Assembly (NCBI GenBank): GCA_003173895.1
Contig: PJMG01000003.1
Location: forward strand, 1-56,039
Length of the DNA: 56,039 bases
Reading direction: 5' to 3'
From: Candidatus Levyibacteriota bacterium
GTDB taxonomy: Bacteria > Patescibacteriota > Microgenomatia > Levybacterales > UBA12049
Of this stretch, positions 1 through 56,039 are shown one piece after another (within the stretch, counting starts at the first letter, position 1; every line of letters starts with the position of its first letter). The position numbers and the translations under genes were made by a program. The notes under the pieces were generated by a model. It saw nothing but the letters and a program-made list of their open reading frames with translations. It had not been told where the DNA came from and ran no database searches.

Positions 1-1
1 C

Positions 2-343
2 GGTTCTGCCGAGTTCCAAAATGAATTAATAAGTGATGAAGAATTATATAAAAAAGTGGCTAGGCAAGTAGTAAATGTGTGGAACAAAAATAATAATTGT
101 TTACTAGTAGTGGGTGCTACTTATCCTAATGAACTTGCAGAGGTTAGAAAAATAGCAGGTGATATGACTTTTTTAGTTCCTGGCATTGGGAGTCAGGGAG
201 GTACTTTAGAAGAAATATTAAAATTTGGTTTAAATAGTCATAAAAAGGGATTGATTATTAATAGTTCTAGGGGAATAATTTTTTCAGAAAATCCTAAAAT
301 CGAAGCTGAGAAATTGAAAAGGGAAATAAATTTATATAGATAA
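2..343 (+). CDS. pyrF: orotidine-5'-phosphate decarboxylase, C-terminal part (gene starts upstream of window)
   Basis: Frame is open from the window edge; LVPGIGSQGG phosphate-binding loop; pyrE follows. Confidence 0.7.
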   Translation, partial: GSAEFQNELISDEELYKKVARQVVNVWNKNNNCLLVVGATYPNELAEVRKIAGDMTFLVPGIGSQGGTLEEILKFGLNSHKKGLIINSSRGIIFSENPKIEAEKLKREINLYR

Positions 344-362
344 GATTTTATTTTTAAATTTT

Positions 363-533
363 AAGCTCATTGAAAGTACTTTGTAAACAGACGTTCGGGG
401 AAGTTTGATTAAATAGAAAAATAATTATTCAAACCTCACTCGTGAAAGTTTGCTACCAAAGTTGAAAAGAATAATAAAGTAATAAAACAGCAAACTTTCA
501 ATGCTGTTTAAAAGTACTTTTCAATTCGCTTAA
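363..533 (+). repeat. family A nested-hairpin intergenic element (copy A1)
   Basis: Outer stem ttgaaagtactttgtaaacag / ctgtttaaaagtacttttcaa; inner stem tgaaagtttgct / agcaaactttca; cgttcg and ctcactcg boxes; fills the pyrF-pyrE spacer. Confidence 0.8.
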
Positions 534-543
534 TTTAATTAAT

Positions 544-1203
544 ATGAACTATTCTGAAAAAACTCTAAAAATTCTGGAGAAAACTGGAGCGATTATCGTT
601 AATAGTCATTTTGTTTATACCTCTGGTAAGCATGGCAGTGTTTATATCCGAAAAGATAAGCTTTATCCTTATACTTTACTCACTTCTAAAGTTTGTGAAT
701 TAATAGCTCGTCAGGTAAAAGATTGGAATATAGAAGTAGTGGTAGGGCCTTCTATTGGAGGAATTATTTTATCTCAATGGGTAGCTTACTACCTCTCTAA
801 ATTGACTAAAAAAGAAATACTTAGTGTTTTTACGGAAAAAAGTTATGATGATAAAGAAGTTTATGACAGGCCGCAAATGTTTAAGCGTGGATATGATCAA
901 CTAGTAAAAAATAAACGAGTTTTAGTGGTAGAAGATTTAACTACTACTGGAGCATCTGTTAAAAAAGTAGTTGATCAAGTTAAAGAGGCAAAAGGTAAAG
1001 TGGTTGGTGTATTTGTTTTATTAAATAGAAATCCTAAAGAGGTTAATAGTGAATTAATGGGAGTACCTTTTCATGCACTTTCTGTATTTAAAGCTGATGC
1101 TTACGAGCCTGAAGATTGTCCTTTATGTAAAGAAAATATTCGTATTAATACTGAAGTAGGACACGGCAAGGAGTATATGGAAAAAATAAAAGCTAAAAAT
1201 TAA
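544..1203 (+). CDS. pyrE: orotate phosphoribosyltransferase
   Basis: PRPP-binding motif VLVVEDLTTTGAS; size and neighbourhood with pyrF. Confidence 0.8.
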   Translation: MNYSEKTLKILEKTGAIIVNSHFVYTSGKHGSVYIRKDKLYPYTLLTSKVCELIARQVKDWNIEVVVGPSIGGIILSQWVAYYLSKLTKKEILSVFTEKSYDDKEVYDRPQMFKRGYDQLVKNKRVLVVEDLTTTGASVKKVVDQVKEAKGKVVGVFVLLNRNPKEVNSELMGVPFHALSVFKADAYEPEDCPLCKENIRINTEVGHGKEYMEKIKAKN

Positions 1204-1205
1204 AT

Positions 1206-1775
1206 CTATAGAGGAATGTTTACATTGAAGAGTTTTAGCCAAAATAATGTATAAGCAATAAGAAATATGGTTACTGCAATAACTATAATAACTGGACTAA
1301 TTTTTTGTCCACTCCTCTTAGCGACGAATCCATGAATTTCAGGGTTCTTTTTATCTTCTTTTAACTCAGCTGGTTTAGAATTAGTATTTGGAGCCTTAAC
1401 TTCTGGTTCAGAAATAGGAGTATTGGGTAAAGGTTGATTATTTGTTGGTAAGGTAAAAGAAACAGGATTTACAGAGTTAGTTAATGGATTGGTTGCTGGT
1501 GAAGTTAGATTAGGCGTAGATGGTGGTACTAGAGGATTAGTAGGTGGATTTAAAGGTTTATCTACACTAGCAATTTGATTAGTAGCAAAAGGGTTAGTTA
1601 GTGGAGTAGGTGTAACAGGCGGAGGAGTATTTAAGGTAGGTGTAGGCGTTGAAGTAACAGGATTAGTATTTAAATTTGTTCCTGTATCGCTTCCTACTCC
1701 CATTATTCTGTTGTACGCTTCACGCAGTTTAGGATCGAGTTGTTGACCATTGGGTTTAGCAGAATTTAGGTCCAT
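1206..1775 (-). CDS. hypothetical Pro/Thr/Asn-rich protein with C-terminal TM anchor
   Basis: 189-aa ORF, low-complexity PT-rich region, hydrophobic C-terminus VIIVIAVTIFLIAYTLFWL. Confidence 0.5.
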   Translation of the reverse strand: MDLNSAKPNGQQLDPKLREAYNRIMGVGSDTGTNLNTNPVTSTPTPTLNTPPPVTPTPLTNPFATNQIASVDKPLNPPTNPLVPPSTPNLTSPATNPLTNSVNPVSFTLPTNNQPLPNTPISEPEVKAPNTNSKPAELKEDKKNPEIHGFVAKRSGQKISPVIIVIAVTIFLIAYTLFWLKLFNVNIPL

Positions 1776-1846
1776 AAAATAATGGTAGAGTTATAAATTA
1801 TAAATGTCAAATGAAAATAAATTTTTAGCTAATATTTATTTCCATC

Positions 1847-1985
1847 GGGGTCCTGTCGCAGGTTTCCCTTCCAAAATGTTTGTCCTGTGATCAGGATCAA
1901 CGGACTGCACATTTTTGAACCTCTTCGAGTCTGAGCCAGAGGGTTCATCCCTCAGAGTCGAATGACTTTCCACCCGCACCACCCC
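1847..1985 (+). repeat. family B structured element (B1), candidate 5' leader RNA
   Basis: GGGGTCCTGTCGCAGG...CCCGCACCACCCC closing stem; internal hairpins; TAATAT box at 1830-1835, 11 nt upstream. Confidence 0.75.
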
Positions 1986-2033
1986 TCATGTTTACTTGAC
2001 TCCACATTCTTATTTTGATGTTATAATGGCTTT

Positions 2034-3065
2034 ATGCAAAAAATTATTGTTACACATAAAAATCCTGATTGGGATGCTATAACGAGTGTTTGGATTTTAA
2101 AAAAATTTTTACCAGGATGGGGAAATGCTAATGTGGAGTTTGTAAATGCGGGAGAAAGGTTGGAATTACAAATAGTAAGGGGTCCTGTCGCGACTTTCCC
2201 TCCCAAAAGTGCTCGCAATGGGTCTAATGCTGATGCATTAAATGCTGCGCGCTCTTGGAGCCCTTCCAGTCGCACCACCCCTGCTTCTGAAGAAAATACT
2301 ATTGAGATTGTTGAAAATAAAGAGATTATCCATGTTGATACAGGAATGGGACCATTAGATCATCATCAAACTTCAGATATGAACACTTGTGCTACTAGTC
2401 TCTGCTGGTTTTATGTTAAAGCTAAAAATCCAGAATTTAAAGATATGGATGCTGTAAAAATTGAATCAATTAACAAAATTGTTAAGTATGTAATTCTACT
2501 AGATCATTTTCAGGAAGTATATTTCCCAGACGCTGCATCAGATATATATGAATTTGCTCTTTATGGACTTATCGAAGGTTTTAAAATGGAATTCCCAAAT
2601 GACGATAATAAATGTTTAGAGTTTGGTTTTACATTATTAAATGCTGTATCTCATAGATTTGAGCAGAAAATATGGGCTGAAAATGAAATTAAAGAAAAAG
2701 GAATTGAGTTTGAAACTAGATTTGGAAAGGCGATGGGAATTGAGTCATTAAATGATGAAGTAGTAAAGTTAGGGCAAAAAATGGGATTTGTAATAGTGAT
2801 AAGAAAAGATCCTAGAAAAGGTTATGCACGAGTGAAGGCAATACCTGAAAAGAATTTAGAGTCTAGAGTTCAGAGTTCAGAATTGAAAAAAACTGGTATT
2901 GATTTGACTCCAGTTTATGAGAGATTAAAAGAAAAAGATCCAGCAGCTTCGTGGTTTTTACATGTTTCTAAAAAAATGCTCTTGAATGGTAGTGCTAAAA
3001 ATCCTAAAATGAAAGCAACAAAGTTAAATTTGAAAGAAATTATTGAAGTAGTAAAGGAGATTTAA
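2034..3065 (+). CDS. DHH-family phosphoesterase (NrnA-like) carrying two in-frame repeat insertions
   Basis: THKNPDWDAITS (DHH motif I/II-like) and DTGMGPLDHHQ (DHH motif); insertions at 2179-2281 and 2850-2887. Confidence 0.6.
   Translation: MQKIIVTHKNPDWDAITSVWILKKFLPGWGNANVEFVNAGERLELQIVRGPVATFPPKSARNGSNADALNAARSWSPSSRTTPASEENTIEIVENKEIIHVDTGMGPLDHHQTSDMNTCATSLCWFYVKAKNPEFKDMDAVKIESINKIVKYVILLDHFQEVYFPDAASDIYEFALYGLIEGFKMEFPNDDNKCLEFGFTLLNAVSHRFEQKIWAENEIKEKGIEFETRFGKAMGIESLNDEVVKLGQKMGFVIVIRKDPRKGYARVKAIPEKNLESRVQSSELKKTGIDLTPVYERLKEKDPAASWFLHVSKKMLLNGSAKNPKMKATKLNLKEIIEVVKEI
2179..2281 (+). repeat. family B element (B2) inserted in frame in the DHH gene
   Basis: GGGGTCCTGTCGCGACT...AGTCGCACCACCCC; core nearly identical to B4; translated as RGPVATFPPKSARNGSNADALNAARSWSPSSRTTP. 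Confidence 0.8.
2850..2887 (+). repeat. family E AT-rich repeat (E3) in frame in the DHH gene
   Basis: aagaatttagagtctagagttcagagttcagaattgaa matches E1/E2b (aatttagaatctagagttcagaatt). Confidence 0.7.
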
Positions 3066-3394
3066 TGGAAGATTGTATTTTTTGTAAAATAGCTACGCAT
3101 CAAATAAGTAAAGACTTTATTTATGAAGATGAGGAGATTATGGTTTTTCCCGATATTCATCCTATTAAAGAAAAACATCTTTTAATTATTCCTAAAAAAC
3201 ATTATGTAGATTTTATGCAGCTAGAAGATGATAAATTAATGGCTAAAATAAAGAATAAGATTCAAGATTTAGTAAAGGAACATAAATTAAAAAATAATGG
3301 TTTTAGAATAGTAGTTAATGGTGGAGGGGCGCAGGCTATAGATCATCTTCATTTTCACCTCACAGGACCTTGGGGTAAAGCTGCAGACATGTAA
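3065..3394 (+). CDS. HIT-family (histidine triad) nucleotide hydrolase
   Basis: C-terminal HLHFHL histidine triad; start overlaps the upstream stop (TAATG); AAGGAG Shine-Dalgarno (SD) motif. Confidence 0.85.
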   Translation: MEDCIFCKIATHQISKDFIYEDEEIMVFPDIHPIKEKHLLIIPKKHYVDFMQLEDDKLMAKIKNKIQDLVKEHKLKNNGFRIVVNGGGAQAIDHLHFHLTGPWGKAADM

Positions 3395-3426
3395 AAGAGA
3401 CAATTGTTTCTTTAGGTGTCTACATT

Positions 3427-3455
3427 TTGACATTCTCCTTAAAATGTTGTAACAT
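3427..3455 (+). promoter_or_regulatory. putative sigma70-type promoter for ORF 3496
   Basis: TTGACA (3427-3432), 17-nt spacer, TAACAT (3450-3455). Confidence 0.35.
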
Positions 3456-3495
3456 TACCTTCATAATGTCCTATAACAATTAAGACACTGTATTT

Positions 3496-4029
3496 ATGAG
3501 TGAATTTAAACCTTATTCCATGGCTGATTTTAGAGAAAGACAAAAATGGAGAAAAGAGCAACAAAGCTGGAGAGATCAGTCTAATATTGAGATTGGCTCT
3601 TTTGACAGTGAAAATGGTCTAAGTTATTTTGATTTCAAATTTAGCCGACCATCTGATCTTTCTACCAAAAAAGCTAGATTTTTAATGTCAGACAGAAGCA
3701 GTAATATAGAAGTTATTCTTAGAGGTAAAGATCTAAATACAGATAAGCATTTTGTACTACAAAATAATGGTATTATTTCTGTAAATGATCAGGGAGGCTG
3801 GCATATTCTAATAGATAATAATTGGGGTGATATTATTTCTAATGTGGTGAATCAAGTAGAAAATTTAGCAGACGAGCTAATTCCGAGATTTGAGGGAATT
3901 TTTGATAATGAGATTAATAAGTTATATATACTTAAGTCAAGACTTGAAGTATTTAAAGAAGCTGATAATTGGTTAAATGGAGATGACGCTACTCCCAGTA
4001 TCCTAGAAGGAGATAAAATTCCCGCCTAA
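3496..4029 (+). CDS. hypothetical protein
   Basis: 177-aa ORF, no recognisable motif. Confidence 0.5.
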   Translation: MSEFKPYSMADFRERQKWRKEQQSWRDQSNIEIGSFDSENGLSYFDFKFSRPSDLSTKKARFLMSDRSSNIEVILRGKDLNTDKHFVLQNNGIISVNDQGGWHILIDNNWGDIISNVVNQVENLADELIPRFEGIFDNEINKLYILKSRLEVFKEADNWLNGDDATPSILEGDKIPA

Positions 4030-4045
4030 TTTACTCAAAATTTTG

Positions 4046-4054
4046 TGCTATAAT
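4046..4054 (+). promoter_or_regulatory. extended -10 box (TGcTATAAT) upstream of rpsU
   Basis: tgctataat about 70 nt before the rpsU ATG; the leader contains the D1 palindrome and a GAGAGGGGG SD. Confidence 0.4.
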
Positions 4055-4084
4055 ATTTATACTTCTAATTTCATTTGAAATTTG

Positions 4085-4102
4085 ATCCGCCAGCTGACGG
4101 AT
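4085..4102. repeat. family D GC palindrome (D1, one mismatch), in the rpsU leader
   Basis: atccgccagctgacggat. Confidence 0.8.
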
Positions 4103-4123
4103 ATTGAGAGGGGGTGTTTTTAT

Positions 4124-4324
4124 ATGGTTAAAGTTAAAAAAAATCCAGGAGAATCTGATGAAAGTTTAATTCGTAAATTTACCAGAAAAGTTATGCTGGA
4201 TGGTATTTTAATGGAAGCAAAAAGACGTAAATTTCATTTAAAACCATCCCTAGCTCGTAAGCAGCGTAAAAAAGATAAACAGCAAGCTCGAGCATTAATG
4301 GCTAAATTAATGAAAACTTCATGA
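4124..4324 (+). CDS. rpsU: 30S ribosomal protein S21
   Basis: MVKVKKNPGESDESLIRKFTRKV...; SD GAGAGGGGG upstream; the ORF-track start at 4082 runs through palindrome D1 and is unlikely. Confidence 0.85.
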   Translation: MVKVKKNPGESDESLIRKFTRKVMLDGILMEAKRRKFHLKPSLARKQRKKDKQQARALMAKLMKTS

Positions 4325-4710
4325 ACAACAAAGTAAAAACTTTAATTTTTGTTGAAAGTAGGTATAAAATTAACAGAAAGCGAATTAAAGCAACTGTTGA
4401 GAGAGTTTTAAAAACTCAAAATTTAACAGGAAATGTAGAAGTTTCTATAGCTTTCGTAGGTGATCGTAAAATGCGAGAGCTATCTCGCAAATATAAGAAT
4501 GAAGATAAAACTCGTAATATTTTATCTTTTTCATTTGCTGAGGGAGAAATGACTGTCATGCCACCTGATATTTTAAGACTAGGGGATATAGTAATTTCTT
4601 ATCCCTATCTTATTAAAGAAGCTGTTGAATTTGAAGAATTAGTGGATGATAGAATTGATATGTTAGTCGAACATGGTTTAATGCACTTACTAGGACTTCA
4701 CCACGAGTAG
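4321..4710 (+). CDS. ybeY: rRNA maturation endoribonuclease YbeY
   Basis: HGLMHLLGLHHE zinc-binding motif at the C-terminus; ATGA overlap with rpsU. Confidence 0.85.
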   Translation: MNNKVKTLIFVESRYKINRKRIKATVERVLKTQNLTGNVEVSIAFVGDRKMRELSRKYKNEDKTRNILSFSFAEGEMTVMPPDILRLGDIVISYPYLIKEAVEFEELVDDRIDMLVEHGLMHLLGLHHE

Positions 4711-4770
4711 AATTTAGAATCTAGAGTTCAGAATTAAGAATTCTGAATTATGAATTTTGAATTCTAAATT
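4711..4770. repeat. family E AT-rich palindromic element (E1)
   Basis: aatttagaat...attctaaatt outer pairing; inner ttcagaatt-aag-aattctgaa; first 32 nt are the exact reverse complement of 6326-6357. Confidence 0.8.
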
Positions 4771-4776
4771 CTTATT

Positions 4777-6258
4777 ATGGTTTTTTATAGAAAATATCGT
4801 CCACAAAAAATAGAAGATTTAGATAGTAAATCTCTTCAAGAAAGTTTATTTGCGATACTTTCTAAAAAAGAAATACCGCATGCTCTTTTATTCGCAGGAC
4901 CAAAAGGGCTTGGTAAGACTTCTACAGCTAGGATAGTAGCAAAGGTAGTTAATTGTACTAATCGCGGTAAAAATATAGAACCTTGTAATAAATGTGAACA
5001 GTGTATTTCTATCACTAATGGTTCTAATATAGATGTTTTGGAGATTGATGGAGCATCTAATCGGGGTATTGAAGAAATTCGTGATTTAAAAGAGAAAATT
5101 AGAGTTTTTCCGTCCTCTGCTTCTAAGAAAATTTATATTATCGATGAAGTGCACATGTTAACTACAGAAGCTTTTAACGCACTTTTAAAAATAGTAGAAG
5201 AACCACCTGAATATGTCATGTTTATTTTCGCGACTACAGAACTGGAAAAAGTTCCTGAAACGATTTTATCTCGCTGTTTTATAGTTAATTTTAAAAAAGC
5301 TACACAAAGTGAAGTAATACATTCACTTAAAAGAATTGTAGAAGGTGAAAAAATTAATATTACAGATGGAGCCCTAGAAGAAATTGCTAAATATTCAGAA
5401 GGTGGATTTAGAGATGGAGCTAAATATTTAGAAGAAGTTTCTACATTTGCTTCAGATAAAAAAATTGACATAGAGGATGTCAGAAAAATCTTAGGAACTA
5501 GTGGCATTGAACAAAGTTCTATAGAGTTTTTAGAAGCTCTAATAAAAAAAGATTTAAAAAAGAGTTTAGAAATTTTAAAAAATTTAGAAGAAAAAGGCAG
5601 CGATGCTAAATATTTCGCTTCAAATTTACTTCAGATTTTACAAGATTCTTTAATGGCTAAAAATGGTTTTGAGATGAAAAATAAAATTGATGAGAATTTA
5701 GAAGATATTTATTTAATGCTGGAAATATTTTCAGATGCTGCACTAAAAATTAAAAATGCTATTTATCCATTCTTACCAATTGAAATGGGAGCAGTTCATT
5801 ATTTTTTAATAAAAAATAATGATGAATTAGGAAGTAGGAATCAGGAAGTAGGAAACATAAAAAATAATAATAGTAATTCTAGAAAAACGATAGAAGATTT
5901 AGAGAAAATGGCGATGACTAAAAAGATTGTTGAATTCAGAATCCATCCGCCAGCTGGCGGATCAGAATTAAAGGATAAAAAAATTAATACTGAGGGAAAA
6001 ATCCAACAGGGTAATCTACATGATCAGAAAGATTTATTGGACAATTTAATTTATAAAGTAAAAGCTGATAATTTTTCTCTGGCTGGAGTTTTAAGAAGTT
6101 TTAAGAGTTATGAAATTCAAGCAGATCAAATAGTTTTAAAAACCAAGTATAAATTTCATAAACAAAAATTAGAAGAAGCCAAAAATTTAAGCGCTATTGC
6201 AAAAGCTTTAAAAGAAATAACTGGAAAAAATCTTAAAGTTCTGGTAAGCTTGGAATAA
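4777..6258 (+). CDS. dnaX: DNA polymerase III subunit gamma/tau
   Basis: Walker A GPKGLGKTS, zinc module CNKCEQC, DEVHML, SRC motif; contains D2 and a ggaagtaggaatcaggaagtagg repeat. Confidence 0.9.
   Translation: MVFYRKYRPQKIEDLDSKSLQESLFAILSKKEIPHALLFAGPKGLGKTSTARIVAKVVNCTNRGKNIEPCNKCEQCISITNGSNIDVLEIDGASNRGIEEIRDLKEKIRVFPSSASKKIYIIDEVHMLTTEAFNALLKIVEEPPEYVMFIFATTELEKVPETILSRCFIVNFKKATQSEVIHSLKRIVEGEKINITDGALEEIAKYSEGGFRDGAKYLEEVSTFASDKKIDIEDVRKILGTSGIEQSSIEFLEALIKKDLKKSLEILKNLEEKGSDAKYFASNLLQILQDSLMAKNGFEMKNKIDENLEDIYLMLEIFSDAALKIKNAIYPFLPIEMGAVHYFLIKNNDELGSRNQEVGNIKNNNSNSRKTIEDLEKMAMTKKIVEFRIHPPAGGSELKDKKINTEGKIQQGNLHDQKDLLDNLIYKVKADNFSLAGVLRSFKSYEIQADQIVLKTKYKFHKQKLEEAKNLSAIAKALKEITGKNLKVLVSLE
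5945..5962. repeat. family D GC palindrome (D2) in frame in dnaX
   Basis: atccgccagctggcggat, translated HPPAGGSE. Confidence 0.85.
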
Positions 6259-6259
6259 T

Positions 6260-6293
6260 AAGAATTTAGAATTCTGAATTTATAATTCAGAAT
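6260..6293. repeat. family E hairpin (E2a)
   Basis: attctgaatt-tat-aattcagaat perfect 10-bp stem immediately after the dnaX stop. Confidence 0.7.
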
Positions 6294-6325
6294 GTAAATA
6301 GGAATATTTATTTATAAAGATCCAT

Positions 6326-6357
6326 AATTCTTAATTCTGAACTCTAGATTCTAAATT
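6326..6357. repeat. family E repeat (E2b), inverted copy of 4711-4742
   Basis: aattcttaattctgaactctagattctaaatt is the reverse complement of aatttagaatctagagttcagaattaagaatt. Confidence 0.85.
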
Positions 6358-6380
6358 ATAGCGAAGGTAGGTGATATTTT

Positions 6381-6659
6381 ATGTTTAATCCATTAAAAGG
6401 CTTAGGTGATCTTAAAGCAATGCGAGATCAAGCTATGGCCATTCAAAAACAACTTCAAACTATAGTTCTAACTGTAGATAAAAAAGGTGTACAAGTTAGA
6501 ATTTCAGGTGATCAAAAGATTTTAGAAATAAGATCTAATGGTAAATCTGATGATGATATTAAAGAAGCCATTAATGAAGCTATTAAAAAATCTCAAGAGA
6601 CAGCAGCTAAAGAACTTTCACAAATGGGTGGAGGTTTAGGAGGATTGCTAGGAAGATAA
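6381..6659 (+). CDS. ybaB: YbaB/EbfC family nucleoid-associated protein
   Basis: 92 aa; position between dnaX and recR is typical; AAGGTAGGTGA SD. Confidence 0.8.
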   Translation: MFNPLKGLGDLKAMRDQAMAIQKQLQTIVLTVDKKGVQVRISGDQKILEIRSNGKSDDDIKEAINEAIKKSQETAAKELSQMGGGLGGLLGR

Positions 6660-6664
6660 AAATT

Positions 6665-6689
6665 TGTCATCCTGAACAGTGAAGGATCC
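6665..6689 (+). repeat. family C hairpin repeat (C1)
   Basis: tgtcatcctgaacagtgaaggatcc. Confidence 0.7.
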
Positions 6690-6708
6690 TTATTATTAGC
6701 TCTTAAGA

Positions 6709-6871
6709 GCAGTATGCTTTCACAATTTTTGGTGTCGCTCAGGGAAGTGATTGAAATTTTAAGAAAGTATTCGGACTTCGCTAGTGGAATTTTCTCACCA
6801 ATAGTAATCTAACCTTTGAATGCCTCTTTAGAGAAAATTCCAATTCACCAAAAATTGAAAAGACAAACTGC
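6709..6871 (+). repeat. family A' nested-hairpin element (A'1)
   Basis: Outer stem gcagtatgctttcacaatttttggtg / caccaaaaattgaaaagacaaactgc; inner ggaattttctc / gagaaaattcc; tcgctcagg and ttcgctagtgg boxes. Confidence 0.8.
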
Positions 6872-6897
6872 ATTTTTAATAAGTGTCAATATAATAA

Positions 6898-7257
6898 TTA
6901 CTCAGCTTTTTTCTTAGATCTTCTTTTAGTAGAAGTTGTAGTTTCTGTAAGAGTTTGAGTTACATCTGGATTAGATTTTGCTTCTAGAGTTACTTGATGT
7001 ACATTAGGACTATAAATTTGAGAATTAATGGGAATATCTCCGGCCGGATCAAAAACACGCTCTACGGTACTAATGGCTTCTTCGGTAGTACTTGCATTTA
7101 CATCAAATGTCACTACATGACCAAATCTAACTTTGGAGACCTCATTAAATCCTAACTGATGTAATCCATCTAATATTGTATTTCCTTCTGGGTCATTAGT
7201 TGTTGGGCTAACTAATATATAAGCATCAATCTCATGGATAGGATTTTCTTGGCCCAT
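6898..7257 (-). CDS. PurS-like protein (FGAM synthase PurS domain) with Lys-rich tail
   Basis: NDPEGNTILDGLHQLGFNEVSKVRFGHVV resembles the PurS DPQG...AL..LG...V..VR.GK signature. Confidence 0.5.
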   Translation of the reverse strand: MGQENPIHEIDAYILVSPTTNDPEGNTILDGLHQLGFNEVSKVRFGHVVTFDVNASTTEEAISTVERVFDPAGDIPINSQIYSPNVHQVTLEAKSNPDVTQTLTETTTSTKRRSKKKAE

Positions 7258-7319
7258 ATATTTACTATAAAAAAAGATTTAGCATTTTTCAAGAATAGGT
7301 GGTATATTTAAGTTTAGTA

Positions 7320-8234
7320 ATGAAGATTTTTTCTGGAAATTCTAATATCCCTCTAGCAGAAAAGATAAGTAAAAATCTTAAGTTAAAACTTTCTCCTGTA
7401 GATAAATTTGTTTTTCCCGATGGTGAGCAAAGAATCAGAATTACAGATCAGATAACTGGTCATAAAGTTATAGTGGTTCAAAGTGCAAATACTCCTGTAG
7501 ACCAAAATTACATGGAGCTTTTCTTTCTTCTGGATGCATTGAAGCGAAATGAAGCAGAGTTTGTGACGGCAGTGGTTCCATATTTTGGCTATCAAAGACA
7601 GGATCATGTTTTTAGAGATGGTGAGGCAGTGTCGTTAGAGGTAATTATAAGGATTTTAGAGAGTTTAAAAATTGATCGACTTATCAGTATAGATATGCAT
7701 TCTGTAAAAATCCCATATCTTTTTTCAGTGCCGGTTACTCACTTATCAGCAATGCCACTTTTTGCAAATAAAATAAAAGAAATTTTTAGGGGTTCTGTCG
7801 GAAAATCCAGTGTTTTAGTTTCTCCTGATATGGGTGGAATAGCCAGAATTATGAAGCTTTCAGAATTAACTAAATTGCCTTACGCCGCTTTGAAAAAGAA
7901 CAGGAATTTAAGTACTGGTAAAGTAACAGGAGACCAAGTAGCAGAGGGAAGTTTGGAAAACAAAAAAATAGCTTTTATCGTGGATGATATGATTTCTTCT
8001 GGAAGTACTATGGCACTAGCTGCGAATAATTTAGTTAAAAATGGAATTGAAAAAATTTATGTTTTTGCTACGCACGCTATTTTCTCTGAAGAAGCACCAG
8101 ATATCTTAGAAAATGCTCCAGTAGAAAAAGTTTATGTAACAGATAGTGTTTTTATCCCAAAAGAAAAAAGATTTTCTAAATTAGAAATTTTATCGATAGC
8201 ACCATTAATTGCTAAAACAATAAAAAAACATTAA
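7320..8234 (+). CDS. prs: ribose-phosphate pyrophosphokinase
   Basis: MKIFSGNSN..LA..I start, YFGYQRQD, IVDDMISSGST PRPP loop. Confidence 0.9.
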   Translation: MKIFSGNSNIPLAEKISKNLKLKLSPVDKFVFPDGEQRIRITDQITGHKVIVVQSANTPVDQNYMELFFLLDALKRNEAEFVTAVVPYFGYQRQDHVFRDGEAVSLEVIIRILESLKIDRLISIDMHSVKIPYLFSVPVTHLSAMPLFANKIKEIFRGSVGKSSVLVSPDMGGIARIMKLSELTKLPYAALKKNRNLSTGKVTGDQVAEGSLENKKIAFIVDDMISSGSTMALAANNLVKNGIEKIYVFATHAIFSEEAPDILENAPVEKVYVTDSVFIPKEKRFSKLEILSIAPLIAKTIKKH

Positions 8235-8499
8235 CGTCTTTGCGAGCAAAGCACGGCAATCCGTGATATGTATAAAAAGCAAGGATATACTTATATTCTA
8301 ACTAACATAACAAATAAGGTTTTAGATACAGGTTCTACAGATAATCTAATAAAAAGGATTTATATGATGAGATTATAAAGTAATATTCTTTTCTTTTTAA
8401 GACTAAGATTGTTTATTTTTCAAATATAAAGTAGTATTTAACTATTATTTACCTAGATTGCTTCGTCCTGAATAAATCAGGACTCGCAACAACGACGAG
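8235..8499 (+). mobile_element. decayed GIY-YIG-bearing element bounded by family G inverted repeats
   Basis: Left end cgtctttgcgagc..gcaatccg; right end (reverse complement) cgtcgttgttgcgag..gaagcaatc; encloses a truncated GIY-YIG ORF. Confidence 0.55.
8268..8378 (+). pseudogene. truncated GIY-YIG nuclease-domain remnant (36 codons)
   Basis: MYKKQGYTYILTNITNKVLDTGSTDNLIKRIY resembles the Y.YIL.....LY.G.T.NL..R motif; the second Tyr is degenerate and the stop is premature. Confidence 0.45.
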
Positions 8500-8508
8500 A
8501 GTACTTTT

Positions 8509-9117
8509 ATGAAAACACCAAAAGCAATTGAAAATTTAATTAATTCTTTTGAAAAGCTTCCTGGTATGGGACATAAAAGTGCTCAAAGACTTACTTTTTA
8601 TCTCCTGCATGTCCCACAGACTCAGTTAGATAGTTTTGCAGAAAGTTTAAAAAACCTAAAGACTAAAACTCTCTTCTGTTCTAACTGCATGATGATTGAT
8701 GAAACAGATCCGTGCAGTATTTGTTCAGATTCTAGCAGGGATCAAAATATTATTTGTGTGGTAGAAGATCCTGTAGATGTTTTAGCACTGGAAAAAGGTG
8801 GAACATATAAAGGTCTTTACCACGTTCTTCACGGTAAAATAGATCCTCTAAATAATATTGGACCAGATGAAATATATTTGGAACAATTGTTCCAAAGGGT
8901 AAAGGGTGAAGGGGTAAGGGTAAAAGAAATAATTCTGGCGACAAATCCCACGATGGAAGGTGAGGCTACTGCTATGTATATAGCTAAACAGTTGAAAGCA
9001 ATAAATCCTGAGCTAAAAATTACGAGAATTGGACGCGGACTGCCAATTGGGGCTGATATAGAATATGCAGACGATATGACTCTTAAAAATGCAATGGAAG
9101 GAAGAAGTGAAATATGA
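8509..9117 (+). CDS. recR: recombination protein RecR
   Basis: LPGMGHKSAQRL HhH, C4 zinc motif CSNC..CSIC, Toprim region; F1 insertion. Confidence 0.9.
   Translation: MKTPKAIENLINSFEKLPGMGHKSAQRLTFYLLHVPQTQLDSFAESLKNLKTKTLFCSNCMMIDETDPCSICSDSSRDQNIICVVEDPVDVLALEKGGTYKGLYHVLHGKIDPLNNIGPDEIYLEQLFQRVKGEGVRVKEIILATNPTMEGEATAMYIAKQLKAINPELKITRIGRGLPIGADIEYADDMTLKNAMEGRSEI
8895..8914 (+). repeat. family F G-rich 20-mer (F1) in frame in recR
   Basis: aagggtaaagggtgaagggg; 19/20 identical to 14372-14391; translated RVKGEG. Confidence 0.7.
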
Positions 9118-9872
9118 AATACAAAGCTATTATTTTTGATTTAGACGGAACTGCTATTTTAAATGCTCAGGATGCTATGCCATCTGAGAGAGTTAAAGAA
9201 GCAGTGAAAAAAGCTGAGAAACTTATTAAGGTTTCCGCAGCTACAGGACGACCTGATTCCACTGCTTTTTGGGTAATTGATGCGCTTAATTTAGAAAACC
9301 CTTGTGTTACCACTGCTGGTACTCAAATAATAGACCCTAAAACCAAAGAAATTTTATGGAAAGAAAGTATGCCAGCAGAGACTGTAAAGAAAGTTTTAGA
9401 AGTAGTGGATAAATTTCCATATGATGTAGTACTCGCCAGCCAATATGAAACTTTCCCAGAAGGTCCAAGGCCACAAATAATCACTGATGAATCTGTTATT
9501 TATGTAGGTTGGTTACCAATCTCAGAAAGTAGTGAAATAATTAATAAAATTAAAAGTGTAGCTGAAGTTAATATTCATGCTGCACTCGGTTATGATAAAG
9601 ATAGTGTAGGTTTACATGTTACCAGTCTAAATGCCAGTAAAAAGCATGCAATTAATAAATTAGAAGAATTTTTAGGTGTTAAAAAAGAAGAGATTATTGG
9701 TGTGGGTGATAGTAATAATGATCTACCACTTTTCGAAGCAGTGGGTTTGAAAGTTGCTATGGGAAATGCTACAGATGAATTAAAGAAAAATGCAGATTAC
9801 ATAGCTCCCAGAGTAGAAGATGATGGTTTAGCAGAAGTGATAGAAAAATTTGTGCTAAATAATACTATTTAA
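9114..9872 (+). CDS. Cof-type HAD-IIB family hydrolase
   Basis: IIFDLDGT motif I, GDSNNDLPLF motif IV. Confidence 0.75.
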   Translation: MKYKAIIFDLDGTAILNAQDAMPSERVKEAVKKAEKLIKVSAATGRPDSTAFWVIDALNLENPCVTTAGTQIIDPKTKEILWKESMPAETVKKVLEVVDKFPYDVVLASQYETFPEGPRPQIITDESVIYVGWLPISESSEIINKIKSVAEVNIHAALGYDKDSVGLHVTSLNASKKHAINKLEEFLGVKKEEIIGVGDSNNDLPLFEAVGLKVAMGNATDELKKNADYIAPRVEDDGLAEVIEKFVLNNTI

Positions 9873-9993
9873 CTGTGAATTTAGATTCTAATAGAATTTT
9901 GCCTCTAATTAAAAAAATCTAATTGCTTGTTTATTTCTTTATATGTTAACCTAAATTACTGACTTAAAAATTGAGTTTTATATTGAACACCAT

Positions 9994-10830
9994 ATGGCAG
10001 AAGAGAAAAGAAAATTAGGGCAGTTAATTCTAGCGCGTCATGGAGAATCTATGCATAACGTAGATAAATCTCATAGAGAGATGAGTAGCCGAGGAGTAGA
10101 TTATGATGCTTCTCAAAATTATTTAACAGAACTAGGTATAAAACAAGCTACAGAACTAGGAGAATATTTAGCTGACCTCTTTAAAGATACGCCTTCAAAA
10201 CTTATTAGAATTTATTCTTCTAAATCCCCGCGCGCTGAACAAACAGCCGATATAGTAGTAAATATTCTTAATAATAAACGTAAGAATAAACCAGATCATG
10301 CAGTTCGTACATATGAACTTGATAGCAGATGGAGAGAACAATCATTAGGTTTAGGTGAACCTCATCTAGCAAAAAATCATAATTTTTTGGTTCAACGTCA
10401 TGATGACTATTTTAGAAGCATAAATGGTAATCTAAGATTTAGGTTTGAAAAAAAACCTATTGTAGCTGAAGAGTTATCTGAGGCAGAGAGAAATATAATT
10501 GATGATTTAACTAAAGAATTAAATCTCTTAGGTAATGAAATATATGGTGAAAATTTAACAGATGTAGCTGTAAGAGAAAAAGATTCAGCTGCTGATTTAG
10601 AAGAATTCTTAAAAGAAGAGGGAGCAGTATCTATAATAATTACCCATAAAGGTTCGATGATTGCTTCCTTACAAGCTCTTATTAATAAAAATGTTGATGG
10701 AATTGTAGAGTTTATAAATGCCAATGGTAGTCCAGATAATTGTGATCTAGTAGTTTATAACTATGAACCTGATGCTTCTCGCAGAGAAAATAAATGGCAA
10801 TTACTAAGTTGGTTAGGAAAAGCAGCCTAA
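9994..10830 (+). CDS. histidine phosphatase family protein (PGM-like)
   Basis: LILARHGESMHN catalytic RHGE motif. Confidence 0.65.
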   Translation: MAEEKRKLGQLILARHGESMHNVDKSHREMSSRGVDYDASQNYLTELGIKQATELGEYLADLFKDTPSKLIRIYSSKSPRAEQTADIVVNILNNKRKNKPDHAVRTYELDSRWREQSLGLGEPHLAKNHNFLVQRHDDYFRSINGNLRFRFEKKPIVAEELSEAERNIIDDLTKELNLLGNEIYGENLTDVAVREKDSAADLEEFLKEEGAVSIIITHKGSMIASLQALINKNVDGIVEFINANGSPDNCDLVVYNYEPDASRRENKWQLLSWLGKAA

Positions 10831-10858
10831 ATTATTTAAATCTGTTAAAATATTCTCC

Positions 10859-11434
10859 ATGACTATTGGAATTTTTGGTGGAAGATTTGATCCTATTCAT
10901 AATGGACATTTAGCTGTAGCTAAAGAAATTTTTAAACAAAAACATCCAGATCAGATTTGGATGTTAGTGGAGAATATTCATCAATGGCGACCTATTGTGG
11001 CAAGTGCTGAAGATAGAATAAAAATGGTAGAATTGGCGATTAATGAATTAGGAGAAAAAAAAATTAAGGTTTCGGATTTAGCTATACGTTTAGGAGGAAT
11101 GACTGAAACAATTACTGTTATGAGACATCTACATAAACAATTTTCTAAAGATCAATTTTTTTTCATTTGTGGATCTGATCAATTAGAAAATTTCACCAAA
11201 TGGACTCATTGGGAGGAATTAAAAAAAGAAGTAAAATTTTGGATAGTTGAGAGAGGTAATTTCTCTATACATAACGTTCCAGAAAATTGTGAGATAATTC
11301 AAGATCCGAATTATATTCCACTTGAGGATAGTGCTACAGAGATTAGAGAAAGACTAAAATTAAATTTGTCTATAAAAAATTTAGTATCTGAAGGTGTAGA
11401 GAAATATATAATAAAGAAAAGATTATATAAATAA
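10859..11434 (+). CDS. nadD: nicotinate-nucleotide adenylyltransferase
   Basis: GIFGGRFDPIHNGHL nucleotidyltransferase motif; TAAAAT box 7 nt before the ATG. Confidence 0.85.
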   Translation: MTIGIFGGRFDPIHNGHLAVAKEIFKQKHPDQIWMLVENIHQWRPIVASAEDRIKMVELAINELGEKKIKVSDLAIRLGGMTETITVMRHLHKQFSKDQFFFICGSDQLENFTKWTHWEELKKEVKFWIVERGNFSIHNVPENCEIIQDPNYIPLEDSATEIRERLKLNLSIKNLVSEGVEKYIIKKRLYK

Positions 11435-12220
11435 ATGGAATTAGATTATAAGAAAACTTCATCTGAAATTATTTCCTGGATTAAAGATACAGTTAAAGCC
11501 GCTGGGTTTGAGAGATTAGTTATTGCTATCTCTGGGGGAATAGATTCTGCTGTTTCTGCTAAACTAGCTACTTTAGCTGTAGGTTCTAAAAATATTTTTC
11601 CTATTTTATTACCTTATGGCGATATGAGTAAAAATAGTATTCAAGATGGCGAATTAATTTTAGATTTTCTTAAAATACCTAAGGAGAATAGACAATTAAT
11701 TAATATAAAAAAATCTGTAGATGAAATGTGGAATACACTAGAAAAAGACACTTCATATACACTAGTTATGGCAACTATTAGAAAAGGTAATATCATGGCT
11801 AGAGTTAGGATGATTTATCTTTTTGATAAAGCTAAAAGTTTAAATGCTTTAGTGTGTGGAACTGAAAATAAATCTGAGCATCTGCTAGGGTATTTTACTA
11901 GGTTTGGAGATGCTGCTTCAGATCTAGAGCCAATTGTTAATTTATATAAAACCCAAGTTTGGGAAATGGGGCGTTTTCTAAATTTACCCCAAAAAATTAT
12001 AGATAATAAACCTACAGCGGGTCTTTGGGAGAATCAAACTGATGAAGAAGAATTCGGGTTTTTATATAAAGAGGGGGATTTGATACTAAATTTATATTTT
12101 GATCAAAAAGTGGAAATAAATAAAATTATTGAGAAAGGTTTTAATGAAGAATTAATTAATAAAGTTTTACTTAGAGTAAGAACTAATGCATTTAAAAATA
12201 AGCTACCATACGTTATTTAG
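11435..12220 (+). CDS. nadE: NAD+ synthetase
   Basis: ISGGIDSAV PP-loop motif; directly abuts nadD. Confidence 0.85.
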   Translation: MELDYKKTSSEIISWIKDTVKAAGFERLVIAISGGIDSAVSAKLATLAVGSKNIFPILLPYGDMSKNSIQDGELILDFLKIPKENRQLINIKKSVDEMWNTLEKDTSYTLVMATIRKGNIMARVRMIYLFDKAKSLNALVCGTENKSEHLLGYFTRFGDAASDLEPIVNLYKTQVWEMGRFLNLPQKIIDNKPTAGLWENQTDEEEFGFLYKEGDLILNLYFDQKVEINKIIEKGFNEELINKVLLRVRTNAFKNKLPYVI

Positions 12221-12244
12221 AGAATTCATACTTAATTTTTAGCT

Positions 12245-12278
12245 TTATACTCTATACAAAATACAGTATACTAAGTAC
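12245..12278 (+). promoter_or_regulatory. conserved ~32-nt promoter/operator-like motif (copy 1)
   Basis: tttatactctatacaaaatacagtatactaa; 29/32 identical to 36777-36808; TATACT lies 10 nt before the ATG. Confidence 0.45.
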
Positions 12279-12282
12279 TACT

Positions 12283-13017
12283 ATGCCAGATGGAATAGGT
12301 GGAATGCCGAGCGAGATTGGTCAAGCTATAAAACAGCAAGGTCAAGGCGCGGCAAAACAAATTGGTAACCAAATAACAGGAAATAACCCACAAGCCAGTA
12401 GACCAGCAAATAGTGGGGGAATAGATTTAGTGGATTTTAGTAAAGATGTAAAGAATCAGTTGGGAACAAATCAACCAGCAAAACCTACCTCCGGCTTAGG
12501 CGGCCAATTATTCGGTCCTAAAAAACCTGTTACTCCTAAGCCTTTGGGTGCAGGAGGTTTAGGTAATAATAAATTAGGAGGACTAGGTGATTTATTCGGT
12601 GGCGGTTTTGGTGGTGAGAAAAATCCATTTGGATTTGGTCCTAAAAAGCCAGCACCTAAACCAGCTGCTCAAATGCCTGATTTTTCTCAAGAGCAAAAAA
12701 AAACAGAGCAGAATTTAGAAGAAGTCAGGAAAGAATTATTTAATCAAATGTATGGGAAAGGAATATTAGATGTAGGAAAAACAGATGAAAGACAAAAACA
12801 GCAGGAAGAGCAGCAGAAATTACAAGAAGAAGAACAGAAAAGACAAGAAGAGAAAGAGATAAAAGCAGAGGAAGCGCAAAGTCTAGAATTACCCACTGGA
12901 AAAGCAAAACAAGGGATGTTAGGTCAGCCTAGAGTTAAAAAAGGTGGATTTAATTTTATGAAATGGTTAAAACCAAAGAGACAGAGTAATGAATCAAACT
13001 CGGGAAGTAGAGCGTAG
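12283..13017 (+). CDS. hypothetical low-complexity (Gly/Gln/Lys/Glu-rich) protein
   Basis: 244-aa ORF with GG-rich and EEQ-rich segments. Confidence 0.45.
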   Translation: MPDGIGGMPSEIGQAIKQQGQGAAKQIGNQITGNNPQASRPANSGGIDLVDFSKDVKNQLGTNQPAKPTSGLGGQLFGPKKPVTPKPLGAGGLGNNKLGGLGDLFGGGFGGEKNPFGFGPKKPAPKPAAQMPDFSQEQKKTEQNLEEVRKELFNQMYGKGILDVGKTDERQKQQEEQQKLQEEEQKRQEEKEIKAEEAQSLELPTGKAKQGMLGQPRVKKGGFNFMKWLKPKRQSNESNSGSRA

Positions 13018-13035
13018 TTTGATATAAAATATATC

Positions 13036-13056
13036 GGGGTCCTGTCGCACCACCCC
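13036..13056 (+). repeat. family B minimal (collapsed) element B3 in the cysS leader
   Basis: ggggtcctgtcgcaccacccc equals the fused 5' and 3' ends of B1/B2; TAAAAT box 5 nt upstream; ATG 8 nt downstream. Confidence 0.7.
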
Positions 13057-13064
13057 TCATTTTT

Positions 13065-14561
13065 ATGAAATTAAAAATTTATAACACTAAATCCAGAACT
13101 GTGGAGGAATTTAAACCATTAAAAGATAAAGTAGTTAATCTTTATGCTTGTGGAATGACTGTTTATGATAATGCGCATATAGGTCATGCCAAAAAATATA
13201 TTGGGGATGATATTTTAATTCGTGTTTTAAAACATGCAGGTTATAACTTAAAACACGCCATGAATGTTACTGATGTGGGACATTTAACTTCAGATCAGGA
13301 TACAGGGATGGATAAAATGGAAAAAGGTGCACGAAAATATGGACTGTCAGTTTGGGATGTAGCTAAAAAATTTGAAGCACAATTTTGGGATAGTATGGAT
13401 GCAGTTGGAAATAATCGTCCTGATATTTTAATGCACGCAACTGATTTTATTAAAGAACAAATGAATCTGATAAAAATTTTAGAGAAAAAAGGCTATACTT
13501 ATACCATAGAAGATGGAGTCTATTTTGATACTTCTAAATTTCCACATTATTTTGATCTATCTCATCAAAATCCAGAAGAATTAAAAAAAGGCGCGAGAGT
13601 AGAATTCGTCGCAGGTAAAAAAAATGTGGCAGATTTTGCACTTTGGAAGTTTAGTTATCCAAAAGGAGTGAGTTTTGAAGAGTATAAGAAAGAGATTACT
13701 TCGTATTCACTCACAAAGACGGAAATTACTAAAAGGCAAATGGAATGGGAGAGTCCATGGGGTTTAGGTTTTCCTGGTTGGCATATAGAATGTAGCGCAA
13801 TGAGCTTAAAGGCGCTAACTAATTTTGACCCTTCGACTCCGCTCAGGGTCGATGGTAACTATACCATCGATATTCACACAGGTGGTATAGATCATATTAA
13901 TGTTCATCATACTAATGAAATCGCTCAAAGCGAAGCTGCAACGGGTAAAGAATTTGTTCGATATTGGGTACACCATAATTTCCTGATGGTAAATGATGAA
14001 AAAATGAGTAAAAGTTTAGGTAATATTTTCACAGTACAAGATGTAATGGAAAAAGGATTTAAGCCAATGGTTCTTCGTTATTTATTTCTAACTGGACATT
14101 ATCGATCGGAAATGAATTTTACTTGGGAAAGTTTGGAAGCAGCACAAAAAGCATATGATAGATTATTGATGGAAGTTTATAATTTAAAAGGGCATGTTGG
14201 TTCTATTAATAAAGAATTTTTATCTTCTTTTGAAGGAGCACTTTATGATGACTTAAATACTGCCAAAGCAATCGCTATTATTTGGGAATTAATAAAATCC
14301 AATATTGATCCTTCGGAAAAACTCTCTACATTAAAAATCATGGATGAAGTTTTAGGACTAAAATTGTTTGGAAGGGTAAAGGGTCAAGGGGAAAGCGAAA
14401 AGCAAGAAATACCAAAGGAAATTGAACAGTTAAAAATAAAAAGAGAGGAATTTAGAAAAAATAAAGAGTTTAAAAAAGCGGATGAAATAAGAAAAGAGAT
14501 TGAAAATAGAGGATATGAAGTAATAGATACTAAATCAGATACAGTAATAAAGAAAAAATAA
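13065..14561 (+). CDS. cysS: cysteine--tRNA ligase
   Basis: HIGHA and KMSKS motifs, GWHIECSAM; two in-frame repeat insertions. Confidence 0.95.
   Translation: MKLKIYNTKSRTVEEFKPLKDKVVNLYACGMTVYDNAHIGHAKKYIGDDILIRVLKHAGYNLKHAMNVTDVGHLTSDQDTGMDKMEKGARKYGLSVWDVAKKFEAQFWDSMDAVGNNRPDILMHATDFIKEQMNLIKILEKKGYTYTIEDGVYFDTSKFPHYFDLSHQNPEELKKGARVEFVAGKKNVADFALWKFSYPKGVSFEEYKKEITSYSLTKTEITKRQMEWESPWGLGFPGWHIECSAMSLKALTNFDPSTPLRVDGNYTIDIHTGGIDHINVHHTNEIAQSEAATGKEFVRYWVHHNFLMVNDEKMSKSLGNIFTVQDVMEKGFKPMVLRYLFLTGHYRSEMNFTWESLEAAQKAYDRLLMEVYNLKGHVGSINKEFLSSFEGALYDDLNTAKAIAIIWELIKSNIDPSEKLSTLKIMDEVLGLKLFGRVKGQGESEKQEIPKEIEQLKIKREEFRKNKEFKKADEIRKEIENRGYEVIDTKSDTVIKKK
13828..13852 (-). repeat. family C repeat (reverse orientation) in frame in cysS
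   Basis: gacccttcgactccgctcagggtcg, translated DPSTPLRVD, between GWHIECSAM and DIHTGGIDH. Confidence 0.7.
14372..14391 (+). repeat. family F G-rich 20-mer (F2) in frame in cysS
   Basis: aagggtaaagggtcaagggg translated RVKGQG. Confidence 0.7.
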
Positions 14562-14689
14562 TGTCATCTCTATGAGTTTGGATTTCAAGAGCATGGCCTG
14601 AGTGTCTCGCCCGCTAATGCCTGAGTTTAGCGATGGCGAGCGGGAACAAAGGATCTCGTTCTAGATTCTTCACTTCGTTCAGAATGACA
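14562..14689. repeat. composite repeat: family H GC hairpin (14606-14644) plus reverse family C unit (14651-14689)
   Basis: ctcgcccgctaatgcctgagtttagcgatggcgagcggg; ggatctcgttctagattcttcacttcgttcagaatgaca. Confidence 0.65.
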
Positions 14690-14703
14690 GCTATACTAAC
14701 TTT

Positions 14704-15042
14704 ATGGATTCAACAATTGCTGGCTTAACGATGCCTTGTCCAAATTGTAAAAATGAAATACTAAAAAATAGTAATTTCTGTCAATTTTGTGGGTATAAGT
14801 TAAATGAAAAAATAACTTTGAGTCGCCAGTTTTATATTTATGCTGTTTCTCTTTTACTACCTCCTTTAGGATTAATTTGGTTTTTTAAATATTTTAGATC
14901 TTCAGAAGTAAATAAAAAAAATATTGCATATATAACCTTAATTTTAACTATTCTTTCTACATTTTTAACTATTTGGTGGACTATAAGTTTTATTAAAAGT
15001 TTTCAAAACAGTTTTTCTCAATATTCAAGTTTAGGATACTAA
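14704..15042 (+). CDS. zinc-ribbon domain membrane protein
   Basis: CPNCKNE..N.FCQFCG zinc ribbon followed by two TM segments; TATACT lies 6 nt before the ATG. Confidence 0.55.
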   Translation: MDSTIAGLTMPCPNCKNEILKNSNFCQFCGYKLNEKITLSRQFYIYAVSLLLPPLGLIWFFKYFRSSEVNKKNIAYITLILTILSTFLTIWWTISFIKSFQNSFSQYSSLGY

Positions 15043-15068
15043 AGAAAGTTTAATTCAATTATTTACCT

Positions 15069-15234
15069 AGAGTATACTTTTCGCAATTTTTCGACACGCT
15101 CGCGTACTTTGTTTGTGGAGATAGATAATATTCAAACTCGCTAATGGAATTTTCTCACCAAGGTTTGTTATAGATTTTATAATTTAATATTAAGAGAAAA
15201 TTTCAAATGTCTCAAAATTGAAAAAGCATACTCT
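15069..15234 (+). repeat. family A' nested-hairpin element (A'2)
   Basis: agagtatacttttcgcaatttttcgaca / tgtctcaaaattgaaaaagcatactct; inner ggaattttctc / gagaaaatttc; more than 90% identical to A'3 outside a variable spacer. Confidence 0.85.
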
Positions 15235-15300
15235 CCTTAAATATATAAAATAACTATATAAATATTGACAAACTTTTCTTTTTAGTGTCATGATAAATTT

Positions 15301-15795
15301 ATGTCAAAGAAAAAGGTAAAAAGCCAAAGACGAGATTCTTCGGCTTCGCTCAGAATGACAAGAGTACTTAAAAAGTTTTTTACTTCGGTAACTCCTTTTA
15401 CCCGCGCCTTAACTTTAATTTTACTCATTATTCTTCCAATTTTAGGTTTTAAATTAGGACAGCTTTATCAGAAAAATATTGATTTTAGAAATATCCCTGT
15501 AGAATTTTGCATGAGAGCTAGAAGTGCGAAAATTATAGACATCCGTTTAACTGATAGTGGGAAAACTTTTAACGCTAATGTAGGTGATAGTATAAAACTA
15601 AATTTACCAAGTAATTTTACCTGGAGTGTAGATACAGGTCCTGATGATATAGTGGATAAAATTTCAGATAACCAATATGTAGCTTTAAAACCAGGAACAG
15701 CAACTATTCAAGGTTATGGCAGACCAGCTTGTCAACCTGGGATGTTATGTTCACAGTTAGTAGTTAATTTTACTGCAACAGTAGAGATTAAATAA
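15301..15795 (+). CDS. hypothetical membrane-anchored protein (N-terminal TM, beta-rich C-domain)
   Basis: 164-aa ORF; the N-terminus contains a family C repeat. Confidence 0.5.
   Translation: MSKKKVKSQRRDSSASLRMTRVLKKFFTSVTPFTRALTLILLIILPILGFKLGQLYQKNIDFRNIPVEFCMRARSAKIIDIRLTDSGKTFNANVGDSIKLNLPSNFTWSVDTGPDDIVDKISDNQYVALKPGTATIQGYGRPACQPGMLCSQLVVNFTATVEIK
15329..15360 (-). repeat. family C repeat (reverse) in frame at the N-terminus of ORF 15301
   Basis: gacgagattcttcggcttcgctcagaatgaca translated RRDSSASLRMT. Confidence 0.7.
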
Positions 15796-15833
15796 CTATT
15801 GACAAGTAAATTAAAATAGATCTTAATAAATTT

Positions 15834-16382
15834 ATGCCAACTAAATCTTCTGTTAATAATGATAGAACTAAAACTATCCTTACATGGACAGTCATTATTC
15901 TTTCAATTGCACTAGTTCTAAGTTGGTTAAAATATGTAAAATCTGAATTTAGATGGTTTAACTATGCACCAGTAGCTCAACAAGTTATCTTTGAAGCGCC
16001 TAATTATACAGCTCGCGAAGAAGCTTGGATGATAGCAGATACTATTACTACAGTACCTACATCTCAAAATCCTCTTTATAAAGAGTCAACTACATTAGAA
16101 AGTTATATCTCTTCCATCAGTAATGGTGTAAAGAGAGATATGGTAGTAGTTGATACTAATAAAATGATATTAGCTGATACTGTCTCTAAAAATGTAGGAT
16201 CCAAATTCATGGAAGATAAAGGTAATGAAGTTGGTCAAACTATAGCAGATGGAAATATCAGAAGTTTTGAAGAAATAAGTGGCGATTATCCTAAAGGTAT
16301 AACTCAAGTAGTGCTCCCTATGAAAGATCAAAGTGGGAAAGCTTTAGGTGCAGTAATCGTCTCCATAACACAAATTAAGTAA
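15834..16382 (+). CDS. hypothetical membrane-anchored protein
   Basis: 182-aa ORF with N-terminal TM; TTGACA-18-TTAATA just upstream. Confidence 0.5.
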   Translation: MPTKSSVNNDRTKTILTWTVIILSIALVLSWLKYVKSEFRWFNYAPVAQQVIFEAPNYTAREEAWMIADTITTVPTSQNPLYKESTTLESYISSISNGVKRDMVVVDTNKMILADTVSKNVGSKFMEDKGNEVGQTIADGNIRSFEEISGDYPKGITQVVLPMKDQSGKALGAVIVSITQIK

Positions 16383-16450
16383 AATTTTACCTTCATTCAT
16401 AATTTATTCAGAATAGACTGATAATATAACATCTTTGTCATAAAAAATAC

Positions 16451-16573
16451 TTTGGTATATACTCCTTCGCAATCAAATATAAAATATAATACCTAACGAA
16501 TCTTTGATTTGTTAAAAAAGTTTTAGGGATAAACTTTAATGATACTTTGATTGCTACGGAAGTATATGCCAAA
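16451..16573 (+). repeat. long-stem intergenic hairpin element (A''-type)
   Basis: tttggtatatactccttcgcaatcaaa pairs with tttgattgctacggaagtatatgccaaa (about 27 bp). Confidence 0.6.
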
Positions 16574-16625
16574 ATTTGTAAAATCAAAGTAGAGTGGTAT
16601 ACAATAAATTTGGGAGGACTTATCT

Positions 16626-17240
16626 ATGGATAAAATTAAAAGTTGGTTTAAAAAATTAAAAAGAATGAAGCTTAGTAAAATGCATTTAGACTATATTGCT
16701 GGGCTTTTAACCATTCCTGTTCTTTTGACTGCTATTTTAATCAACTTTACTAATTTAGATAAAAATAAAACTGTTACTCCTCCGCCAGTTGGCGGACCTA
16801 CCAGCTCACCTAACTCTAAGGTAATCGTAATAACACAACCAGTAAATAATACTCAGCCTACACCTGATGCTCAAACTTGTACTAAAAGCATAGGTCCTAT
16901 ATCGATTACATATCCTACTGAAGGTCAGAATGTTTCTGATAATCCACTTTGTATAAATATTGATTATTCCAATAATAATTATTGTTCTGTGGTTTGGTCA
17001 TATAGAATAAATAATGGTTCTTGGTCAGCGTATAATAGTGATGAGCCATGTTTATATAATTTACCCTCAGGTTCTGTCCAATTCCAACTACGTGTTCAAA
17101 GTACAGTTTCTAACAGCAGTGAAACATTAACCCGTAATTTTACTTATTCTGGAACTAATAACGGTCCAACACCCACGCCAACTCCCAGTAATACTTCTAC
17201 TCCTACGCAAGCTGTGGCTTCTTCATCGGCTGGAATATAA
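16626..17240 (+). CDS. hypothetical secreted/membrane-anchored protein
   Basis: 204-aa ORF, GGGAGGA SD, N-terminal TM, PT-rich C-terminus. Confidence 0.5.
   Translation: MDKIKSWFKKLKRMKLSKMHLDYIAGLLTIPVLLTAILINFTNLDKNKTVTPPPVGGPTSSPNSKVIVITQPVNNTQPTPDAQTCTKSIGPISITYPTEGQNVSDNPLCINIDYSNNNYCSVVWSYRINNGSWSAYNSDEPCLYNLPSGSVQFQLRVQSTVSNSSETLTRNFTYSGTNNGPTPTPTPSNTSTPTQAVASSSAGI
16791..16806. repeat. family D palindrome variant (D3) in frame
   Basis: tccgccagttggcgga translated PPVGG. Confidence 0.7.
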
Positions 17241-17270
17241 TTGATTTTTAGGATTTGCTTGAATAGCTTT

Positions 17271-17335
17271 TGTCATTTCGACGAAAAAATGAGGAGAAAT
17301 CTCTAAGAGATCTCTCACTTAAGTTCGAGATGACA
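17271..17335. repeat. inverted doublet of C-like units (REPIN-like)
   Basis: tgtcatttcgacgaaaaaatgaggagaaatctc / gagatctctcacttaagttcgagatgaca. Confidence 0.7.
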
Positions 17336-17341
17336 GTTAGA

Positions 17342-17370
17342 TTGTATTTTTTTAATTTGTAAAATATAAT
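17342..17370 (+). promoter_or_regulatory. putative promoter giving a leaderless or very short-leader MFS mRNA
   Basis: TTGTAT-17 nt-TATAAT, ATG 8 nt downstream, no SD. Confidence 0.45.
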
Positions 17371-17378
17371 TATATTTC

Positions 17379-18560
17379 ATGATAAAAAATAGAAATTTAT
17401 TCATAATTGCACTAATCGCTTTAGTAAACATGCTGGGGTATGGAATAGTAATTCCTATTCTTTATGCATATTCTCGAAAGTTTGGTCTTTCTGATTTTCA
17501 GAATGGACTTTTATTCGCCAGTTTTTCTATTTGTCAATTTATCTCCACTCCTATTATTGGACGTTTATCAGATAAGTATGGGAGACGTCCCATGCTTTTA
17601 ATTTCTATTATAGGAACTGCCCTTTCATTTTTTATCATGGCATTTGCACCTAATGCAGCATTTTTATTTATTGCTAGATGTTTAGATGGTTTAACGGCAG
17701 GAAATATCCCAGTCGCCTTTGCTGTAATTTCTGATTCCACTAAACCTGAAGATCGAGCTCGTGCTTTTGGTCTAATTGGTTCTGCTTTTAGCTTTGGATT
17801 TGTTTTTGGTCCTGCTATTTCTGCTTTTACTGTAGGACTTGGAAATTCCATACCTTTTATAATAGCTGGAATAATTACACTTATCGCTGTTATTTTAACA
17901 GCAATTTATTTACCTGAAACAAATAAACATATGGGTGAAGTTCAAAAAGGTAAACTCTTTGATTTCCCATTATTAGCTAAGACACTTTTTGATCCCAATG
18001 TAGGTGCTACATTTATAATTTCTTTAATATTTTTCCTGGCATTTGCCTGTGGTATTATTTACGGATTTCAACCATTTACGCTAAAAGTTCTACATCTTAG
18101 TCTATCTTCAAATGCTGTGTTATTTACTATTTTTGGTATCGTAGGGCTAGTAGCGCAGAATTTTATAGTTCATCGCGTGTCTAAAAAATTAGGACTTAAA
18201 AAGGCATTTTCCGTAGGAATTATATTTACTGCTTTTTCATTATTTCTTATGTTTTTATCTAGAAATTTAGTATTTTTCACAGCAGCATCTATTATCATGG
18301 GTGTATTTAATAGTATAGTTCAAACACTTTTACCCACCATCCTATCTCAGGAAGCAGATGCTAAATCTCAAGGTTCGATCATGGGTTTAAATGCTTCATA
18401 CCAAAGTATAGGAATGATAGTGGGTCCTATCTTAGGTGGAATAGTAGCTACCATTACTATCACATTACCGTTTTTAGTAGGAAGTATTTTAATAGCTGTT
18501 TGTTTTTTTATTTCTTTCCAAGTGTTAAAACCAGGTATTCATAAAGAAACCGCATTCTAA
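17379..18560 (+). CDS. MFS transporter
   Basis: 12-TM profile; GRLSDKYGRRP loop 2-3 signature. Confidence 0.85.
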   Translation: MIKNRNLFIIALIALVNMLGYGIVIPILYAYSRKFGLSDFQNGLLFASFSICQFISTPIIGRLSDKYGRRPMLLISIIGTALSFFIMAFAPNAAFLFIARCLDGLTAGNIPVAFAVISDSTKPEDRARAFGLIGSAFSFGFVFGPAISAFTVGLGNSIPFIIAGIITLIAVILTAIYLPETNKHMGEVQKGKLFDFPLLAKTLFDPNVGATFIISLIFFLAFACGIIYGFQPFTLKVLHLSLSSNAVLFTIFGIVGLVAQNFIVHRVSKKLGLKKAFSVGIIFTAFSLFLMFLSRNLVFFTAASIIMGVFNSIVQTLLPTILSQEADAKSQGSIMGLNASYQSIGMIVGPILGGIVATITITLPFLVGSILIAVCFFISFQVLKPGIHKETAF

Positions 18561-18635
18561 AATTTACCAAATTCTATTCAAATTCTTACATAAAATTTAT
18601 TGTAAAAACTTCTTTAAATAATTTAATCTTAAATT

Positions 18636-19034
18636 ATGCCATCAGTAACTAAAGCAGATGAAAATACTATTATAGAAAATAATCCAATTCTTAATATTGC
18701 CATAGACATTGAATTTAATGTATCACTCTTTAAAGACAGCGATAATCCAGGTACCACTATACAACTTTCTGCAAGTCTTAAACAATTTGATTCTCCTATA
18801 GAAAACGCTACAGTGACGGCTCATGTAACCCGTCCAGATGGTGCTAAAGCAACTTTCCCATTTCAAAAAACCCATCCAGGGCATTTTAAAGTAAGCTACA
18901 ATGACACTAATTATCCAGAGCACCCAGGTAACTATATATTTAGAGTTCGTGCTAAAGGTATTACTAAAACTAATGTCCCTTTTAGTTTAGAAAAAACACT
19001 TGCTGGATACATTTCTTCTGGAGATTATACTTAA
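18636..19034 (+). CDS. hypothetical protein
   Basis: 132-aa ORF, no motif recognised. Confidence 0.45.
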   Translation: MPSVTKADENTIIENNPILNIAIDIEFNVSLFKDSDNPGTTIQLSASLKQFDSPIENATVTAHVTRPDGAKATFPFQKTHPGHFKVSYNDTNYPEHPGNYIFRVRAKGITKTNVPFSLEKTLAGYISSGDYT

Positions 19035-19071
19035 TTTGGAATTATTTAACGTCTTCTGTTAGACTAAATCA

Positions 19072-19776
19072 ATGCTAGTTCCTCTTCGCTACATTTATTT
19101 CTTAGGATCACTTATTTCTTTTATTATTTGGTTAATTATATTTTTCCTAAAACCAGATTTAAGAAAATCTATGCTAAAAGTAAGCGTTTTTTTAGGACTT
19201 TATGCTTTATTTTTTGAATATTTTTGGTGGACGAGAGACTGGTGGCACCCAGAAACTATAACTTATACCAGGGTAGGGGTAGAAGATTTTTTAACAGCAT
19301 TGGGTGCAGGTGGGATCATAATGGCTATTTATCCGCTGCTTTATCCTAAAAAACACTTAAAGCCAATCAGTAAAAAAACTAACACTTTAAAAGGAATTTT
19401 ATTAATCTGGCTGCAAATTTTTATCATGATTTTATTTGTCCAGATTTTTAGATTCACTTCTTTTTACGCCACAGTCATTATGTATGCCGTAAGTACTTTA
19501 ATACTTTGGTATCTGAGGCCAGATTTAATAAAAATGTCACTTATCACAGCAGTAATAATAGTTATCGGCGCGATTCCTCTTTATGATTTACTGTTTTACT
19601 TAACGCCGGAATTCGTAAAACAAACTTGGGTTTTAAATAATTTATCTCATATTTTTCTTTTAGGTATACCAATAGAAGATTTAATTTTTTTCTTTTTGCT
19701 AGCTACATTCGCCGCTCCTTTTTACTGGTACATTAATAATGAAGAATTCGTTAATAGCTTAAAGAGCAAGAAATAA
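19072..19776 (+). CDS. polytopic membrane protein (weak lycopene-cyclase-domain resemblance)
   Basis: About 7 TM segments; VGVEDFL and IPIEDLIFF resemble the paired hPhEE motifs. Confidence 0.4.
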   Translation: MLVPLRYIYFLGSLISFIIWLIIFFLKPDLRKSMLKVSVFLGLYALFFEYFWWTRDWWHPETITYTRVGVEDFLTALGAGGIIMAIYPLLYPKKHLKPISKKTNTLKGILLIWLQIFIMILFVQIFRFTSFYATVIMYAVSTLILWYLRPDLIKMSLITAVIIVIGAIPLYDLLFYLTPEFVKQTWVLNNLSHIFLLGIPIEDLIFFFLLATFAAPFYWYINNEEFVNSLKSKK

Positions 19777-19822
19777 AAGTCCAAATTGACTTTTTGCTTG
19801 GTTGTTGCTATTCTTACACCTA

Positions 19823-21223
19823 ATGAATAATACAGGTTGGAAAATATATTTTTGGGTTTATTCTATTTTTGAAGGATTAGATATAGTTACTTCTATTTTT
19901 AATTTTCATTCACTTAGCATTGGAGATTATATAGATAGAATTTTAAGTGTTACGATAGCTATTGCCTTATTTGCTTTTGCATACAATAAAAAGATTGTAA
20001 GTCAATTGTATTGGAGAATTTATTTTTGGTTGATTATGGCCTATATATCAATCCAAATTATATATTCTTTCACTCCGTGGAGATTTGCCTCAAATATACT
20101 TTTAGGAAAATATACCACGCAGGTATATAATCAAGTTCCTGTTAGTTTATCTATTGCTATAGGTATTCCATGTACCCTGCTTTGTTTACCCATATTTTAT
20201 GTGCTATTTGCTTTAGCATATAAAAATGTTTTTAAGAAAGAAAAAATGCCTGAGAATAAAGACCTAAAAACCTCTGGTTTATCTATAGCTAGTTTAGTTT
20301 TAGGACTTTCAGGTTTAATCTTTGGTCCATTAACTACGATTCCAGCTTTTATTACAGGTGTTATATCTTTATTTAAAATTAAAAAAGGTAAAGTAAAAGG
20401 GAGTGGTTTAGCTTGGACAGGAATTACTATCTTTATTGTCCAGAGCTTCTTTATATATTGGTTTACGATTTTGGTAGTTTATATTGTTTTTCTTCCAGGA
20501 TTACGTACAGGCTATCAAGATGCTGTAAAGCATATGAGTCCTGCTGAATCTAAATTCTATAATGAAAAGCTCTCAAAAATTAAACAAGATAGTGATGAAG
20601 CATATGTAGTAAAAGTTTTAGGTAAACCTAAGAGTATCTCCACTATTGGTAATGCTACTACTTATCAATATTCTTGTCCTGATAAATTTACTCTTAATTG
20701 TTCCTATTCTATTACCATTACTGACCATGCTGTAAGTAATATTTATTGGATGGACTTGAAAAGATTCTATTTTACTAGAACTTTTACTGATTTAGATAAA
20801 ACTTATTATTTCGATAATTATGATGTTACTTTTACACTTCAGCCAGGTTGGTCAGAATATACTTATAGTGCTGATGATTTAAAGAAAGATCCAAATCCAC
20901 CTCTTACCTTTACTAGAGTTAATGGAACTGGTGTGATGTATGCAGATGAATTTACTTTGGATAAACCATTTGATATCAATGATCATATTAAATCTATTGA
21001 TTTAGGTGAACCAGTAAACGGAGTTAAAAAATCAGTAAAAAACGGTGTAAGTTACTATGAGTTAGAATTTAAAAAAGATAAAGATTTTTATAATATGACT
21101 TATATAGTAAAACCTGATGTAGCACTTTTATTCACTTATTATAATCCTAATGGTGCAGCAGATTCTAGTGAACTCTCAGACGTTAAGAAAACCATCGCTA
21201 CAGCCGACGCAGAGAAAAAATAA
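19823..21223 (+). CDS. hypothetical membrane protein with soluble C-terminal domain
   Basis: Long ORF; first ATG at 19823 (the track start at 19802 is TTG). Confidence 0.5.
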   Translation: MNNTGWKIYFWVYSIFEGLDIVTSIFNFHSLSIGDYIDRILSVTIAIALFAFAYNKKIVSQLYWRIYFWLIMAYISIQIIYSFTPWRFASNILLGKYTTQVYNQVPVSLSIAIGIPCTLLCLPIFYVLFALAYKNVFKKEKMPENKDLKTSGLSIASLVLGLSGLIFGPLTTIPAFITGVISLFKIKKGKVKGSGLAWTGITIFIVQSFFIYWFTILVVYIVFLPGLRTGYQDAVKHMSPAESKFYNEKLSKIKQDSDEAYVVKVLGKPKSISTIGNATTYQYSCPDKFTLNCSYSITITDHAVSNIYWMDLKRFYFTRTFTDLDKTYYFDNYDVTFTLQPGWSEYTYSADDLKKDPNPPLTFTRVNGTGVMYADEFTLDKPFDINDHIKSIDLGEPVNGVKKSVKNGVSYYELEFKKDKDFYNMTYIVKPDVALLFTYYNPNGAADSSELSDVKKTIATADAEKK

Positions 21224-21244
21224 GTTTCTGCTATAATTTTCTAA

Positions 21245-21745
21245 GTGAAATCTTTAAAATTTTCCTCAGAAATTAAAATTATCGGTGTAAATCCTTTTGT
21301 CTTTCTTCCTGAAAAAATATTATCAGCACTATTTATATCTTTTGGTAAAGATCGCGGACCAATCCCAGTCAAAGGTACTATTAATGGGAAACCATTTATC
21401 CAAACTTTAGTGAAATATCAGGGTGCCTGGCGGCTGTATGTAAATGGCATTATGATAAAAGCTACAAGAGTAAAAGTAGGTGGCACAGCAGACTTCGTGA
21501 TTGCCATAGATAAAAATTCACGCGAAGTTTTCATGCATCCGCAGTTTAAAGCGACACTTGAGAAAAATAAAAAAGCTAAAGAAACATTTGAAAATTATGC
21601 GCCTTCTCGCAGAAAAGAGATTAATAGATATTTAAATAATTTAAAAACAGAAGAAACAAGGAAGAAAAATATTGAAAAAATTGTAAAATATTTAGCGGGA
21701 GAAAAAGTGGAATATCATGTATTGTTGAGAAATAAAGAAAAGTAA
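21245..21745 (+). CDS. DUF1905 / YdeI-OmpD-associated family protein
   Basis: GPIPVKGTINGKPF..L (DUF1905-like) plus C-terminal PSRRKEINRYL..LKTEETRKKNIEK (YdeI-like). Confidence 0.6.
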   Translation: MKSLKFSSEIKIIGVNPFVFLPEKILSALFISFGKDRGPIPVKGTINGKPFIQTLVKYQGAWRLYVNGIMIKATRVKVGGTADFVIAIDKNSREVFMHPQFKATLEKNKKAKETFENYAPSRRKEINRYLNNLKTEETRKKNIEKIVKYLAGEKVEYHVLLRNKEK

Positions 21746-21790
21746 TTGTTTCTGCTTGCATAGAATTTTAGGTTATGAAATAGTAATTTT

Positions 21791-22378
21791 ATGAGGAAAT
21801 ATTTTCTCATTTTTGGCCTTATTAATTTTATAGCTCTACTAGTAGCCTTTTTACTTTCATTAAATGTAATTATCGAGTACTTTAGTTATTTTACAGTTCT
21901 TAGTAATATACTTATTACAGCTGTTTTTATTTATATAGGAATTACACCAGATAAAAAAAATAAAAAATCTCATCTTTTCCATAAAGTTTATGGACCGGCA
22001 GTATTGTACATGTGTATTACAGGGATAGTGTACTGGACTATTCTGCATGGAGGTAAACAACTAACCACAGATGTAGAGTGGATTACTCTAGTTCTACATG
22101 GTTTTATGCCCATAGCAGTAGTTATCGGATGGATAATTTTTCCACCTAGACCTAATTATTCATGGAAAGTAGTTTTTACCTGGCTCATTTTTCCATCAAT
22201 CTTTGTAATTTATACACTTACTCGCGGATTATTCGTAAACTGGTATCCATATCCATTTCTTAATCCTAATATAGGTGGATATAATGGAGTAGCTATATGG
22301 ACGATAGGAATTTTAACTGGTGCTTTTATAGTAGGCCAAATCCTCCGCTGGATTTCAAAAATTATCTTACCTAAATAA
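21791..22378 (+). CDS. Pr6Pr-family-like membrane protein
   Basis: 6 TM segments; YFTVLSNILI motif. Confidence 0.45.
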   Translation: MRKYFLIFGLINFIALLVAFLLSLNVIIEYFSYFTVLSNILITAVFIYIGITPDKKNKKSHLFHKVYGPAVLYMCITGIVYWTILHGGKQLTTDVEWITLVLHGFMPIAVVIGWIIFPPRPNYSWKVVFTWLIFPSIFVIYTLTRGLFVNWYPYPFLNPNIGGYNGVAIWTIGILTGAFIVGQILRWISKIILPK

Positions 22379-22403
22379 CTAATAATTCAAAGTTGTCGTG
22401 AAA

Positions 22404-23276
22404 TCACAATGCTATAAGTAAAGTTCCTAAAATCATTATACATGCTCCAAATGCTTTATCTTTTAATTCTGTTTCCTTAAAGAAAATTCCTCCCAAAATG
22501 ACAGAAAATAATGAGGATAAACTAAATAAAGCAGTGGCGTAGCCTATGTGAGTAGTGGCGAAAGCTGAATAGGCAAAAAATTGGCCCAGTGCATTTAATA
22601 ATCCAAATAAAATAAATAGCCAGGAATATGATTTTAAAGCTAAGTGGGTCTGTTTAATTCGTTTTGTCATAAAAAATGAAAGAAATATAGAAACAAAAAT
22701 CCAATCAATTAAAGAAGCAAATAATGGTACAGTAGGTTGAGTTTGGAAAATTGCTTTTTTTTGGAAAATTGGTGTAATGCCATAAATAACCATGGTAATA
22801 AAGAATAAATCCACTCCTTTATTAGTTAATAATTTTTTAATAGGCGTAAGAAAACCATTTTTTATATGAGAAATATATAAACAGTATGCTCCAAAAACGA
22901 TAGTTAAAACACCTAATAATTTTAAAACTGTGGGTACTTCATGTAAAAATAAAAATCCAAATAAAGTTGCAAATACAGGCGTAAATGCAGAAAGAGGTGA
23001 TAAAACAGAAATTGGTGCGTGCTTCAAAGCCCATGTGGATGAAATAACTGCTACGGTATCCAAAAGTCCTGAACTGAGTAAAAGGATAAAAAATAATGAA
23101 TTTACTTTTGGTATGCCACCAAAAAATATTAAAATTATTAAAAATATAAAAGGCAAAGAAAAAACTGTTTGTATAAGACTAAGTACTACTAGGTGAACAT
23201 TTTTAGTCAGATGTTTGGTAAGAGAAGTGGTGATAGCAGAATCCAGAGCTTTAAATATAGAAAGATATAGCCACAT
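22404..23276 (-). CDS. EamA/DMT family transporter
   Basis: 10-TM duplicated EamA-like architecture. Confidence 0.8.
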   Translation of the reverse strand: MWLYLSIFKALDSAITTSLTKHLTKNVHLVVLSLIQTVFSLPFIFLIILIFFGGIPKVNSLFFILLLSSGLLDTVAVISSTWALKHAPISVLSPLSAFTPVFATLFGFLFLHEVPTVLKLLGVLTIVFGAYCLYISHIKNGFLTPIKKLLTNKGVDLFFITMVIYGITPIFQKKAIFQTQPTVPLFASLIDWIFVSIFLSFFMTKRIKQTHLALKSYSWLFILFGLLNALGQFFAYSAFATTHIGYATALFSLSSLFSVILGGIFFKETELKDKAFGACIMILGTLLIAL

Positions 23277-23523
23277 AGGGATATTTTATAATTATCGTAT
23301 TTGATTTTACAATTATAAAATTCGCAATTTAAGGAGTGAAAGTTAAATGAAGATGATAGTCAAGACTTCAACGCAGCTTAGGATTTAAAAAGTAAACATT
23401 AAGAAAATAAATGCAAATAATTAATCTTAGCTTATCTCAAGCTTAAACGGTATTTTATTTTTGACCCTTGACATAATATATTCTTATAGTCTATTATGGA
23501 GAATATAAAAGAATTATATAAGT

Positions 23524-24330
23524 ATGACAGAAGAAGTTAATAACTTAACAACTAATCCAGAAAAAAATATAAAAAGAAAAAAAGGAATATTTCCCCGATT
23601 ATCTCTTAAAAAGACTTTTGAAATCCCTAAAACAATTTATGATTTGGGGCAAGGAGAACCAGTTAGAAGACTTAAAATATTTGATTATCTAAAAAAATCT
23701 CCACAAAGTGGTCCTAGTAGAATGTTGATTACAACATCTGGAATGTATGGATTAACTATTGGTAGTTATGGAGCAGAACGTTTAACTCTTACAGAGTTAG
23801 GTAAATCGCTTGTAACAACTACTTCAAATAAAACTAAATTAAACTTATCCCTAGATATTCTTTTTAAGAATGAAATATTTAGTAAATTTATTGAATATTG
23901 GAAAGATAAAGCATTACCCTCTGATGATATAGCTCAAGATTGGTTAATTAGAAATAGCGATTTAACTAAACAAGATGCAGAAGCGTGTTGGGCTATTTTT
24001 AAAGAAAATATTTTAGATAATAATTTAACTCAAGTTTTATCTGGAAAAACTACAATTGTTTCCAAAACTGTAGCTTTGGAAACAATAGAAAACGATGAAT
24101 CCATAATTGAAACTAGTATAGAAGATAAAACAATAGTACCTCATAAAAATGAGGATATAGAAAATAAAAGAAATATTATTAATGATCCTAAACCGTTTGG
24201 CGCACAGGTTGTAGAGAGAGATTTTAAATATGGAAGAGCAAGATTGATTCTTCCTGGCGAAATGACAAAAGATGAATTAAAAAAAATACATACTTTAATA
24301 GATTCAATGGTTACTGAAGTCAATGAGTAA
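23524..24330 (+). CDS. hypothetical protein
   Basis: 268-aa ORF; no motif recognised; immediately precedes the tRNA-like gene. Confidence 0.5.
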   Translation: MTEEVNNLTTNPEKNIKRKKGIFPRLSLKKTFEIPKTIYDLGQGEPVRRLKIFDYLKKSPQSGPSRMLITTSGMYGLTIGSYGAERLTLTELGKSLVTTTSNKTKLNLSLDILFKNEIFSKFIEYWKDKALPSDDIAQDWLIRNSDLTKQDAEACWAIFKENILDNNLTQVLSGKTTIVSKTVALETIENDESIIETSIEDKTIVPHKNEDIENKRNIINDPKPFGAQVVERDFKYGRARLILPGEMTKDELKKIHTLIDSMVTEVNE

Positions 24331-24336
24331 TAACAT

Positions 24337-24453
24337 AGAGGGATGGCGCCATAAGAGGTCGAAAGGTATTAGGCTCCAAACCTAAATAGCAGAGCGAAGA
24401 ATGTAGTACATTTTGAAGTGAAGCCATCGCAGGTTCGAATCCTGCTCTCTCTA
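24337..24453 (+). tRNA. tRNA-like gene: Trp-type anticodon loop (CCA), aberrant D region, 43-nt extra arm
   Basis: Acceptor AGAGGGA/TCTCTCT (one G.U); T arm GCAGG-TTCGAAT-CCTGC; anticodon arm TTAGG-CTCCAAA-CCTAA; 117 nt overall; no canonical D stem. Confidence 0.45.
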
Positions 24454-24473
24454 CGATCGTTTATCCTATAATC

Positions 24474-24502
24474 TTGACTAAAGGAGTTTTTTATTTTATA
24501 AT
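24474..24502 (+). promoter_or_regulatory. near-consensus promoter TTGACT-17-TATAAT
   Basis: TTGACT 24474-24479, TATAAT 24497-24502; drives only a ~50-nt hairpin region. Confidence 0.45.
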
Positions 24503-24505
24503 AAA

Positions 24506-24554
24506 AGTACATTTCAAAATGTACTAACAAATGACCTCCACAAGGGGGTTTTTT
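24506..24554 (+). ncRNA. candidate ~50-nt small RNA / hairpin plus terminator
   Basis: agtacatttcaaaatgtact palindrome, then cctcc-acaa-ggggg stem and T6 run. Confidence 0.3.
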
Positions 24555-24588
24555 GTTAATGGAAATTCTATAATTCTTATTTTCCCTC

Positions 24589-24616
24589 TTGCATAATTTT
24601 TTAAAAATACTATTAT
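24589..24616 (+). promoter_or_regulatory. putative promoter TTGCAT-16-TATTAT
   Basis: TTGCAT 24589-24594, TATTAT 24611-24616. Confidence 0.35.
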
Positions 24617-24622
24617 TAAGAA

Positions 24623-24667
24623 GTCCTAAGGGAGTTCTCAGGGGAGCTTCTTTAGGACATTTTTTTA
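24623..24667 (+). terminator. intrinsic-terminator-like hairpin
   Basis: gtcctaag...ctttaggac stem followed by a T7 run. Confidence 0.5.
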
Positions 24668-24711
24668 TATTCTTCTTGACATCTTATTTCTGAACTGTAA
24701 AACTCATATTA

Positions 24712-24909
24712 GTGAGCAAAAAGAAAGTGGCTAAACATATGCATATTGATTTTATACTTCTAATTAAATCTCTTACTACAGGATTTATAGCTGGAGTAGT
24801 GTTTTCATTATTAAAATTACCAATTCCTGCTCCTTCTGAATTCGCATCCATCGTAGGAATTTTAGGAGTATTTTTAGGCCTTATGGCTGTCCGCTTTTTT
24901 ATCCACTAA
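24712..24909 (+). CDS. XapX-domain (DUF1427-like) small membrane protein
   Basis: GFIAGVVFSLLKLPIPAPSEFASIVGILGVFLG; GTG start (alternative ATG at 24739). Confidence 0.55.
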   Translation: MSKKKVAKHMHIDFILLIKSLTTGFIAGVVFSLLKLPIPAPSEFASIVGILGVFLGLMAVRFFIH

Positions 24910-24962
24910 TTTGCCACAAATTTTTTTGTATCAGGAGTCTTAAATTGATATAATCTTTCCGT

Positions 24963-26096
24963 ATGTCATCTGTTTCATGTGGTATTGTAGGACTTCCCAA
25001 CGTTGGGAAAAGTACTTTATTTAATGCTTTATTAAAAAAACAGCAGGCTTTAGCTGCGAATTATCCATTTGCGACGATAGAACCCAATGTCGGAATAGTG
25101 CCAGTGCCGGATGAGAGATTATTGGCGTTGGCCAATATTGTCGCAGGACGAGATCCTTCGACTCCTCCGCCAGCTGGCGGATTCGCTCAGGATGACAAAG
25201 TGTTACCTCCTATTAAAAACGCGATGGTGGAATTCGTAGATATCGCAGGGTTAGTGAAAGGCGCTAGTCAAGGAGCAGGTTTAGGAAATAAATTTTTATC
25301 ACACATTAGAGAAGTCAGTGTAATTTGTCATGTGGTGCGTGCATTTACTGATGAAAATATTATTCGCGAAGGAAGTCAGGATCCAGAAAATGATTTCGCT
25401 ACCATTCAAACAGAATTGATTTTAGCTGATCTTCAATCTATTCAGAATCAGGAAGTAAGAATTAAAAATCCAGAGCAACTAAAATTGTTAAATCGTATAA
25501 AGGCAGATCTTAATAATGGAATTCCAGTGAGAAATATGAATTTTACTGACGAAGAAGCGGAGTTAGTAAAAAATTTATTTTTATTAACTGCTAAGGAAGA
25601 AATGATAGTTTTAAATGTAAATGAGGATGAATATTCGCCTATGAATGATGAAATACTAATTAAAAAATACGCTGATTTACTGGAAATTGATAGAAATAAA
25701 ATAGTAGTAATTTGCGCTAAAATCGAATCAGAACTTTCAGAATTAACTGAAGATGAACAAAAAGCTTATTTAGCAGACCTCGGATTTGAAACATCAGGAC
25801 TTGAAAGACTTATTCGAAAAGCATACTCGACTTTAGGTTTAATTAGTTTCTTAACCTGTGGTGAGAAAGAAGTTAAAGCTTGGACTATAGAACGTGGTAC
25901 TACAGCTCAGTATGCGGCAGGTGAAATTCATACAGATTTTATTAAGAAATTTATTAAAGCAGAAGTAGTTTCATATGATGAATTTGTTAAAAATAATGGA
26001 TGGAAGGGAAGTCGCGAGGCTGGGAAAGCCAGATTAGAAGGAAAAGATTATATAGTTTCTGATGGGGACGTTATTGAGTTTAAGATTGGGGCATAA
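24963..26096 (+). CDS. ychF: redox-regulated ATPase YchF
   Basis: GIVGLPNVGKSTLFNAL, DIAGLVKGAS, C-terminal TGS/YchF domain; nested repeat insertion. Confidence 0.95.
   Translation: MSSVSCGIVGLPNVGKSTLFNALLKKQQALAANYPFATIEPNVGIVPVPDERLLALANIVAGRDPSTPPPAGGFAQDDKVLPPIKNAMVEFVDIAGLVKGASQGAGLGNKFLSHIREVSVICHVVRAFTDENIIREGSQDPENDFATIQTELILADLQSIQNQEVRIKNPEQLKLLNRIKADLNNGIPVRNMNFTDEEAELVKNLFLLTAKEEMIVLNVNEDEYSPMNDEILIKKYADLLEIDRNKIVVICAKIESELSELTEDEQKAYLADLGFETSGLERLIRKAYSTLGLISFLTCGEKEVKAWTIERGTTAQYAAGEIHTDFIKKFIKAEVVSYDEFVKNNGWKGSREAGKARLEGKDYIVSDGDVIEFKIGA
25146..25197 (-). repeat. family C repeat with family D palindrome (25166-25181) nested in its loop, in frame in ychF
   Basis: ggacgagatccttcgactcc-tccgccagctggcgga-ttcgctcaggatgacaa; translated GRDPSTPPPAGGFAQDDK. 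Confidence 0.85.
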
Positions 26097-26099
26097 AAT

Positions 26100-26336
26100 A
26101 TGCTTATTTTTAATAAACCAGTTTTAACAACAGAGCAATTTGAAAGATTATCAAATATTTTTGATAATGCAGGGCAAATAGTTTTTGGTGCAGGAGTTTT
26201 TACGCCTGTACTATCTGGAATTGACAAAGTTAATATTTATATTTTACTATCATGTATAGTAGGCGTACTTTTTTGTTGGTTCTTAAGTGTATGGTTGGCT
26301 AAAAGAGGTAAAGAACAAATATGGCATTTGACATAA
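26100..26336 (+). CDS. hypothetical small membrane protein
   Basis: 78-aa ORF, two hydrophobic segments. Confidence 0.45.
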   Translation: MLIFNKPVLTTEQFERLSNIFDNAGQIVFGAGVFTPVLSGIDKVNIYILLSCIVGVLFCWFLSVWLAKRGKEQIWHLT

Positions 26337-26437
26337 CTTTTTTACTATTCATGATTTTCTTAGCTTTATTTGCAATTATAGTTATTCTATTGGCTCTCCC
26401 AGGCCCTAAAAGAGAAAAAACCTCGCGCAAACATTAA
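26321..26437 (+). CDS. possible 38-aa hydrophobic peptide (not in the ORF track)
   Basis: ATG..TAA ORF MAFDITFLLFMIFLALFAIIVILLALPGPKREKTSRKH; overlaps the previous ORF by 16 nt. Confidence 0.25.
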   Translation: MAFDITFLLFMIFLALFAIIVILLALPGPKREKTSRKH

Positions 26438-26449
26438 TCAATAAATCTT

Positions 26450-27076
26450 ATGAATATTAAAACTTTAATTTTTGATTGGAGTGGAACAATTAGTGATGAT
26501 AGAAAACCTGTTTATGAATCTAACATGAGACTTCTTAAAAGCTACGGTAAAGAGACATTCGATTGTGATGAATGGTTAAGGCGCTCTAAGCTTACTTTCA
26601 GTGATTTTTTAAATGATAATGGTATAGAAGGTGATCATAAAATTTTATACGCTGGATATGAAAATTCTTTACATGCACTACGAGAAGAAGGGTTAAAACC
26701 TATTATTCATGTAGACATAATAGAAACTTTAGAAAAATTAAAAGATAAAGTAAATACCATGATGATAATTAGTAGCCATCCTTTGGGAGCTCTAGAGCGG
26801 GAAATGTCAGAGTACGGTATAGAAAATTATTTTAAAACAGTACTGGGAAGTACTAAAAATAAGGCTAAAGCGATTAAAGAATATTATGAAACAAAAAATA
26901 TTCTTTCCTCAGAAGTAGTTTACATAGGTGATACTATTTTTGATATAAAAGCAGCTAAAGAAGCTAATGTTATTTCAGTAGCACTATCCACAGGTTATCA
27001 TTCTAAAGAAAAATTGGCAGAGGAAAAACCAGATTATCTTTTTAACTCCTTTTCAGAAATACTAAAAATTATTTAA
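26450..27076 (+). CDS. HAD family hydrolase
   Basis: LIFDWSGT motif I, GDTIFDIKAAKEA motif IV. Confidence 0.7.
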   Translation: MNIKTLIFDWSGTISDDRKPVYESNMRLLKSYGKETFDCDEWLRRSKLTFSDFLNDNGIEGDHKILYAGYENSLHALREEGLKPIIHVDIIETLEKLKDKVNTMMIISSHPLGALEREMSEYGIENYFKTVLGSTKNKAKAIKEYYETKNILSSEVVYIGDTIFDIKAAKEANVISVALSTGYHSKEKLAEEKPDYLFNSFSEILKII

Positions 27077-27381
27077 TCTTCTGGTTCATGAATGGTTAAG
27101 ATAGTATGCCTTGGATCAGTATCATTTAGATCATAAGTAGTTCCATCTGGGAAAAAAATAGGATCATCATGAACAAAGGATATTATTGGATATTGTGGTT
27201 GATTTAATATAGTCCGTCTAGAACCCTGAAGTTTTGGACCATCTAAAAAATAAGAAGTAATAATAGTAGTTTCTGGTGTTTTTTCAGTTAATTTAAGTTC
27301 ACGCCTAAATCCTGCATCAGTAAGATGATAATCTTTAATTTCAGAAAGTTCTCCAATATATGCTTCTGCTTGTTCTATCAT
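27073..27381 (-). CDS. hypothetical protein
   Basis: 102-aa ORF, convergent 4-nt overlap with the HAD gene. Confidence 0.45.
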   Translation of the reverse strand: MIEQAEAYIGELSEIKDYHLTDAGFRRELKLTEKTPETTIITSYFLDGPKLQGSRRTILNQPQYPIISFVHDDPIFFPDGTTYDLNDTDPRHTILTIHEPED

Positions 27382-27471
27382 CTAAATTGACTATAAATAA
27401 TTTTTTTATAAAAAACCAGAAGTGTTTTCTTACCCGTTGTTTTGAATATTTCCCTATGATAAAATACACCT

Positions 27472-27744
27472 ATGCGTAAATATGAATTAGTTCTAGTTTT
27501 AAACTCTATTTCAGAAAAAGACAGAAAAGCTTTAATAGAAACAATTAAAAAAATGTTAGGTGATGTAAAATTCTTAGAAGAGAATGATTGGGGAAGTAAA
27601 GCTTTAAAATATAAAATTAAAGGACAAAGTTTAGGATTTTACTATGATTTTATCTTCGAAACTGATAAAATTGATGCTGGAGTCGAAAAAAAGATCATTA
27701 ACATGGATAATGTACTTAGACATTTAATGATAAGACAAAAATAA
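27472..27744 (+). CDS. rpsF: 30S ribosomal protein S6
   Basis: MRKYELVLVL start; rpsF-ssb-rpsR synteny. Confidence 0.85.
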   Translation: MRKYELVLVLNSISEKDRKALIETIKKMLGDVKFLEENDWGSKALKYKIKGQSLGFYYDFIFETDKIDAGVEKKIINMDNVLRHLMIRQK

Positions 27745-27753
27745 AGAAGTTTT

Positions 27754-28281
27754 ATGGCACGAAGTTTAAATAGCGTTCAACTAATTGGAAATTTAACTAG
27801 AGATCCGGAATTGAGATATACACCGAATGGTACGGCAGTAGTAACTTTGGGAATAGCGACTAATAGAAGTTGGACGACAGATAGCGGAGAAAAAAAAGAA
27901 GAAGTTGAATATCACAGAGTGGTAGCTTGGAATAAGTTAGCTGAACTTTGTAGTCAATTATTAAGTAAAGGTGCTAAGGTTTATGTGCATGGTAGATTGA
28001 CTACTAGAAGCTGGACAGGCCAAGATGGAGCACAGAAATCTACCACTGAGATAATAATTGATGACATGATGGTTCTTTCAGGTAAAAAAGAAGGAGCAGA
28101 TTTTGGTGGAGGATCATATACTCCTACTCAAAAACCAGCTCAAACTAAAAAAGAAGCCAGCCCGCTAGCCAAGCAAAGCGAGGCGGCCGGGGAACCTAAA
28201 GAAGAAGTTCAAAAACATCCAGAAGAAGATGTCCCACAGAATTTAACAGATGATGTGGCACCGGATGATATACCTTTTTAA
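27754..28281 (+). CDS. ssb: single-stranded DNA-binding protein
   Basis: LNSVQLIGNLTRDPELRYTPNG OB fold, acidic tail DDIPF; H2 repeat in the linker. Confidence 0.9.
   Translation: MARSLNSVQLIGNLTRDPELRYTPNGTAVVTLGIATNRSWTTDSGEKKEEVEYHRVVAWNKLAELCSQLLSKGAKVYVHGRLTTRSWTGQDGAQKSTTEIIIDDMMVLSGKKEGADFGGGSYTPTQKPAQTKKEASPLAKQSEAAGEPKEEVQKHPEEDVPQNLTDDVAPDDIPF
28157..28193. repeat. family H GC-rich hairpin (H2) in frame in the ssb linker
   Basis: ccagcccgctagccaagcaaagcgaggcggccgggga; related to 14606-14644. Confidence 0.55.
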
Positions 28282-28289
28282 TTAAAACT

Positions 28290-28535
28290 ATGGCTAAGAA
28301 AAAAGAATCAAGACCAAAAAGAAAAATCGGACCTAAAAAGGATTGTTTTTTCTGTAAAGAAAAGAAAGAACCAACTTTTAAGGATTTATCTACTTTAAGT
28401 AAGTTTTTAACTGAAAGAGGTAAAATAGTTGGTAGATCTAGAAGTGGACTTTGTGCACGTCATCAAAGAGAATTTGAAAAACAAGTTAAACATGCTCGAC
28501 ATCTCGCCATGCTCTCATTCACCTCTAAAGACTAA
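28290..28535 (+). CDS. rpsR: 30S ribosomal protein S18
   Basis: CFFCKEK..FKD...L.KFLTERGKI..R..SG.CARHQR. Confidence 0.9.
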   Translation: MAKKKESRPKRKIGPKKDCFFCKEKKEPTFKDLSTLSKFLTERGKIVGRSRSGLCARHQREFEKQVKHARHLAMLSFTSKD

Positions 28536-28627
28536 TTAGTTATCAGAAAAAATTCAGCAAAGAAAGGTTAAATTGTATTAGAAAATTCGTAGTGACAAAA
28601 AGATAGTAATAATCTAAAATTATAATA

Positions 28628-28696
28628 TGTCATCCTGAATTTATTTCAGGATCTTCTTTAATCTTGAAAAGATGCTGAAACTAGTTCAGCATGACA
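28628..28696. repeat. inverted doublet of family C units (REPIN-like)
   Basis: tgtcatcctgaatttatttcaggatc ... gatgctgaaactagttcagcatgaca. Confidence 0.75.
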
Positions 28697-28706
28697 ATTA
28701 GTATTT

Positions 28707-29972
28707 ATGAAATTTAATAAACTTCAAATTTTTTTAGGACTGGCTATCGCATTTGTTTTTGGTTATATATTCGGAACTTTTAAAGTAAGAGTTTATCAAG
28801 CTAATTACGTTCCACATTTTACATTTACTAATGAACAGCCACCTGCGGATTTAGGTAATGTGGACATGACTAGATTTTATACGGTCTGGGAAAAGTTAAC
28901 TCAACTTTATTACGATAAAAAGGTTTTAGATCCTAATAAAATGATGAATGGTGCTATTAATGGCATGGTGGCATCGTTAGGTGATCCTTTTACACTTTAT
29001 TTACCTCCAGTTCAAAATACCAGTTTCCAACAGCAATTAGCAGGGAAATTCCAAGGTATTGGAGCTGAATTAAGTACTAAAGATGGAAAAATAATTGTTT
29101 TAGCGCCTCTGAATGGTAGTCCAGCTGAAAAAGCAGGTATAAAAGCAGGGGATCAGATAGATAAAGTTAATGGAAAGTCCATAGCAGGTATGAATATAAA
29201 TGATGTAGTTGGGATTATAAGAGGACCTAAAGGTACGAAAGTAACTTTAACTGTAGTACATCCAGATTCTAAAAGCGAAACAGACATAACTATAGTTCGC
29301 GATGATATTAAAGTCAGTAGCGTAGATGGATGGGTGAAAAAAGTTAGTGATGTTAGTGGAATTACAGATCCAACTTTGAAGCAAAATAAGACTCAAGAAA
29401 TAGCTTACATCAGACTTTCACAGTTTGGTAACGATACTAATCAGGATTGGACTAAATTAGTAGCTAAATTAAAAGCTCAAATAGATAAAGATGGAAATGT
29501 AAAAGGTGTTATTTTAGATCTACGTGATAATCCAGGTGGATATTTAACAGATGCTACATTTATAGCTGGAGAATTTTTACCTAAAGGGACTCCTGTAGTT
29601 ACAGAAGATGATGGAGTTAATCAACAAACTTTAAATGTAGATCGAGATGGACAACTATTAAACATTCCGCTTATAGTTTTAATAGATGGTGGATCAGCTA
29701 GCGCTTCTGAAATAGTTTCTGGAGCACTGCGTGATAATAAGAGAGCAGAATTAGTCGGATTAAAATCTTTTGGTAAGGGGACAGTTCAAGAAGCTTTAGA
29801 TTTAGGTGATGGAACAGGCTTACATGTAACTGTAGCTAAATGGTTAACGCCAAATGGTACTTGGGTTAATAAAGTAGGTTTGACACCAGATGTGGTAGTG
29901 AATTATGATACTAAAAATCCCTCCCATGATGCGCAGCTAGAAAAAGCAATAGAAATTTTAATAAATAAATAA
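28707..29972 (+). CDS. ctpA: S41 family C-terminal processing peptidase
   Basis: PDZ (GIKAGDQI), DLRDNPGG, SASASE catalytic region. Confidence 0.85.
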   Translation: MKFNKLQIFLGLAIAFVFGYIFGTFKVRVYQANYVPHFTFTNEQPPADLGNVDMTRFYTVWEKLTQLYYDKKVLDPNKMMNGAINGMVASLGDPFTLYLPPVQNTSFQQQLAGKFQGIGAELSTKDGKIIVLAPLNGSPAEKAGIKAGDQIDKVNGKSIAGMNINDVVGIIRGPKGTKVTLTVVHPDSKSETDITIVRDDIKVSSVDGWVKKVSDVSGITDPTLKQNKTQEIAYIRLSQFGNDTNQDWTKLVAKLKAQIDKDGNVKGVILDLRDNPGGYLTDATFIAGEFLPKGTPVVTEDDGVNQQTLNVDRDGQLLNIPLIVLIDGGSASASEIVSGALRDNKRAELVGLKSFGKGTVQEALDLGDGTGLHVTVAKWLTPNGTWVNKVGLTPDVVVNYDTKNPSHDAQLEKAIEILINK

Positions 29973-30011
29973 AATATCATCTTAAACTCCTGCCAAACAA
30001 CATAAAATATT

Positions 30012-31172
30012 ATGAGAAATGTAATTAAAGTTATAATTATCCTAATTGTAATACTATTTATCGGAGCAGTAATTTATAGATACTCACCTTCCTTTAATCA
30101 TTTAGTAAATAATAATTTGCCAGGAGTTCATACTCAAACAGTAATAAAAGTGGAAAGCGAAGAATCAGTTACTATTAATGATGTAAAAAAAGTAGGTCCA
30201 TCGACAGTTACTGTAGTAGAAAATTCTAATAACCAGAGCAGCGATCAAAATTCTATTAACGTAGGGCCATTTTCTATTCAAATTCCTAATGATCAATCTA
30301 ATCGCAATAATGCACCTGTAAGTATAGGATCTGGTTTTATAGTTAGTAGTGATGGTTTAATAGTTACGAATAAACATGTAGTTTCAGATGTGGGTGTAAG
30401 CTATCAAATTATAACGGCTAATGATAAAAAATATGATGTCTCTAAAATCTATCGGGATCCCCTAAATGATGTAGCTATCTTAAAAATTGATACAAAACAA
30501 AATTCTGGTAATAAGTTAGTGCCTGTTTCTATGGGTGATAGTTCTCATCTTCAAGTAGGTCAATTCGTAGTAGCCATCGGGACAGCGCTGGGAGAGTTTA
30601 GAAATACTGTTACCACAGGTGTGATTTCAGGTCTTGGACGAGGAATCCAGGCGAGTGATCAATTCGCAGGTATTGCAGAACAGCTAGATAATGTAATCCA
30701 AACATCAGCTCCTATAAATCCTGGAAATAGTGGTGGACCGCTCGTAGATAGTAATGGAAATGTAATTGGTGTTAATACTGCTGTAGCTCAAAGTGGACAG
30801 AATATTGGTTTTGCGTTGCCTATTAATGTAATAAAACAAAGTATTAATAATTTTAATGCTACGGGACAGTTTAACAGGCCATATGCAGGAGTAGAATATA
30901 AAATGATTGATACTAACTTAGCACTTTTAAATAATGTGCCTGCTGGTGCTTATGTAGAAAACGTAGTTAGTGGTTCTCCTGCCGATCAAGCTGGAATTCA
31001 GATGGGTGACATAATTACTAATATTAATGGAACCAAGTTAAGTGATCCGAAAGAAGATTTAGCAAGTCTTATTTCTAAGAAAAAAGTAGGAGATATTATT
31101 ACTGTTACTATTTGGCGAAATGGTCAAAGTCAGGATATAAAAATCACGCTCGCTACCGCACCAAATGAGTAG
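30012..31172 (+). CDS. htrA: HtrA/DegP-type trypsin-like serine protease with PDZ
   Basis: TNKHV, DVAILK, GNSGGPL catalytic triad context; C-terminal PDZ. Confidence 0.85.
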   Translation: MRNVIKVIIILIVILFIGAVIYRYSPSFNHLVNNNLPGVHTQTVIKVESEESVTINDVKKVGPSTVTVVENSNNQSSDQNSINVGPFSIQIPNDQSNRNNAPVSIGSGFIVSSDGLIVTNKHVVSDVGVSYQIITANDKKYDVSKIYRDPLNDVAILKIDTKQNSGNKLVPVSMGDSSHLQVGQFVVAIGTALGEFRNTVTTGVISGLGRGIQASDQFAGIAEQLDNVIQTSAPINPGNSGGPLVDSNGNVIGVNTAVAQSGQNIGFALPINVIKQSINNFNATGQFNRPYAGVEYKMIDTNLALLNNVPAGAYVENVVSGSPADQAGIQMGDIITNINGTKLSDPKEDLASLISKKKVGDIITVTIWRNGQSQDIKITLATAPNE

Positions 31173-31185
31173 GTTTTTACTTAAT

Positions 31186-31331
31186 CGCTCGCATATAAAT
31201 TTTTATCTTGGTTTCACGCTCGCTAATCTTAATTTATTCCAAGGCTTTGTCTGTCATCCTGAGCGAAGTCGAAGGATCTCGTCCTTTTACGCTGTTAGCT
31301 CGAATGAAACAGAAAAAATTTAAATGCTCGC
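31186..31331 (+). repeat. family A-type element (A4) with a family C unit nested at 31252-31284
   Basis: cgctcGCATATAAATTTTT / AAAAAATTTAAATGCtcgc outer stem; tcacgctcgctaatc box; tgtcatcctgagcgaagtcgaaggatctcgtcc inside. Confidence 0.65.
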
Positions 31332-31380
31332 TTTTTATTACCGCTTCATAATTAATCTCTAAAAAGCTACAATATAATCT

Positions 31381-32379
31381 ATGGATATTAAAGAAAATAT
31401 AATTTTAGCTCCATACACGACTTTTCATATTGGTGGTCCTGCGGATTATTTTTTAATAGCTAAAAATACGCAGGAATTAATGGATGGAATTAAATGGGCG
31501 GAAGAAAAGAATATTTTATTTTTTATTTTAGGAAGCGGGGCAAATATTTTAGTGGGGGATAAAGGATTTAGAGGATTGGTGATCAAAAATGAGAGTTCAC
31601 AGGTCACAGTTAAAAGTTCACAGGAAGTGTCATTACTTACTGCGGATTCGGGAATTACTATTGCTGAGTTAATTACAATAACCACAGAAAAAGGACTTTC
31701 AGGTTTGGAGCATTTTGCTGGAATTCCATCTACTTTAGGTGGAGCAATTTGGCAGAATTTACACTTTTTATCCGCTGATCGATCGGAAACTGTTTTTATC
31801 GGAGATATTTTAGAAACAGCTATCATAATTCCAAATGTTACGTCTTTGCGAGGAACAGAAAGTGACGAAGCAATCTCAAAAGGATTGCCACTCGAACAAA
31901 GTTCGCTCGCAATGACGAGGACGGTAAATAAAGATTATTTTAAATTTGCTTATGATTACAGTATTTTACACGACACTCATGATATCGTTTTATCTGCTAC
32001 TTTAAAATTAAAACCAGAATCTCGTGAAGTTATTAAATCTACTATTAATGCTAATTTAAAATGGAGAGCTGAAAAACATCCAGAAAATGCCGTGAATTGT
32101 TCAGCGGGATCAATCTTTAAGAAAATTCCTGCCCGCCTCGCAAGCGAGAGCGTTGCGGGCAGGGAAGGCGGCGCTGGACGTTTTATTCAACAAGTCGGAT
32201 TAAAAGGACATAAAATAGGTGGTGCTCAAATATCAGAAAAACATGCTAATTTTATTATTAACGCAGGAAATGCGAAGGCTTCTGAAGTTTTATCTTTAAT
32301 AAATTTAGTTAAGGAAAAAGTTAAAAAGGAGCTTGGATTAGATATGGAAACTGAAATAAGTTTGGTTGGAGAGTTCTAG
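31381..32379 (+). CDS. murB: UDP-N-acetylenolpyruvoylglucosamine reductase
   Basis: FHIGGPADYF, GSGANIL, AGSIFKK...GLKG..IGGAQISEKHANFIIN; two in-frame repeat insertions. Confidence 0.9.
   Translation: MDIKENIILAPYTTFHIGGPADYFLIAKNTQELMDGIKWAEEKNILFFILGSGANILVGDKGFRGLVIKNESSQVTVKSSQEVSLLTADSGITIAELITITTEKGLSGLEHFAGIPSTLGGAIWQNLHFLSADRSETVFIGDILETAIIIPNVTSLRGTESDEAISKGLPLEQSSLAMTRTVNKDYFKFAYDYSILHDTHDIVLSATLKLKPESREVIKSTINANLKWRAEKHPENAVNCSAGSIFKKIPARLASESVAGREGGAGRFIQQVGLKGHKIGGAQISEKHANFIINAGNAKASEVLSLINLVKEKVKKELGLDMETEISLVGEF
31841..31919. repeat. family G palindromic MITE (both GIY-YIG-element ends, no cargo) in frame in murB
   Basis: cgtctttgcgagg..gaagcaatc-tcaaaag-gattgcc..ctcgcaatgacg; translated TSLRGTESDEAISKGLPLEQSSLAMTR. 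Confidence 0.75.
32128..32163. repeat. family H GC-rich hairpin (H3) in frame in murB
   Basis: cctgcccgc-ctcgcaagcgag-agcgtt-gcgggcagg; translated PARLASESVAGR. Confidence 0.75.
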
Positions 32380-32380
32380 A

Positions 32381-33394
32381 ATGAAAAATAGATTTACAGA
32401 AATTGATGATCTTCGTGGTTTAGCTATTTTCTTCATGATTTTGGTTCATACTTCAGTTTATTTTCTGACTGATTCGTTTATGAAATTTTTATGGAATTTC
32501 TCTGAATGGTCAGTAGCAGGATTTATCTTTTGCTCGAGTTTTGTCTACTTTATAAATAGTAAAAATAATTTTTGGAATGAGAAAAAAATTGATTTTAAAC
32601 TATATTGGCAGTATTTATTAAAACGCTTAAAACGTTTAATTATTCCGTATTATATTTTTCTGTTAGTTTTTATATCATTACTTTTATTAACTCACAATAA
32701 ACTGCTTAACACAAAATACATAATTTTTTCTACATTTTTAGTGGGTGGGGTAGATATAAGTTGGTTAGTTTTACTTTTTCTTATTTTTGCTCTTATGTTT
32801 CCTCTTATAAAATATCTCTTTGAAAATTATAAAAAAATATTTTATTTAGGATTTTTTCTTTCGTTTCTTTCTCTTATTTATTTCTTATTTATTCATAATT
32901 TAAATTTTAATTATCGTTTTATTTTTTGGTTACCATGGAGTTTTATAGTTTTTTATACGGTTTTATTTACTGATTACTCTTTGAGAGAAAAAAGTAAATT
33001 GAGTAATAAGTATTTTTATCTTTTTTCAATATTATTTTTTGTCTTTTCATTTTTATTTTCATTTATTTATCTTCAGCAAAATTATTTAAATTTAGATCAA
33101 ATTAGTAATAAATATCCACCTAATCTTTATCATATTTCATTTGGACTATTAGGAGTTTTAGGGTTTTATTTATTATCTAAAATTGGAATATTTAATCCGC
33201 CAGCTGGCGGACTTAGAAAGTTTTTAAATTTTTTAAGTTTGAATTCTTATTCAATTTATTTTATTCACTATACGATTTTATATTTTACAGCCAGTTGGTT
33301 TGTAAAGAATAGTAATTGGTTTTTATTTACGATTTTTGTTTTTATAACTAGTTTAATTTCGCAAAAAACTTTTAATTTGATTTTAAAAAAATAA
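32381..33394 (+). CDS. acyltransferase family 3 membrane protein
   Basis: MKNRFTEIDDLRGLAIFFMILVH start typical of acyltransferase_3; multi-TM. Confidence 0.7.
   Translation: MKNRFTEIDDLRGLAIFFMILVHTSVYFLTDSFMKFLWNFSEWSVAGFIFCSSFVYFINSKNNFWNEKKIDFKLYWQYLLKRLKRLIIPYYIFLLVFISLLLLTHNKLLNTKYIIFSTFLVGGVDISWLVLLFLIFALMFPLIKYLFENYKKIFYLGFFLSFLSLIYFLFIHNLNFNYRFIFWLPWSFIVFYTVLFTDYSLREKSKLSNKYFYLFSILFFVFSFLFSFIYLQQNYLNLDQISNKYPPNLYHISFGLLGVLGFYLLSKIGIFNPPAGGLRKFLNFLSLNSYSIYFIHYTILYFTASWFVKNSNWFLFTIFVFITSLISQKTFNLILKK
33196..33211. repeat. family D GC palindrome (D5) in frame
   Basis: tccgccagctggcgga translated NPPAGGL. Confidence 0.85.
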
Positions 33395-33452
33395 TCCTCG
33401 ATCCAAAAACACTTCTTGCTTTCCTAAAAAAACTTTGTTATATCTAGAGTTG

Positions 33453-34046
33453 ATGAGAGAGGCAGAAGATTTATCCCAGTTCTCAGATACTACAGAAAAT
33501 TCAGAAGCGCTCCTAGCGGAAAGTAAAGACATTGCTGAAAGACTCCAATCACATGGTGTACCTAATGTATATTATAAATGGAAAAATAATGGATTAATTC
33601 CTTATACAGTTGATCAAAGTACTCAAAGAATAAGATTATTAACAAATGAACAAAGAGATATAATAGAAAAAGCACTAATTGAAATTGAACATTTACAGAA
33701 TCCTTTAGTTGGTAAGCCCACTAAAAATAACGATATTATTTCTAAAGCCATATCTTTATGTGATTTTAAAATAGTTGCTATTCTTTCTGGACGCACAAAT
33801 CTTCTAGATTATGAGGTGAGATTAAGAGATAATGTAGCAGCATTTACTAAAAATGTTCATGGTAAAATGCCTATAGATATATTACTTCCTGCTAGAGTGC
33901 TAGATACTACTAGTGGCAATTATGACATTAATCCTATTAATACTTTTAGTAGAAAAGACGTTAATAATCCAAATTTATTTTTAACTCTTTTTCAACCGGC
34001 AAGTAGAGGGAAAATTTATTATTTCTCCAATCAAACTTCTGATTAA
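33453..34046 (+). CDS. hypothetical protein
   Basis: ORF; first ATG at 33453 (the track start at 33435 is TTG). Confidence 0.45.
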   Translation: MREAEDLSQFSDTTENSEALLAESKDIAERLQSHGVPNVYYKWKNNGLIPYTVDQSTQRIRLLTNEQRDIIEKALIEIEHLQNPLVGKPTKNNDIISKAISLCDFKIVAILSGRTNLLDYEVRLRDNVAAFTKNVHGKMPIDILLPARVLDTTSGNYDINPINTFSRKDVNNPNLFLTLFQPASRGKIYYFSNQTSD

Positions 34047-34056
34047 CGATTTTTTT

Positions 34057-34806
34057 ATGTCTAAACGCATTTTTTCTCCATACGAAAAGAATTTTTTAAC
34101 TAAACATGAAGTAAATTACGAAAAAATTAATACTGATGAACCTGTTGAATATATTGTAGGTCTAGCAGCATTCTTAGGACGTGAATTTATAGTAAATAAA
34201 AATGTTCTTATTCCAAGAATTGAAACAGAAGAATTAATAAAGATAATAACTAATCAGTCAATTGGTGGATTAAAAAATATATCAGATGTTGGATGTGGGA
34301 GTGGAGTAATTGGTATAACTATTTTTTTAGAATTATCCAAACTTAGAATAAAACCAAATATTATATTATCTGATATCTCAGAGGATGCTCTAAAAGTTGC
34401 TAAAAAAAATATAGAGAAATTAGTTGATAAAAATGATAGAGAATATTTTAAACTAATTAAAAGTGACTTATTTGAAAACTTTTCCTCATTGGAAAAATTT
34501 GATTTAATAACTACCAATCTTCCTTATATTCCCCATAAAAGAATAAAAAAACTTGACCCCAGTGTTAAAAATTATGAACCCTATTTAGCCTTAGATGGAG
34601 GCCTAAACGGCGTGAAAATAATTAATCGTTTTTTATCACAAATTGATCAGCGATTGAATAAAAATGGTAAAGCTATTTTAGAAATAGATGATACTCATAA
34701 TTTAAGATCTTTTAAAATTCCTAAGAGTTTAGTAGGTGAAATTGAAAAAGATAGTTTTGGAAGAAATAGATTTTTAATCATTGATATGCTGGAAGAATTG
34801 GAATAA
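34057..34806 (+). CDS. prmC: release factor glutamine N5-methyltransferase
   Basis: DVGCGSGVIG SAM motif, TNLPYIP (NPPY-type) motif. Confidence 0.8.
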   Translation: MSKRIFSPYEKNFLTKHEVNYEKINTDEPVEYIVGLAAFLGREFIVNKNVLIPRIETEELIKIITNQSIGGLKNISDVGCGSGVIGITIFLELSKLRIKPNIILSDISEDALKVAKKNIEKLVDKNDREYFKLIKSDLFENFSSLEKFDLITTNLPYIPHKRIKKLDPSVKNYEPYLALDGGLNGVKIINRFLSQIDQRLNKNGKAILEIDDTHNLRSFKIPKSLVGEIEKDSFGRNRFLIIDMLEELE

Positions 34807-34810
34807 ATAG

Positions 34811-35101
34811 TTATTGAATTAATCCTACAGCTTCTATTTGAGGAAATTTAGCTTTTATATATTTCCAAAATGTTTCAGCGGTTTTAGAAGAGAATTTACC
34901 AAAACGACTGCTTTCTGCTTTACCGCAGAGTAAGGTTTCATAACGACGGATAATAGTCATTATTTCTTCACCTTTTTCATTAAATTCTGCCTGGAATTTC
35001 TTAGGATCGGATAAATATTTATCATGAATAGTCTGAAATTTATTAAAAATTTCTTTATGATTTTCCATCATGTCTTGGAAATATTCTTGAGATTTAGTCA
35101 T
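34811..35101 (-). CDS. hypothetical protein
   Basis: 96-aa ORF overlapping the FKBP gene stop by 4 nt (operon). Confidence 0.5.
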   Translation of the reverse strand: MTKSQEYFQDMMENHKEIFNKFQTIHDKYLSDPKKFQAEFNEKGEEIMTIIRRYETLLCGKAESSRFGKFSSKTAETFWKYIKAKFPQIEAVGLIQ

Positions 35102-35433
35102 TTTACCTTTAGTAGTTCTACTTCAAAGATAAGTGTAGCAAAACCTGGGATAGGTCCAGTTCCATATTTACCATAAGCCATTTGATAGGGAATAGTAAGT
35201 TTTCTTTTTCCTCCTACTTTCATGCCTGGAATTCCCTCATCCCAGCCACGAATTACATACCCTACGCCGATTTTAGTCTCAAAAGGTTCTTTCCTATCAT
35301 GGTTAGAATCAAATTTTTTATTATTTTCTGCCAGCCAACCAGTGTAATGAACTACGACTGTATCGCCGCTTTTAGCTTCTTTTCCTTTACCTTTAACTAA
35401 ATCTTCTATAATTAATTTTTCTTCTTTCGGCAT
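35098..35433 (-). CDS. FKBP-type peptidyl-prolyl cis-trans isomerase
   Basis: VVVHYTGWL..G.KFDSN, GVGYVIRGWDEGIPGMKVGGKRKLTIP. Confidence 0.9.
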   Translation of the reverse strand: MPKEEKLIIEDLVKGKGKEAKSGDTVVVHYTGWLAENNKKFDSNHDRKEPFETKIGVGYVIRGWDEGIPGMKVGGKRKLTIPYQMAYGKYGTGPIPGFATLIFEVELLKVK

Positions 35434-35545
35434 ATTTGGTAAAATCTATAATTATCCTATTAAGATTTACAATATTAAAATTACAAAGAGTTAATTATAT
35501 ACGAATTCTAAATAGGATGAGAATATTATACATAATTAATGCTTT

Positions 35546-36556
35546 ATGAAAAATAGCTCATACACCATCATTTTATTTTATAAATATACAGATATTGAAG
35601 ATCCTGAAAGATTTGCTCAAGAGCAAAGAATTATAGCTACTAAACTTGGTCTTAAAGGTCGATCTATAGTGGCTAAAGAGGGCTATAATGCTACATTTGA
35701 AGGTAAGAATGGAAATATTGAAAAATATATAGAAGAACTCTTAAAAGATCCTCGTTTTAAAGATACCCATTTTAAAAAAAGTGAAGGAACTGGCAGCGCT
35801 TTTCCAAAGCTTTCTATAAAAGTAAGGGAGGAAATTGTTTCTGCGGACTTAGGTAAGAGTGATATAAATCCTAGTAAAATGACTGGTAAATATATTACTG
35901 CAGAGCAGTTACATGACTTGATCCATTCAAATAAGGAATTTTATATAGTAGATATGCGAAATGATTATGAACAAAACGTAGGATTTTTTAAAAATTCTAT
36001 TCTTTCCGGGATGAAAAGCTTTCGGGATTTACCTAAAACTTTAGAAAAATTAAAAGATCTAAAAAATAAAACCATAGTGACTGTTTGTACTGGAGGGGTG
36101 AGATGTGAAAAAGCCTCTGGATTTTTAGTGGCAAATAATTTTAAAGATGTGTACCAACTTTACGGTGGAATAGTAACTTATATGGAAAAATATCCTAATG
36201 AAGATTTTCTAGGTTCTTTATATGTTTTTGATAATAGATTAGTGATGGGATTTAATATGGATGATCCAAAACGTGAAATTGTAGGTAAATGTTTTAAATG
36301 TGGTGCGCCTTCTGAAAATTTTATAAATTGTAAAGATGGTTATTGTCACAGACACTTTATAGCTTGTATTAAATGTCTAAAAGGTGAGGAGTCTATGTAC
36401 TGTCCTGTAAAGTGCAGAAATTATAAAAAAGAGCATAAAATTCCATTAAAAACTAAAATGGTTTTAGGAATGGATAAGTTTAGAACTAGGATATTTAATA
36501 CAAATCCTTTAAAGTTAGCTTTTCGTAATTTTTATACTTCTCTTATTTATTCTTAA
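35546..36556 (+). CDS. trhO: rhodanese-domain tRNA U34 hydroxylase TrhO (UPF0176/YceA)
   Basis: ILFYKY start, CTGGVRCEKAS rhodanese active-site loop, Cys-rich C-terminus. Confidence 0.8.
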   Translation: MKNSSYTIILFYKYTDIEDPERFAQEQRIIATKLGLKGRSIVAKEGYNATFEGKNGNIEKYIEELLKDPRFKDTHFKKSEGTGSAFPKLSIKVREEIVSADLGKSDINPSKMTGKYITAEQLHDLIHSNKEFYIVDMRNDYEQNVGFFKNSILSGMKSFRDLPKTLEKLKDLKNKTIVTVCTGGVRCEKASGFLVANNFKDVYQLYGGIVTYMEKYPNEDFLGSLYVFDNRLVMGFNMDDPKREIVGKCFKCGAPSENFINCKDGYCHRHFIACIKCLKGEESMYCPVKCRNYKKEHKIPLKTKMVLGMDKFRTRIFNTNPLKLAFRNFYTSLIYS

Positions 36557-36558
36557 TA

Positions 36559-36725
36559 AAGCTCATTGAAAGTACTTTTTAAACAGGCGTTCGCTAACTT
36601 TGTTTATAATTAAAATTATATTTCATCTCTCACTCGTGAAAGTTTGCTATTAGTTTAACATTGAAACATAAAATATTAAACAGCAAACTTCCAATGCTCT
36701 TTAAAGAGTACTATTCAATTCACTT
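36559..36725 (+). repeat. family A nested-hairpin element (A2)
   Basis: aagctcattgaaagtacttttt...ctcactcgtgaaagtttgct...agcaaacttcc aatgctc...; starts 2 nt after the trhO stop. Confidence 0.8.
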
Positions 36726-36776
36726 TCACTAAAGTTAAAAAACTACTCAATAAATTATTTTTATGATTCATTCTTA

Positions 36777-36812
36777 TTTATACTCCATACAAAATGCTGT
36801 ATACTAAATATG
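36777..36812 (+). promoter_or_regulatory. conserved ~32-nt promoter/operator-like motif (copy 2)
   Basis: tttatactccatacaaaatgctgtatactaa; TATACT lies 9 nt before the msrB ATG at 36815. Confidence 0.45.
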
Positions 36813-36814
36813 TT

Positions 36815-37210
36815 ATGGCAGATGATTTGAAGAATAAAACAGATAATTATTGGAAGGAAAAATTAACTCCTGAACAGTATTATACTCTTCGGGAAGAAGG
36901 GACAGAGTATCCATTCACAGGAAAATTTTATAATAATTTTGAAGATGGTATGTATCACTGCGCTGCTTGTAATGCAGCACTTTTTTCTTCAGATACTAAA
37001 TATGATAGTGGGTGTGGGTGGCCAGCTTTTAATGCTTCTTTAAAAGGCGCAGTAACATTTAAAGATGATTATCGTTTTGGAATGCATAGAATTGAAGTAA
37101 GATGCGCTAATTGTGATTCACATTTAGGACATGTATTTGATGATAGTTCTACTAAAACTGGGAAATGGTTTTGTATTAATTCTTCCTCATTAAATTTTGA
37201 CAAAAAATAG
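36815..37210 (+). CDS. msrB: peptide-methionine (R)-S-oxide reductase
   Basis: CAAC...GCGWPAF...RIEVRCANCDSHLGHVF; the upstream ATG at 36794 lies inside the conserved motif. Confidence 0.9.
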   Translation: MADDLKNKTDNYWKEKLTPEQYYTLREEGTEYPFTGKFYNNFEDGMYHCAACNAALFSSDTKYDSGCGWPAFNASLKGAVTFKDDYRFGMHRIEVRCANCDSHLGHVFDDSSTKTGKWFCINSSSLNFDKK

Positions 37211-37230
37211 ACATCTGTTAAAATGGTTGG

Positions 37231-38016
37231 ATGGTAAGAGAATTATTTAGAGCAGTAACCTCAAATTTTCTGCATGAAAATATTGGTAATTTAGATGAGA
37301 GTAATAATTTGCCAGAGTTATTTTCTAAACTTACTGAAGCATTAGGAGGACAAGTTAGAACTATTGTGGATCCTGAAACAGAAAAATTAATGTTTTCAGG
37401 CCCCACTATTATAGTAGCCAATCATGCTAGTTTTCCTCCTGTAATATTTAATTTTCTAAAAAAAACCACACAACGTGTTGGCCTTTTTATTAACGAATCT
37501 TTTAAAACTATATTAAATCTTAAATCAGAAACCCTAAGAAAAAATTTACTTTCTATTAGTTTAAAAAATCATAATTATATTTCTCCAGGTGGAATAGCAG
37601 AAATAGTTTTTCCAAGTAATATAAAAGATAGTAATAGAGAATTAGAAAATGGTAAATCTGCTGTAGAAGGTGTTAAAATTTTAGAAGAAGGCGGAATAGT
37701 AGTTATATTTCCTACAGGAGGAATAGGAAAAGATTGGTTTTCTGGTGTAGGTACCTTGATTAAATCCGTGAATAGAAAAGGTAAAAACGTTAATATAATT
37801 TTTGCTCATATAGATGGTACTAGTACTTTTGATACATTAAGGATTGGAATCCCTTCCAGACTTAGGAGAAGATTACCATCTTTTAAAGCTACAGTTTATT
37901 ATAAATATTTTTCTAACGGAAATAATTATAGATATGAAAGTAAAGAAGAAATAACAGCAGTTTTACATAAAGAATATGATGAATGGGCTAAAAATATTAA
38001 ATATGAAAAAGTTTAA
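37231..38016 (+). CDS. hypothetical protein, possible PlsC-like acyltransferase
   Basis: IVANHASFPP (NHxxxxD-like) and IFPTGGIG (FPEG-like) motifs; weak. Confidence 0.4.
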   Translation: MVRELFRAVTSNFLHENIGNLDESNNLPELFSKLTEALGGQVRTIVDPETEKLMFSGPTIIVANHASFPPVIFNFLKKTTQRVGLFINESFKTILNLKSETLRKNLLSISLKNHNYISPGGIAEIVFPSNIKDSNRELENGKSAVEGVKILEEGGIVVIFPTGGIGKDWFSGVGTLIKSVNRKGKNVNIIFAHIDGTSTFDTLRIGIPSRLRRRLPSFKATVYYKYFSNGNNYRYESKEEITAVLHKEYDEWAKNIKYEKV

Positions 38017-38797
38017 ACTAAATGTTTCTATTACTGATTTTGCTCCATTATTTGGGAATTTAGAATATTTATTTAAGGGGTTAAAAGAAACTGGAGTAGA
38101 TGGATTAGAAATTGTTTTAGGAATAAAATCTCGTTGGAGTGAAAATTATTTATTGAATCTTTCTAAAAAATATAATTTAGAAATTAATACATTTCATCAA
38201 TCAATGTGGTCTGGTGGAGGATTGTATTTAGATGAAGGGATGTTCCGCTTAGCTAAAAAAATAAATGTAAAGGGAATTACTATTCATCCATTAGTTTTTA
38301 GAAGTTTAAATTCTAATGCTACGGAAAAATATTTTAAGAAATTATCACTCTGGCAAAAAAAATATGGTATTAAACTTTTTTTAGAAAATATGCCTTCACG
38401 TTTTGGTGGCGCATTTGAATTTTTAAATAATTTTTATACTTTTACGAAAGATGTAGGTGATTTAGGTGAAATTTATAAAAAGGCCCAAGAATATGGATTT
38501 TTAATTACTTTTGACAGCACTCATTTTGATAATTATAAACCTCATGAGAATAAGGAATTTAAAGAAATATTTTCTAAAATAGGTAATATTCATTTAAGTA
38601 GTTTTGAGGGTAAAATAGAGCATTTACCCCTTAATAAAGGAAAATTTGATTCTAAAGGTTTTTTTAATTATTTAGATAAAAATAATTATAAAGGAATAAT
38701 TACTTTTGAAATTTATTATCCTAGTGTTATTAGTTTAGGTTATGATTTTAAGCCAATTAAAGAGTCAGTGGAAGTAGTTAGAAAGTTGGGATATTAG
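38003..38797 (+). CDS. sugar phosphate isomerase/epimerase (xylose isomerase-like TIM barrel)
   Basis: GVDGLEI, ITIHP, LFLENM, HLSSF pattern; start chosen at MKKFKL. Confidence 0.5.
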   Translation: MKKFKLNVSITDFAPLFGNLEYLFKGLKETGVDGLEIVLGIKSRWSENYLLNLSKKYNLEINTFHQSMWSGGGLYLDEGMFRLAKKINVKGITIHPLVFRSLNSNATEKYFKKLSLWQKKYGIKLFLENMPSRFGGAFEFLNNFYTFTKDVGDLGEIYKKAQEYGFLITFDSTHFDNYKPHENKEFKEIFSKIGNIHLSSFEGKIEHLPLNKGKFDSKGFFNYLDKNNYKGIITFEIYYPSVISLGYDFKPIKESVEVVRKLGY

Positions 38798-38817
38798 AGC
38801 TTGGTTTTAATATGCAT

Positions 38818-38981
38818 AAGCTCGCAGAATGTATTTTAAAAGCCGCTCGGAAACATGAATCTTAAATTAATATTAAATTGTCATTCTCGCTCGTGAAAGT
38901 TTACTACCAAAGTCAAAAAGAAATTTAAGAATATTAAACAGTAAACTTTCAATGCTGTTTAAAATACATATCTGCTCGCTC
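38818..38981 (+). repeat. family A nested-hairpin element (A3)
   Basis: Outer gcagaatgtattttaaaagc / gctgtttaaaatacatatctgc; inner tgaaagtttact / agtaaactttca; compensatory versus A1. Confidence 0.8.
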
Positions 38982-39040
38982 CTGTTTTTTTAAAAAATTG
39001 TAATTTAAAAATTGAAAATTTTTCTGTTATACTATTTCTG

Positions 39041-40306
39041 ATGTTAATTAAAAATTACTCCTCACTTAATACATCCCCTCAAAGAAAATTGGCTTTAGAT
39101 TTGATTGAAACTGCACTGGAATCAATTCAACCACGGAAAGTTTTAAAAAATAAAATAAAATTAGAAAATAATACTATAGAAATTGATAATAAAAAATATA
39201 ATTTATCTGATTTTGAACATATTTACATCGTGGGTTTTGGAAAGGGATCGTCAGGCGTTTGTAAATATTTAGAAAACTTGCTTGGTAATAAATTAACCAA
39301 AGGTTGGGATATAGATTTAGTTGATGAAAAATTTGAGAGTATTGAATATATTAAGGGAACACATCCATTACCTTCGCAAACTAATATCGATTATACGAAA
39401 AATGTAATTAAGAGTTTATCAGAATTGGGGGAAAATGATTTGGTTTTAGTAGTGATTTGTGGAGGAGGATCGGCGATGTTTGAAAGTCCTGTTTTACCTC
39501 TGGAAAAACTCGATGAATTGGGTCGAGAAATGTTACGCTCAGGTGCTGATATTAAGGAATTAAATATAGTTCGTAAACATTTATCATTAGTTAAAGGTGG
39601 AGGATTAGCTAAACTTTTAGATCCAGCCAAAATTGTTTCACTTATATTTTCAGATGTGCCTGGAAATGATTTCTCTACTATTGCTTCCGGCCCGACTACT
39701 ATTGATCCATATAATAAAAATGACGCCATTGAAATTCTTAAAAAATATAATATTACTTTAATAAATGAAGAGGATTTAATTGATTTACCAAAAGCTAAGG
39801 AATATTTTGAAAGAGTTGATAATATTTTAATTGTCAGCAATCTTACAGCTTTAAATGCAATGATGGAAAAGATTAAGAGTGAAAGATTAAGAGCTAAAAT
39901 TTTAAGTTATAAATTTACAGGAGATGCGAAAGTTGTTGGTAAAAAATTAATTGAAGAATGTAAAGATAATGAAATTCTACTCGCGGCAGGAGAAACTACA
40001 GTGGATGTAAAAGGAAAAGGAACTGGTGGAAGAAATCAAACTTTAGTTTTAGCTAGTTTTCCATTTCTGGATTCTAAAACTTTAATTTGTTCTTTTGGAA
40101 CTGATGGATGGGATTTTTATGGATATGCGGGAGCTATAGGTGATGAAGAAACGATGGAAAAAGCTAAAAAAGCTTCGCTTGATTTTCAAAAATATTTAGA
40201 CGATGATAATAGTTATGAGTTTTTTAAACTCATAGGGGATGGAATTGATACAGGGAAATTAGAATCAAATGTGTCGGACATAATGATGGTAATAAAAGGT
40301 AACTAA
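39041..40306 (+). CDS. glycerate 2-kinase (DUF4147/MOFRL family)
   Basis: GFGKGS, CGGGSAMFE, LSLVKGGGLA, GTDGWD motifs. Confidence 0.8.
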   Translation: MLIKNYSSLNTSPQRKLALDLIETALESIQPRKVLKNKIKLENNTIEIDNKKYNLSDFEHIYIVGFGKGSSGVCKYLENLLGNKLTKGWDIDLVDEKFESIEYIKGTHPLPSQTNIDYTKNVIKSLSELGENDLVLVVICGGGSAMFESPVLPLEKLDELGREMLRSGADIKELNIVRKHLSLVKGGGLAKLLDPAKIVSLIFSDVPGNDFSTIASGPTTIDPYNKNDAIEILKKYNITLINEEDLIDLPKAKEYFERVDNILIVSNLTALNAMMEKIKSERLRAKILSYKFTGDAKVVGKKLIEECKDNEILLAAGETTVDVKGKGTGGRNQTLVLASFPFLDSKTLICSFGTDGWDFYGYAGAIGDEETMEKAKKASLDFQKYLDDDNSYEFFKLIGDGIDTGKLESNVSDIMMVIKGN

Positions 40307-40337
40307 GCTCATTGAAAGTACTTTTCAACTCGCTTAA
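40305..40337 (+). repeat. collapsed (solo) family A element
   Basis: aagctcattgaaagtacttttcaactcgcttaa equals the A1 5' end fused to the A1 3' end across aagtactt. Confidence 0.7.
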
Positions 40338-40375
40338 TTTATCTAAAAATTTAAAATTTGTTATTTAAAATTATT

Positions 40376-41275
40376 ATGGATACTTTAACACCGGAAAAAG
40401 TTTTAGACTTAAAATTAAAAGCTAATAGAATTAGAGAGTTAATTATAAATATGTTAGTTAAAGCAGGTAGTGGTCACAGTGGGGGGCCGCTCGGAATGAC
40501 TGATATTTTTACTGCGATGTATTTTCATATTTTGAATCATGATCCTAAAAATCCACTTATGCCGGATCGTGATCGACTAGTTTTATCCAATGGACATATT
40601 TGTCCAGTCCAATATGCGACATTGGCGCTTGCTGGATATTTCCCGTTAGAAGAATTAGATACTCTGCGAAAAATTAATTCTAGACTTCAGGGTCATCCTC
40701 ATCGAGGAACGCTCCCAGGATTAGAAACTACTTCTGGACCCCTAGGTGAAGGATTATCTCAAGGGATTGGTATGGCCTTAGCTGGAAAAATGGATAAGAA
40801 AGATTATCATGTTTATGTTTTAACTTCAGATGGTGAACATCAGGAAGGAAATACTTGGGAAGCGATGATGATGGCAGCGAAATATAAATTAGATAATTTA
40901 ACTGTAGTAATAGATCGAAATAGAATTCAAATAGATGGTGATACAGAAAAAGTTATGCCATTAGATCCATTTAGCGATAAATATAAAGCATTTAATTTCG
41001 AGGTTTTTGAAATTCCAGGCAATGACATTCAACTTTTTATAGAAACAGTAGAAAATGCTAAACAGGTTAAAAATAGTCCTACTGTTATTATTGCTGATAC
41101 TATTCCTGGTAAAGGTGTAAGTTATATGGAAAATAATTATATTTGGCACGGAATTCCACCTGATTTGCAGGATGTACCAGGTGCACCTAAAAAAGGTGAA
41201 CAAGCTAAGGTAGCGTTAGAAGAATTAGGAAAAATTGAAGAAAGTTTAAAAAGGGAAGGAGGCATATCTAATTAA
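40376..41275 (+). CDS. transketolase, N-terminal subunit
   Basis: GHSGGPLGMTDI, SNGH, GPLGEG, LTSDGE ThDP-binding motifs. Confidence 0.9.
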   Translation: MDTLTPEKVLDLKLKANRIRELIINMLVKAGSGHSGGPLGMTDIFTAMYFHILNHDPKNPLMPDRDRLVLSNGHICPVQYATLALAGYFPLEELDTLRKINSRLQGHPHRGTLPGLETTSGPLGEGLSQGIGMALAGKMDKKDYHVYVLTSDGEHQEGNTWEAMMMAAKYKLDNLTVVIDRNRIQIDGDTEKVMPLDPFSDKYKAFNFEVFEIPGNDIQLFIETVENAKQVKNSPTVIIADTIPGKGVSYMENNYIWHGIPPDLQDVPGAPKKGEQAKVALEELGKIEESLKREGGISN

Positions 41276-41288
41276 TGAGTAATGCTTG

Positions 41289-41427
41289 AGAGTTAGCTTT
41301 TCACAATTTTTCGACACGCTCGCTCCAAGATCGCTAATGGAATTTTCTCACCAAAGTTTGTTACTGATTTTATAACTTAATATTAAGAGAAAATTTCAAA
41401 TGTCTTAAAATTGAAAAAACTAACTCT
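41289..41427 (+). repeat. family A' nested-hairpin element (A'3) between the tkt halves
   Basis: agagttagcttttcacaatttttcgaca / tgtcttaaaattgaaaaaactaactct; inner ggaattttctc / gagaaaatttc. Confidence 0.85.
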
Positions 41428-41461
41428 TTAAATACTTGATGTTTTAATTAAAAATTAATAT

Positions 41462-42463
41462 ATGTTAAATCCTAAATATAAATTAAATCCTAAAATTTTT
41501 GACACTGATGTGGAAATAAATCCTACGAGGGCGGGGTTTGGTGAGGGATTATTAGAATTAGGAGATAAAAATCCTAATATCGTCGGATTAACTGCGGATC
41601 TTTCAGAATCTACTAAAGCGGATAAATTTGAAAAAAAATATCCTGATAGATTTTTTGATGTAGGGGTAGCAGAGCAGGATATGGCAGCAGTAGCAGCTGG
41701 TCTAGCAGTTTCTGGTAAAATTCCTTTTATCTCATCTTATGCTACATTTAGCCCAGGGAAAAATTGGGAAACGATCAGAACTACCATTATTTATAATAAA
41801 GCGAATGTAAAAATAGCAGGACATCATTCAGGAGTCATGACTGGACCTGATGGATGTACTCATCAAGCCACAGAGGATATTGCCTCAGTTCGTTCTTGGC
41901 CGGGACTAAATATCATAGTTCCTTGCGATAGTATCGAAGCTAAAAAAGCCACGATAATTGCCGGTGATACTGAAGGGCCATTCTATTTAAGATTTAGTCG
42001 TGACAAATCTGCTGTTATGACTACCGATGAAACGCCATTTGAATTCGGGAAAATGGCGAATTTTTGGATTCCTGATTCGCCAGCTGGCGAACCTCAAGTT
42101 ACTATTTTTGCTATGGGTTACATGCTTTATTATGCACTTTTAGCTGCGAAAGAATTAGAAACTGAGGGAATTCAAACTTTGGTGGTAAATGCTCCTACCA
42201 TAAAGCCATTTGACACTGAAGGTTTGCTGGAATTCACCAAAATTTCTAGAGCTGTGGTGACAGTGGAGGATCACCAAGTTATGGGAGGATTAGGGGGAGT
42301 GATTGCGGAATATTTATCTAAAAGTACGCCTTTACCTATGGAGATGGTAGCGCTTCAAGATACTTTCGCAGAATCTGGTAAACCAAAAGAATTATTGGCT
42401 AAATATCACATGGATGTTCCAGATATTAAAGAAGCAGTGAAAAAAATTATTGGGAGAAAATAG
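41462..42463 (+). CDS. transketolase, C-terminal subunit
   Basis: FDVGVAEQDM, pyrimidine-binding and C-terminal domains. Confidence 0.9.
   Translation: MLNPKYKLNPKIFDTDVEINPTRAGFGEGLLELGDKNPNIVGLTADLSESTKADKFEKKYPDRFFDVGVAEQDMAAVAAGLAVSGKIPFISSYATFSPGKNWETIRTTIIYNKANVKIAGHHSGVMTGPDGCTHQATEDIASVRSWPGLNIIVPCDSIEAKKATIIAGDTEGPFYLRFSRDKSAVMTTDETPFEFGKMANFWIPDSPAGEPQVTIFAMGYMLYYALLAAKELETEGIQTLVVNAPTIKPFDTEGLLEFTKISRAVVTVEDHQVMGGLGGVIAEYLSKSTPLPMEMVALQDTFAESGKPKELLAKYHMDVPDIKEAVKKIIGRK
42076..42091. repeat. family D palindrome variant (D6) in frame in tktC
   Basis: ttcgccagctggcgaa translated DSPAGEP. Confidence 0.75.
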
Positions 42464-42481
42464 GGGTAATATTTTGATTTC

Positions 42482-42587
42482 GGGGTCCTGCCGGTTGTTT
42501 CCCTCCCGAAGGTGCTCGCAATGGGGTTAATTCTGATGAATTAAAATGCTGCGCACCATCGAGAACCCTTCCAACAACCGTCACCCC
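42482..42587 (+). repeat. family B structured element (B4), candidate 5' leader RNA
   Basis: GGGGTCCTGCCGGTTGTT...AACAACCGTCACCCC; GGTGC/GCACC and AATTC-TGAT-GAATT inner stems; TAATAT box 9 nt upstream. Confidence 0.8.
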
Positions 42588-42597
42588 TTGGAAAATT

Positions 42598-44253
42598 ATG
42601 AATAATAATTTATTACAAGAACTTAAGGAATTAATTAAAGGTGATGTAGATACTTCAGCAGAAACTATAAATACTTTTTCCCACGATGCTTCTATTTTCG
42701 AATTAAAACCTCAAGCTGTAGTTTTCCCTAAAGATAACCGAGATGTAGAAGCCATTGTTTCTTTTGTCTCTAAAAATAAAAAGAAATATCCAGAATTATT
42801 TTTAACTGGTCGTTCGGCAGGAACTGACATGGGAGGAGGATCTATAAATACAGGAATTACTGTGGCCTTTGGAAAATATATGAATAAATTTTTAGGTTGG
42901 GATGGAGATTCAGCTTCTGCTCAGCCAGGAATGTTTTATCGTGATTTTGAAAAAGAAACATTGAAGAAAAATCTAATTTTTCCCTCATATCCAGCTAGTC
43001 GTGAGATTTGTGCCATTGGTGGAATAGTAAATAATAACTCAGGTGGTGAAAAATCTCTAAGATATGGGAAAACTGAGAATTATGTAAAAAAAATTAAAAT
43101 AGTTCTGCGCGATGGGAAGGAATATACGATTGAATCTCTTTCAGAAAAAAAGTTAAAGGAAAAAATGAAAGAAAAAACTTTACTGGGTGATATTTATAAA
43201 CAGTTATTTGAGTTGATCTCTAAAAATGATGATGAACTACAGAAAGCTAAACCGAAAGTTTCTAAAAATTCTGCAGGATATTATTTATGGAATGTTTGGG
43301 ATAAAGAAAAAGGTGTTTTTAATCTGAATAAGCTTATTGTCGGAGCACAAGGAACTTTGGGTTTAGTAACTGAAGCTGAGTTAGAATTAGTTCCAGTTCA
43401 TAAACATCGAGAAATGGAAGTGATTTTTCTCCATGATATGTCACATCTAGGTCAAATTATCGATGCAGTTTTACCACTAAAACCTGAGAGTTTTGAGAGT
43501 TATGATGATAATACTCTAAAATTAGCTCTTCGTTATTTTCCAGAATTTATTCATCAATTAGGAATAAGTGGAATGATAGAAGCAGGCTTAGCATTCTTTC
43601 CAGCTTTTATGGAAATGATGGTAGGGAAGTTGCCAAAACTTATTCTCCAGGTTGATTTTACAGGTGATGATCCAGATGAATTAAAACAGAAAATCGCTAC
43701 CTTGCGCGAGAAGTTAAAACCACTACATCCTGTAACTAGAGTTTCTGTGGATGATCAGGAGAAAAAATATTGGCTTGTTCGTCGTGAAAGTTTTAATTTA
43801 CTTCGTAATAAAATTCGCAATAAACACACAGCGCCTTTTATAGATGATTTTGCTATAAATCCTAAAGATATAGCAGAGGTTTTACCACAAGTTACCAGCA
43901 TATTAAGTAAACATAAAGAATTTATTTTTACAGTAGCTGGACATGTAGGTGATGGAAATTTTCATATTATTCCGTTGGTAGATATTACTAATCCTAAAGT
44001 CAGAACTTTAATTCCAGAAATAGCCAAGCAAGTTTACGAAGTAATTATAAAATATCATGGGACTATTACTGCTGAACATAATGATGGTTTGATTCGCACT
44101 CCATATTTAAAACAAATGTATGGTGAAAAGATTTATAAATTATTTATAGAAACAAAAAAAATATTTGATCCTGATAATATTTTTAATCCTAGAAAGAAAA
44201 TTGATTTAGATGATATTCACTTCGGCATGCAGCACATAAGAGAGAACTGGTAA
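42598..44253 (+). CDS. FAD-binding oxidoreductase (GlcD / D-lactate dehydrogenase family)
   Basis: FAD_binding_4-type N-domain (GRSAGTDMGGGS), C-terminal HVGDGNFH..AEHNDG. Confidence 0.8.
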   Translation: MNNNLLQELKELIKGDVDTSAETINTFSHDASIFELKPQAVVFPKDNRDVEAIVSFVSKNKKKYPELFLTGRSAGTDMGGGSINTGITVAFGKYMNKFLGWDGDSASAQPGMFYRDFEKETLKKNLIFPSYPASREICAIGGIVNNNSGGEKSLRYGKTENYVKKIKIVLRDGKEYTIESLSEKKLKEKMKEKTLLGDIYKQLFELISKNDDELQKAKPKVSKNSAGYYLWNVWDKEKGVFNLNKLIVGAQGTLGLVTEAELELVPVHKHREMEVIFLHDMSHLGQIIDAVLPLKPESFESYDDNTLKLALRYFPEFIHQLGISGMIEAGLAFFPAFMEMMVGKLPKLILQVDFTGDDPDELKQKIATLREKLKPLHPVTRVSVDDQEKKYWLVRRESFNLLRNKIRNKHTAPFIDDFAINPKDIAEVLPQVTSILSKHKEFIFTVAGHVGDGNFHIIPLVDITNPKVRTLIPEIAKQVYEVIIKYHGTITAEHNDGLIRTPYLKQMYGEKIYKLFIETKKIFDPDNIFNPRKKIDLDDIHFGMQHIRENW

Positions 44254-44254
44254 T

Positions 44255-45472
44255 CTACTGTTTTAATTCTATTTCAAACTTATTCCATTTTTTAAAAGCT
44301 TTATAAATTGGCAGAATATTTAAAAAATACCAAAAAACTACTAATTGCTGCATGACCCAAGCTAAAAATCCACTAATTTGAATTTTATCTAAAATTTGTG
44401 CCACAGCAAATCTTCCTTTCAAAGGCACGATATAACCTAAATGAATTATTTTATATTTCTTAAGAGGCTTATTTAAAACTAAATTAATAATATTTTCTCC
44501 TACGATTTTTCCCATGTCTTCAGCTACTTCCGCCACTCCTGGAGGAGATTTTTGTGTCATTTTATCAATGAAAGCTGCGATATCGCCAGCAGCAAAAATA
44601 TTACTCAGATCTTCTACCTGTAAATAATCATTTACTATAATCTGACCATGATTATTAACGGGTAAATTTGACACTGAAGCTATATGATTGGCTGCGACAC
44701 CTCCTGTCCAAATAAGAATGTCGTAATCAAAAGCATTTCCTGTATCCGTAAAAACTTTATCTTTAGTTACTTTTTTAATATGCCCGCCAAAAAGATAATG
44801 GACATTTGGACCAGAAACTCTTTTCTCCGCCACTTCAGAAACCTTAGGATCCAGTTCACTTAATAAATGATTTGAGCGTTGAAGTATAGAAATATCCAGA
44901 CAATTTGGATCTAAATGATTCTGAGTGGCTAATTTATCTTTGTACATTAAAAGTTCTCCTGCTAATTCAGTTCCAGAGAAACTTCCACCGCCTATTATAA
45001 CTTTAGTTTTTTTATTACATTTTCCTTCTTCGCAGCACGTAGACTTGATTTGATCACGAATTTTTACAGCATCTTCTAATGTTTTAAGTGGCATACTATA
45101 TTTTTCCAATCCTTCTATATTCATAAAAGAAGGTTCACTACCTAAAGCGATAATGAGATAATCATACTTAATTCCCATTTCTGCTTGAGGTTCTAAATTT
45201 AACTTTATTTGTACTATTTGTTTGGTTGAATCAATTTTTTCTACATTTGCTTGTATCAAATTTATTTTATTTCCAAATATCTCTGAATAGGGAATGGCTA
45301 CGTTTTTCATAGGTTCCTCAGAAGTTGCGACTTCATAAAGCGAAGGATGAAAAGTTTGAAAATTATCTTTATCCACTAAGGTAATTTCTGTATCTTTTAA
45401 ATTAGCTTTTATTAATTCTAATCCGACCCTAATGCCAGCAAATCCTCCACCCAGAATAACGACATTTTTCAT
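44255..45472 (-). CDS. NAD(P)/FAD-dependent oxidoreductase (NDH-2 type)
   Basis: VVILGGGFAGI and IIGGGSFSGTE dinucleotide folds, AAGDIA. Confidence 0.8.
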   Translation of the reverse strand: MKNVVILGGGFAGIRVGLELIKANLKDTEITLVDKDNFQTFHPSLYEVATSEEPMKNVAIPYSEIFGNKINLIQANVEKIDSTKQIVQIKLNLEPQAEMGIKYDYLIIALGSEPSFMNIEGLEKYSMPLKTLEDAVKIRDQIKSTCCEEGKCNKKTKVIIGGGSFSGTELAGELLMYKDKLATQNHLDPNCLDISILQRSNHLLSELDPKVSEVAEKRVSGPNVHYLFGGHIKKVTKDKVFTDTGNAFDYDILIWTGGVAANHIASVSNLPVNNHGQIIVNDYLQVEDLSNIFAAGDIAAFIDKMTQKSPPGVAEVAEDMGKIVGENIINLVLNKPLKKYKIIHLGYIVPLKGRFAVAQILDKIQISGFLAWVMQQLVVFWYFLNILPIYKAFKKWNKFEIELKQ

Positions 45473-45508
45473 AGGCTAATTATACTTTGGATTGATTTAT
45501 AAGTCTAG

Positions 45509-46165
45509 TTATACTCCAAGTAGGTTCCTAGTGAAGTTAAAAATAGTAAAAATTAAGTTTTGAAGTGAAAAGCCCCCAATAGGGAAGAGTAAAAGAAAAA
45601 GAATAAGCATAGGTCCTATAGCGCCAATAGATAAATAAGCTCTAGCTTCTCGATCAGGTAAAATCAGAGAGAAAACTTTAGATCCATCTAAAGGTGGAAT
45701 TGGTAATAAGTTAAAGATGGCTAATAAAATATTGTACTGAGCAATAGTTAAAAATAAATAATATGAAAAGCCTAAAATTATACCTAGAAATTGGTTAGAA
45801 GCAGATCCGAATAGTGGGAGAATGTGCATTATTATTGAAGCGATAATGGCTAGTAAAACATTAGTTAAAGGTCCAGCTAAAGCCACCAGTGCTATATCTT
45901 TTCTACCTTCTTTTAGGTTAAATTCATCAATAGGCACAGGTTTTGCTCCTCCAAATATTACTGGTGAACCTGAAATTATAAGCAGTAATGGCACTAAAAT
46001 ACTAAAAACTGGGTCAATATGCTTTAATGGGTTTAAAGTTAAGCGTCCTGCCAATCTAGCTGTTGGATCACCTAATTTATCAGCTACCCAGCCATGAGCG
46101 ACTTCATGTAAAATGGCTGAAAAAACTAAAATAATAAGACCTAAAATGATGGTTAAAATATTCAT
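45509..46165 (-). CDS. site-2 protease family (M50) membrane metalloprotease
   Basis: HEVAHGW HExxH motif in a TM segment; LLPIPPLDG. Confidence 0.75.
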   Translation of the reverse strand: MNILTIILGLIILVFSAILHEVAHGWVADKLGDPTARLAGRLTLNPLKHIDPVFSILVPLLLIISGSPVIFGGAKPVPIDEFNLKEGRKDIALVALAGPLTNVLLAIIASIIMHILPLFGSASNQFLGIILGFSYYLFLTIAQYNILLAIFNLLPIPPLDGSKVFSLILPDREARAYLSIGAIGPMLILFLLLFPIGGFSLQNLIFTIFNFTRNLLGV

Positions 46166-46220
46166 AATAAATCTCCGAAGTGTTGTAAATCCATTCTCAT
46201 TCTAGTATAATTACTCTACT

Positions 46221-46430
46221 ATGGCAATGCGATGTATAAATTGTAACAAAGGATCTATGTGGGGACATAATGTTTCTCATGCTAAAAATAGAACTAATAG
46301 AGTTTTTAGACCAAATCTCCATGTAGCTAGAATTAAAGTTGGTAGTGTTTCTAAAAAAGTTAAACTTTGCACAAAGTGTTTAAGGATGGTTAAAAAAGCC
46401 GCTAAAGAATCTCCCACTAAAGCTTCTTAA
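46221..46430 (+). CDS. rpmB: 50S ribosomal protein L28
   Basis: C..C.KG...G..VSHA.NRT.R.F.PNL; TATAAT lies 9 nt before the ATG. Confidence 0.85.
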   Translation: MAMRCINCNKGSMWGHNVSHAKNRTNRVFRPNLHVARIKVGSVSKKVKLCTKCLRMVKKAAKESPTKAS

Positions 46431-46441
46431 TTAGAGTTGTT

Positions 46442-46945
46442 TTATCTACCCCTAATATTAGTAGTTGATATGCTTGATAATAAGTTAAATTGATCATTTT
46501 TTTGGCAGATACCTATTTTAACTAAAACTGGTAGATTTTTATCTCCAAATTTAATATCTTGCATTCTGATAAAGTATATTCTAAGTGCATCGTGTTTTAT
46601 ATAATAAATACTTTGATCACTGTTAGGATACTGTAGAGTATCAAAACCTTTATTATTATTTTCTAAAAAATGTAAGATACCCTTATAGAAAATTCTATTT
46701 AAATCTTGCCTTCCTGAACTTTGATTAGCTTTTTCTGCTAAATTTATGAGTTTGCCTCTTACTGCACTACCAATATAAGCTTGTTTTCCATTGCTAAAAG
46801 TAGCAAGTTGCAAATAGCTAGGAGATTGTAAATCGTTGGAATTTAACCAAGGGAAAGTTTCTTCAGTTAAATTAATAGCATAATCTGTCTTTTCTACATT
46901 AATAATGCCATAAGGTAAAAAATTTTCTCCTTCTCGTAATGCCAT
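46442..46945 (-). CDS. hypothetical protein (C-terminal part faintly RelE/Gp49-like)
   Basis: 167-aa ORF downstream of fmt; ALRIYFIRM...PVLVKIGICQKNDQ. Confidence 0.4.
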   Translation of the reverse strand: MALREGENFLPYGIINVEKTDYAINLTEETFPWLNSNDLQSPSYLQLATFSNGKQAYIGSAVRGKLINLAEKANQSSGRQDLNRIFYKGILHFLENNNKGFDTLQYPNSDQSIYYIKHDALRIYFIRMQDIKFGDKNLPVLVKIGICQKNDQFNLLSSISTTNIRGR

Positions 46946-46990
46946 GGCGCTATTATAAGATAAGGTAGTTGTATAATCAACACCAAGAAG

Positions 46991-47824
46991 TTAAGAGAGT
47001 TGTAGATTTTCCACTAAATCTTTTCCCCAACTATATCCATTAATAAAATCTTTAATACTCACAGGTTTTTTCCCTTCGATTTGAATTTTTTCATTGGGTA
47101 AAAACTTAATTCTTAATTCTTGATTTTTAATTCTATGAGTTGTCCAGACTCCAGGCCAGGGGAAATAAGCTCTTACCATGCTAGCAATTTGCAATTTACT
47201 CGAAAATTTAGCGTCTAAATTAATATACCCGCTTTCTCTATTTAAAGGTTTTGTATAAGTAGCGTCTGTATGATTTTGTGGTTCAGGAATTAACTCATCA
47301 GTTAAATATGTGGAAATTATATTAATAAGCATCTGTGAGCCAATAGTAAATAATCGAGTATATAAAGTGTCCGAGGTATCTGTGTCTAAAATGGGTTCTT
47401 CTTTTTGCCCTAAAATAGGTCCATGATCCATGTCACGATCTAATAGCATAACAGAAACTCCAGTTTTGTGGTCTCCGTTTAAAATAGCTGTTTGGACGGG
47501 AGTAGTGCCGCGATATTTAGGAAGTAGAGAAGGGTGGATATTAATAATGCCTTTAGGAAATAAATCTAAAAAACTTTGAGGAATTATCAGGCCAAATGAT
47601 GCGAGAACGGCAATAGGACAGTTTAAGGTTAAGAGCTTAGAGCTTAGAGTTTGATCGAGTTTATTAGTAGAGATATATTCTATATTATTTGCTTTAGAAT
47701 ATTTAACTACTGGATCTGAAGTTTCTTTTTCAGTAGTAACCACGAGTTTAAGATCAAAGTTTTGTTTAAGAACTTCTATGATAGGGATAACATACTTCCC
47801 AGAGCCAAAAAAAATAATATTCAT
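46991..47824 (-). CDS. fmt: methionyl-tRNA formyltransferase
   Basis: MNIIFFGSG, INIHPSLLPKYRG SLLP motif. Confidence 0.9.
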   Translation of the reverse strand: MNIIFFGSGKYVIPIIEVLKQNFDLKLVVTTEKETSDPVVKYSKANNIEYISTNKLDQTLSSKLLTLNCPIAVLASFGLIIPQSFLDLFPKGIINIHPSLLPKYRGTTPVQTAILNGDHKTGVSVMLLDRDMDHGPILGQKEEPILDTDTSDTLYTRLFTIGSQMLINIISTYLTDELIPEPQNHTDATYTKPLNRESGYINLDAKFSSKLQIASMVRAYFPWPGVWTTHRIKNQELRIKFLPNEKIQIEGKKPVSIKDFINGYSWGKDLVENLQLS

Positions 47825-47837
47825 AATTAATTTTCAC

Positions 47838-48002
47838 GGGGTCCTGCCAATTGTTTCCTTCCCAGCAGTGCTCGTTCATGATTATTCACTTGCGCGCTGG
47901 CGGGAGCCTCTTCGAGCCGATTCGTCCTGAGCTCACGGTCGAAGGATCTGAGCCTGAGGGTTCATCCCTCAGAGTCGAATGACCTCCTACAACTGTCACC
48001 CC
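47838..48002 (+). repeat. family B structured element (B5) between def and fmt, antisense to the operon
   Basis: GGGGTCCTGCCAATTGT...ACAACTGTCACCCC; carries a B1-type module plus a nested C-like unit (gtcctgagctcacggtcgaaggatc). Confidence 0.8.
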
Positions 48003-48021
48003 TTATTTGATTCTAATTTAA

Positions 48022-48600
48022 TTAAATTTTTATTTCCTCGAAAACTTCTTTTCCATCTTTCCCTCTTTTTAATTTATATAATTTACCTTTTTGCTCTAAG
48101 ACTCTTTTTGGAAATAAAACGCCCTGAAGATGGTCATATTCGTGTTGTAAAATAGTAGCGAAAAAGCCTCCAAATATATCTTCATGTTTTTCACCTTTTT
48201 CATTCAACCAAGTAAGTTTAACTTTGGGAGCTCTTTTAACCTCTCCCCAAATATCTTTAAGAGATAAGCAGCCTTCCAGTTGAGTTTCTTTCTTTTTTTT
48301 AGGGGACGTAGATTCGGAAGTAGTATTTAAGTTTGCTTGGGTTTTAGAAAGAGTTTCTTTTAATGGTTCTAATATAGGATTTATAAAAATTTGAAAGGGA
48401 GCTTTTTTACTCTCCTTAACGACAAAAATCTGCAAGGATTTATTTACTTGTGGAGCGGCCAAACCTACTCCTTCTGGGTCAAAAGTATGTTCAAGAGTAA
48501 ATTTCATTTCATTAATAAAATTTAAGATTTTTTTATCGATTTTTTTAATCCCTTCAGCTTGTTTGGATAAAACTTCATTTGGCGCTTGGATTATTTGCAT
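48022..48600 (-). CDS. def: peptide deformylase
   Basis: GVGLAAPQV, EGCLS, HEYDHL motifs; ~22-aa insertion before EGCLS. Confidence 0.9.
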   Translation of the reverse strand: MQIIQAPNEVLSKQAEGIKKIDKKILNFINEMKFTLEHTFDPEGVGLAAPQVNKSLQIFVVKESKKAPFQIFINPILEPLKETLSKTQANLNTTSESTSPKKKKETQLEGCLSLKDIWGEVKRAPKVKLTWLNEKGEKHEDIFGGFFATILQHEYDHLQGVLFPKRVLEQKGKLYKLKRGKDGKEVFEEIKI

Positions 48601-48656
48601 AAGGGAATTATACCAGAAAGCTAAATTAGATTAAAAGAAATTGATATAATCAAATT

Positions 48657-50060
48657 ATGCCAGAAATTGAAACTCAATTGACTAGTAAAAATATAGATCA
48701 TGTGGTCGGTGAAGCTTTTAATCTTTCACGAAGTTTATTAAATCATATAAGTGGTTCCGATATGAGAAAAATCATTGAAAAACGCCAGAGCTCTCAATCT
48801 TTTGAGCAAATGGCAGGTATGCTTATTTATTCAGCTTTAGAAGATTTAAGTAATAAGAAAAAAAATAAAGCTATTGAAGTAATTAATAAAGCAGAAGGAT
48901 TGGATCTTTTAACATTATCTTCTCAAGAAGATGGATTACATTTATTTATCCCAGTAAATGGTAGATTTTTTAATATAAATTTAGGAGAGAATAGAGAAAT
49001 AAATATTGACGATATTGATCATCTTAAATATTTAACCAGTCAAGCAAGTCAGTTTTTAAAAAATATTGATTCATTAACTATAAATACTACTAAAGACACA
49101 CTTATTACATTAGTAGAAAATCATAAATTTAAAAGTGAGTCAGCCGAGTTCCTAAAACGTAGAGAAGTAGTTTTCGTAGGTACGACCCAATATAGAAAGT
49201 TTTCATTAGAAGGAAATAATTCTGATAGCGTTAGAGGTGAAATTGCTTTAGATCAACTTAAAAAATTTAGAGAAGCGGGATTTCAAATAGTAATTATAGA
49301 CACTAAAAGCTCTAAAGAGTTTATTTTTAGACTAGAAGATATGGGTGTAAAAGTATTTAGCGAAGAAAATTTAAGTCTTAGTGGAGCAAACAGACAAGGT
49401 TTTGAGAAAGCTTCAGACTTAGGAGGAGCTAGATATATTATAAAAACTGAGGTGGAAAAGCCGTGGACTGTGGAGGATTTAGATAAATTGGTAGAACCAC
49501 TTCAAGAAGGTAAAGCTGAAATGGTAATTCCATCTCGCTGTCCAAATCCAAATAGTGAAAACCAACTGATCGAACTTTGCAATTATCCTCCTGTTCAAGC
49601 TCATTTTGAAGCTTTAGGAAATTTAGATATGAATAAAGCATTAAAAGAAAATAACTTATTAAGTCCTGATATTAATTTAGACTTATATAATGGTACAAGA
49701 GTCTTTATAAATAAAAGAGAAATTATAGATTTAATGTCCAAAAAACTCACTACTACTAAAACTGGTAATTGGTTATATGATGAGTTAACAACTTTAAATC
49801 CTAATTTAGAAGAAGACGTGAATTTTGGAATTCTGCAAGCTTATGATAGATGGTTTAATGCATTATTTGCTCCAGTGGCAGCTCTATTAGCAAATAAATA
49901 TAGAGTTTCTAGTGTAGAAATTCCTTATAGACATCCCGATGAACAAACTCAACTAGAAATAGGTAATAAAGGTTTTGATTCTAAAAGAATAGAGCAGTTC
50001 TTTAAAATAGTTGGTCCATTCGCAGATTATGTCAAATATTTACTAAGAAATAAAATCTAA
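48657..50060 (+). CDS. hypothetical protein, possible GT-A-fold glycosyltransferase-like core
   Basis: FQIVIIDTKSS ... GGARYIIKTEVEK resemble the nucleotide-binding/DXD region; weak. Confidence 0.35.
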   Translation: MPEIETQLTSKNIDHVVGEAFNLSRSLLNHISGSDMRKIIEKRQSSQSFEQMAGMLIYSALEDLSNKKKNKAIEVINKAEGLDLLTLSSQEDGLHLFIPVNGRFFNINLGENREINIDDIDHLKYLTSQASQFLKNIDSLTINTTKDTLITLVENHKFKSESAEFLKRREVVFVGTTQYRKFSLEGNNSDSVRGEIALDQLKKFREAGFQIVIIDTKSSKEFIFRLEDMGVKVFSEENLSLSGANRQGFEKASDLGGARYIIKTEVEKPWTVEDLDKLVEPLQEGKAEMVIPSRCPNPNSENQLIELCNYPPVQAHFEALGNLDMNKALKENNLLSPDINLDLYNGTRVFINKREIIDLMSKKLTTTKTGNWLYDELTTLNPNLEEDVNFGILQAYDRWFNALFAPVAALLANKYRVSSVEIPYRHPDEQTQLEIGNKGFDSKRIEQFFKIVGPFADYVKYLLRNKI

Positions 50061-50061
50061 T

Positions 50062-50664
50062 ATGATTAAAGCTATAATTTTTGATTTAGGGAATGTTCTT
50101 ATTGATGATCCAGAGCCACGCATGTATGGTTATTATGCCGAAAAATTAGGAATTGAAAGATCTCTTTTAGAAAAAACTGCTAAGAAAAATGCCATAAATT
50201 TACAAAAAGGTATAATTTCTGAGGCGGAACTTTGGGAAAGAGTAGCAGATGAATTAAATATAAATTTACCAGAGGATTATGTAGATATTTGGCTAGAGGG
50301 TTTTGTAAAAACTTTTTCAGAAAGAAAAGATGTATTTAAATTAGTAACAAAAGTTAAGAAAATGGGTTATAAAACTGCCATGCTTTCTAACACTGAAAAA
50401 CCCATCGCTTCTTTTATCAGAGCGCAGGATTATAAGGATTTTGATGTTTTTGTTTTCTCATGCGAAGTAGGAATGGTGAAACCTGAGAGTAATATTTATA
50501 AATATACGCTTAAGCAATTAGATGTAAAGGCTCAGGAAACAATATTCATAGATGATAGGGAAGAAAATATAGAAGGCGCGGAAAAACTAGGTATAAAGGG
50601 AATTTTATTTAAAGGTGTGGACAGTTTAAAGAGGAAATTAGATAGCTTCGGCATTAATTTTTAA
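50062..50664 (+). CDS. HAD-IA family hydrolase
   Basis: IIFDLGNVL motif I, LSNT motif II, FIDDREENI motif IV. Confidence 0.75.
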   Translation: MIKAIIFDLGNVLIDDPEPRMYGYYAEKLGIERSLLEKTAKKNAINLQKGIISEAELWERVADELNINLPEDYVDIWLEGFVKTFSERKDVFKLVTKVKKMGYKTAMLSNTEKPIASFIRAQDYKDFDVFVFSCEVGMVKPESNIYKYTLKQLDVKAQETIFIDDREENIEGAEKLGIKGILFKGVDSLKRKLDSFGINF

Positions 50665-50685
50665 TTTTCAATCATAAATTTTAAA

Positions 50686-50792
50686 TCGATGATTCGCCTG
50701 AAAGACGATTAGCCTTTGGCTAAAAATTTTAAAGATTAACATATTTAACAACTGGTTCGCAACGACGCTGTTTAAAATACACATCCGCGCGC
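50686..50792. repeat. composite repeat remnant (partial A-type 3' end, G-type fragment)
   Basis: cgctgtttaaaatacacatccgcgcgc resembles the A3 3' end; ttcgcaacgacg resembles the G right end. Confidence 0.45.
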
Positions 50793-50882
50793 TTTTATTG
50801 TTAAATAAAAATTGAAAAGATAAATTATATAAAATGCTTATTCTTCATTCTCATGGTGTATAATATCAGCGATAACTAACTC

Positions 50883-51956
50883 ATGAAAGATATAAATCCT
50901 AAAAATATAGATTTTAAAAAAATACTAGAAACCATGGCAGATGGAATTACAATTCAGGATAAAACTGGGAGAATTATTTTTGCTAATAAAGTTGCTGCTA
51001 AAATAAGCGGATTTACTACAGTAGAGGAATTTCTAAAAACATCGACACAGGAAATAGTTAAAAAATTTGATGGTAAAGATATAATAGGTAATGCATATAA
51101 CCTAGAAAATTTCCCAGGTAGACAAATTTTAAAAGGTAAAAATTATGCAGAAGATTTAGTAGGTTTTACATATACTAAAAAAAAGACTGAAAATTGGGCC
51201 ATTATTAAATCCACACCAATTAAAAAAAATGGTAAGTTAGAATTAGTAATTAATGTTTTCCATGATATAACAGAAGAGAAAAAAGAGGATCAGCAGCGCG
51301 ATGTTTTCATGGCGATGACTAGCCATGAATTAAAATCTCTTTTAACTAGTATTAAAGCATACGGTCAGCTTTTACAGAAAAGAGTGAAAGATGTTAATAA
51401 TTTAAATTATTTGGTAAGGTTGGATAATCAAGTTAATAAACTTACATCTTTTATCTTAGATTTACTTGATTTAAGTAGGATACAAGCAGGTACGTTTAAA
51501 TTAAATAAAGAAAAATTAAATATGGATAATTTATTTAAAGATATTATTTCTGATTTACAAATAACTACCATTAATAAAAAAATTGTTTTAAGAGGTGTAA
51601 TTGGTAAAGAAATATTAGCTGATAGAAGTAGAATTTCTGAGGTAATCGTAAATTTCATAAATAATGCTATAAAGTATGATCCCAATAGTAAGAAAATTAA
51701 TATTTTATTAAAAAAAGTTGGAGATCTAGTTAAAGTTAGTGTTACAGATTATGGAATAGGAATTAAAAAAAGTGATCAAAATAAAATATTTAATTTATTT
51801 TATCAATCAAATAGTAATAATTCCAGAAAGGAAGGTTTAGGTTTAGGACTTTATCTTTCTAAGAAAATTATCGAAGCACATGGGGGAAAGATTGGGGTAG
51901 AAAGTACATATGGTAAAGGGAGTACATTTTATTTCGAAATACCAATAACCTCTTAG
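50883..51956 (+). CDS. PAS-domain sensor histidine kinase
   Basis: PAS region, H-box MTSHELKS, N/G boxes (NAIKY, DYGIGI, GLGLGL). Confidence 0.85.
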   Translation: MKDINPKNIDFKKILETMADGITIQDKTGRIIFANKVAAKISGFTTVEEFLKTSTQEIVKKFDGKDIIGNAYNLENFPGRQILKGKNYAEDLVGFTYTKKKTENWAIIKSTPIKKNGKLELVINVFHDITEEKKEDQQRDVFMAMTSHELKSLLTSIKAYGQLLQKRVKDVNNLNYLVRLDNQVNKLTSFILDLLDLSRIQAGTFKLNKEKLNMDNLFKDIISDLQITTINKKIVLRGVIGKEILADRSRISEVIVNFINNAIKYDPNSKKINILLKKVGDLVKVSVTDYGIGIKKSDQNKIFNLFYQSNSNNSRKEGLGLGLYLSKKIIEAHGGKIGVESTYGKGSTFYFEIPITS

Positions 51957-52000
51957 TTTTTCTTACATTTCTCTTAATACTTTCTTATCCACTTTCCATG
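51957..52000 (+). promoter_or_regulatory. phased TTTC(T)TTA direct repeats, candidate OmpR-type response regulator (RR) binding sites
   Basis: ttttcttac atttctctta atactttcttat ccactttcca; repeats spaced about 10-12 nt; similar block at 52821-52853. Confidence 0.3.
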
Positions 52001-52059
52001 TGCTTGCTTTAAACTGCTTGAATAAATACTAATTTACTGGTAAGATCAACTGACAAATT

Positions 52060-52722
52060 ATGAATAAGATTTTAGTTATAGAAGATGATTTAGGAATTCA
52101 AGAGTATATAAAGGAACTTTTGGAAGAAAACTCATATTCTGTAATGGCGGCAGGTGATGGAATTAAAGCTTTAGAATTAATAAAAAAGTCTCCTTTTGAT
52201 TTAGTTGTTTTGGATTTGGGTTTACCTAAAATAACGGGAGAAGCTGTCTGTCGGGAAATTAGGAAGAAAAATCCCCATATCCCTATTATTATTCTAACAG
52301 GTAAAGATACGACTTCGGACATAGTAAATGGTCTAAATTTAGGAGCGGATGATTATATTACTAAACCTTTTGTCGCTGATATACTTTTAGCACGTATAAA
52401 AGCCAGACTCAGAAGTGATAAAGAGGTACTTTTAGTAGCTGATGATCTAACACTAAATACTCAAACTGTAGAAGTAACTCGAGATGATAAAAAAATAAAC
52501 CTTAGTCCTCATGAATTTAAACTTTTACAATATTTACTGAGTAATAAAGGTAGAGTTCTAAGTCGTGAAATGATTTTAAATAGAGTGTGGGAGTATTCTT
52601 ATGATGTGGATACGAGAGTAGTGGATGTGTATATTGGGTATTTAAGAAAAAAAATAGATTATGGTTTTAAGAAAAAACTTATTCAATCTGTTAGAGGCTT
52701 CGGATATGTAATTAAGGATTAA
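52060..52722 (+). CDS. OmpR/PhoB-family response regulator
   Basis: Receiver (DLVVLDLGLP, KP) plus winged-helix trans_reg_C (RGFGYVI). Confidence 0.9.
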   Translation: MNKILVIEDDLGIQEYIKELLEENSYSVMAAGDGIKALELIKKSPFDLVVLDLGLPKITGEAVCREIRKKNPHIPIIILTGKDTTSDIVNGLNLGADDYITKPFVADILLARIKARLRSDKEVLLVADDLTLNTQTVEVTRDDKKINLSPHEFKLLQYLLSNKGRVLSREMILNRVWEYSYDVDTRVVDVYIGYLRKKIDYGFKKKLIQSVRGFGYVIKD

Positions 52723-52760
52723 TTCTGAATGGATGATGTAATTAGATTAAGTATTTAATA

Positions 52761-52788
52761 CGATGTCGCGAGCGAAGCGTGGCGATCG
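52761..52788. repeat. solo family G end-like repeat
   Basis: cgatgtcgcgagcgaagcgtggcgatcg compares with cgtctttgcgagcaaagcacggcaatccg. Confidence 0.5.
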
Positions 52789-52820
52789 ATTTACTAAATT
52801 TATAATTCTTGTTTTTACCC

Positions 52821-52853
52821 ATTTCCTCTTACTCTTTCCTTACATTTCTATTA
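52821..52853 (+). promoter_or_regulatory. second block of phased TTTC..TTA repeats
   Basis: atttcctctta ctctttcctta catttctatta; shares cttacatttctNttaata with 51962-51979. Confidence 0.3.
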
Positions 52854-52914
52854 ATAGCTTTATATAAGAGTTAATTTACAATAATTAAATAAATTTTGGA
52901 GGTGAAATGAATAA

Positions 52915-53160
52915 ATGGTATTTTTATTATGGATAATTTTAGGAGTCATAACAGGTTGGTTATTTTTTAACTTTATAAAAATTTATCCTGTAGGTTTATT
53001 CACTGATATTACTTTAGGAATAGCAGGGGCTCTAGTTGGGGGATTAATTCTCATTTTATTTACAGGTACATTAATTACTTCTTTTAATATTTTAAGTTTA
53101 ATTATCTCAATGATTGGGGGAATTATATTAATAGGTTTTGGTAGACTATTATTTAGATAA
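52915..53160 (+). CDS. GlsB/YeaQ/YmgE family stress-response membrane protein
   Basis: GIAGALVGG motif, 81 aa, GGAGGTGA SD. Confidence 0.7.
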   Translation: MVFLLWIILGVITGWLFFNFIKIYPVGLFTDITLGIAGALVGGLILILFTGTLITSFNILSLIISMIGGIILIGFGRLLFR

Positions 53161-53184
53161 TTGTATAATACAAATAACCTTAAA

Positions 53185-55194
53185 ATGAACTTATTCAATT
53201 TAAATAAAAAGAAAGAAAATAGAGAAGGAAAAAAGAGACATTTAATTTTTACCAGATTCTTTGAACATTCTGCCAAAAAATACAATAACGAATCTAGATT
53301 GGAATCTATAGTTACAATTAGTCTCCAATATCTCCTCGCAATTTTACTTAGTATTGCTAGTACTTATTTTATTTTTTATTTTAAAACTTATTTAGGGCAA
53401 AGTATTCTGGTTATTTTCCTTTTTACTTCAGTGCTAATTAGTGGAATTATAGGAGGATTAGGGCCGGCTATACTTACCACCTTTTTATGCGCGTTAGGCA
53501 TGTTTTATCTTTTCATGCCGAGTTATCTACCTTTTAATATTCTAAATACTTATGCATCTCAGCTGATAGCATTTATCATAGAAGGGGTATTTGCAGGTTT
53601 AATACTCGAAGCTAGATTGAAAAATAACAGATCCTTAAGATCACGGGTTCAAGAGCAAGCAGTAATAGCACAACTTGGACAATATGCTTTAGCTACTAAT
53701 AATTTAACTTTACTCTTTAATAAAACCCTTAGTCTTATCTCAGAGACATTAGGTATTAAATACTGTAAAATTTTAGAACTTTTACCAGGTAAAAAATCTC
53801 TACTGCTAAAAGCAGGGATGGGATGGCAACCAGGATTGGTAGGTCATAGTATTATATCTATAAGTCCAAACTCACAGCCGGCTTTTGCCTTAAATTCTAT
53901 AGAGCCAGTAATTATAAGAGATTTAAAAAAAGAAAAGAGATTTTATCCACTGGAAATTTTAATTAGTCATGGAATAGTTAGTAGTTTAAATGTAGTAATT
54001 CCTGGTAAACGTGGACCTTATGGAATATTGGGAATAGATTCTATAAAAAGAAGGAACTTTACGCATGATGATCTCTATTTTATACAAGCAATAGCTAATA
54101 TTTTAGCCACAGCCATAGAGAAAAAATCTTCTGAGCAGGATTTAAGAGATAGTGAAATAAAATTTAAAAAACTTTTTGATTCTAATATAGTAGGTGCTTT
54201 TATCTCAGATTTTAATGGTACATTTTTAGAAGCAAATGACGCATTGCTTAATTTAATTGGATATACGCGGGAAGATTTAAAAACAGGAATAGTTCAAAGA
54301 GATCAATTAACAGCAGCTAATTATGAATATTTAAGCGAAAAAGCAGTACATGATCTAAAGACTAAAGGTAAATCAGATATATATGAAAAAGAGTATATAA
54401 CTAAAAGCGGTAATAAAATTCCTGTTTTGATTGCAGTAAGTCGGATTGATGCTAAAAATAATACCTGTGTAGGTTTTGTTTTAGATATCTCTAAACAAAA
54501 AGAAATTGAAAAGAGAAAAGATGAGTTCATTAGTATAGCCAGTCATGAACTTAAAACACCTGTTACCACTCTAAAAATTCTTACACAGTTCTTAAAACAA
54601 AAAGCTAAAGTTAAAAATGAAAGTGAACAGCTGAAATACTTGGATAAAATGGATAACCAAGTAGATAAGCTTACAGATTTAATTAGTGATTTACTAGATC
54701 TTACTAAGATTCAGGCAGGTAAACTAGAGTTGCATAAAAAAATATTTAATTTAAATGATTTAGTTAAAGAAATATCAGAAGATATACAAGCTTTAACAAC
54801 TACTCATAAAATAGTAGTTAAAGCTGATTTAAAGGATGCTGTATTAGGTGATCGTGACAGAATAGGGCAGGTTATAACAAACCTTTTAACCAATGCTGTA
54901 AAATATTCACCTAAAGGTAGTGACATTATTTTAAAATCTGAAAATAAAGATGGTTTTGCCAGGGTAAGTGTAACAGATTTTGGGGCAGGAATAGATAAGG
55001 AATACCAAAAAAGTATTTTTGAACAATTTTTCAGAGTTCATAATGATGCTACTTATCCGGGATTAGGAATGGGACTTTTTATTTCTAATCAAATAATTCA
55101 AAGGCATGATGGGAAGATTTGGGTAGAAAGTGAAAAGAATAAAGGGTCTACTTTTTATTTTACTATCCCAATTCCTACTAATATTTATGAATAA
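53185..55194 (+). CDS. multi-domain sensor histidine kinase (DUF4118-like TM, GAF, PAS, HisKA, HATPase)
   Basis: H-box ASHELKTP, N box NAVKYS, DFGAGI, GLGMGL; first ATG at 53185. Confidence 0.85.
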   Translation: MNLFNLNKKKENREGKKRHLIFTRFFEHSAKKYNNESRLESIVTISLQYLLAILLSIASTYFIFYFKTYLGQSILVIFLFTSVLISGIIGGLGPAILTTFLCALGMFYLFMPSYLPFNILNTYASQLIAFIIEGVFAGLILEARLKNNRSLRSRVQEQAVIAQLGQYALATNNLTLLFNKTLSLISETLGIKYCKILELLPGKKSLLLKAGMGWQPGLVGHSIISISPNSQPAFALNSIEPVIIRDLKKEKRFYPLEILISHGIVSSLNVVIPGKRGPYGILGIDSIKRRNFTHDDLYFIQAIANILATAIEKKSSEQDLRDSEIKFKKLFDSNIVGAFISDFNGTFLEANDALLNLIGYTREDLKTGIVQRDQLTAANYEYLSEKAVHDLKTKGKSDIYEKEYITKSGNKIPVLIAVSRIDAKNNTCVGFVLDISKQKEIEKRKDEFISIASHELKTPVTTLKILTQFLKQKAKVKNESEQLKYLDKMDNQVDKLTDLISDLLDLTKIQAGKLELHKKIFNLNDLVKEISEDIQALTTTHKIVVKADLKDAVLGDRDRIGQVITNLLTNAVKYSPKGSDIILKSENKDGFARVSVTDFGAGIDKEYQKSIFEQFFRVHNDATYPGLGMGLFISNQIIQRHDGKIWVESEKNKGSTFYFTIPIPTNIYE

Positions 55195-55555
55195 TAAATT
55201 AAACACTAAAATATTACTGGTCGATGATAATCGTGATATATTAGAAGCTGTGCAACTTCTTTTAGAAGATGCTGGTTATTCAGTTTTAGCTATAGATAAT
55301 GGTGAATATGTGGAGCACCTAAATAAAAATCCTCTGCCTGATATAATCCTTTTAGATATGCTTTTGTCAGGTAAAGATGGTACTCAATTAATAACTAAAT
55401 TAAAAGCAGATCAATTGACTAAAAATATTCCTGTTATTCTAAATTCAGCACATCCTCAGGCTAAAAATATGTGGAAAGCTTCAGGAGCTGATGATTTTAT
55501 TTCTAAACCTTTTGATATAGACGAATTGTTAAATATAATAGAAAAACACTTATAA
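55187..55555 (+). CDS. single-domain response regulator (receiver only)
   Basis: ILLVDDN, ILLDMLLSG, KPF; ATG overlaps the HK stop (ATGAATAA). Confidence 0.8.
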   Translation: MNNKLNTKILLVDDNRDILEAVQLLLEDAGYSVLAIDNGEYVEHLNKNPLPDIILLDMLLSGKDGTQLITKLKADQLTKNIPVILNSAHPQAKNMWKASGADDFISKPFDIDELLNIIEKHL

Positions 55556-55629
55556 TCTTTTTATTACCACCTTTTTATACAAATTTTATCTTCCTATGTT
55601 TAAATCAAAAATTGAAAGGAGGTTAAAGT

Positions 55630-55815
55630 ATGATAGTAGATTATTCTCGAATAAATGCTAATTACTATGCTCGTAGTAGCTGGGAGAAAATATTACTAGA
55701 AACAGGAATATTATTACTCTTAAGTATTTTACTTTTCTATTATGGTATGCACTTACTAGTTAATAATAATTTTCATTTTATAGATACAGTAAGTAACTAT
55801 TTTAATTTTAGATAA
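55630..55815 (+). CDS. hypothetical small membrane protein
   Basis: 61-aa ORF with a strong AAAGGAGG SD. Confidence 0.4.
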   Translation: MIVDYSRINANYYARSSWEKILLETGILLLLSILLFYYGMHLLVNNNFHFIDTVSNYFNFR

Positions 55816-55890
55816 TTAAAAATAAAGTAGTAAATTGATTATTTATAAATATAAAATTGCATTTTTTAGTGTGTTAAATATAATTATTAA

Positions 55891-56039
55891 ATGGAGAATA
55901 AAGAAAATTTATTAAATAAAATTTCAATCGAAATAGAAAATTGTAAAATATGTAAAAAAGATAAAATTGGTAAAGCTGTAGCAGGAGAGGGAAACCCCGA
56001 TGCTAAAATAGTTTTTTTAGGAGAAGCTCCTGGTAAAAC
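55891..56039 (+). CDS. uracil-DNA glycosylase family 4, N-terminal part (continues past window)
   Basis: C..C....IGKAVAGEGNPDAKIVFLGEAPG signature. Confidence 0.75.
   Translation, partial: MENKENLLNKISIEIENCKICKKDKIGKAVAGEGNPDAKIVFLGEAPGK

Follow-up and report, generated by a model that had tools for sequence, protein, structure and literature searches.

The unit between prs and recR

The stretch of DNA analysed here (the window) is a whole contig of 56,039 bp, which is densely coding and has a G+C content of 31%. Two of its genes, prs (7299-8234) and recR (8509-9117), were both identified by Pfam and are separated by a gap of 274 nt. This gap is filled by a unit of 263 bp, which consists of two inverted hairpin repeats (arms) and the remains of a gene between them. 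The initial annotation had placed a 265-bp unit between the prs stop and the recR start; such a unit is present, but its true extent is 8235-8497, and positions 8498-8499 lie outside it. The features of the unit are as follows.

8235-8263, plus strand: left arm, a CGTC-tagged hairpin repeat, CGTCTTTGCGAGCAAAGCACGGCAATCCG
8268-8378, plus strand: remnant of an Ssn-type GIY-YIG nuclease gene, 36 codons, MYKKQGYTYILTNITNKVLDTGSTDNLIKRIYMMRL (Pfam and family HMM)
8379-8455, no strand assigned: decayed rest of the nuclease gene, A+T-rich, 77 nt (not matched significantly by the family HMM, whatever the frame)
8456-8497, minus strand: right arm, inverted, CGTCGTTGTTGCGAGTCCTGATTTATTCAGGACGAAGCAATC (read 8497-8456)

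Both ends of the unit follow a common plan, namely a CGTC tag, a TTGC...GCAA outer stem, an internal loop (5' GA opposite a 3' triplet) and an inner hairpin, and the inverted ends described earlier were recovered as the CGTC-tagged arms at 8235-8263 (+) and 8497-8456 (-). In particular, the left arm comprises CGTC, T, the TTGC/GCAA outer stem, the GA internal loop, a GCAAAGC mini-hairpin, ACG and a TCCG tail; it matched the core pattern with 0 mismatches, and its frame is the same as that of 181 arms from other genomes. The right arm reads CGTC, GTTG, TTGC and GA, then an inner hairpin (GTCCTGA, TTTAT, TCAGGAC) and finally GAA, GCAA and TC, with a 3-nt GTT/TTG duplication beside the tag. Its inner stem has 7 bp, and its DNA fold was calculated at -8.3 kcal/mol. 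The inner stems of the left and right arms differ, and the unit is thus a heterodimer.

The 36 codons next to the left arm had been read as a truncated N-terminus of a GIY-YIG nuclease, with a search against PF01541 proposed as the check. The Pfam GIY-YIG profile (PF01541) matched the open reading frame at 8268-8378 over profile positions 1-28 of 78 with an E-value of 4.4e-4, but the score of 20.9 bits is just under the cut-off of 22.6 bits. A family HMM built from 26 intact proteins that adjoin the same kind of arm in other genomes matched the same frame at E 1.8e-8 (31.5 bits, positions 2-32 of 96), and this was the sole match among 2591 six-frame pieces of the window; no intact nuclease gene was found in the 56-kb window by this search. 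Pairwise comparison with a 94-residue gonococcal protein, described below, gave 42% identity over 31 residues, within the first 32 of that protein (E 2e-6). The reading as a GIY-YIG N-terminus is therefore borne out by the Pfam, family HMM and gonococcal matches. A word-based protein search with the 47-residue extended translation of the remnant returned no candidate.

Upon alignment of the remnant (KKQGYTYILTNITNKVLDTGSTDNLIKRIY) with the family sequence ekqyyvyiltnkkntvLytGvtsdlkkrvy, we found that the first motif (YxY) is kept and that the tyrosine of the second motif (YIG) has changed to aspartate, giving VLDTGST in place of the VLYTGVT of intact genes. Past RIY, the frame enters MMRL and a stop codon, followed by the 77 A+T-rich nucleotides; nothing beyond family position 32 remains, the Arg/Glu region included. 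The best match of the decayed region 8379-8455 was KIVYFS (frame +3, near 8400) to KLVYYE, which at 0.7 bits is not significant. Intact cassettes measure 357-441 bp from outer end to outer end, with a median of 383 bp as against 263 bp here, and about 120 bp of the gene has therefore been lost. The window's copy is a pseudogene of a nuclease of about 95 residues; since only the first third of the gene is left and a catalytic tyrosine is gone, it is inactive and encodes no nuclease.

Intact cassettes and their relationship to Ssn

To reach intact relatives, we scanned species-representative genomes for the DNA pattern TTGCGAG-N(3-33)-GCAATC-N(5-35)-TAYNNNTAYAT, in which an arm is followed by the YxYI motif, the remnant being too decayed for a word-based protein search. 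At least 120 loci from many phyla, including CPR groups, match this pattern; chance matches were estimated to be of the order of a thousand over the whole collection, so many of the loci listed are noise. Among the matches listed, 28 are full-length open reading frames of about 95 codons with room on both sides, and 23 of these 28 genes are followed by a second, inverted arm 0-60 nt past the stop codon, which the search pattern did not demand. As evident from these matches, the architecture is compact: the 357-441 bp given above hold for the intact cassettes among them, a distance of 6-36 nt always separates the upstream arm from the start codon, and the two arms differ from each other in all 23. 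The remnant in the window occupies the gene's place between the arms in the canonical orientation and spacing. The proposal that intact GIY-YIG genes of about 95 codons are bounded by these ends was thus confirmed, in other genomes, by 23 of the 28 genes among the matches listed.

The hosts among the matches listed include Patescibacteria, Saccharibacteria, Melainabacteria, Omnitrophota, Chloroflexota, Bacteroidota, Nitrospirota and others. Additionally, one locus (L096) carries two complete cassettes in tandem, and four of the loci listed (L024, L050, L013 and L074) carry frameshifted or split nuclease genes. Together with the pseudogene described here, these four loci indicate that decay of the nuclease gene is common and that the arms persist.

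The intact proteins flanked by arms are single-domain proteins of 93-99 residues that match PF01541 only, with an E-value of about 1e-17. They are only remotely similar to a solved UPF0213 protein (1zg2, E 8.5e-4), and NCBIfam returned no specific family for them. A search of the family consensus against PLSDB, which includes two Neisseria gonorrhoeae chromosomes labelled as plasmids, revealed an N. gonorrhoeae open reading frame of 94 codons with 51% identity to the consensus (E 1e-24). This protein scored 123.5 bits on the family HMM (E 1.4e-40), and its gene stands among 16 NTS repeats in 3.3 kb. The protein of a Saccharibacteria locus with GCGAG-type arms (L047) showed 48% identity to it over 90 residues (E 2e-30). 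From its length, genus and NTS context, we take the gonococcal protein to be SsnA.

The Ssn family comprises GIY-YIG proteins of about 94 residues (CDD cd10448, GIY-YIG_unchar_3), and hairpin repeats stand on either side of their genes (Chenal et al. 2025, Nat Commun, PMC11893778). In Neisseria, this repeat is the NTS, CGTCATTCCCGCGMAVGCGGGAATCYRG, and the NTS-ssnA-NTS architecture has already been discussed, as has its resemblance to an insertion sequence (PMC11893778). The enzymes nick site-specifically; they bind and cut single-stranded DNA only, a few nucleotides upstream of the hairpin, and do not bind RNA (PMC11893778). Binding depends critically on the C past the palindrome, and cleavage on the three nucleotides that precede the palindrome (PMC11893778). 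Against the gonococcal SsnA inferred here, both our family consensus and the L047 protein fall within the E < 1e-10 that defines homology in the Ssn family (PMC11893778).

The loci described here resemble Ssn in several respects. Their intact genes encode single-domain GIY-YIG proteins of about 94-96 residues with 48-51% identity to the NTS-embedded gonococcal protein; inverted hairpin repeats stand to the left and right of the gene, in the window's unit and in 23 of the 28 relatives listed; and many extra copies of the repeat are scattered in the genome. They also differ from Ssn and the NTS. The arms have the form TTGC-GA...GNR-GCAA with a hypervariable inner hairpin, whereas the NTS stem is continuous (ATTCCCGC); the host belongs to the CPR and its gene copy is dead; and essential genes carry arms in frame, while in N. 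meningitidis only 2% of the NTS copies are intragenic.

To describe the arms, we aligned 192 copies from other genomes, which share the frame Y-GTC-A-TTGC-GA-G(variable)C-G(A/T/C)(A/G)-GCAA-TC-Y-(A/C). Position -1 is C in 38% and T in 48% of them, followed by GTC and A-TT...AA-T, with a tail of C, Y and A/C; the window arms begin CGTC(T/A/G)TT. Arms are 24-57 nt long and consist of an outer stem of 5 bp, an internal loop and a variable inner stem. Upon comparison with the published repeat (CGTCATTCCCGCG..GCGGGAATCYRG; PMC11893778), the arms were found to share the NTS frame, with a pyrimidine at -1, GTC, ATT at the start of the stem and AATC followed by a pyrimidine. In particular, the tag, the A-T pairs that open the stem and the post-stem C coincide both with the NTS and with the positions that are critical biochemically.

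The inner stem varies in a paired manner. Among 25 distinct arms of 32 nt, we counted 19 compensatory cells as against 5.7 +/- 1.8 in shuffled sets (reached in 0 of 500), changes on both sides were seen in four of the five pairs, and 84.8% of the cells pair in register, compared with at most 57% when the partner was slid. The outer stem is fixed by the search pattern and is therefore uninformative for covariation; between loci, however, it also varies as pairs, with TTGC/GCAA here, TTCT/AGAA in a Planktothrix plasmid cassette, TTCC/GGAA in L152 and TTCCC/GGGAA in Neisseria. Thermodynamic z-scores were weak for short arms (median z -0.77), because nearest-neighbour DNA parameters give no credit to GA/GA mismatches or GNA mini-loops, and we judged the covariation count to be the better test of the hairpin.

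The published degenerate SRM string matched none of 181 GCGAG-type arms and no window arm, although it does match the NTS consensus. We rejected the string as a membership test for this arm variant and compared the tag, stem and tail positions instead. Since the string misses all 181 arms, these hairpins lie outside the published search definition and outside the range of substrates tested, and published repeat counts may underestimate the Ssn system. The arms are a distinct hairpin class, with an interrupted stem and a hypervariable inner hairpin, that stands beside Ssn homologues in CPR, Chloroflexota, Bacteroidota, Cyanobacteria-related and other lineages.

The arms also resemble the CGTC-tagged REP superfamily, which includes Neisseria dRS3 and Rickettsia RPE-4 and RPE-6 (Di Nocera et al. 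2013, PMC3733652). In its four described families, CGTC-1 to CGTC-4, the stem runs through 8-9 bp without interruption and the loop has 4-5 nt; no associated enzyme was found, and the repeats were concluded to lack a dedicated transposase (PMC3733652). The superfamily and the present arms have in common the unpaired CGTC/TGTC tag, a stem that opens with A-T pairs, a short C-rich tail (about CCA), heterodimers in opposite orientation (the cassette arms and the murB pair described below) and in-frame copies inside replication, repair and housekeeping genes, here murB and cysS. In contrast, the present arms fit none of CGTC-1 to CGTC-4 and would form a further family of the superfamily, and an enzyme gene lies between them. 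The association of a GIY-YIG nuclease with CGTC hairpins is itself known since 2025, and the repeats since 2013.

Further arm copies and empty sites

The 12-nt core CGTCNTTGCGAG, allowing at most two mismatches, occurs ten times in the window compared with 2.64 +/- 1.65 times in shuffled sequences, of which none in 100 reached ten. The further arm copies are listed below.

13694-13721, minus strand: decayed arm in cysS, CGTCTTTGTGAGTGAATACGAAGTAATC (pattern search; overlaps an insertion)
31841-31875, plus strand: left arm of a cargo-less pair in murB (pattern and in-frame insertion)
31883-31917, minus strand: right arm of the cargo-less pair in murB (pattern and in-frame insertion)
52761-52788, plus strand: solo diverged arm, CGATGTCGCGAGCGAAGCGTGGCGATCG, 38 nt past a response-regulator gene

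The murB open reading frame spans 31381-32379, and the element inserted in it (31840-31917) is in frame, with 78 nt or 26 codons. The pair is a heterodimer and encodes TSLRGTESDEAISKGLPLEQSSLAMT. A 79-nt palindrome of back-to-back ends had been described here at 31841-31919; we also found two arms back to back without cargo, and the extent is corrected to the 78 nt given above. The arm in cysS overlaps an in-frame insertion of 19 codons that begins at 13656 (YPKGVSFEEYKKEITSYSL); it is an extra copy that the initial annotation had missed. The solo end reported at 52761-52788 was found again; its tag is degenerate (CGAT), and in its outer stem a T-A pair has become C-G by compensatory change. 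Its 16-nt core, GCGAGCGAAGCGTGGC, is identical to arms from other phyla.

To understand whether the sites of these copies are occupied in related genomes, we compared the window with its closest relatives. The closest RecR relatives are 76-81% identical, and the named matches are Candidatus Levybacteria. The gene order dnaX-ybaB-prs-recR is kept in three relatives (L121, L122 and L123/L124). In L121 and L122, prs and recR overlap by 4 nt (ATGA), and in L123/L124 they are 1 nt apart, compared with 274 nt in the window; the 274-nt spacer is almost exactly the cassette. From this tight junction in the closest relative, we conclude on the basis of sequence comparison that the cassette at prs|recR is a derived insertion. 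It split a gene pair that overlaps in the relatives and was probably translationally coupled.

Similar comparisons were made for the in-frame copies. The murB insertion is missing from solved MurB structures (residues 179-184 of 3tx1 correspond to residues 154-182 of the query) and from nine of ten relatives at 52-62% identity. The tenth relative (L125) has a GCGAG-type pair of its own, which is in frame at a different position of murB, and another arm pair just past that gene. Three relatives, among them L121 (75% identity), lack the 19-residue insertion in their CysS. Presence and absence could thus be compared at defined sites, with prs|recR empty in three relatives and the murB and cysS insertions missing from relatives. 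No arms were found in 61 kb of L121-L124.

The junctions of the window copies showed no target-site duplication. The flanks of the 192 arms of other genomes showed no conservation beyond the pyrimidine at -1, and no defined target emerged from them. We also note that an insertion of this kind could stem from recombination or horizontal transfer rather than from self-mobilisation.

Proposed activity of the cassette and alternative readings

We consider it very probable that the unit is a dead Ssn cassette, that is, a nuclease gene between inverted CGTC-tagged hairpins, which was inserted at prs|recR of a Levybacteria-like (Patescibacteria) genome. In a live cassette, the protein of about 95 residues would recognise arms that have folded in single-stranded DNA. 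The fold recognised would comprise the YGTC tag, the ATTGC/GCAAT outer stem, the GA/GNR internal loop, the hypervariable inner stem and the 3' C. By analogy with the published substrates, this hairpin variant would presumably be cut in the same way, with the nick falling a few nucleotides 5' of the tag; as the tags of the arms point outward, the cut would fall just outside the cassette on each strand. Cargo-less arm pairs and single arms would be substrates of the same enzyme in trans. The arms in the window, including the in-frame copies in murB and cysS and the solo arm, may be left over as fossils, or may still serve as substrates for a cassette at another place in the genome.

The initial annotation had further proposed the relationship of an autonomous element to its MITEs, with the nuclease as the mobilising enzyme. 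The association of the gene with the ends, the cargo-less copies and the empty sites agree with this proposal; for the mobilising role the nuclease is a candidate, and neither a target-site duplication nor a conserved target beyond the pyrimidine at -1 was found. GIY-YIG enzymes are DNA hydrolases that are not known to transfer strands, so any copying would have to be completed by host replication or repair. We put forward tentatively, with less than even confidence, that the arm-ssn-arm cassette is an autonomous mobile element of a new mechanistic class, in which a GIY-YIG nickase cuts single-stranded hairpin ends outside the element, host replication or repair completes the copying, and cargo-less pairs are non-autonomous derivatives. 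The nuclease may then drive the spread of the arms. If this is true, arms in CPR genomes colonise even essential genes without disturbing the frame and separate gene pairs that are translationally coupled, and the window holds a dated insertion verified by empty sites. The empty-site evidence for the cassette and for cargo-less copies (the 4-nt gene overlap, murB and cysS) bears on the mobility of the cassette.

The cassette is comparable with REPIN/RAYT and IS200/IS605 systems, which likewise have hairpin repeats recognised as single-stranded DNA, doublets, an enzyme gene between its own repeats and no target-site duplication. The enzyme here, in contrast, is a hydrolytic GIY-YIG nuclease rather than an HUH tyrosine transposase, and the tag is CGTC, not GTAG. 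We know of no covalent intermediate or strand transfer for a GIY-YIG nuclease of this kind.

Alternatively, the arms could be REP-like elements that serve the host, and Ssn a host factor that acts, for example, in the restriction of incoming single-stranded DNA; the cassette and the arm pairs would then owe their arrival to recombination or horizontal transfer and not to transposition by the nuclease, and the linkage of gene and arms would reflect autoregulation or co-inheritance. We regard this as rather unlikely. The sole function shown for Ssn is the modulation of natural transformation in Neisseria, by cleavage of single-stranded DNA (PMC11893778), and CGTC REPs have been described without a dedicated transposase (PMC3733652). 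The junctions and flanks, which lack a target-site duplication and a target motif, also fit a host factor, as does the general knowledge that GIY-YIG enzymes hydrolyse DNA without strand transfer. This reading accounts less readily for insertions at unrelated sites, including essential genes and a 4-nt gene overlap, for the independent insertions at a different position in the murB of L125, for a compact inverted-arm architecture that is conserved across phyla in 23 of the 28 genes among the matches listed, and for the tandem duplication of a whole cassette in L096. These four observations look like selfish spread; selfish spread and a host role are compatible with each other.

A role of the hairpins in RNA, which would account for their conservation, is improbable, be it the stabilisation of transcripts, termination or the cis-regulation of the nuclease gene from its leader. 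An RNA role has been proposed for many REPs (Di Nocera et al., PMC3733652), every intact gene among the matches listed starts 6-36 nt past its upstream arm, and the covariation, taken alone, fits a hairpin of RNA as well as one of DNA. However, Rfam gave no match at the gathering score over the whole window and none at E up to 1 over 8100-8650, no terminator-like site was found, and the arms are also found inside open reading frames and point either with or against transcription. Moreover, the characterised enzyme does not bind RNA (PMC11893778), and the conserved tag and post-stem C are the positions critical for cleavage and binding of single-stranded DNA.

That the unit is a remnant of a classical GIY-YIG homing endonuclease or a group I intron is highly improbable. 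The intact homologues do match the NCBIfam entry 'group I intron endonuclease' weakly (E 4.4e-4, 20 bits against a cut-off of 56), but they are single-domain proteins of about 95 residues that carry no DNA-binding domain, Rfam detected no intron RNA family, and the insertion is intergenic and bounded by inverted hairpins rather than by exon junctions, so that this reading is effectively refuted. A chance resemblance, or a real small gene of 36 codons unrelated to nucleases, would agree with the Pfam score under the gathering cut-off and the empty 47-residue word-based search, but is refuted by the sole family-HMM match in the window (E 1.8e-8) and the gene-arm association in 23 of 28 genes among the matches listed, with the frame at the gene's exact place between the arms in canonical orientation and spacing and the arm motif enriched over shuffles, and is left with next to no probability.

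A further comparison is offered by the Rickettsia palindromic elements (RPE). Like the copies in murB and cysS, they are short palindromes that interrupt essential genes without breaking the reading frame, the encoded peptide being tolerated as a surface loop. The two differ in repeat sequence and in host phylum, and the repeats described here stand in physical linkage with a candidate partner gene. When CPR proteins are annotated, unusual peptide stretches such as TSLRG..EAIS and SSLAMT are to be recognised as insertions encoded by these repeats.

Arm pairs and distant nuclease genes at murB

The MurB protein encoded at L125, a relative that is 61% identical to the MurB of the window, was found to carry its own in-frame pair of GCGAG-type arms, and the position of this pair differed from that in the window. 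The in-frame pair yields the peptide TSLRATEGSAAIS..IASSPPKADPRNDN, and a second pair lies directly 3' of murB. The GCGAG-type arm pairs of this locus are as follows:

L125:785-869, arm pair
L125:1631-1703, arm pair

The arm pairs of L125 and of the window are separate, independent hits on one essential gene, murB. Two other MurB relatives each contained a more distant GIY-YIG ORF immediately upstream of murB, as listed below with E-values on the family profile, and no GCGAG-type arms were found at either ORF.

L126:870-1338, distant GIY-YIG ORF (E 2e-10)
L128:147-402, distant GIY-YIG ORF (E 2e-14)

Other palindromes and arm-like sites in the window

Two further insertions within genes and two sites between genes were observed in the window:

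32125-32163, second in-frame insertion in murB, peptide PARLASESVAGR, G+C-rich palindrome CCTGCCCGC..GCGGGCAGG
13821-13859, 13-residue insertion in cysS, peptide NFDPSTPLRVDGN, short palindrome GACCCT..AGGGTC
50736-50767, minus strand, candidate decayed CGTC arm, CGTCGTTGCGAACCAGTTGTTAAATATGTTAATC, with one mismatch per anchor
42476-42526, minus strand, G+C-rich intergenic stretch, CCCCATTGCGAGCACCTTCGGGAGGGAAACAACCGGCAGGACCCCG, flanked by two ORFs

The murB insertion was found in none of the 10 MurB relatives compared; the palindrome that encodes it has a stem of 9 bp, folds as DNA at -15.3 kcal/mol, is G+C-rich compared with the 31% G+C genome, and belongs to a repeat family different from that of the CGTC arms. 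The cysS insertion was absent from all three relatives compared; the palindrome that encodes it is another intragenic repeat. Between genes, the site at 50736-50767 lies in the gap preceding a histidine-kinase gene and may be an additional decayed CGTC arm. The stretch at 42476-42526 matched the loose arm pattern but was missing the frame of the arm, and a comparison with Rfam at E up to 1 revealed no match; this stretch may represent a so far undescribed small RNA or a further repeat.

Nuclease cassettes in other genomes

At L096, two complete arm-ssn-arm cassettes, identical to each other, were found in tandem, 426 bp apart:

L096:5397-5691, first unit (reverse-strand coordinates)
L096:5823-6117, second unit (reverse-strand coordinates)

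At four other loci (L024, L050, L013 and L074), in genomes of Patescibacteria, Nitrospirota, Dehalococcoidia and Draconibacterium, the nuclease gene was frameshifted or split, with the arms on either side intact. Among the matches listed, decay of the nuclease gene while the arms stay is recurrent.

A homologue was also present on a Planktothrix agardhii plasmid:

NZ_LR882964.1, 18847-19131 (L206), annotated as "GIY-YIG nuclease family protein"

This protein showed 66% identity to the family consensus, and its gene is flanked by an arm variant, GTCATTCTGAG...AGAATC, with partial arms in a short tandem array downstream. The neighbouring genes are an MmeI-type restriction-modification gene on one side and the DISARM gene drmA on the other.

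Two N. gonorrhoeae records in PLSDB (NZ_CP119140.1 and NZ_CP119142.1) are labelled as plasmids; their size of ~2.17 Mb each suggests that they are chromosomes.

Follow-up and report, generated by a model that had tools for sequence, protein, structure and literature searches.

The window that we analysed, a 56,039-nt stretch of DNA from a Candidatus Levyibacteriota bacterium (contig PJMG01000003.1), carries on its forward strand an ORF for a winged-helix-like protein, a tRNA-like RNA gene that begins just past the stop codon of this ORF, and a predicted small RNA (sRNA) that begins ~55 nt downstream of the tRNA-like element (Table 1). The promoter-like site ahead of the ORF is, judging by its sequence, the likely start of a transcript that includes the tRNA-like element. 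No terminator-like site was found on the + strand from this site to position 24533, and neither a promoter nor a terminator lies between the ORF stop codon and the tRNA-like element. The window is chromosomal, since it carries ychF, rpsF-ssb-rpsR-like genes and proteases; a phage or plasmid origin was considered and set aside, with no meaningful phage matches.

Table 1. Features of the locus, in coordinates of the 56,039-nt window
Feature	Position	Strand	Description
Promoter-like site TTGACA-18-TATTAT	23468..23497	+	11/12 matches; precedes the winged-helix-like ORF
Winged-helix-like ORF	23524..24330	+	268 aa; stop codon TAA at 24328-24330, 6 nt ahead of the tRNA-like element
tRNA-like RNA gene	24337..24453	+	117 nt including discriminator A24453; direct sequence reading and family model R1 (111 bits)
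Acceptor stem AGAGGGA/TCTCTCT	24337-24343 with 24446-24452	+	7 bp, one G.U
D region	24344-24368	+	25 nt separating acceptor from anticodon stem
Anticodon arm TTAGG-CTCCAAA-CCTAA	24369-24385	+	anticodon CCA at 24376-24378
Variable region	24386-24428	+	43 nt
Putative docking site for the predicted sRNA, TAGTACATTTTGAAGTG	24404..24420	+	within the variable region; reverse complement recurs at 24510-24526 with 1 mismatch, G.U-compatible
T arm GCAGG-TTCGAAT-CCTGC	24429-24445	+	5-bp stem, loop TTCGAAT
CCTATAAT box	24465..24472	+	invariant in all lineages; follows the tRNA-like 3′ end, precedes the sRNA promoter
sRNA promoter TTGACT-17-TATAAT	24474..24502	+	promoter scan, 11/12 matches
Predicted sRNA	24509..24557	+	~49 nt; start placed 7 nt past the −10 box, from consensus hexamers only
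sRNA 5′ seed CATTTCAAAATGTACTA	24510-24526	+	complementary to the variable region; A-rich linker next
Intrinsic terminator of the predicted sRNA	stem 24533-24550, then T run	+	terminator scan

Homologues of the ORF are ~250-290 aa in length (P0002-P0027) and tandem winged-helix-like. The AlphaFold2 model of the window ORF has tandem winged-helix-like domains and a small C-terminal beta-hairpin/helix domain (mean pLDDT 75.8, above 90 in the core), and the best matches in a fold search are DtxR/MntR and the recognition domains of FokI/BpuJI, all at E ≥ 0.02. The protein falls in no Pfam family, with weak DUF7226 matches only (13.6-14.7 bits), and Pfam, PADLOC, PDB sequence search and Foldseek returned nothing significant as to its identity. 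ORF homologues occur within islands rich in toxin-antitoxin and restriction genes.

The tRNA-like element was first picked out in a preliminary description made from the window sequence alone, and direct reading of the sequence bears out its anatomy: an acceptor stem, a T arm and an anticodon arm with the anticodon CCA, 25 nt that form no normal D arm, and a 43-nt segment between the anticodon and T arms. The 7-bp acceptor, the 5-bp T stem and the 7-nt T loop with T54-Psi55-C56 and G53-C61 are those of a canonical tRNA. The variable region of a canonical tRNA is either 4-5 nt (class I) or a ~10-24-nt stem-loop (class II); here it is 43 nt without a conserved internal stem. Alignment to the family model R1 places GG and GAA in the D region as in a Ser-type D loop; two of the three D-stem pairs form, the middle pair being missing, and 4 extra nt stand ahead of the stem, after position 9. 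The 3′ CCA is not encoded, as the 3′ end reads ...TCTCTCT-A-CGATCG, and extension of the acceptor to 8-9 bp brings in mismatches. The single window sequence folds no better than shuffled sequences (z −0.72). Two candidate helices have been discarded: GATGGC/GCCATC from the single-sequence fold, which is not kept in the orthologues L097 or L108 (see below), and a 9-bp “Sec-like” acceptor starting at 24353, taken from a tRNA-Sec alignment, in which 6/9 positions pair and for which orthologues favor a start at 24337 instead.

ARAGORN and Rfam searches, which had been proposed as a check on the locus, made no tRNA call: ARAGORN found 0 tRNAs over the whole 56-kb window, and the element matched no Rfam model at gathering thresholds. 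Its best sub-threshold match, and the best within the tRNA clan, is to tRNA-Sec (RF01852), at 21.9 bits versus a cutoff of 47 (E 0.054), and its anticodon is CCA rather than UCA. No tmRNA was found in the window by ARAGORN or Rfam, and no T box by Rfam. Two orthologues pass the general tRNA model RF00005 (gathering score 29), L092 at 45.2 bits and L108 at 45.8 bits; ARAGORN also fails to call them. Another, L109, scores 32.2 bits on RF01852, under the 47-bit cutoff. R1 itself matches ordinary class II phage tRNAs at 41-47 bits.

By sequence comparison, the window element is a member of a small conserved family in uncultivated Levyibacteria-like Patescibacteria (CPR), and neither a decaying pseudogene nor a broken gene. 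Homologous tRNA-like elements follow homologous ORFs in five independent lineages, which we denote by locus: the window, L097, L108, L089/L090/L091 together with L092, and L109. The element begins 6 nt past the ORF stop codon in the window, 3 nt past it in L097 and L089/L092, and 2 nt past it in L108; in L109 the two overlap, with the stop codon TAG at tRNA-like positions 8-10. The module does not keep to one neighborhood: ychF follows it in both the window and L108, and in L097 its neighbor is a two-component system. R1 also scores L109, which was excluded from model building, at 22.3 bits (E 0.007). In the cloverleaf alignment, 96% of cells are paired and 15/20 pairs have changed on both sides, compared to 42-56% and 1-6 pairs in slid controls, figures that rest on five lineages, all metagenomic, with so few related sequences that shuffle controls can overstate significance. 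The acceptor and T helices are 100% paired across lineages, with four compensatory pairs in each, and the window, L097, L108 and L089 all have them in a 7/5 configuration; the acceptor/T “top half” and the elbow nucleotides are the best-conserved parts of the element. D stems are intact in L089, L108 and L109, and the D arm of L097 is like that of the window, with position 9 followed by 4 extra nt and no middle pair. The discriminator base differs among lineages (A, G, U). It is because of this comparison, namely the orthologues that pass RF00005 and the compensatory changes in the cloverleaf, that we take the window element to be more than a chance resemblance, and a decaying pseudogene would hardly show compensatory evolution in all four of its stems. 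The window and L097 copies could be losing tRNA function, with their weakened D stem, 4 extra nt and failure on the general tRNA model.

The tRNA-like element is missing after the homologous ORFs of other sub-lineages (L086, L093-L096, L110 and L111) and after a distant ORF homologue, L098, retrieved by a protein-profile scan of genome contigs. Different, strongly structured RNAs of ~125 nt occupy the equivalent position in other ORF sub-lineages. Upstream of ychF, searches of other Levyibacteria or CPR loci with nhmmer and R1 turned up no copy. A first sequence-pattern scan of genome contigs for family members gave chance matches only, and a second found L097; two such scans of metagenome contigs gave nothing or chance matches only, and two of viral contigs nothing or ordinary phage tRNAs only. 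Relatives of the L097 module are present on contigs of three further sequencing runs, and a search for RNA runs that contain the window locus found none.

The anticodon loop reads CUCCAAA in the window and L108, GUCCAAU in L097, UUAGGAG in L089/L092 and CCCAUUA in L109; the CCA anticodon is thus retained in three lineages (window, L097, L108) and not in two (L089/L092, L109). Around the UCCAA loop, the anticodon stem changes by compensation (TTAGG/CCTAA in the window versus ACAGC/ACTGT in L097). Bacterial tRNA-Trp is identified by a G73 discriminator and has a class I (short) variable loop, and an A1-U72 pair is a further feature of it. The window element has the A1-U72 pair, and CCA within a 7-nt loop with U33 and A37; its discriminator is A24453 instead of G73, and its variable region has 43 nt. 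The element is, as the lineages indicate, an accessory tRNA-like RNA and not a housekeeping tRNA-Trp, because only three of the five lineages keep the CCA anticodon: the ORFs of L089/L092 and L109 still have Trp codons while the anticodon loop there differs, and therefore another tRNA-Trp must exist in those lineages. In the window clade, compensatory changes alter the anticodon stem but the xUCCAAx loop and A1-U72 stay; the ribosome, or else some Trp-specific partner, therefore probably still recognizes the RNA via its Trp-type anticodon.

The variable region measures 39-46 nt in four of the five lineages and 18 nt in the fifth. No conserved stem forms within it (−3.2 kcal/mol, 0 covarying pairs), and in every lineage 15-20 nt of it are complementary to the 5′ end of the predicted sRNA. 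The longest exact complement, always between these two partners, reaches 14-16 nt in four lineages and 10-11 nt in the remaining two, and duplex energies for all six sequences run from −22.3 to −26.5 kcal/mol (z −3.1 to −5.9), with −24.0 kcal/mol (z −5.9) for the window. This long-range helix is also predicted by RNAalifold run without constraints on whole modules; in the consensus fold it takes the place of the acceptor stem, so that the two are alternative structures. Counted alone, the helix is 98.2% paired with 7/14 pairs changed on both sides, compared to 12-57% and 0-1 both-side pairs in slid controls. Between the window and L097, the two strands of the helix differ by a matched 1-nt indel, and the internal mismatches in window/L097 and L109 are G.U-compatible, which points to RNA-level over DNA-level constraint. 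To judge from these patterns, the content of the variable region is constrained by complementarity to the neighboring sRNA; the complementarity could work in cis inside a read-through transcript, or as DNA inverted repeats, instead of in trans.

The preliminary description had read the 43-nt segment differently, likening it to what it called family C and offering, among its options, a functional tRNA whose variable loop had been invaded by a repeat. Three 16-18-nt probes jointly spanning 24389-24428, most of the variable region, matched nowhere else in the window when up to 3 mismatches were allowed, except for the reverse complement at 24510-24526, which leaves the resemblance to family C without a match; a dispersed repeat inserted in the variable loop was rejected on the same lack of further copies within the window. 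Relatives carry a homologous element, the variable region is long in four of the five lineages, and its content is tied to the sRNA, which leaves the invasion option unsupported.

Sites equivalent to the sRNA promoter were found in L108, L089 and L109; the −35 box of L097 is too weak for the promoter scanner. The −35 and −10 hexamers are conserved across lineages and the spacers are not, the −10 box is TG-extended in 4/5 lineages, and the seed begins 8-13 nt past the −10 box in every lineage. A canonical intrinsic terminator lies downstream of the seed, also among orthologues. At the sequence level, comparison therefore shows a conserved module with covariation both in the cloverleaf and between variable region and sRNA, and with a conserved promoter and terminator. 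The partner sRNA, the conserved ORF junction and the CCTATAAT box had not featured in the earlier description.

We lean towards reading the locus as a conserved three-part module, composed of a winged-helix gene, a tRNA-like RNA and an antisense sRNA that docks on the variable region of the latter. Its transcription, processing, pairing in vivo and regulatory outcome, which we infer, would run as follows. The winged-helix-like protein gene would be co-transcribed with the tRNA-like RNA, a non-canonical RNA with a predicted class-II-type, Ser-like body that begins 2-6 nt past the stop codon or atop it. This RNA keeps the requirements of the L shape (7-bp acceptor, 5-bp T stem, TTCRAWT T loop, G18G19 and U8), and would therefore be expected to be cut out by RNase P and a 3′ tRNA-processing nuclease, after which CCA would be added. 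Its enlarged variable region, ~40-45 nt and unstructured, would be bound in the precursor or in the mature tRNA-like RNA by the separately promoted ~50-nt sRNA encoded directly downstream, the 5′ end of which would pair with it over 15-20 bp; such pairing may be the purpose of the enlarged “arm”. With its floppy variable region converted into a long duplex, the tRNA-like RNA would be controlled in its folding, stability, processing or charging. A parallel is offered by type I toxin-antitoxin and plasmid copy-control pairs, in which a dedicated antisense RNA controls its target by pairing. A bolder version, which we consider a long shot, is a two-piece tRNA: the sRNA would supply in trans the missing strand of a helical “class II arm”, switching the RNA from inert to recognizable by a synthetase (e.g. 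SerRS) or other partner, with sRNA-gated recoding or toxic mis-decoding of UGG as the outcome and the winged-helix protein as part of the same selfish or defence module.

The three-part module as we prefer to read it is like known antisense control pairs in having a short, separately promoted predicted RNA with a 5′ seed, a terminator hairpin and 15-20-nt pairing with an adjacent target. The marks of an antisense sRNA present here, a conserved predicted promoter and terminator and covarying 15-20-bp complementarity, are known from sequence alone. Unlike in those pairs, the target is a variable region in a tRNA-like body, not an mRNA leader or external spacer; and unlike in pairs that arise from overlapping transcription, both RNAs come from the same strand and are complementary via an inverted repeat. 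The sRNA sponge 3′ETS-leuZ, which derives from a tRNA precursor, is a tRNA transcript with an sRNA-binding segment. Rfam resemblance of the locus to ctRNA and RNAI shapes is weak and not significant (E 0.2-0.5). A toxin peptide was sought within the tRNA-like element, and no small ORF is conserved there across lineages. In L089/L092 only, a 2-codon ATG-CGT-TGA stands behind an AGGAGG sequence.

Plant mitochondrial t-elements are tRNA-like folds that define transcript 3′ ends, and the element may likewise be a processing signal only, its fold serving solely to recruit RNase P and the tRNA 3′ nuclease and so to set the 3′ end, stability and translation termination of the winged-helix mRNA; sRNA pairing would then decide on fold and cleavage, and the excised RNA would be functionless. 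The tight junction with the stop codon, conserved in all lineages, speaks for such a role, as does the L109 overlap, where 5′ cleavage would remove the stop codon. So do the concentration of conservation in the top half and elbow, with an anticodon loop that differs between clades, the mutually exclusive long-range helix and acceptor stem of the whole-module consensus fold, and the presence of another kind of structured ~125-nt RNA at the same position in other ORF sub-lineages. We nonetheless hold this reading to be rather unlikely, since for a pure RNase P/Z signal the compensation in the anticodon stem and the UCCAA loop of three lineages would be superfluous. Like MALAT1 mascRNA (PMC8457004), the element is a tRNA-like fold at the 3′ end of a longer transcript from which release by RNase P and RNase Z is expected. 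However, mascRNA and t-elements are eukaryotic or organellar and are not known to have anticodon conservation or a dedicated antisense RNA, whereas here a bacterial mRNA lies upstream, with 0-6 nt between its stop codon and the predicted cut site.

The family is like bacterial class II tRNAs of the tRNA-Ser type in its 7/5 acceptor/T configuration, TTCRAWT T loop, U8, G18G19 and extra region before the T arm; L089 and L108 have the Ser-type 3-bp D stem and D loop, orthologues pass RF00005, and the family model matches ordinary class II phage tRNAs. It is unlike them in the extra region, which has about double the length (39-46 nt) and no conserved stem-loop, in its anticodons (CCA, AGG or other, none Ser/Leu/Tyr), in the 4-nt insertion and mismatch of the window and L097 D arm, and in that its gene is fused to a protein gene, at the 3′ end of the latter, and paired with an antisense sRNA. 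Passages of Mukai et al. (Nucleic Acids Res 2017, PMC5389517) describe allo-tRNAs and irregular tRNAs of soil and sediment metagenomes as Ser/Sec-like, with long extra arms and many non-Ser anticodons, often beside toxin-antitoxin or mobile genes and in some cases apparently unused in translation, and take as the defining marks of allo-tRNAs an acceptor/T configuration of 8/4 or 9/3 and a D arm that is Sec-like in its long stem and tetraloop. Compared with what these passages describe, the present family is 7/5, with a Ser-type D arm (3-bp stem, large loop) and no variable-region helix; a 5-bp D stem occurs in L109 only, among the compared lineages. The searched passages assign allo-tRNAs to Clostridia, Proteobacteria and Acidobacteria, versus CPR for the present family, and mention no partner sRNA or fusion to an ORF 3′ end. 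Among the options of the preliminary description, a Ser-like/class II or allo-tRNA-like species hence comes closest, in view of the Ser-type D arm, the passing of the tRNA model (L108), the class II cross-matches and the varying anticodon; its allo-tRNA part does not stand, given 7/5 rather than 8/4 or 9/3 stems and no helical variable arm.

One could imagine an allo-tRNA-like RNA that mis-decodes, charged by an anticodon-blind synthetase (e.g. SerRS) and placing the wrong amino acid at UGG or other codons, with the sRNA neutralizing it or completing its arm in trans. Precedent comes from allo-tRNAs with many anticodons and from irregular tRNAs beside toxin-antitoxin loci, some toxic in E. coli, in the searched passages of PMC5389517, and the Ser-type D arm of orthologues, the cross-matches of the family model to ordinary class II tRNAs, the variation of the anticodon among lineages and the toxin-antitoxin- and restriction-rich islands around ORF homologues are all in keeping with it. 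It is nevertheless decidedly unlikely in our estimation: the variable region has no helical arm for SerRS to read, the discriminator is variable (A, G, U), A34 in L089 and C33 in L109 are both poor for decoding, and the window and L097 have a degenerate D arm.

That the element is a housekeeping tRNA-Trp with odd D and variable regions, or a dead tRNA pseudogene, seems very improbable to us. The CUCCAAA loop and A1-U72 pair do resemble bacterial tRNA-Trp, no other tRNA was found by ARAGORN in the 56-kb window, and detectors reject the window copy, as expected of the pseudo-tRNA that had been suggested for it. However, L089/L092 and L109 have different anticodon loops though their ORFs use Trp codons, other Levyibacteria lack the element at their ychF loci, and its discriminator is A73 in place of the G73 generally known for bacterial tRNA-Trp, while compensatory evolution in all four stems excludes neutral decay. 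In the searched passages of PMC3399842, tRNA-Other of Bacillus cereus is a pseudo-tRNA with a CCA anticodon, and not the housekeeping tRNA-Trp, that is poorly charged, stays off polysomes and is regulatory, including of trpS1 via a T box. The present family is like it in being a tRNA-like RNA with a CCA anticodon that is not the housekeeping tRNA-Trp; unlike it, tRNA-Other has normal tRNA size, those passages mention no giant variable region, antisense partner or protein-gene co-transcription, and no T box was detected in our window.

We give the least credence to a DNA switch in which 24404-24420 and 24510-24526 would be recombinase inverted repeats and a ~90-bp inversion would flip the promoter and break or restore the tRNA-like gene: 14-18-bp inverted repeats do surround a segment holding a near-consensus promoter, and their concerted changes, including the matched indel, are also expected from recombination-driven homogenization, but no recombinase gene lies in the module or among its neighbors (window, L097, L108, L109), the window and L097 both retain G.U-compatible mismatches of a kind that homogenization of DNA repeats would erase, a unit made up of promoter and terminator has the right-hand repeat exactly at its 5′ end, where an sRNA seed would be expected, and no joints or alternative orientation were seen in contigs of only ~3-4x depth.

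Non-canonical tRNAs and antisense sRNAs are individually well known. Rfam and the searched literature describe no tRNA-like RNA in which the variable region serves as a conserved docking platform for a dedicated neighboring sRNA, and no bacterial tRNA-like RNA fused to the 3′ end of a protein gene. Standard tRNA finders overlook this entire tRNA-like family. If the pairing in our three-part module is real, it would represent a new way of regulating or assembling a tRNA-shaped RNA, and, for the poorly understood CPR bacteria, a rare example of paired regulatory RNAs; the module is also a testable system for the role of accessory tRNA-like genes with “wrong” anticodons.

The window comes from the chromosome of a bacterium with low GC content (about 31%) whose nearest YchF relatives belong to Candidatus Levyibacteriota (CPR/Patescibacteria; 67% identity), and its sequence is present in soil metagenome runs. 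The tRNA-like element downstream of the ORF for a winged-helix-like protein has the layout AGAGGGA / TGGCGCCATAAGAGGTCGAAAGGTA / TTAGG-CTCCAAA-CCTAA / 43 nt / GCAGG-TTCGAAT-CCTGC / TCTCTCT / A. The sequence bears out the parts named in the preliminary description: a 7-bp acceptor stem (one G.U pair included), 25 nt where a D arm is expected, a Trp-type anticodon loop (CTCCAAA), a 43-nt variable region and a canonical T arm. Taken alone, this copy might be a fortuitous resemblance or a defunct gene, because standard tools reject it: ARAGORN called 0 tRNAs in the whole 56-kb window, Rfam at gathering thresholds gave no match for the element, the top tRNA-clan match in a sensitive local Rfam search was tRNA-Sec (21.9 bits versus a threshold of 47, E 0.054), and the single-sequence fold was not better than shuffles (z -0.72).

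Relatives, where the preliminary description had proposed to compare the locus, carry homologous elements after the ORF in four further lineages, located through contigs of ORF homologues and a DNA pattern. Two orthologues pass the Rfam general tRNA model (L092, 45.2 bits; L108, 45.8 bits; gathering score 29), and L089 and L108 have a 3-bp, Ser-type D stem. Detectors fail on the window copy and on L097 because both have the same derived D region, with 4 extra nt and the middle pair broken. With a covariance model trained on four members, the window copy reaches 111 bits, and L109, which was left out of training, is found at 22.3 bits (E 0.007); the model has no match at other Levyibacteria ychF loci. 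Across five distinct sequences, from five lineages only and all metagenomic, standard pairs fill 96% of cloverleaf cells and both-side changes occur in 15/20 pairs, as compared to 42–56% paired and 1–6 such pairs in slid controls. Pairing and compensation indicate, at the level of sequence comparison, that all four arms are under structural selection; they contradict the decay implied by the earlier pseudo-tRNA option. Three more runs, from groundwater and soil, also have contigs with relatives of the L097 module.

Positions of the module's parts, its relatives and other elements
Feature	Position	Remarks
ORF, 268 aa, window	23524-24330	stop codon 6 nt before tRNA-like element
ORF C-terminal ~35 aa, window	24228-24330	G-x-A-R-[LI]-[IV]-x-P...K-x-x-[ILM]-D
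tRNA-like element, window	24337-24453 (+)	soil metagenome; stop codon-to-element gap 6 nt
tRNA-like element, L089/L090/L091, L092		metagenome contigs; gap 3 nt
tRNA-like element, L097		Levyibacteriota genome, located by DNA pattern; gap 3 nt
tRNA-like element, L108		window-syntenic, ychF next; gap 2 nt
tRNA-like element, L109		marine sediment; overlap, tRNA-like positions 8-10 = stop codon TAG
CCTATAAT box, window	24465-24472	between tRNA-like 3' end and sRNA -35 box
sRNA promoter TTGACT-17-TATAAT	24474-24502	-35/-10 hexamers conserved, spacers not
Reverse complement of variable region	24510-24526	one mismatch, G.U-compatible
sRNA seed	after promoter	about 20 nt, complementary to variable region
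sRNA linker	after seed	A-rich
sRNA terminator	end of unit	canonical intrinsic
Second terminator-like hairpin, window	24623-24658	very strong; 16-bp stem, then T run; between sRNA terminator and ychF
TTTAGGAGGCTATTATGCGTTGA, L089 (identical in L092)	2869-2895	contains UUAGGAG loop
Post-stop RNA, L095 (equivalent in L096)	1975-2100	~125 nt, not tRNA-like
Post-stop RNA, L093 (equivalent in L094)	1255-1375	~125 nt, not tRNA-like
ORF homologue and overlapping ORF, L110	1501-3223	distant homologue, then ~314-aa ORF
ORF homologue and overlapping ORF, L111	367-2071	distant homologue, then ~314-aa ORF
~100-nt repeats, first family, window	414-513, 36608-36705, 38865-38964	intergenic
~100-nt repeats, second family, window	6778-6869, 15133-15234, 41326-41427	intergenic
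GC-rich repeated blocks, window	1846-2242, 42481-42545, 47837-48006	2-4 copies, 66-84% identity

The anticodon loop CUCCAAA is common to the window and L108, over stems that differ by compensatory changes, and L097 has GUCCAAU; all three have an A1-U72 pair and discriminator A73. Bacterial tRNA-Trp has the A1-U72 pair with discriminator G73. The loop is UUAGGAG in L089/L092, clearly no normal anticodon loop, and CCCAUUA in L109, both with G1-C72. Retention of the loop over compensated stems in one clade, and its replacement elsewhere, indicate that the Trp-type loop is selected within that clade and does not define the tRNA-like family. Since Trp codons are still in use in the organisms of L089 and L109, these must possess another tRNA-Trp, and the window organism probably does as well. 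In L089, the UUAGGAG loop lies within TTTAGGAGGCTATTATGCGTTGA, where a perfect Shine–Dalgarno-like AGGAGG is followed after 6 nt by ATG-CGT-TGA, which may be coincidence.

In four lineages the variable region is 39–46 nt long, and L109 has 18 nt; the orthologue comparison showed no conserved internal stem in it. It had been suggested that a repeat invaded it, yet it matches no repeat copy in the window; its sole match there is a reverse complement at the start of a compact unit kept in all lineages, consisting of promoter, complementary stretch, linker and terminator. The promoter has a TG-extended -10 in 4/5 lineages, and the complementary stretch starts 8–13 nt downstream of the -10 box and hence occupies the 5' end of a predicted ~50-nt sRNA. 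In 6/6 sequences, without exception, the predicted duplex joins the variable region to this 5' end (-22.3 to -26.5 kcal/mol, z -3.1 to -5.9). The paired sequences are lineage-specific (window TAGTACATTTTGAA, L108 TTCGTATACTTTGAA, L089 TTCTCTGTACATTTAA, L109 AATGTATTAACAAGTAC), and the partner strand co-varies each time. Unconstrained RNAalifold on whole modules predicts the same helix; counted alone, it is 98% paired with both-side changes in 7/14 pairs, as compared to 12–57% and 0–1 in slid controls. Between the window and L097 a 1-nt insertion is matched on both strands. The helix-internal mismatches in window/L097 and L109 are G.U-compatible, which favours selection on this complementarity at the RNA level. 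For the invariant 8-mer CCTATAAT, present at the equivalent place in L097, L108, L089, L092 and L109, there is no matching -35 box at a usable upstream distance; candidate roles are the -10 box of another promoter, a site of pausing or the binding site of a protein. The second hairpin lies outside the conserved module, since L108 has no equivalent before ychF.

The conserved module thus comprises ORF, tRNA-like element, CCTATAAT box and sRNA, with a cloverleaf maintained by compensation and an unstructured variable region that co-evolves with the 5' end of the sRNA. Ahead of the ORF there is a promoter-like site, and no terminator-like site was found on the + strand from there to 24533, so that ORF and element are probably co-transcribed. 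RNase P and a 3' tRNA-processing nuclease would free the tRNA-like RNA from the mRNA, and the sRNA, docking on the variable region in the precursor or mature RNA, would govern its folding, processing, stability or charging. We lean towards this general reading, a released tRNA-like RNA controlled by a docked sRNA, with modest confidence. The tight stop-codon junction and the mutual exclusion of acceptor helix and long-range helix would also suit a pure processing signal regulating the upstream mRNA, which we consider rather unlikely. An allo-tRNA-like mis-decoding RNA restrained by the sRNA has published precedent in spirit (PMC5389517), but the tRNA-like RNA lacks a helical arm, and this explanation is improbable. 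A housekeeping tRNA-Trp and a dead pseudogene are both contradicted by the comparative data and are, even together, very improbable. Least probable is a DNA inversion switch, there being no recombinase nearby and the mismatches being of G.U type.

Among known systems, the body of the element is nearest to class II (Ser-type) tRNAs, as the preliminary description had offered; its allo-tRNA alternative fares worse, as the element lacks the defining 8/4 or 9/3 acceptor/T-stem configuration. Thresholds for tRNA-Sec and tmRNA are not reached, and Rfam gives no match for any family member besides the generic tRNA model. Bacillus cereus tRNA-Other (PMC3399842) is alike in having a Trp anticodon and an accessory status, mascRNA-type elements in their location at the transcript 3' end, and antisense control pairs in having a partner sRNA. 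No compared system unites these three features.

Two related families of ~100-nt repeats contain inverted repeats (TCGCTNNTGNAANTTTNCTNACCAA ... AAACTTTCAATGCTGTTTAAA) and resemble structured RNAs or miniature mobile elements. The "families" of the preliminary description are probably these; they are unrelated to the variable region, whose likeness to family C was not reproduced. GC-rich repeated blocks in a genome otherwise of 31% GC have motifs GGGGTCCTG...TTTCCCTCCC...GTGCTCGCAATGGG and TCTGAGCC.GAGGGTTCATCCCTCAGAGTCGAATGAC. Rfam does not recognise them at gathering thresholds, and they may represent a leader family or a structured RNA not yet described.

The ORF has few homologues (15 and 12 clusters among 5.8 billion protein clusters) and no Pfam family. 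AlphaFold2 predicts tandem winged-helix-like domains and a small C-terminal beta-hairpin/helix domain, with high confidence in the core (pLDDT above 90); fold matches are weak and limited to DtxR/MntR and FokI/BpuJI DNA-recognition domains. The C-terminal motif, the protein part best common to two very divergent subfamilies (24% overall identity), resembles by eye an AbrB/MazE-type looped-hinge motif, though profile searches gave no such match. In L110/L111 the overlapping ORF takes the place of an RNA element and restriction-modification methylase genes adjoin; other homologues adjoin HicAB, DUF4258, Fic or IS1-type genes, and the family therefore tends to variable, defence-rich or toxin–antitoxin-rich regions. 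The post-stop RNAs of L093–L096, from sub-lineages without the tRNA-like element, have no Rfam family; each has a long terminal helix and folds well beyond shuffles (z -5.4 for L095/L096, -4.9 for L093/L094). The ORF family may thus be generally coupled to a 3' structured RNA.
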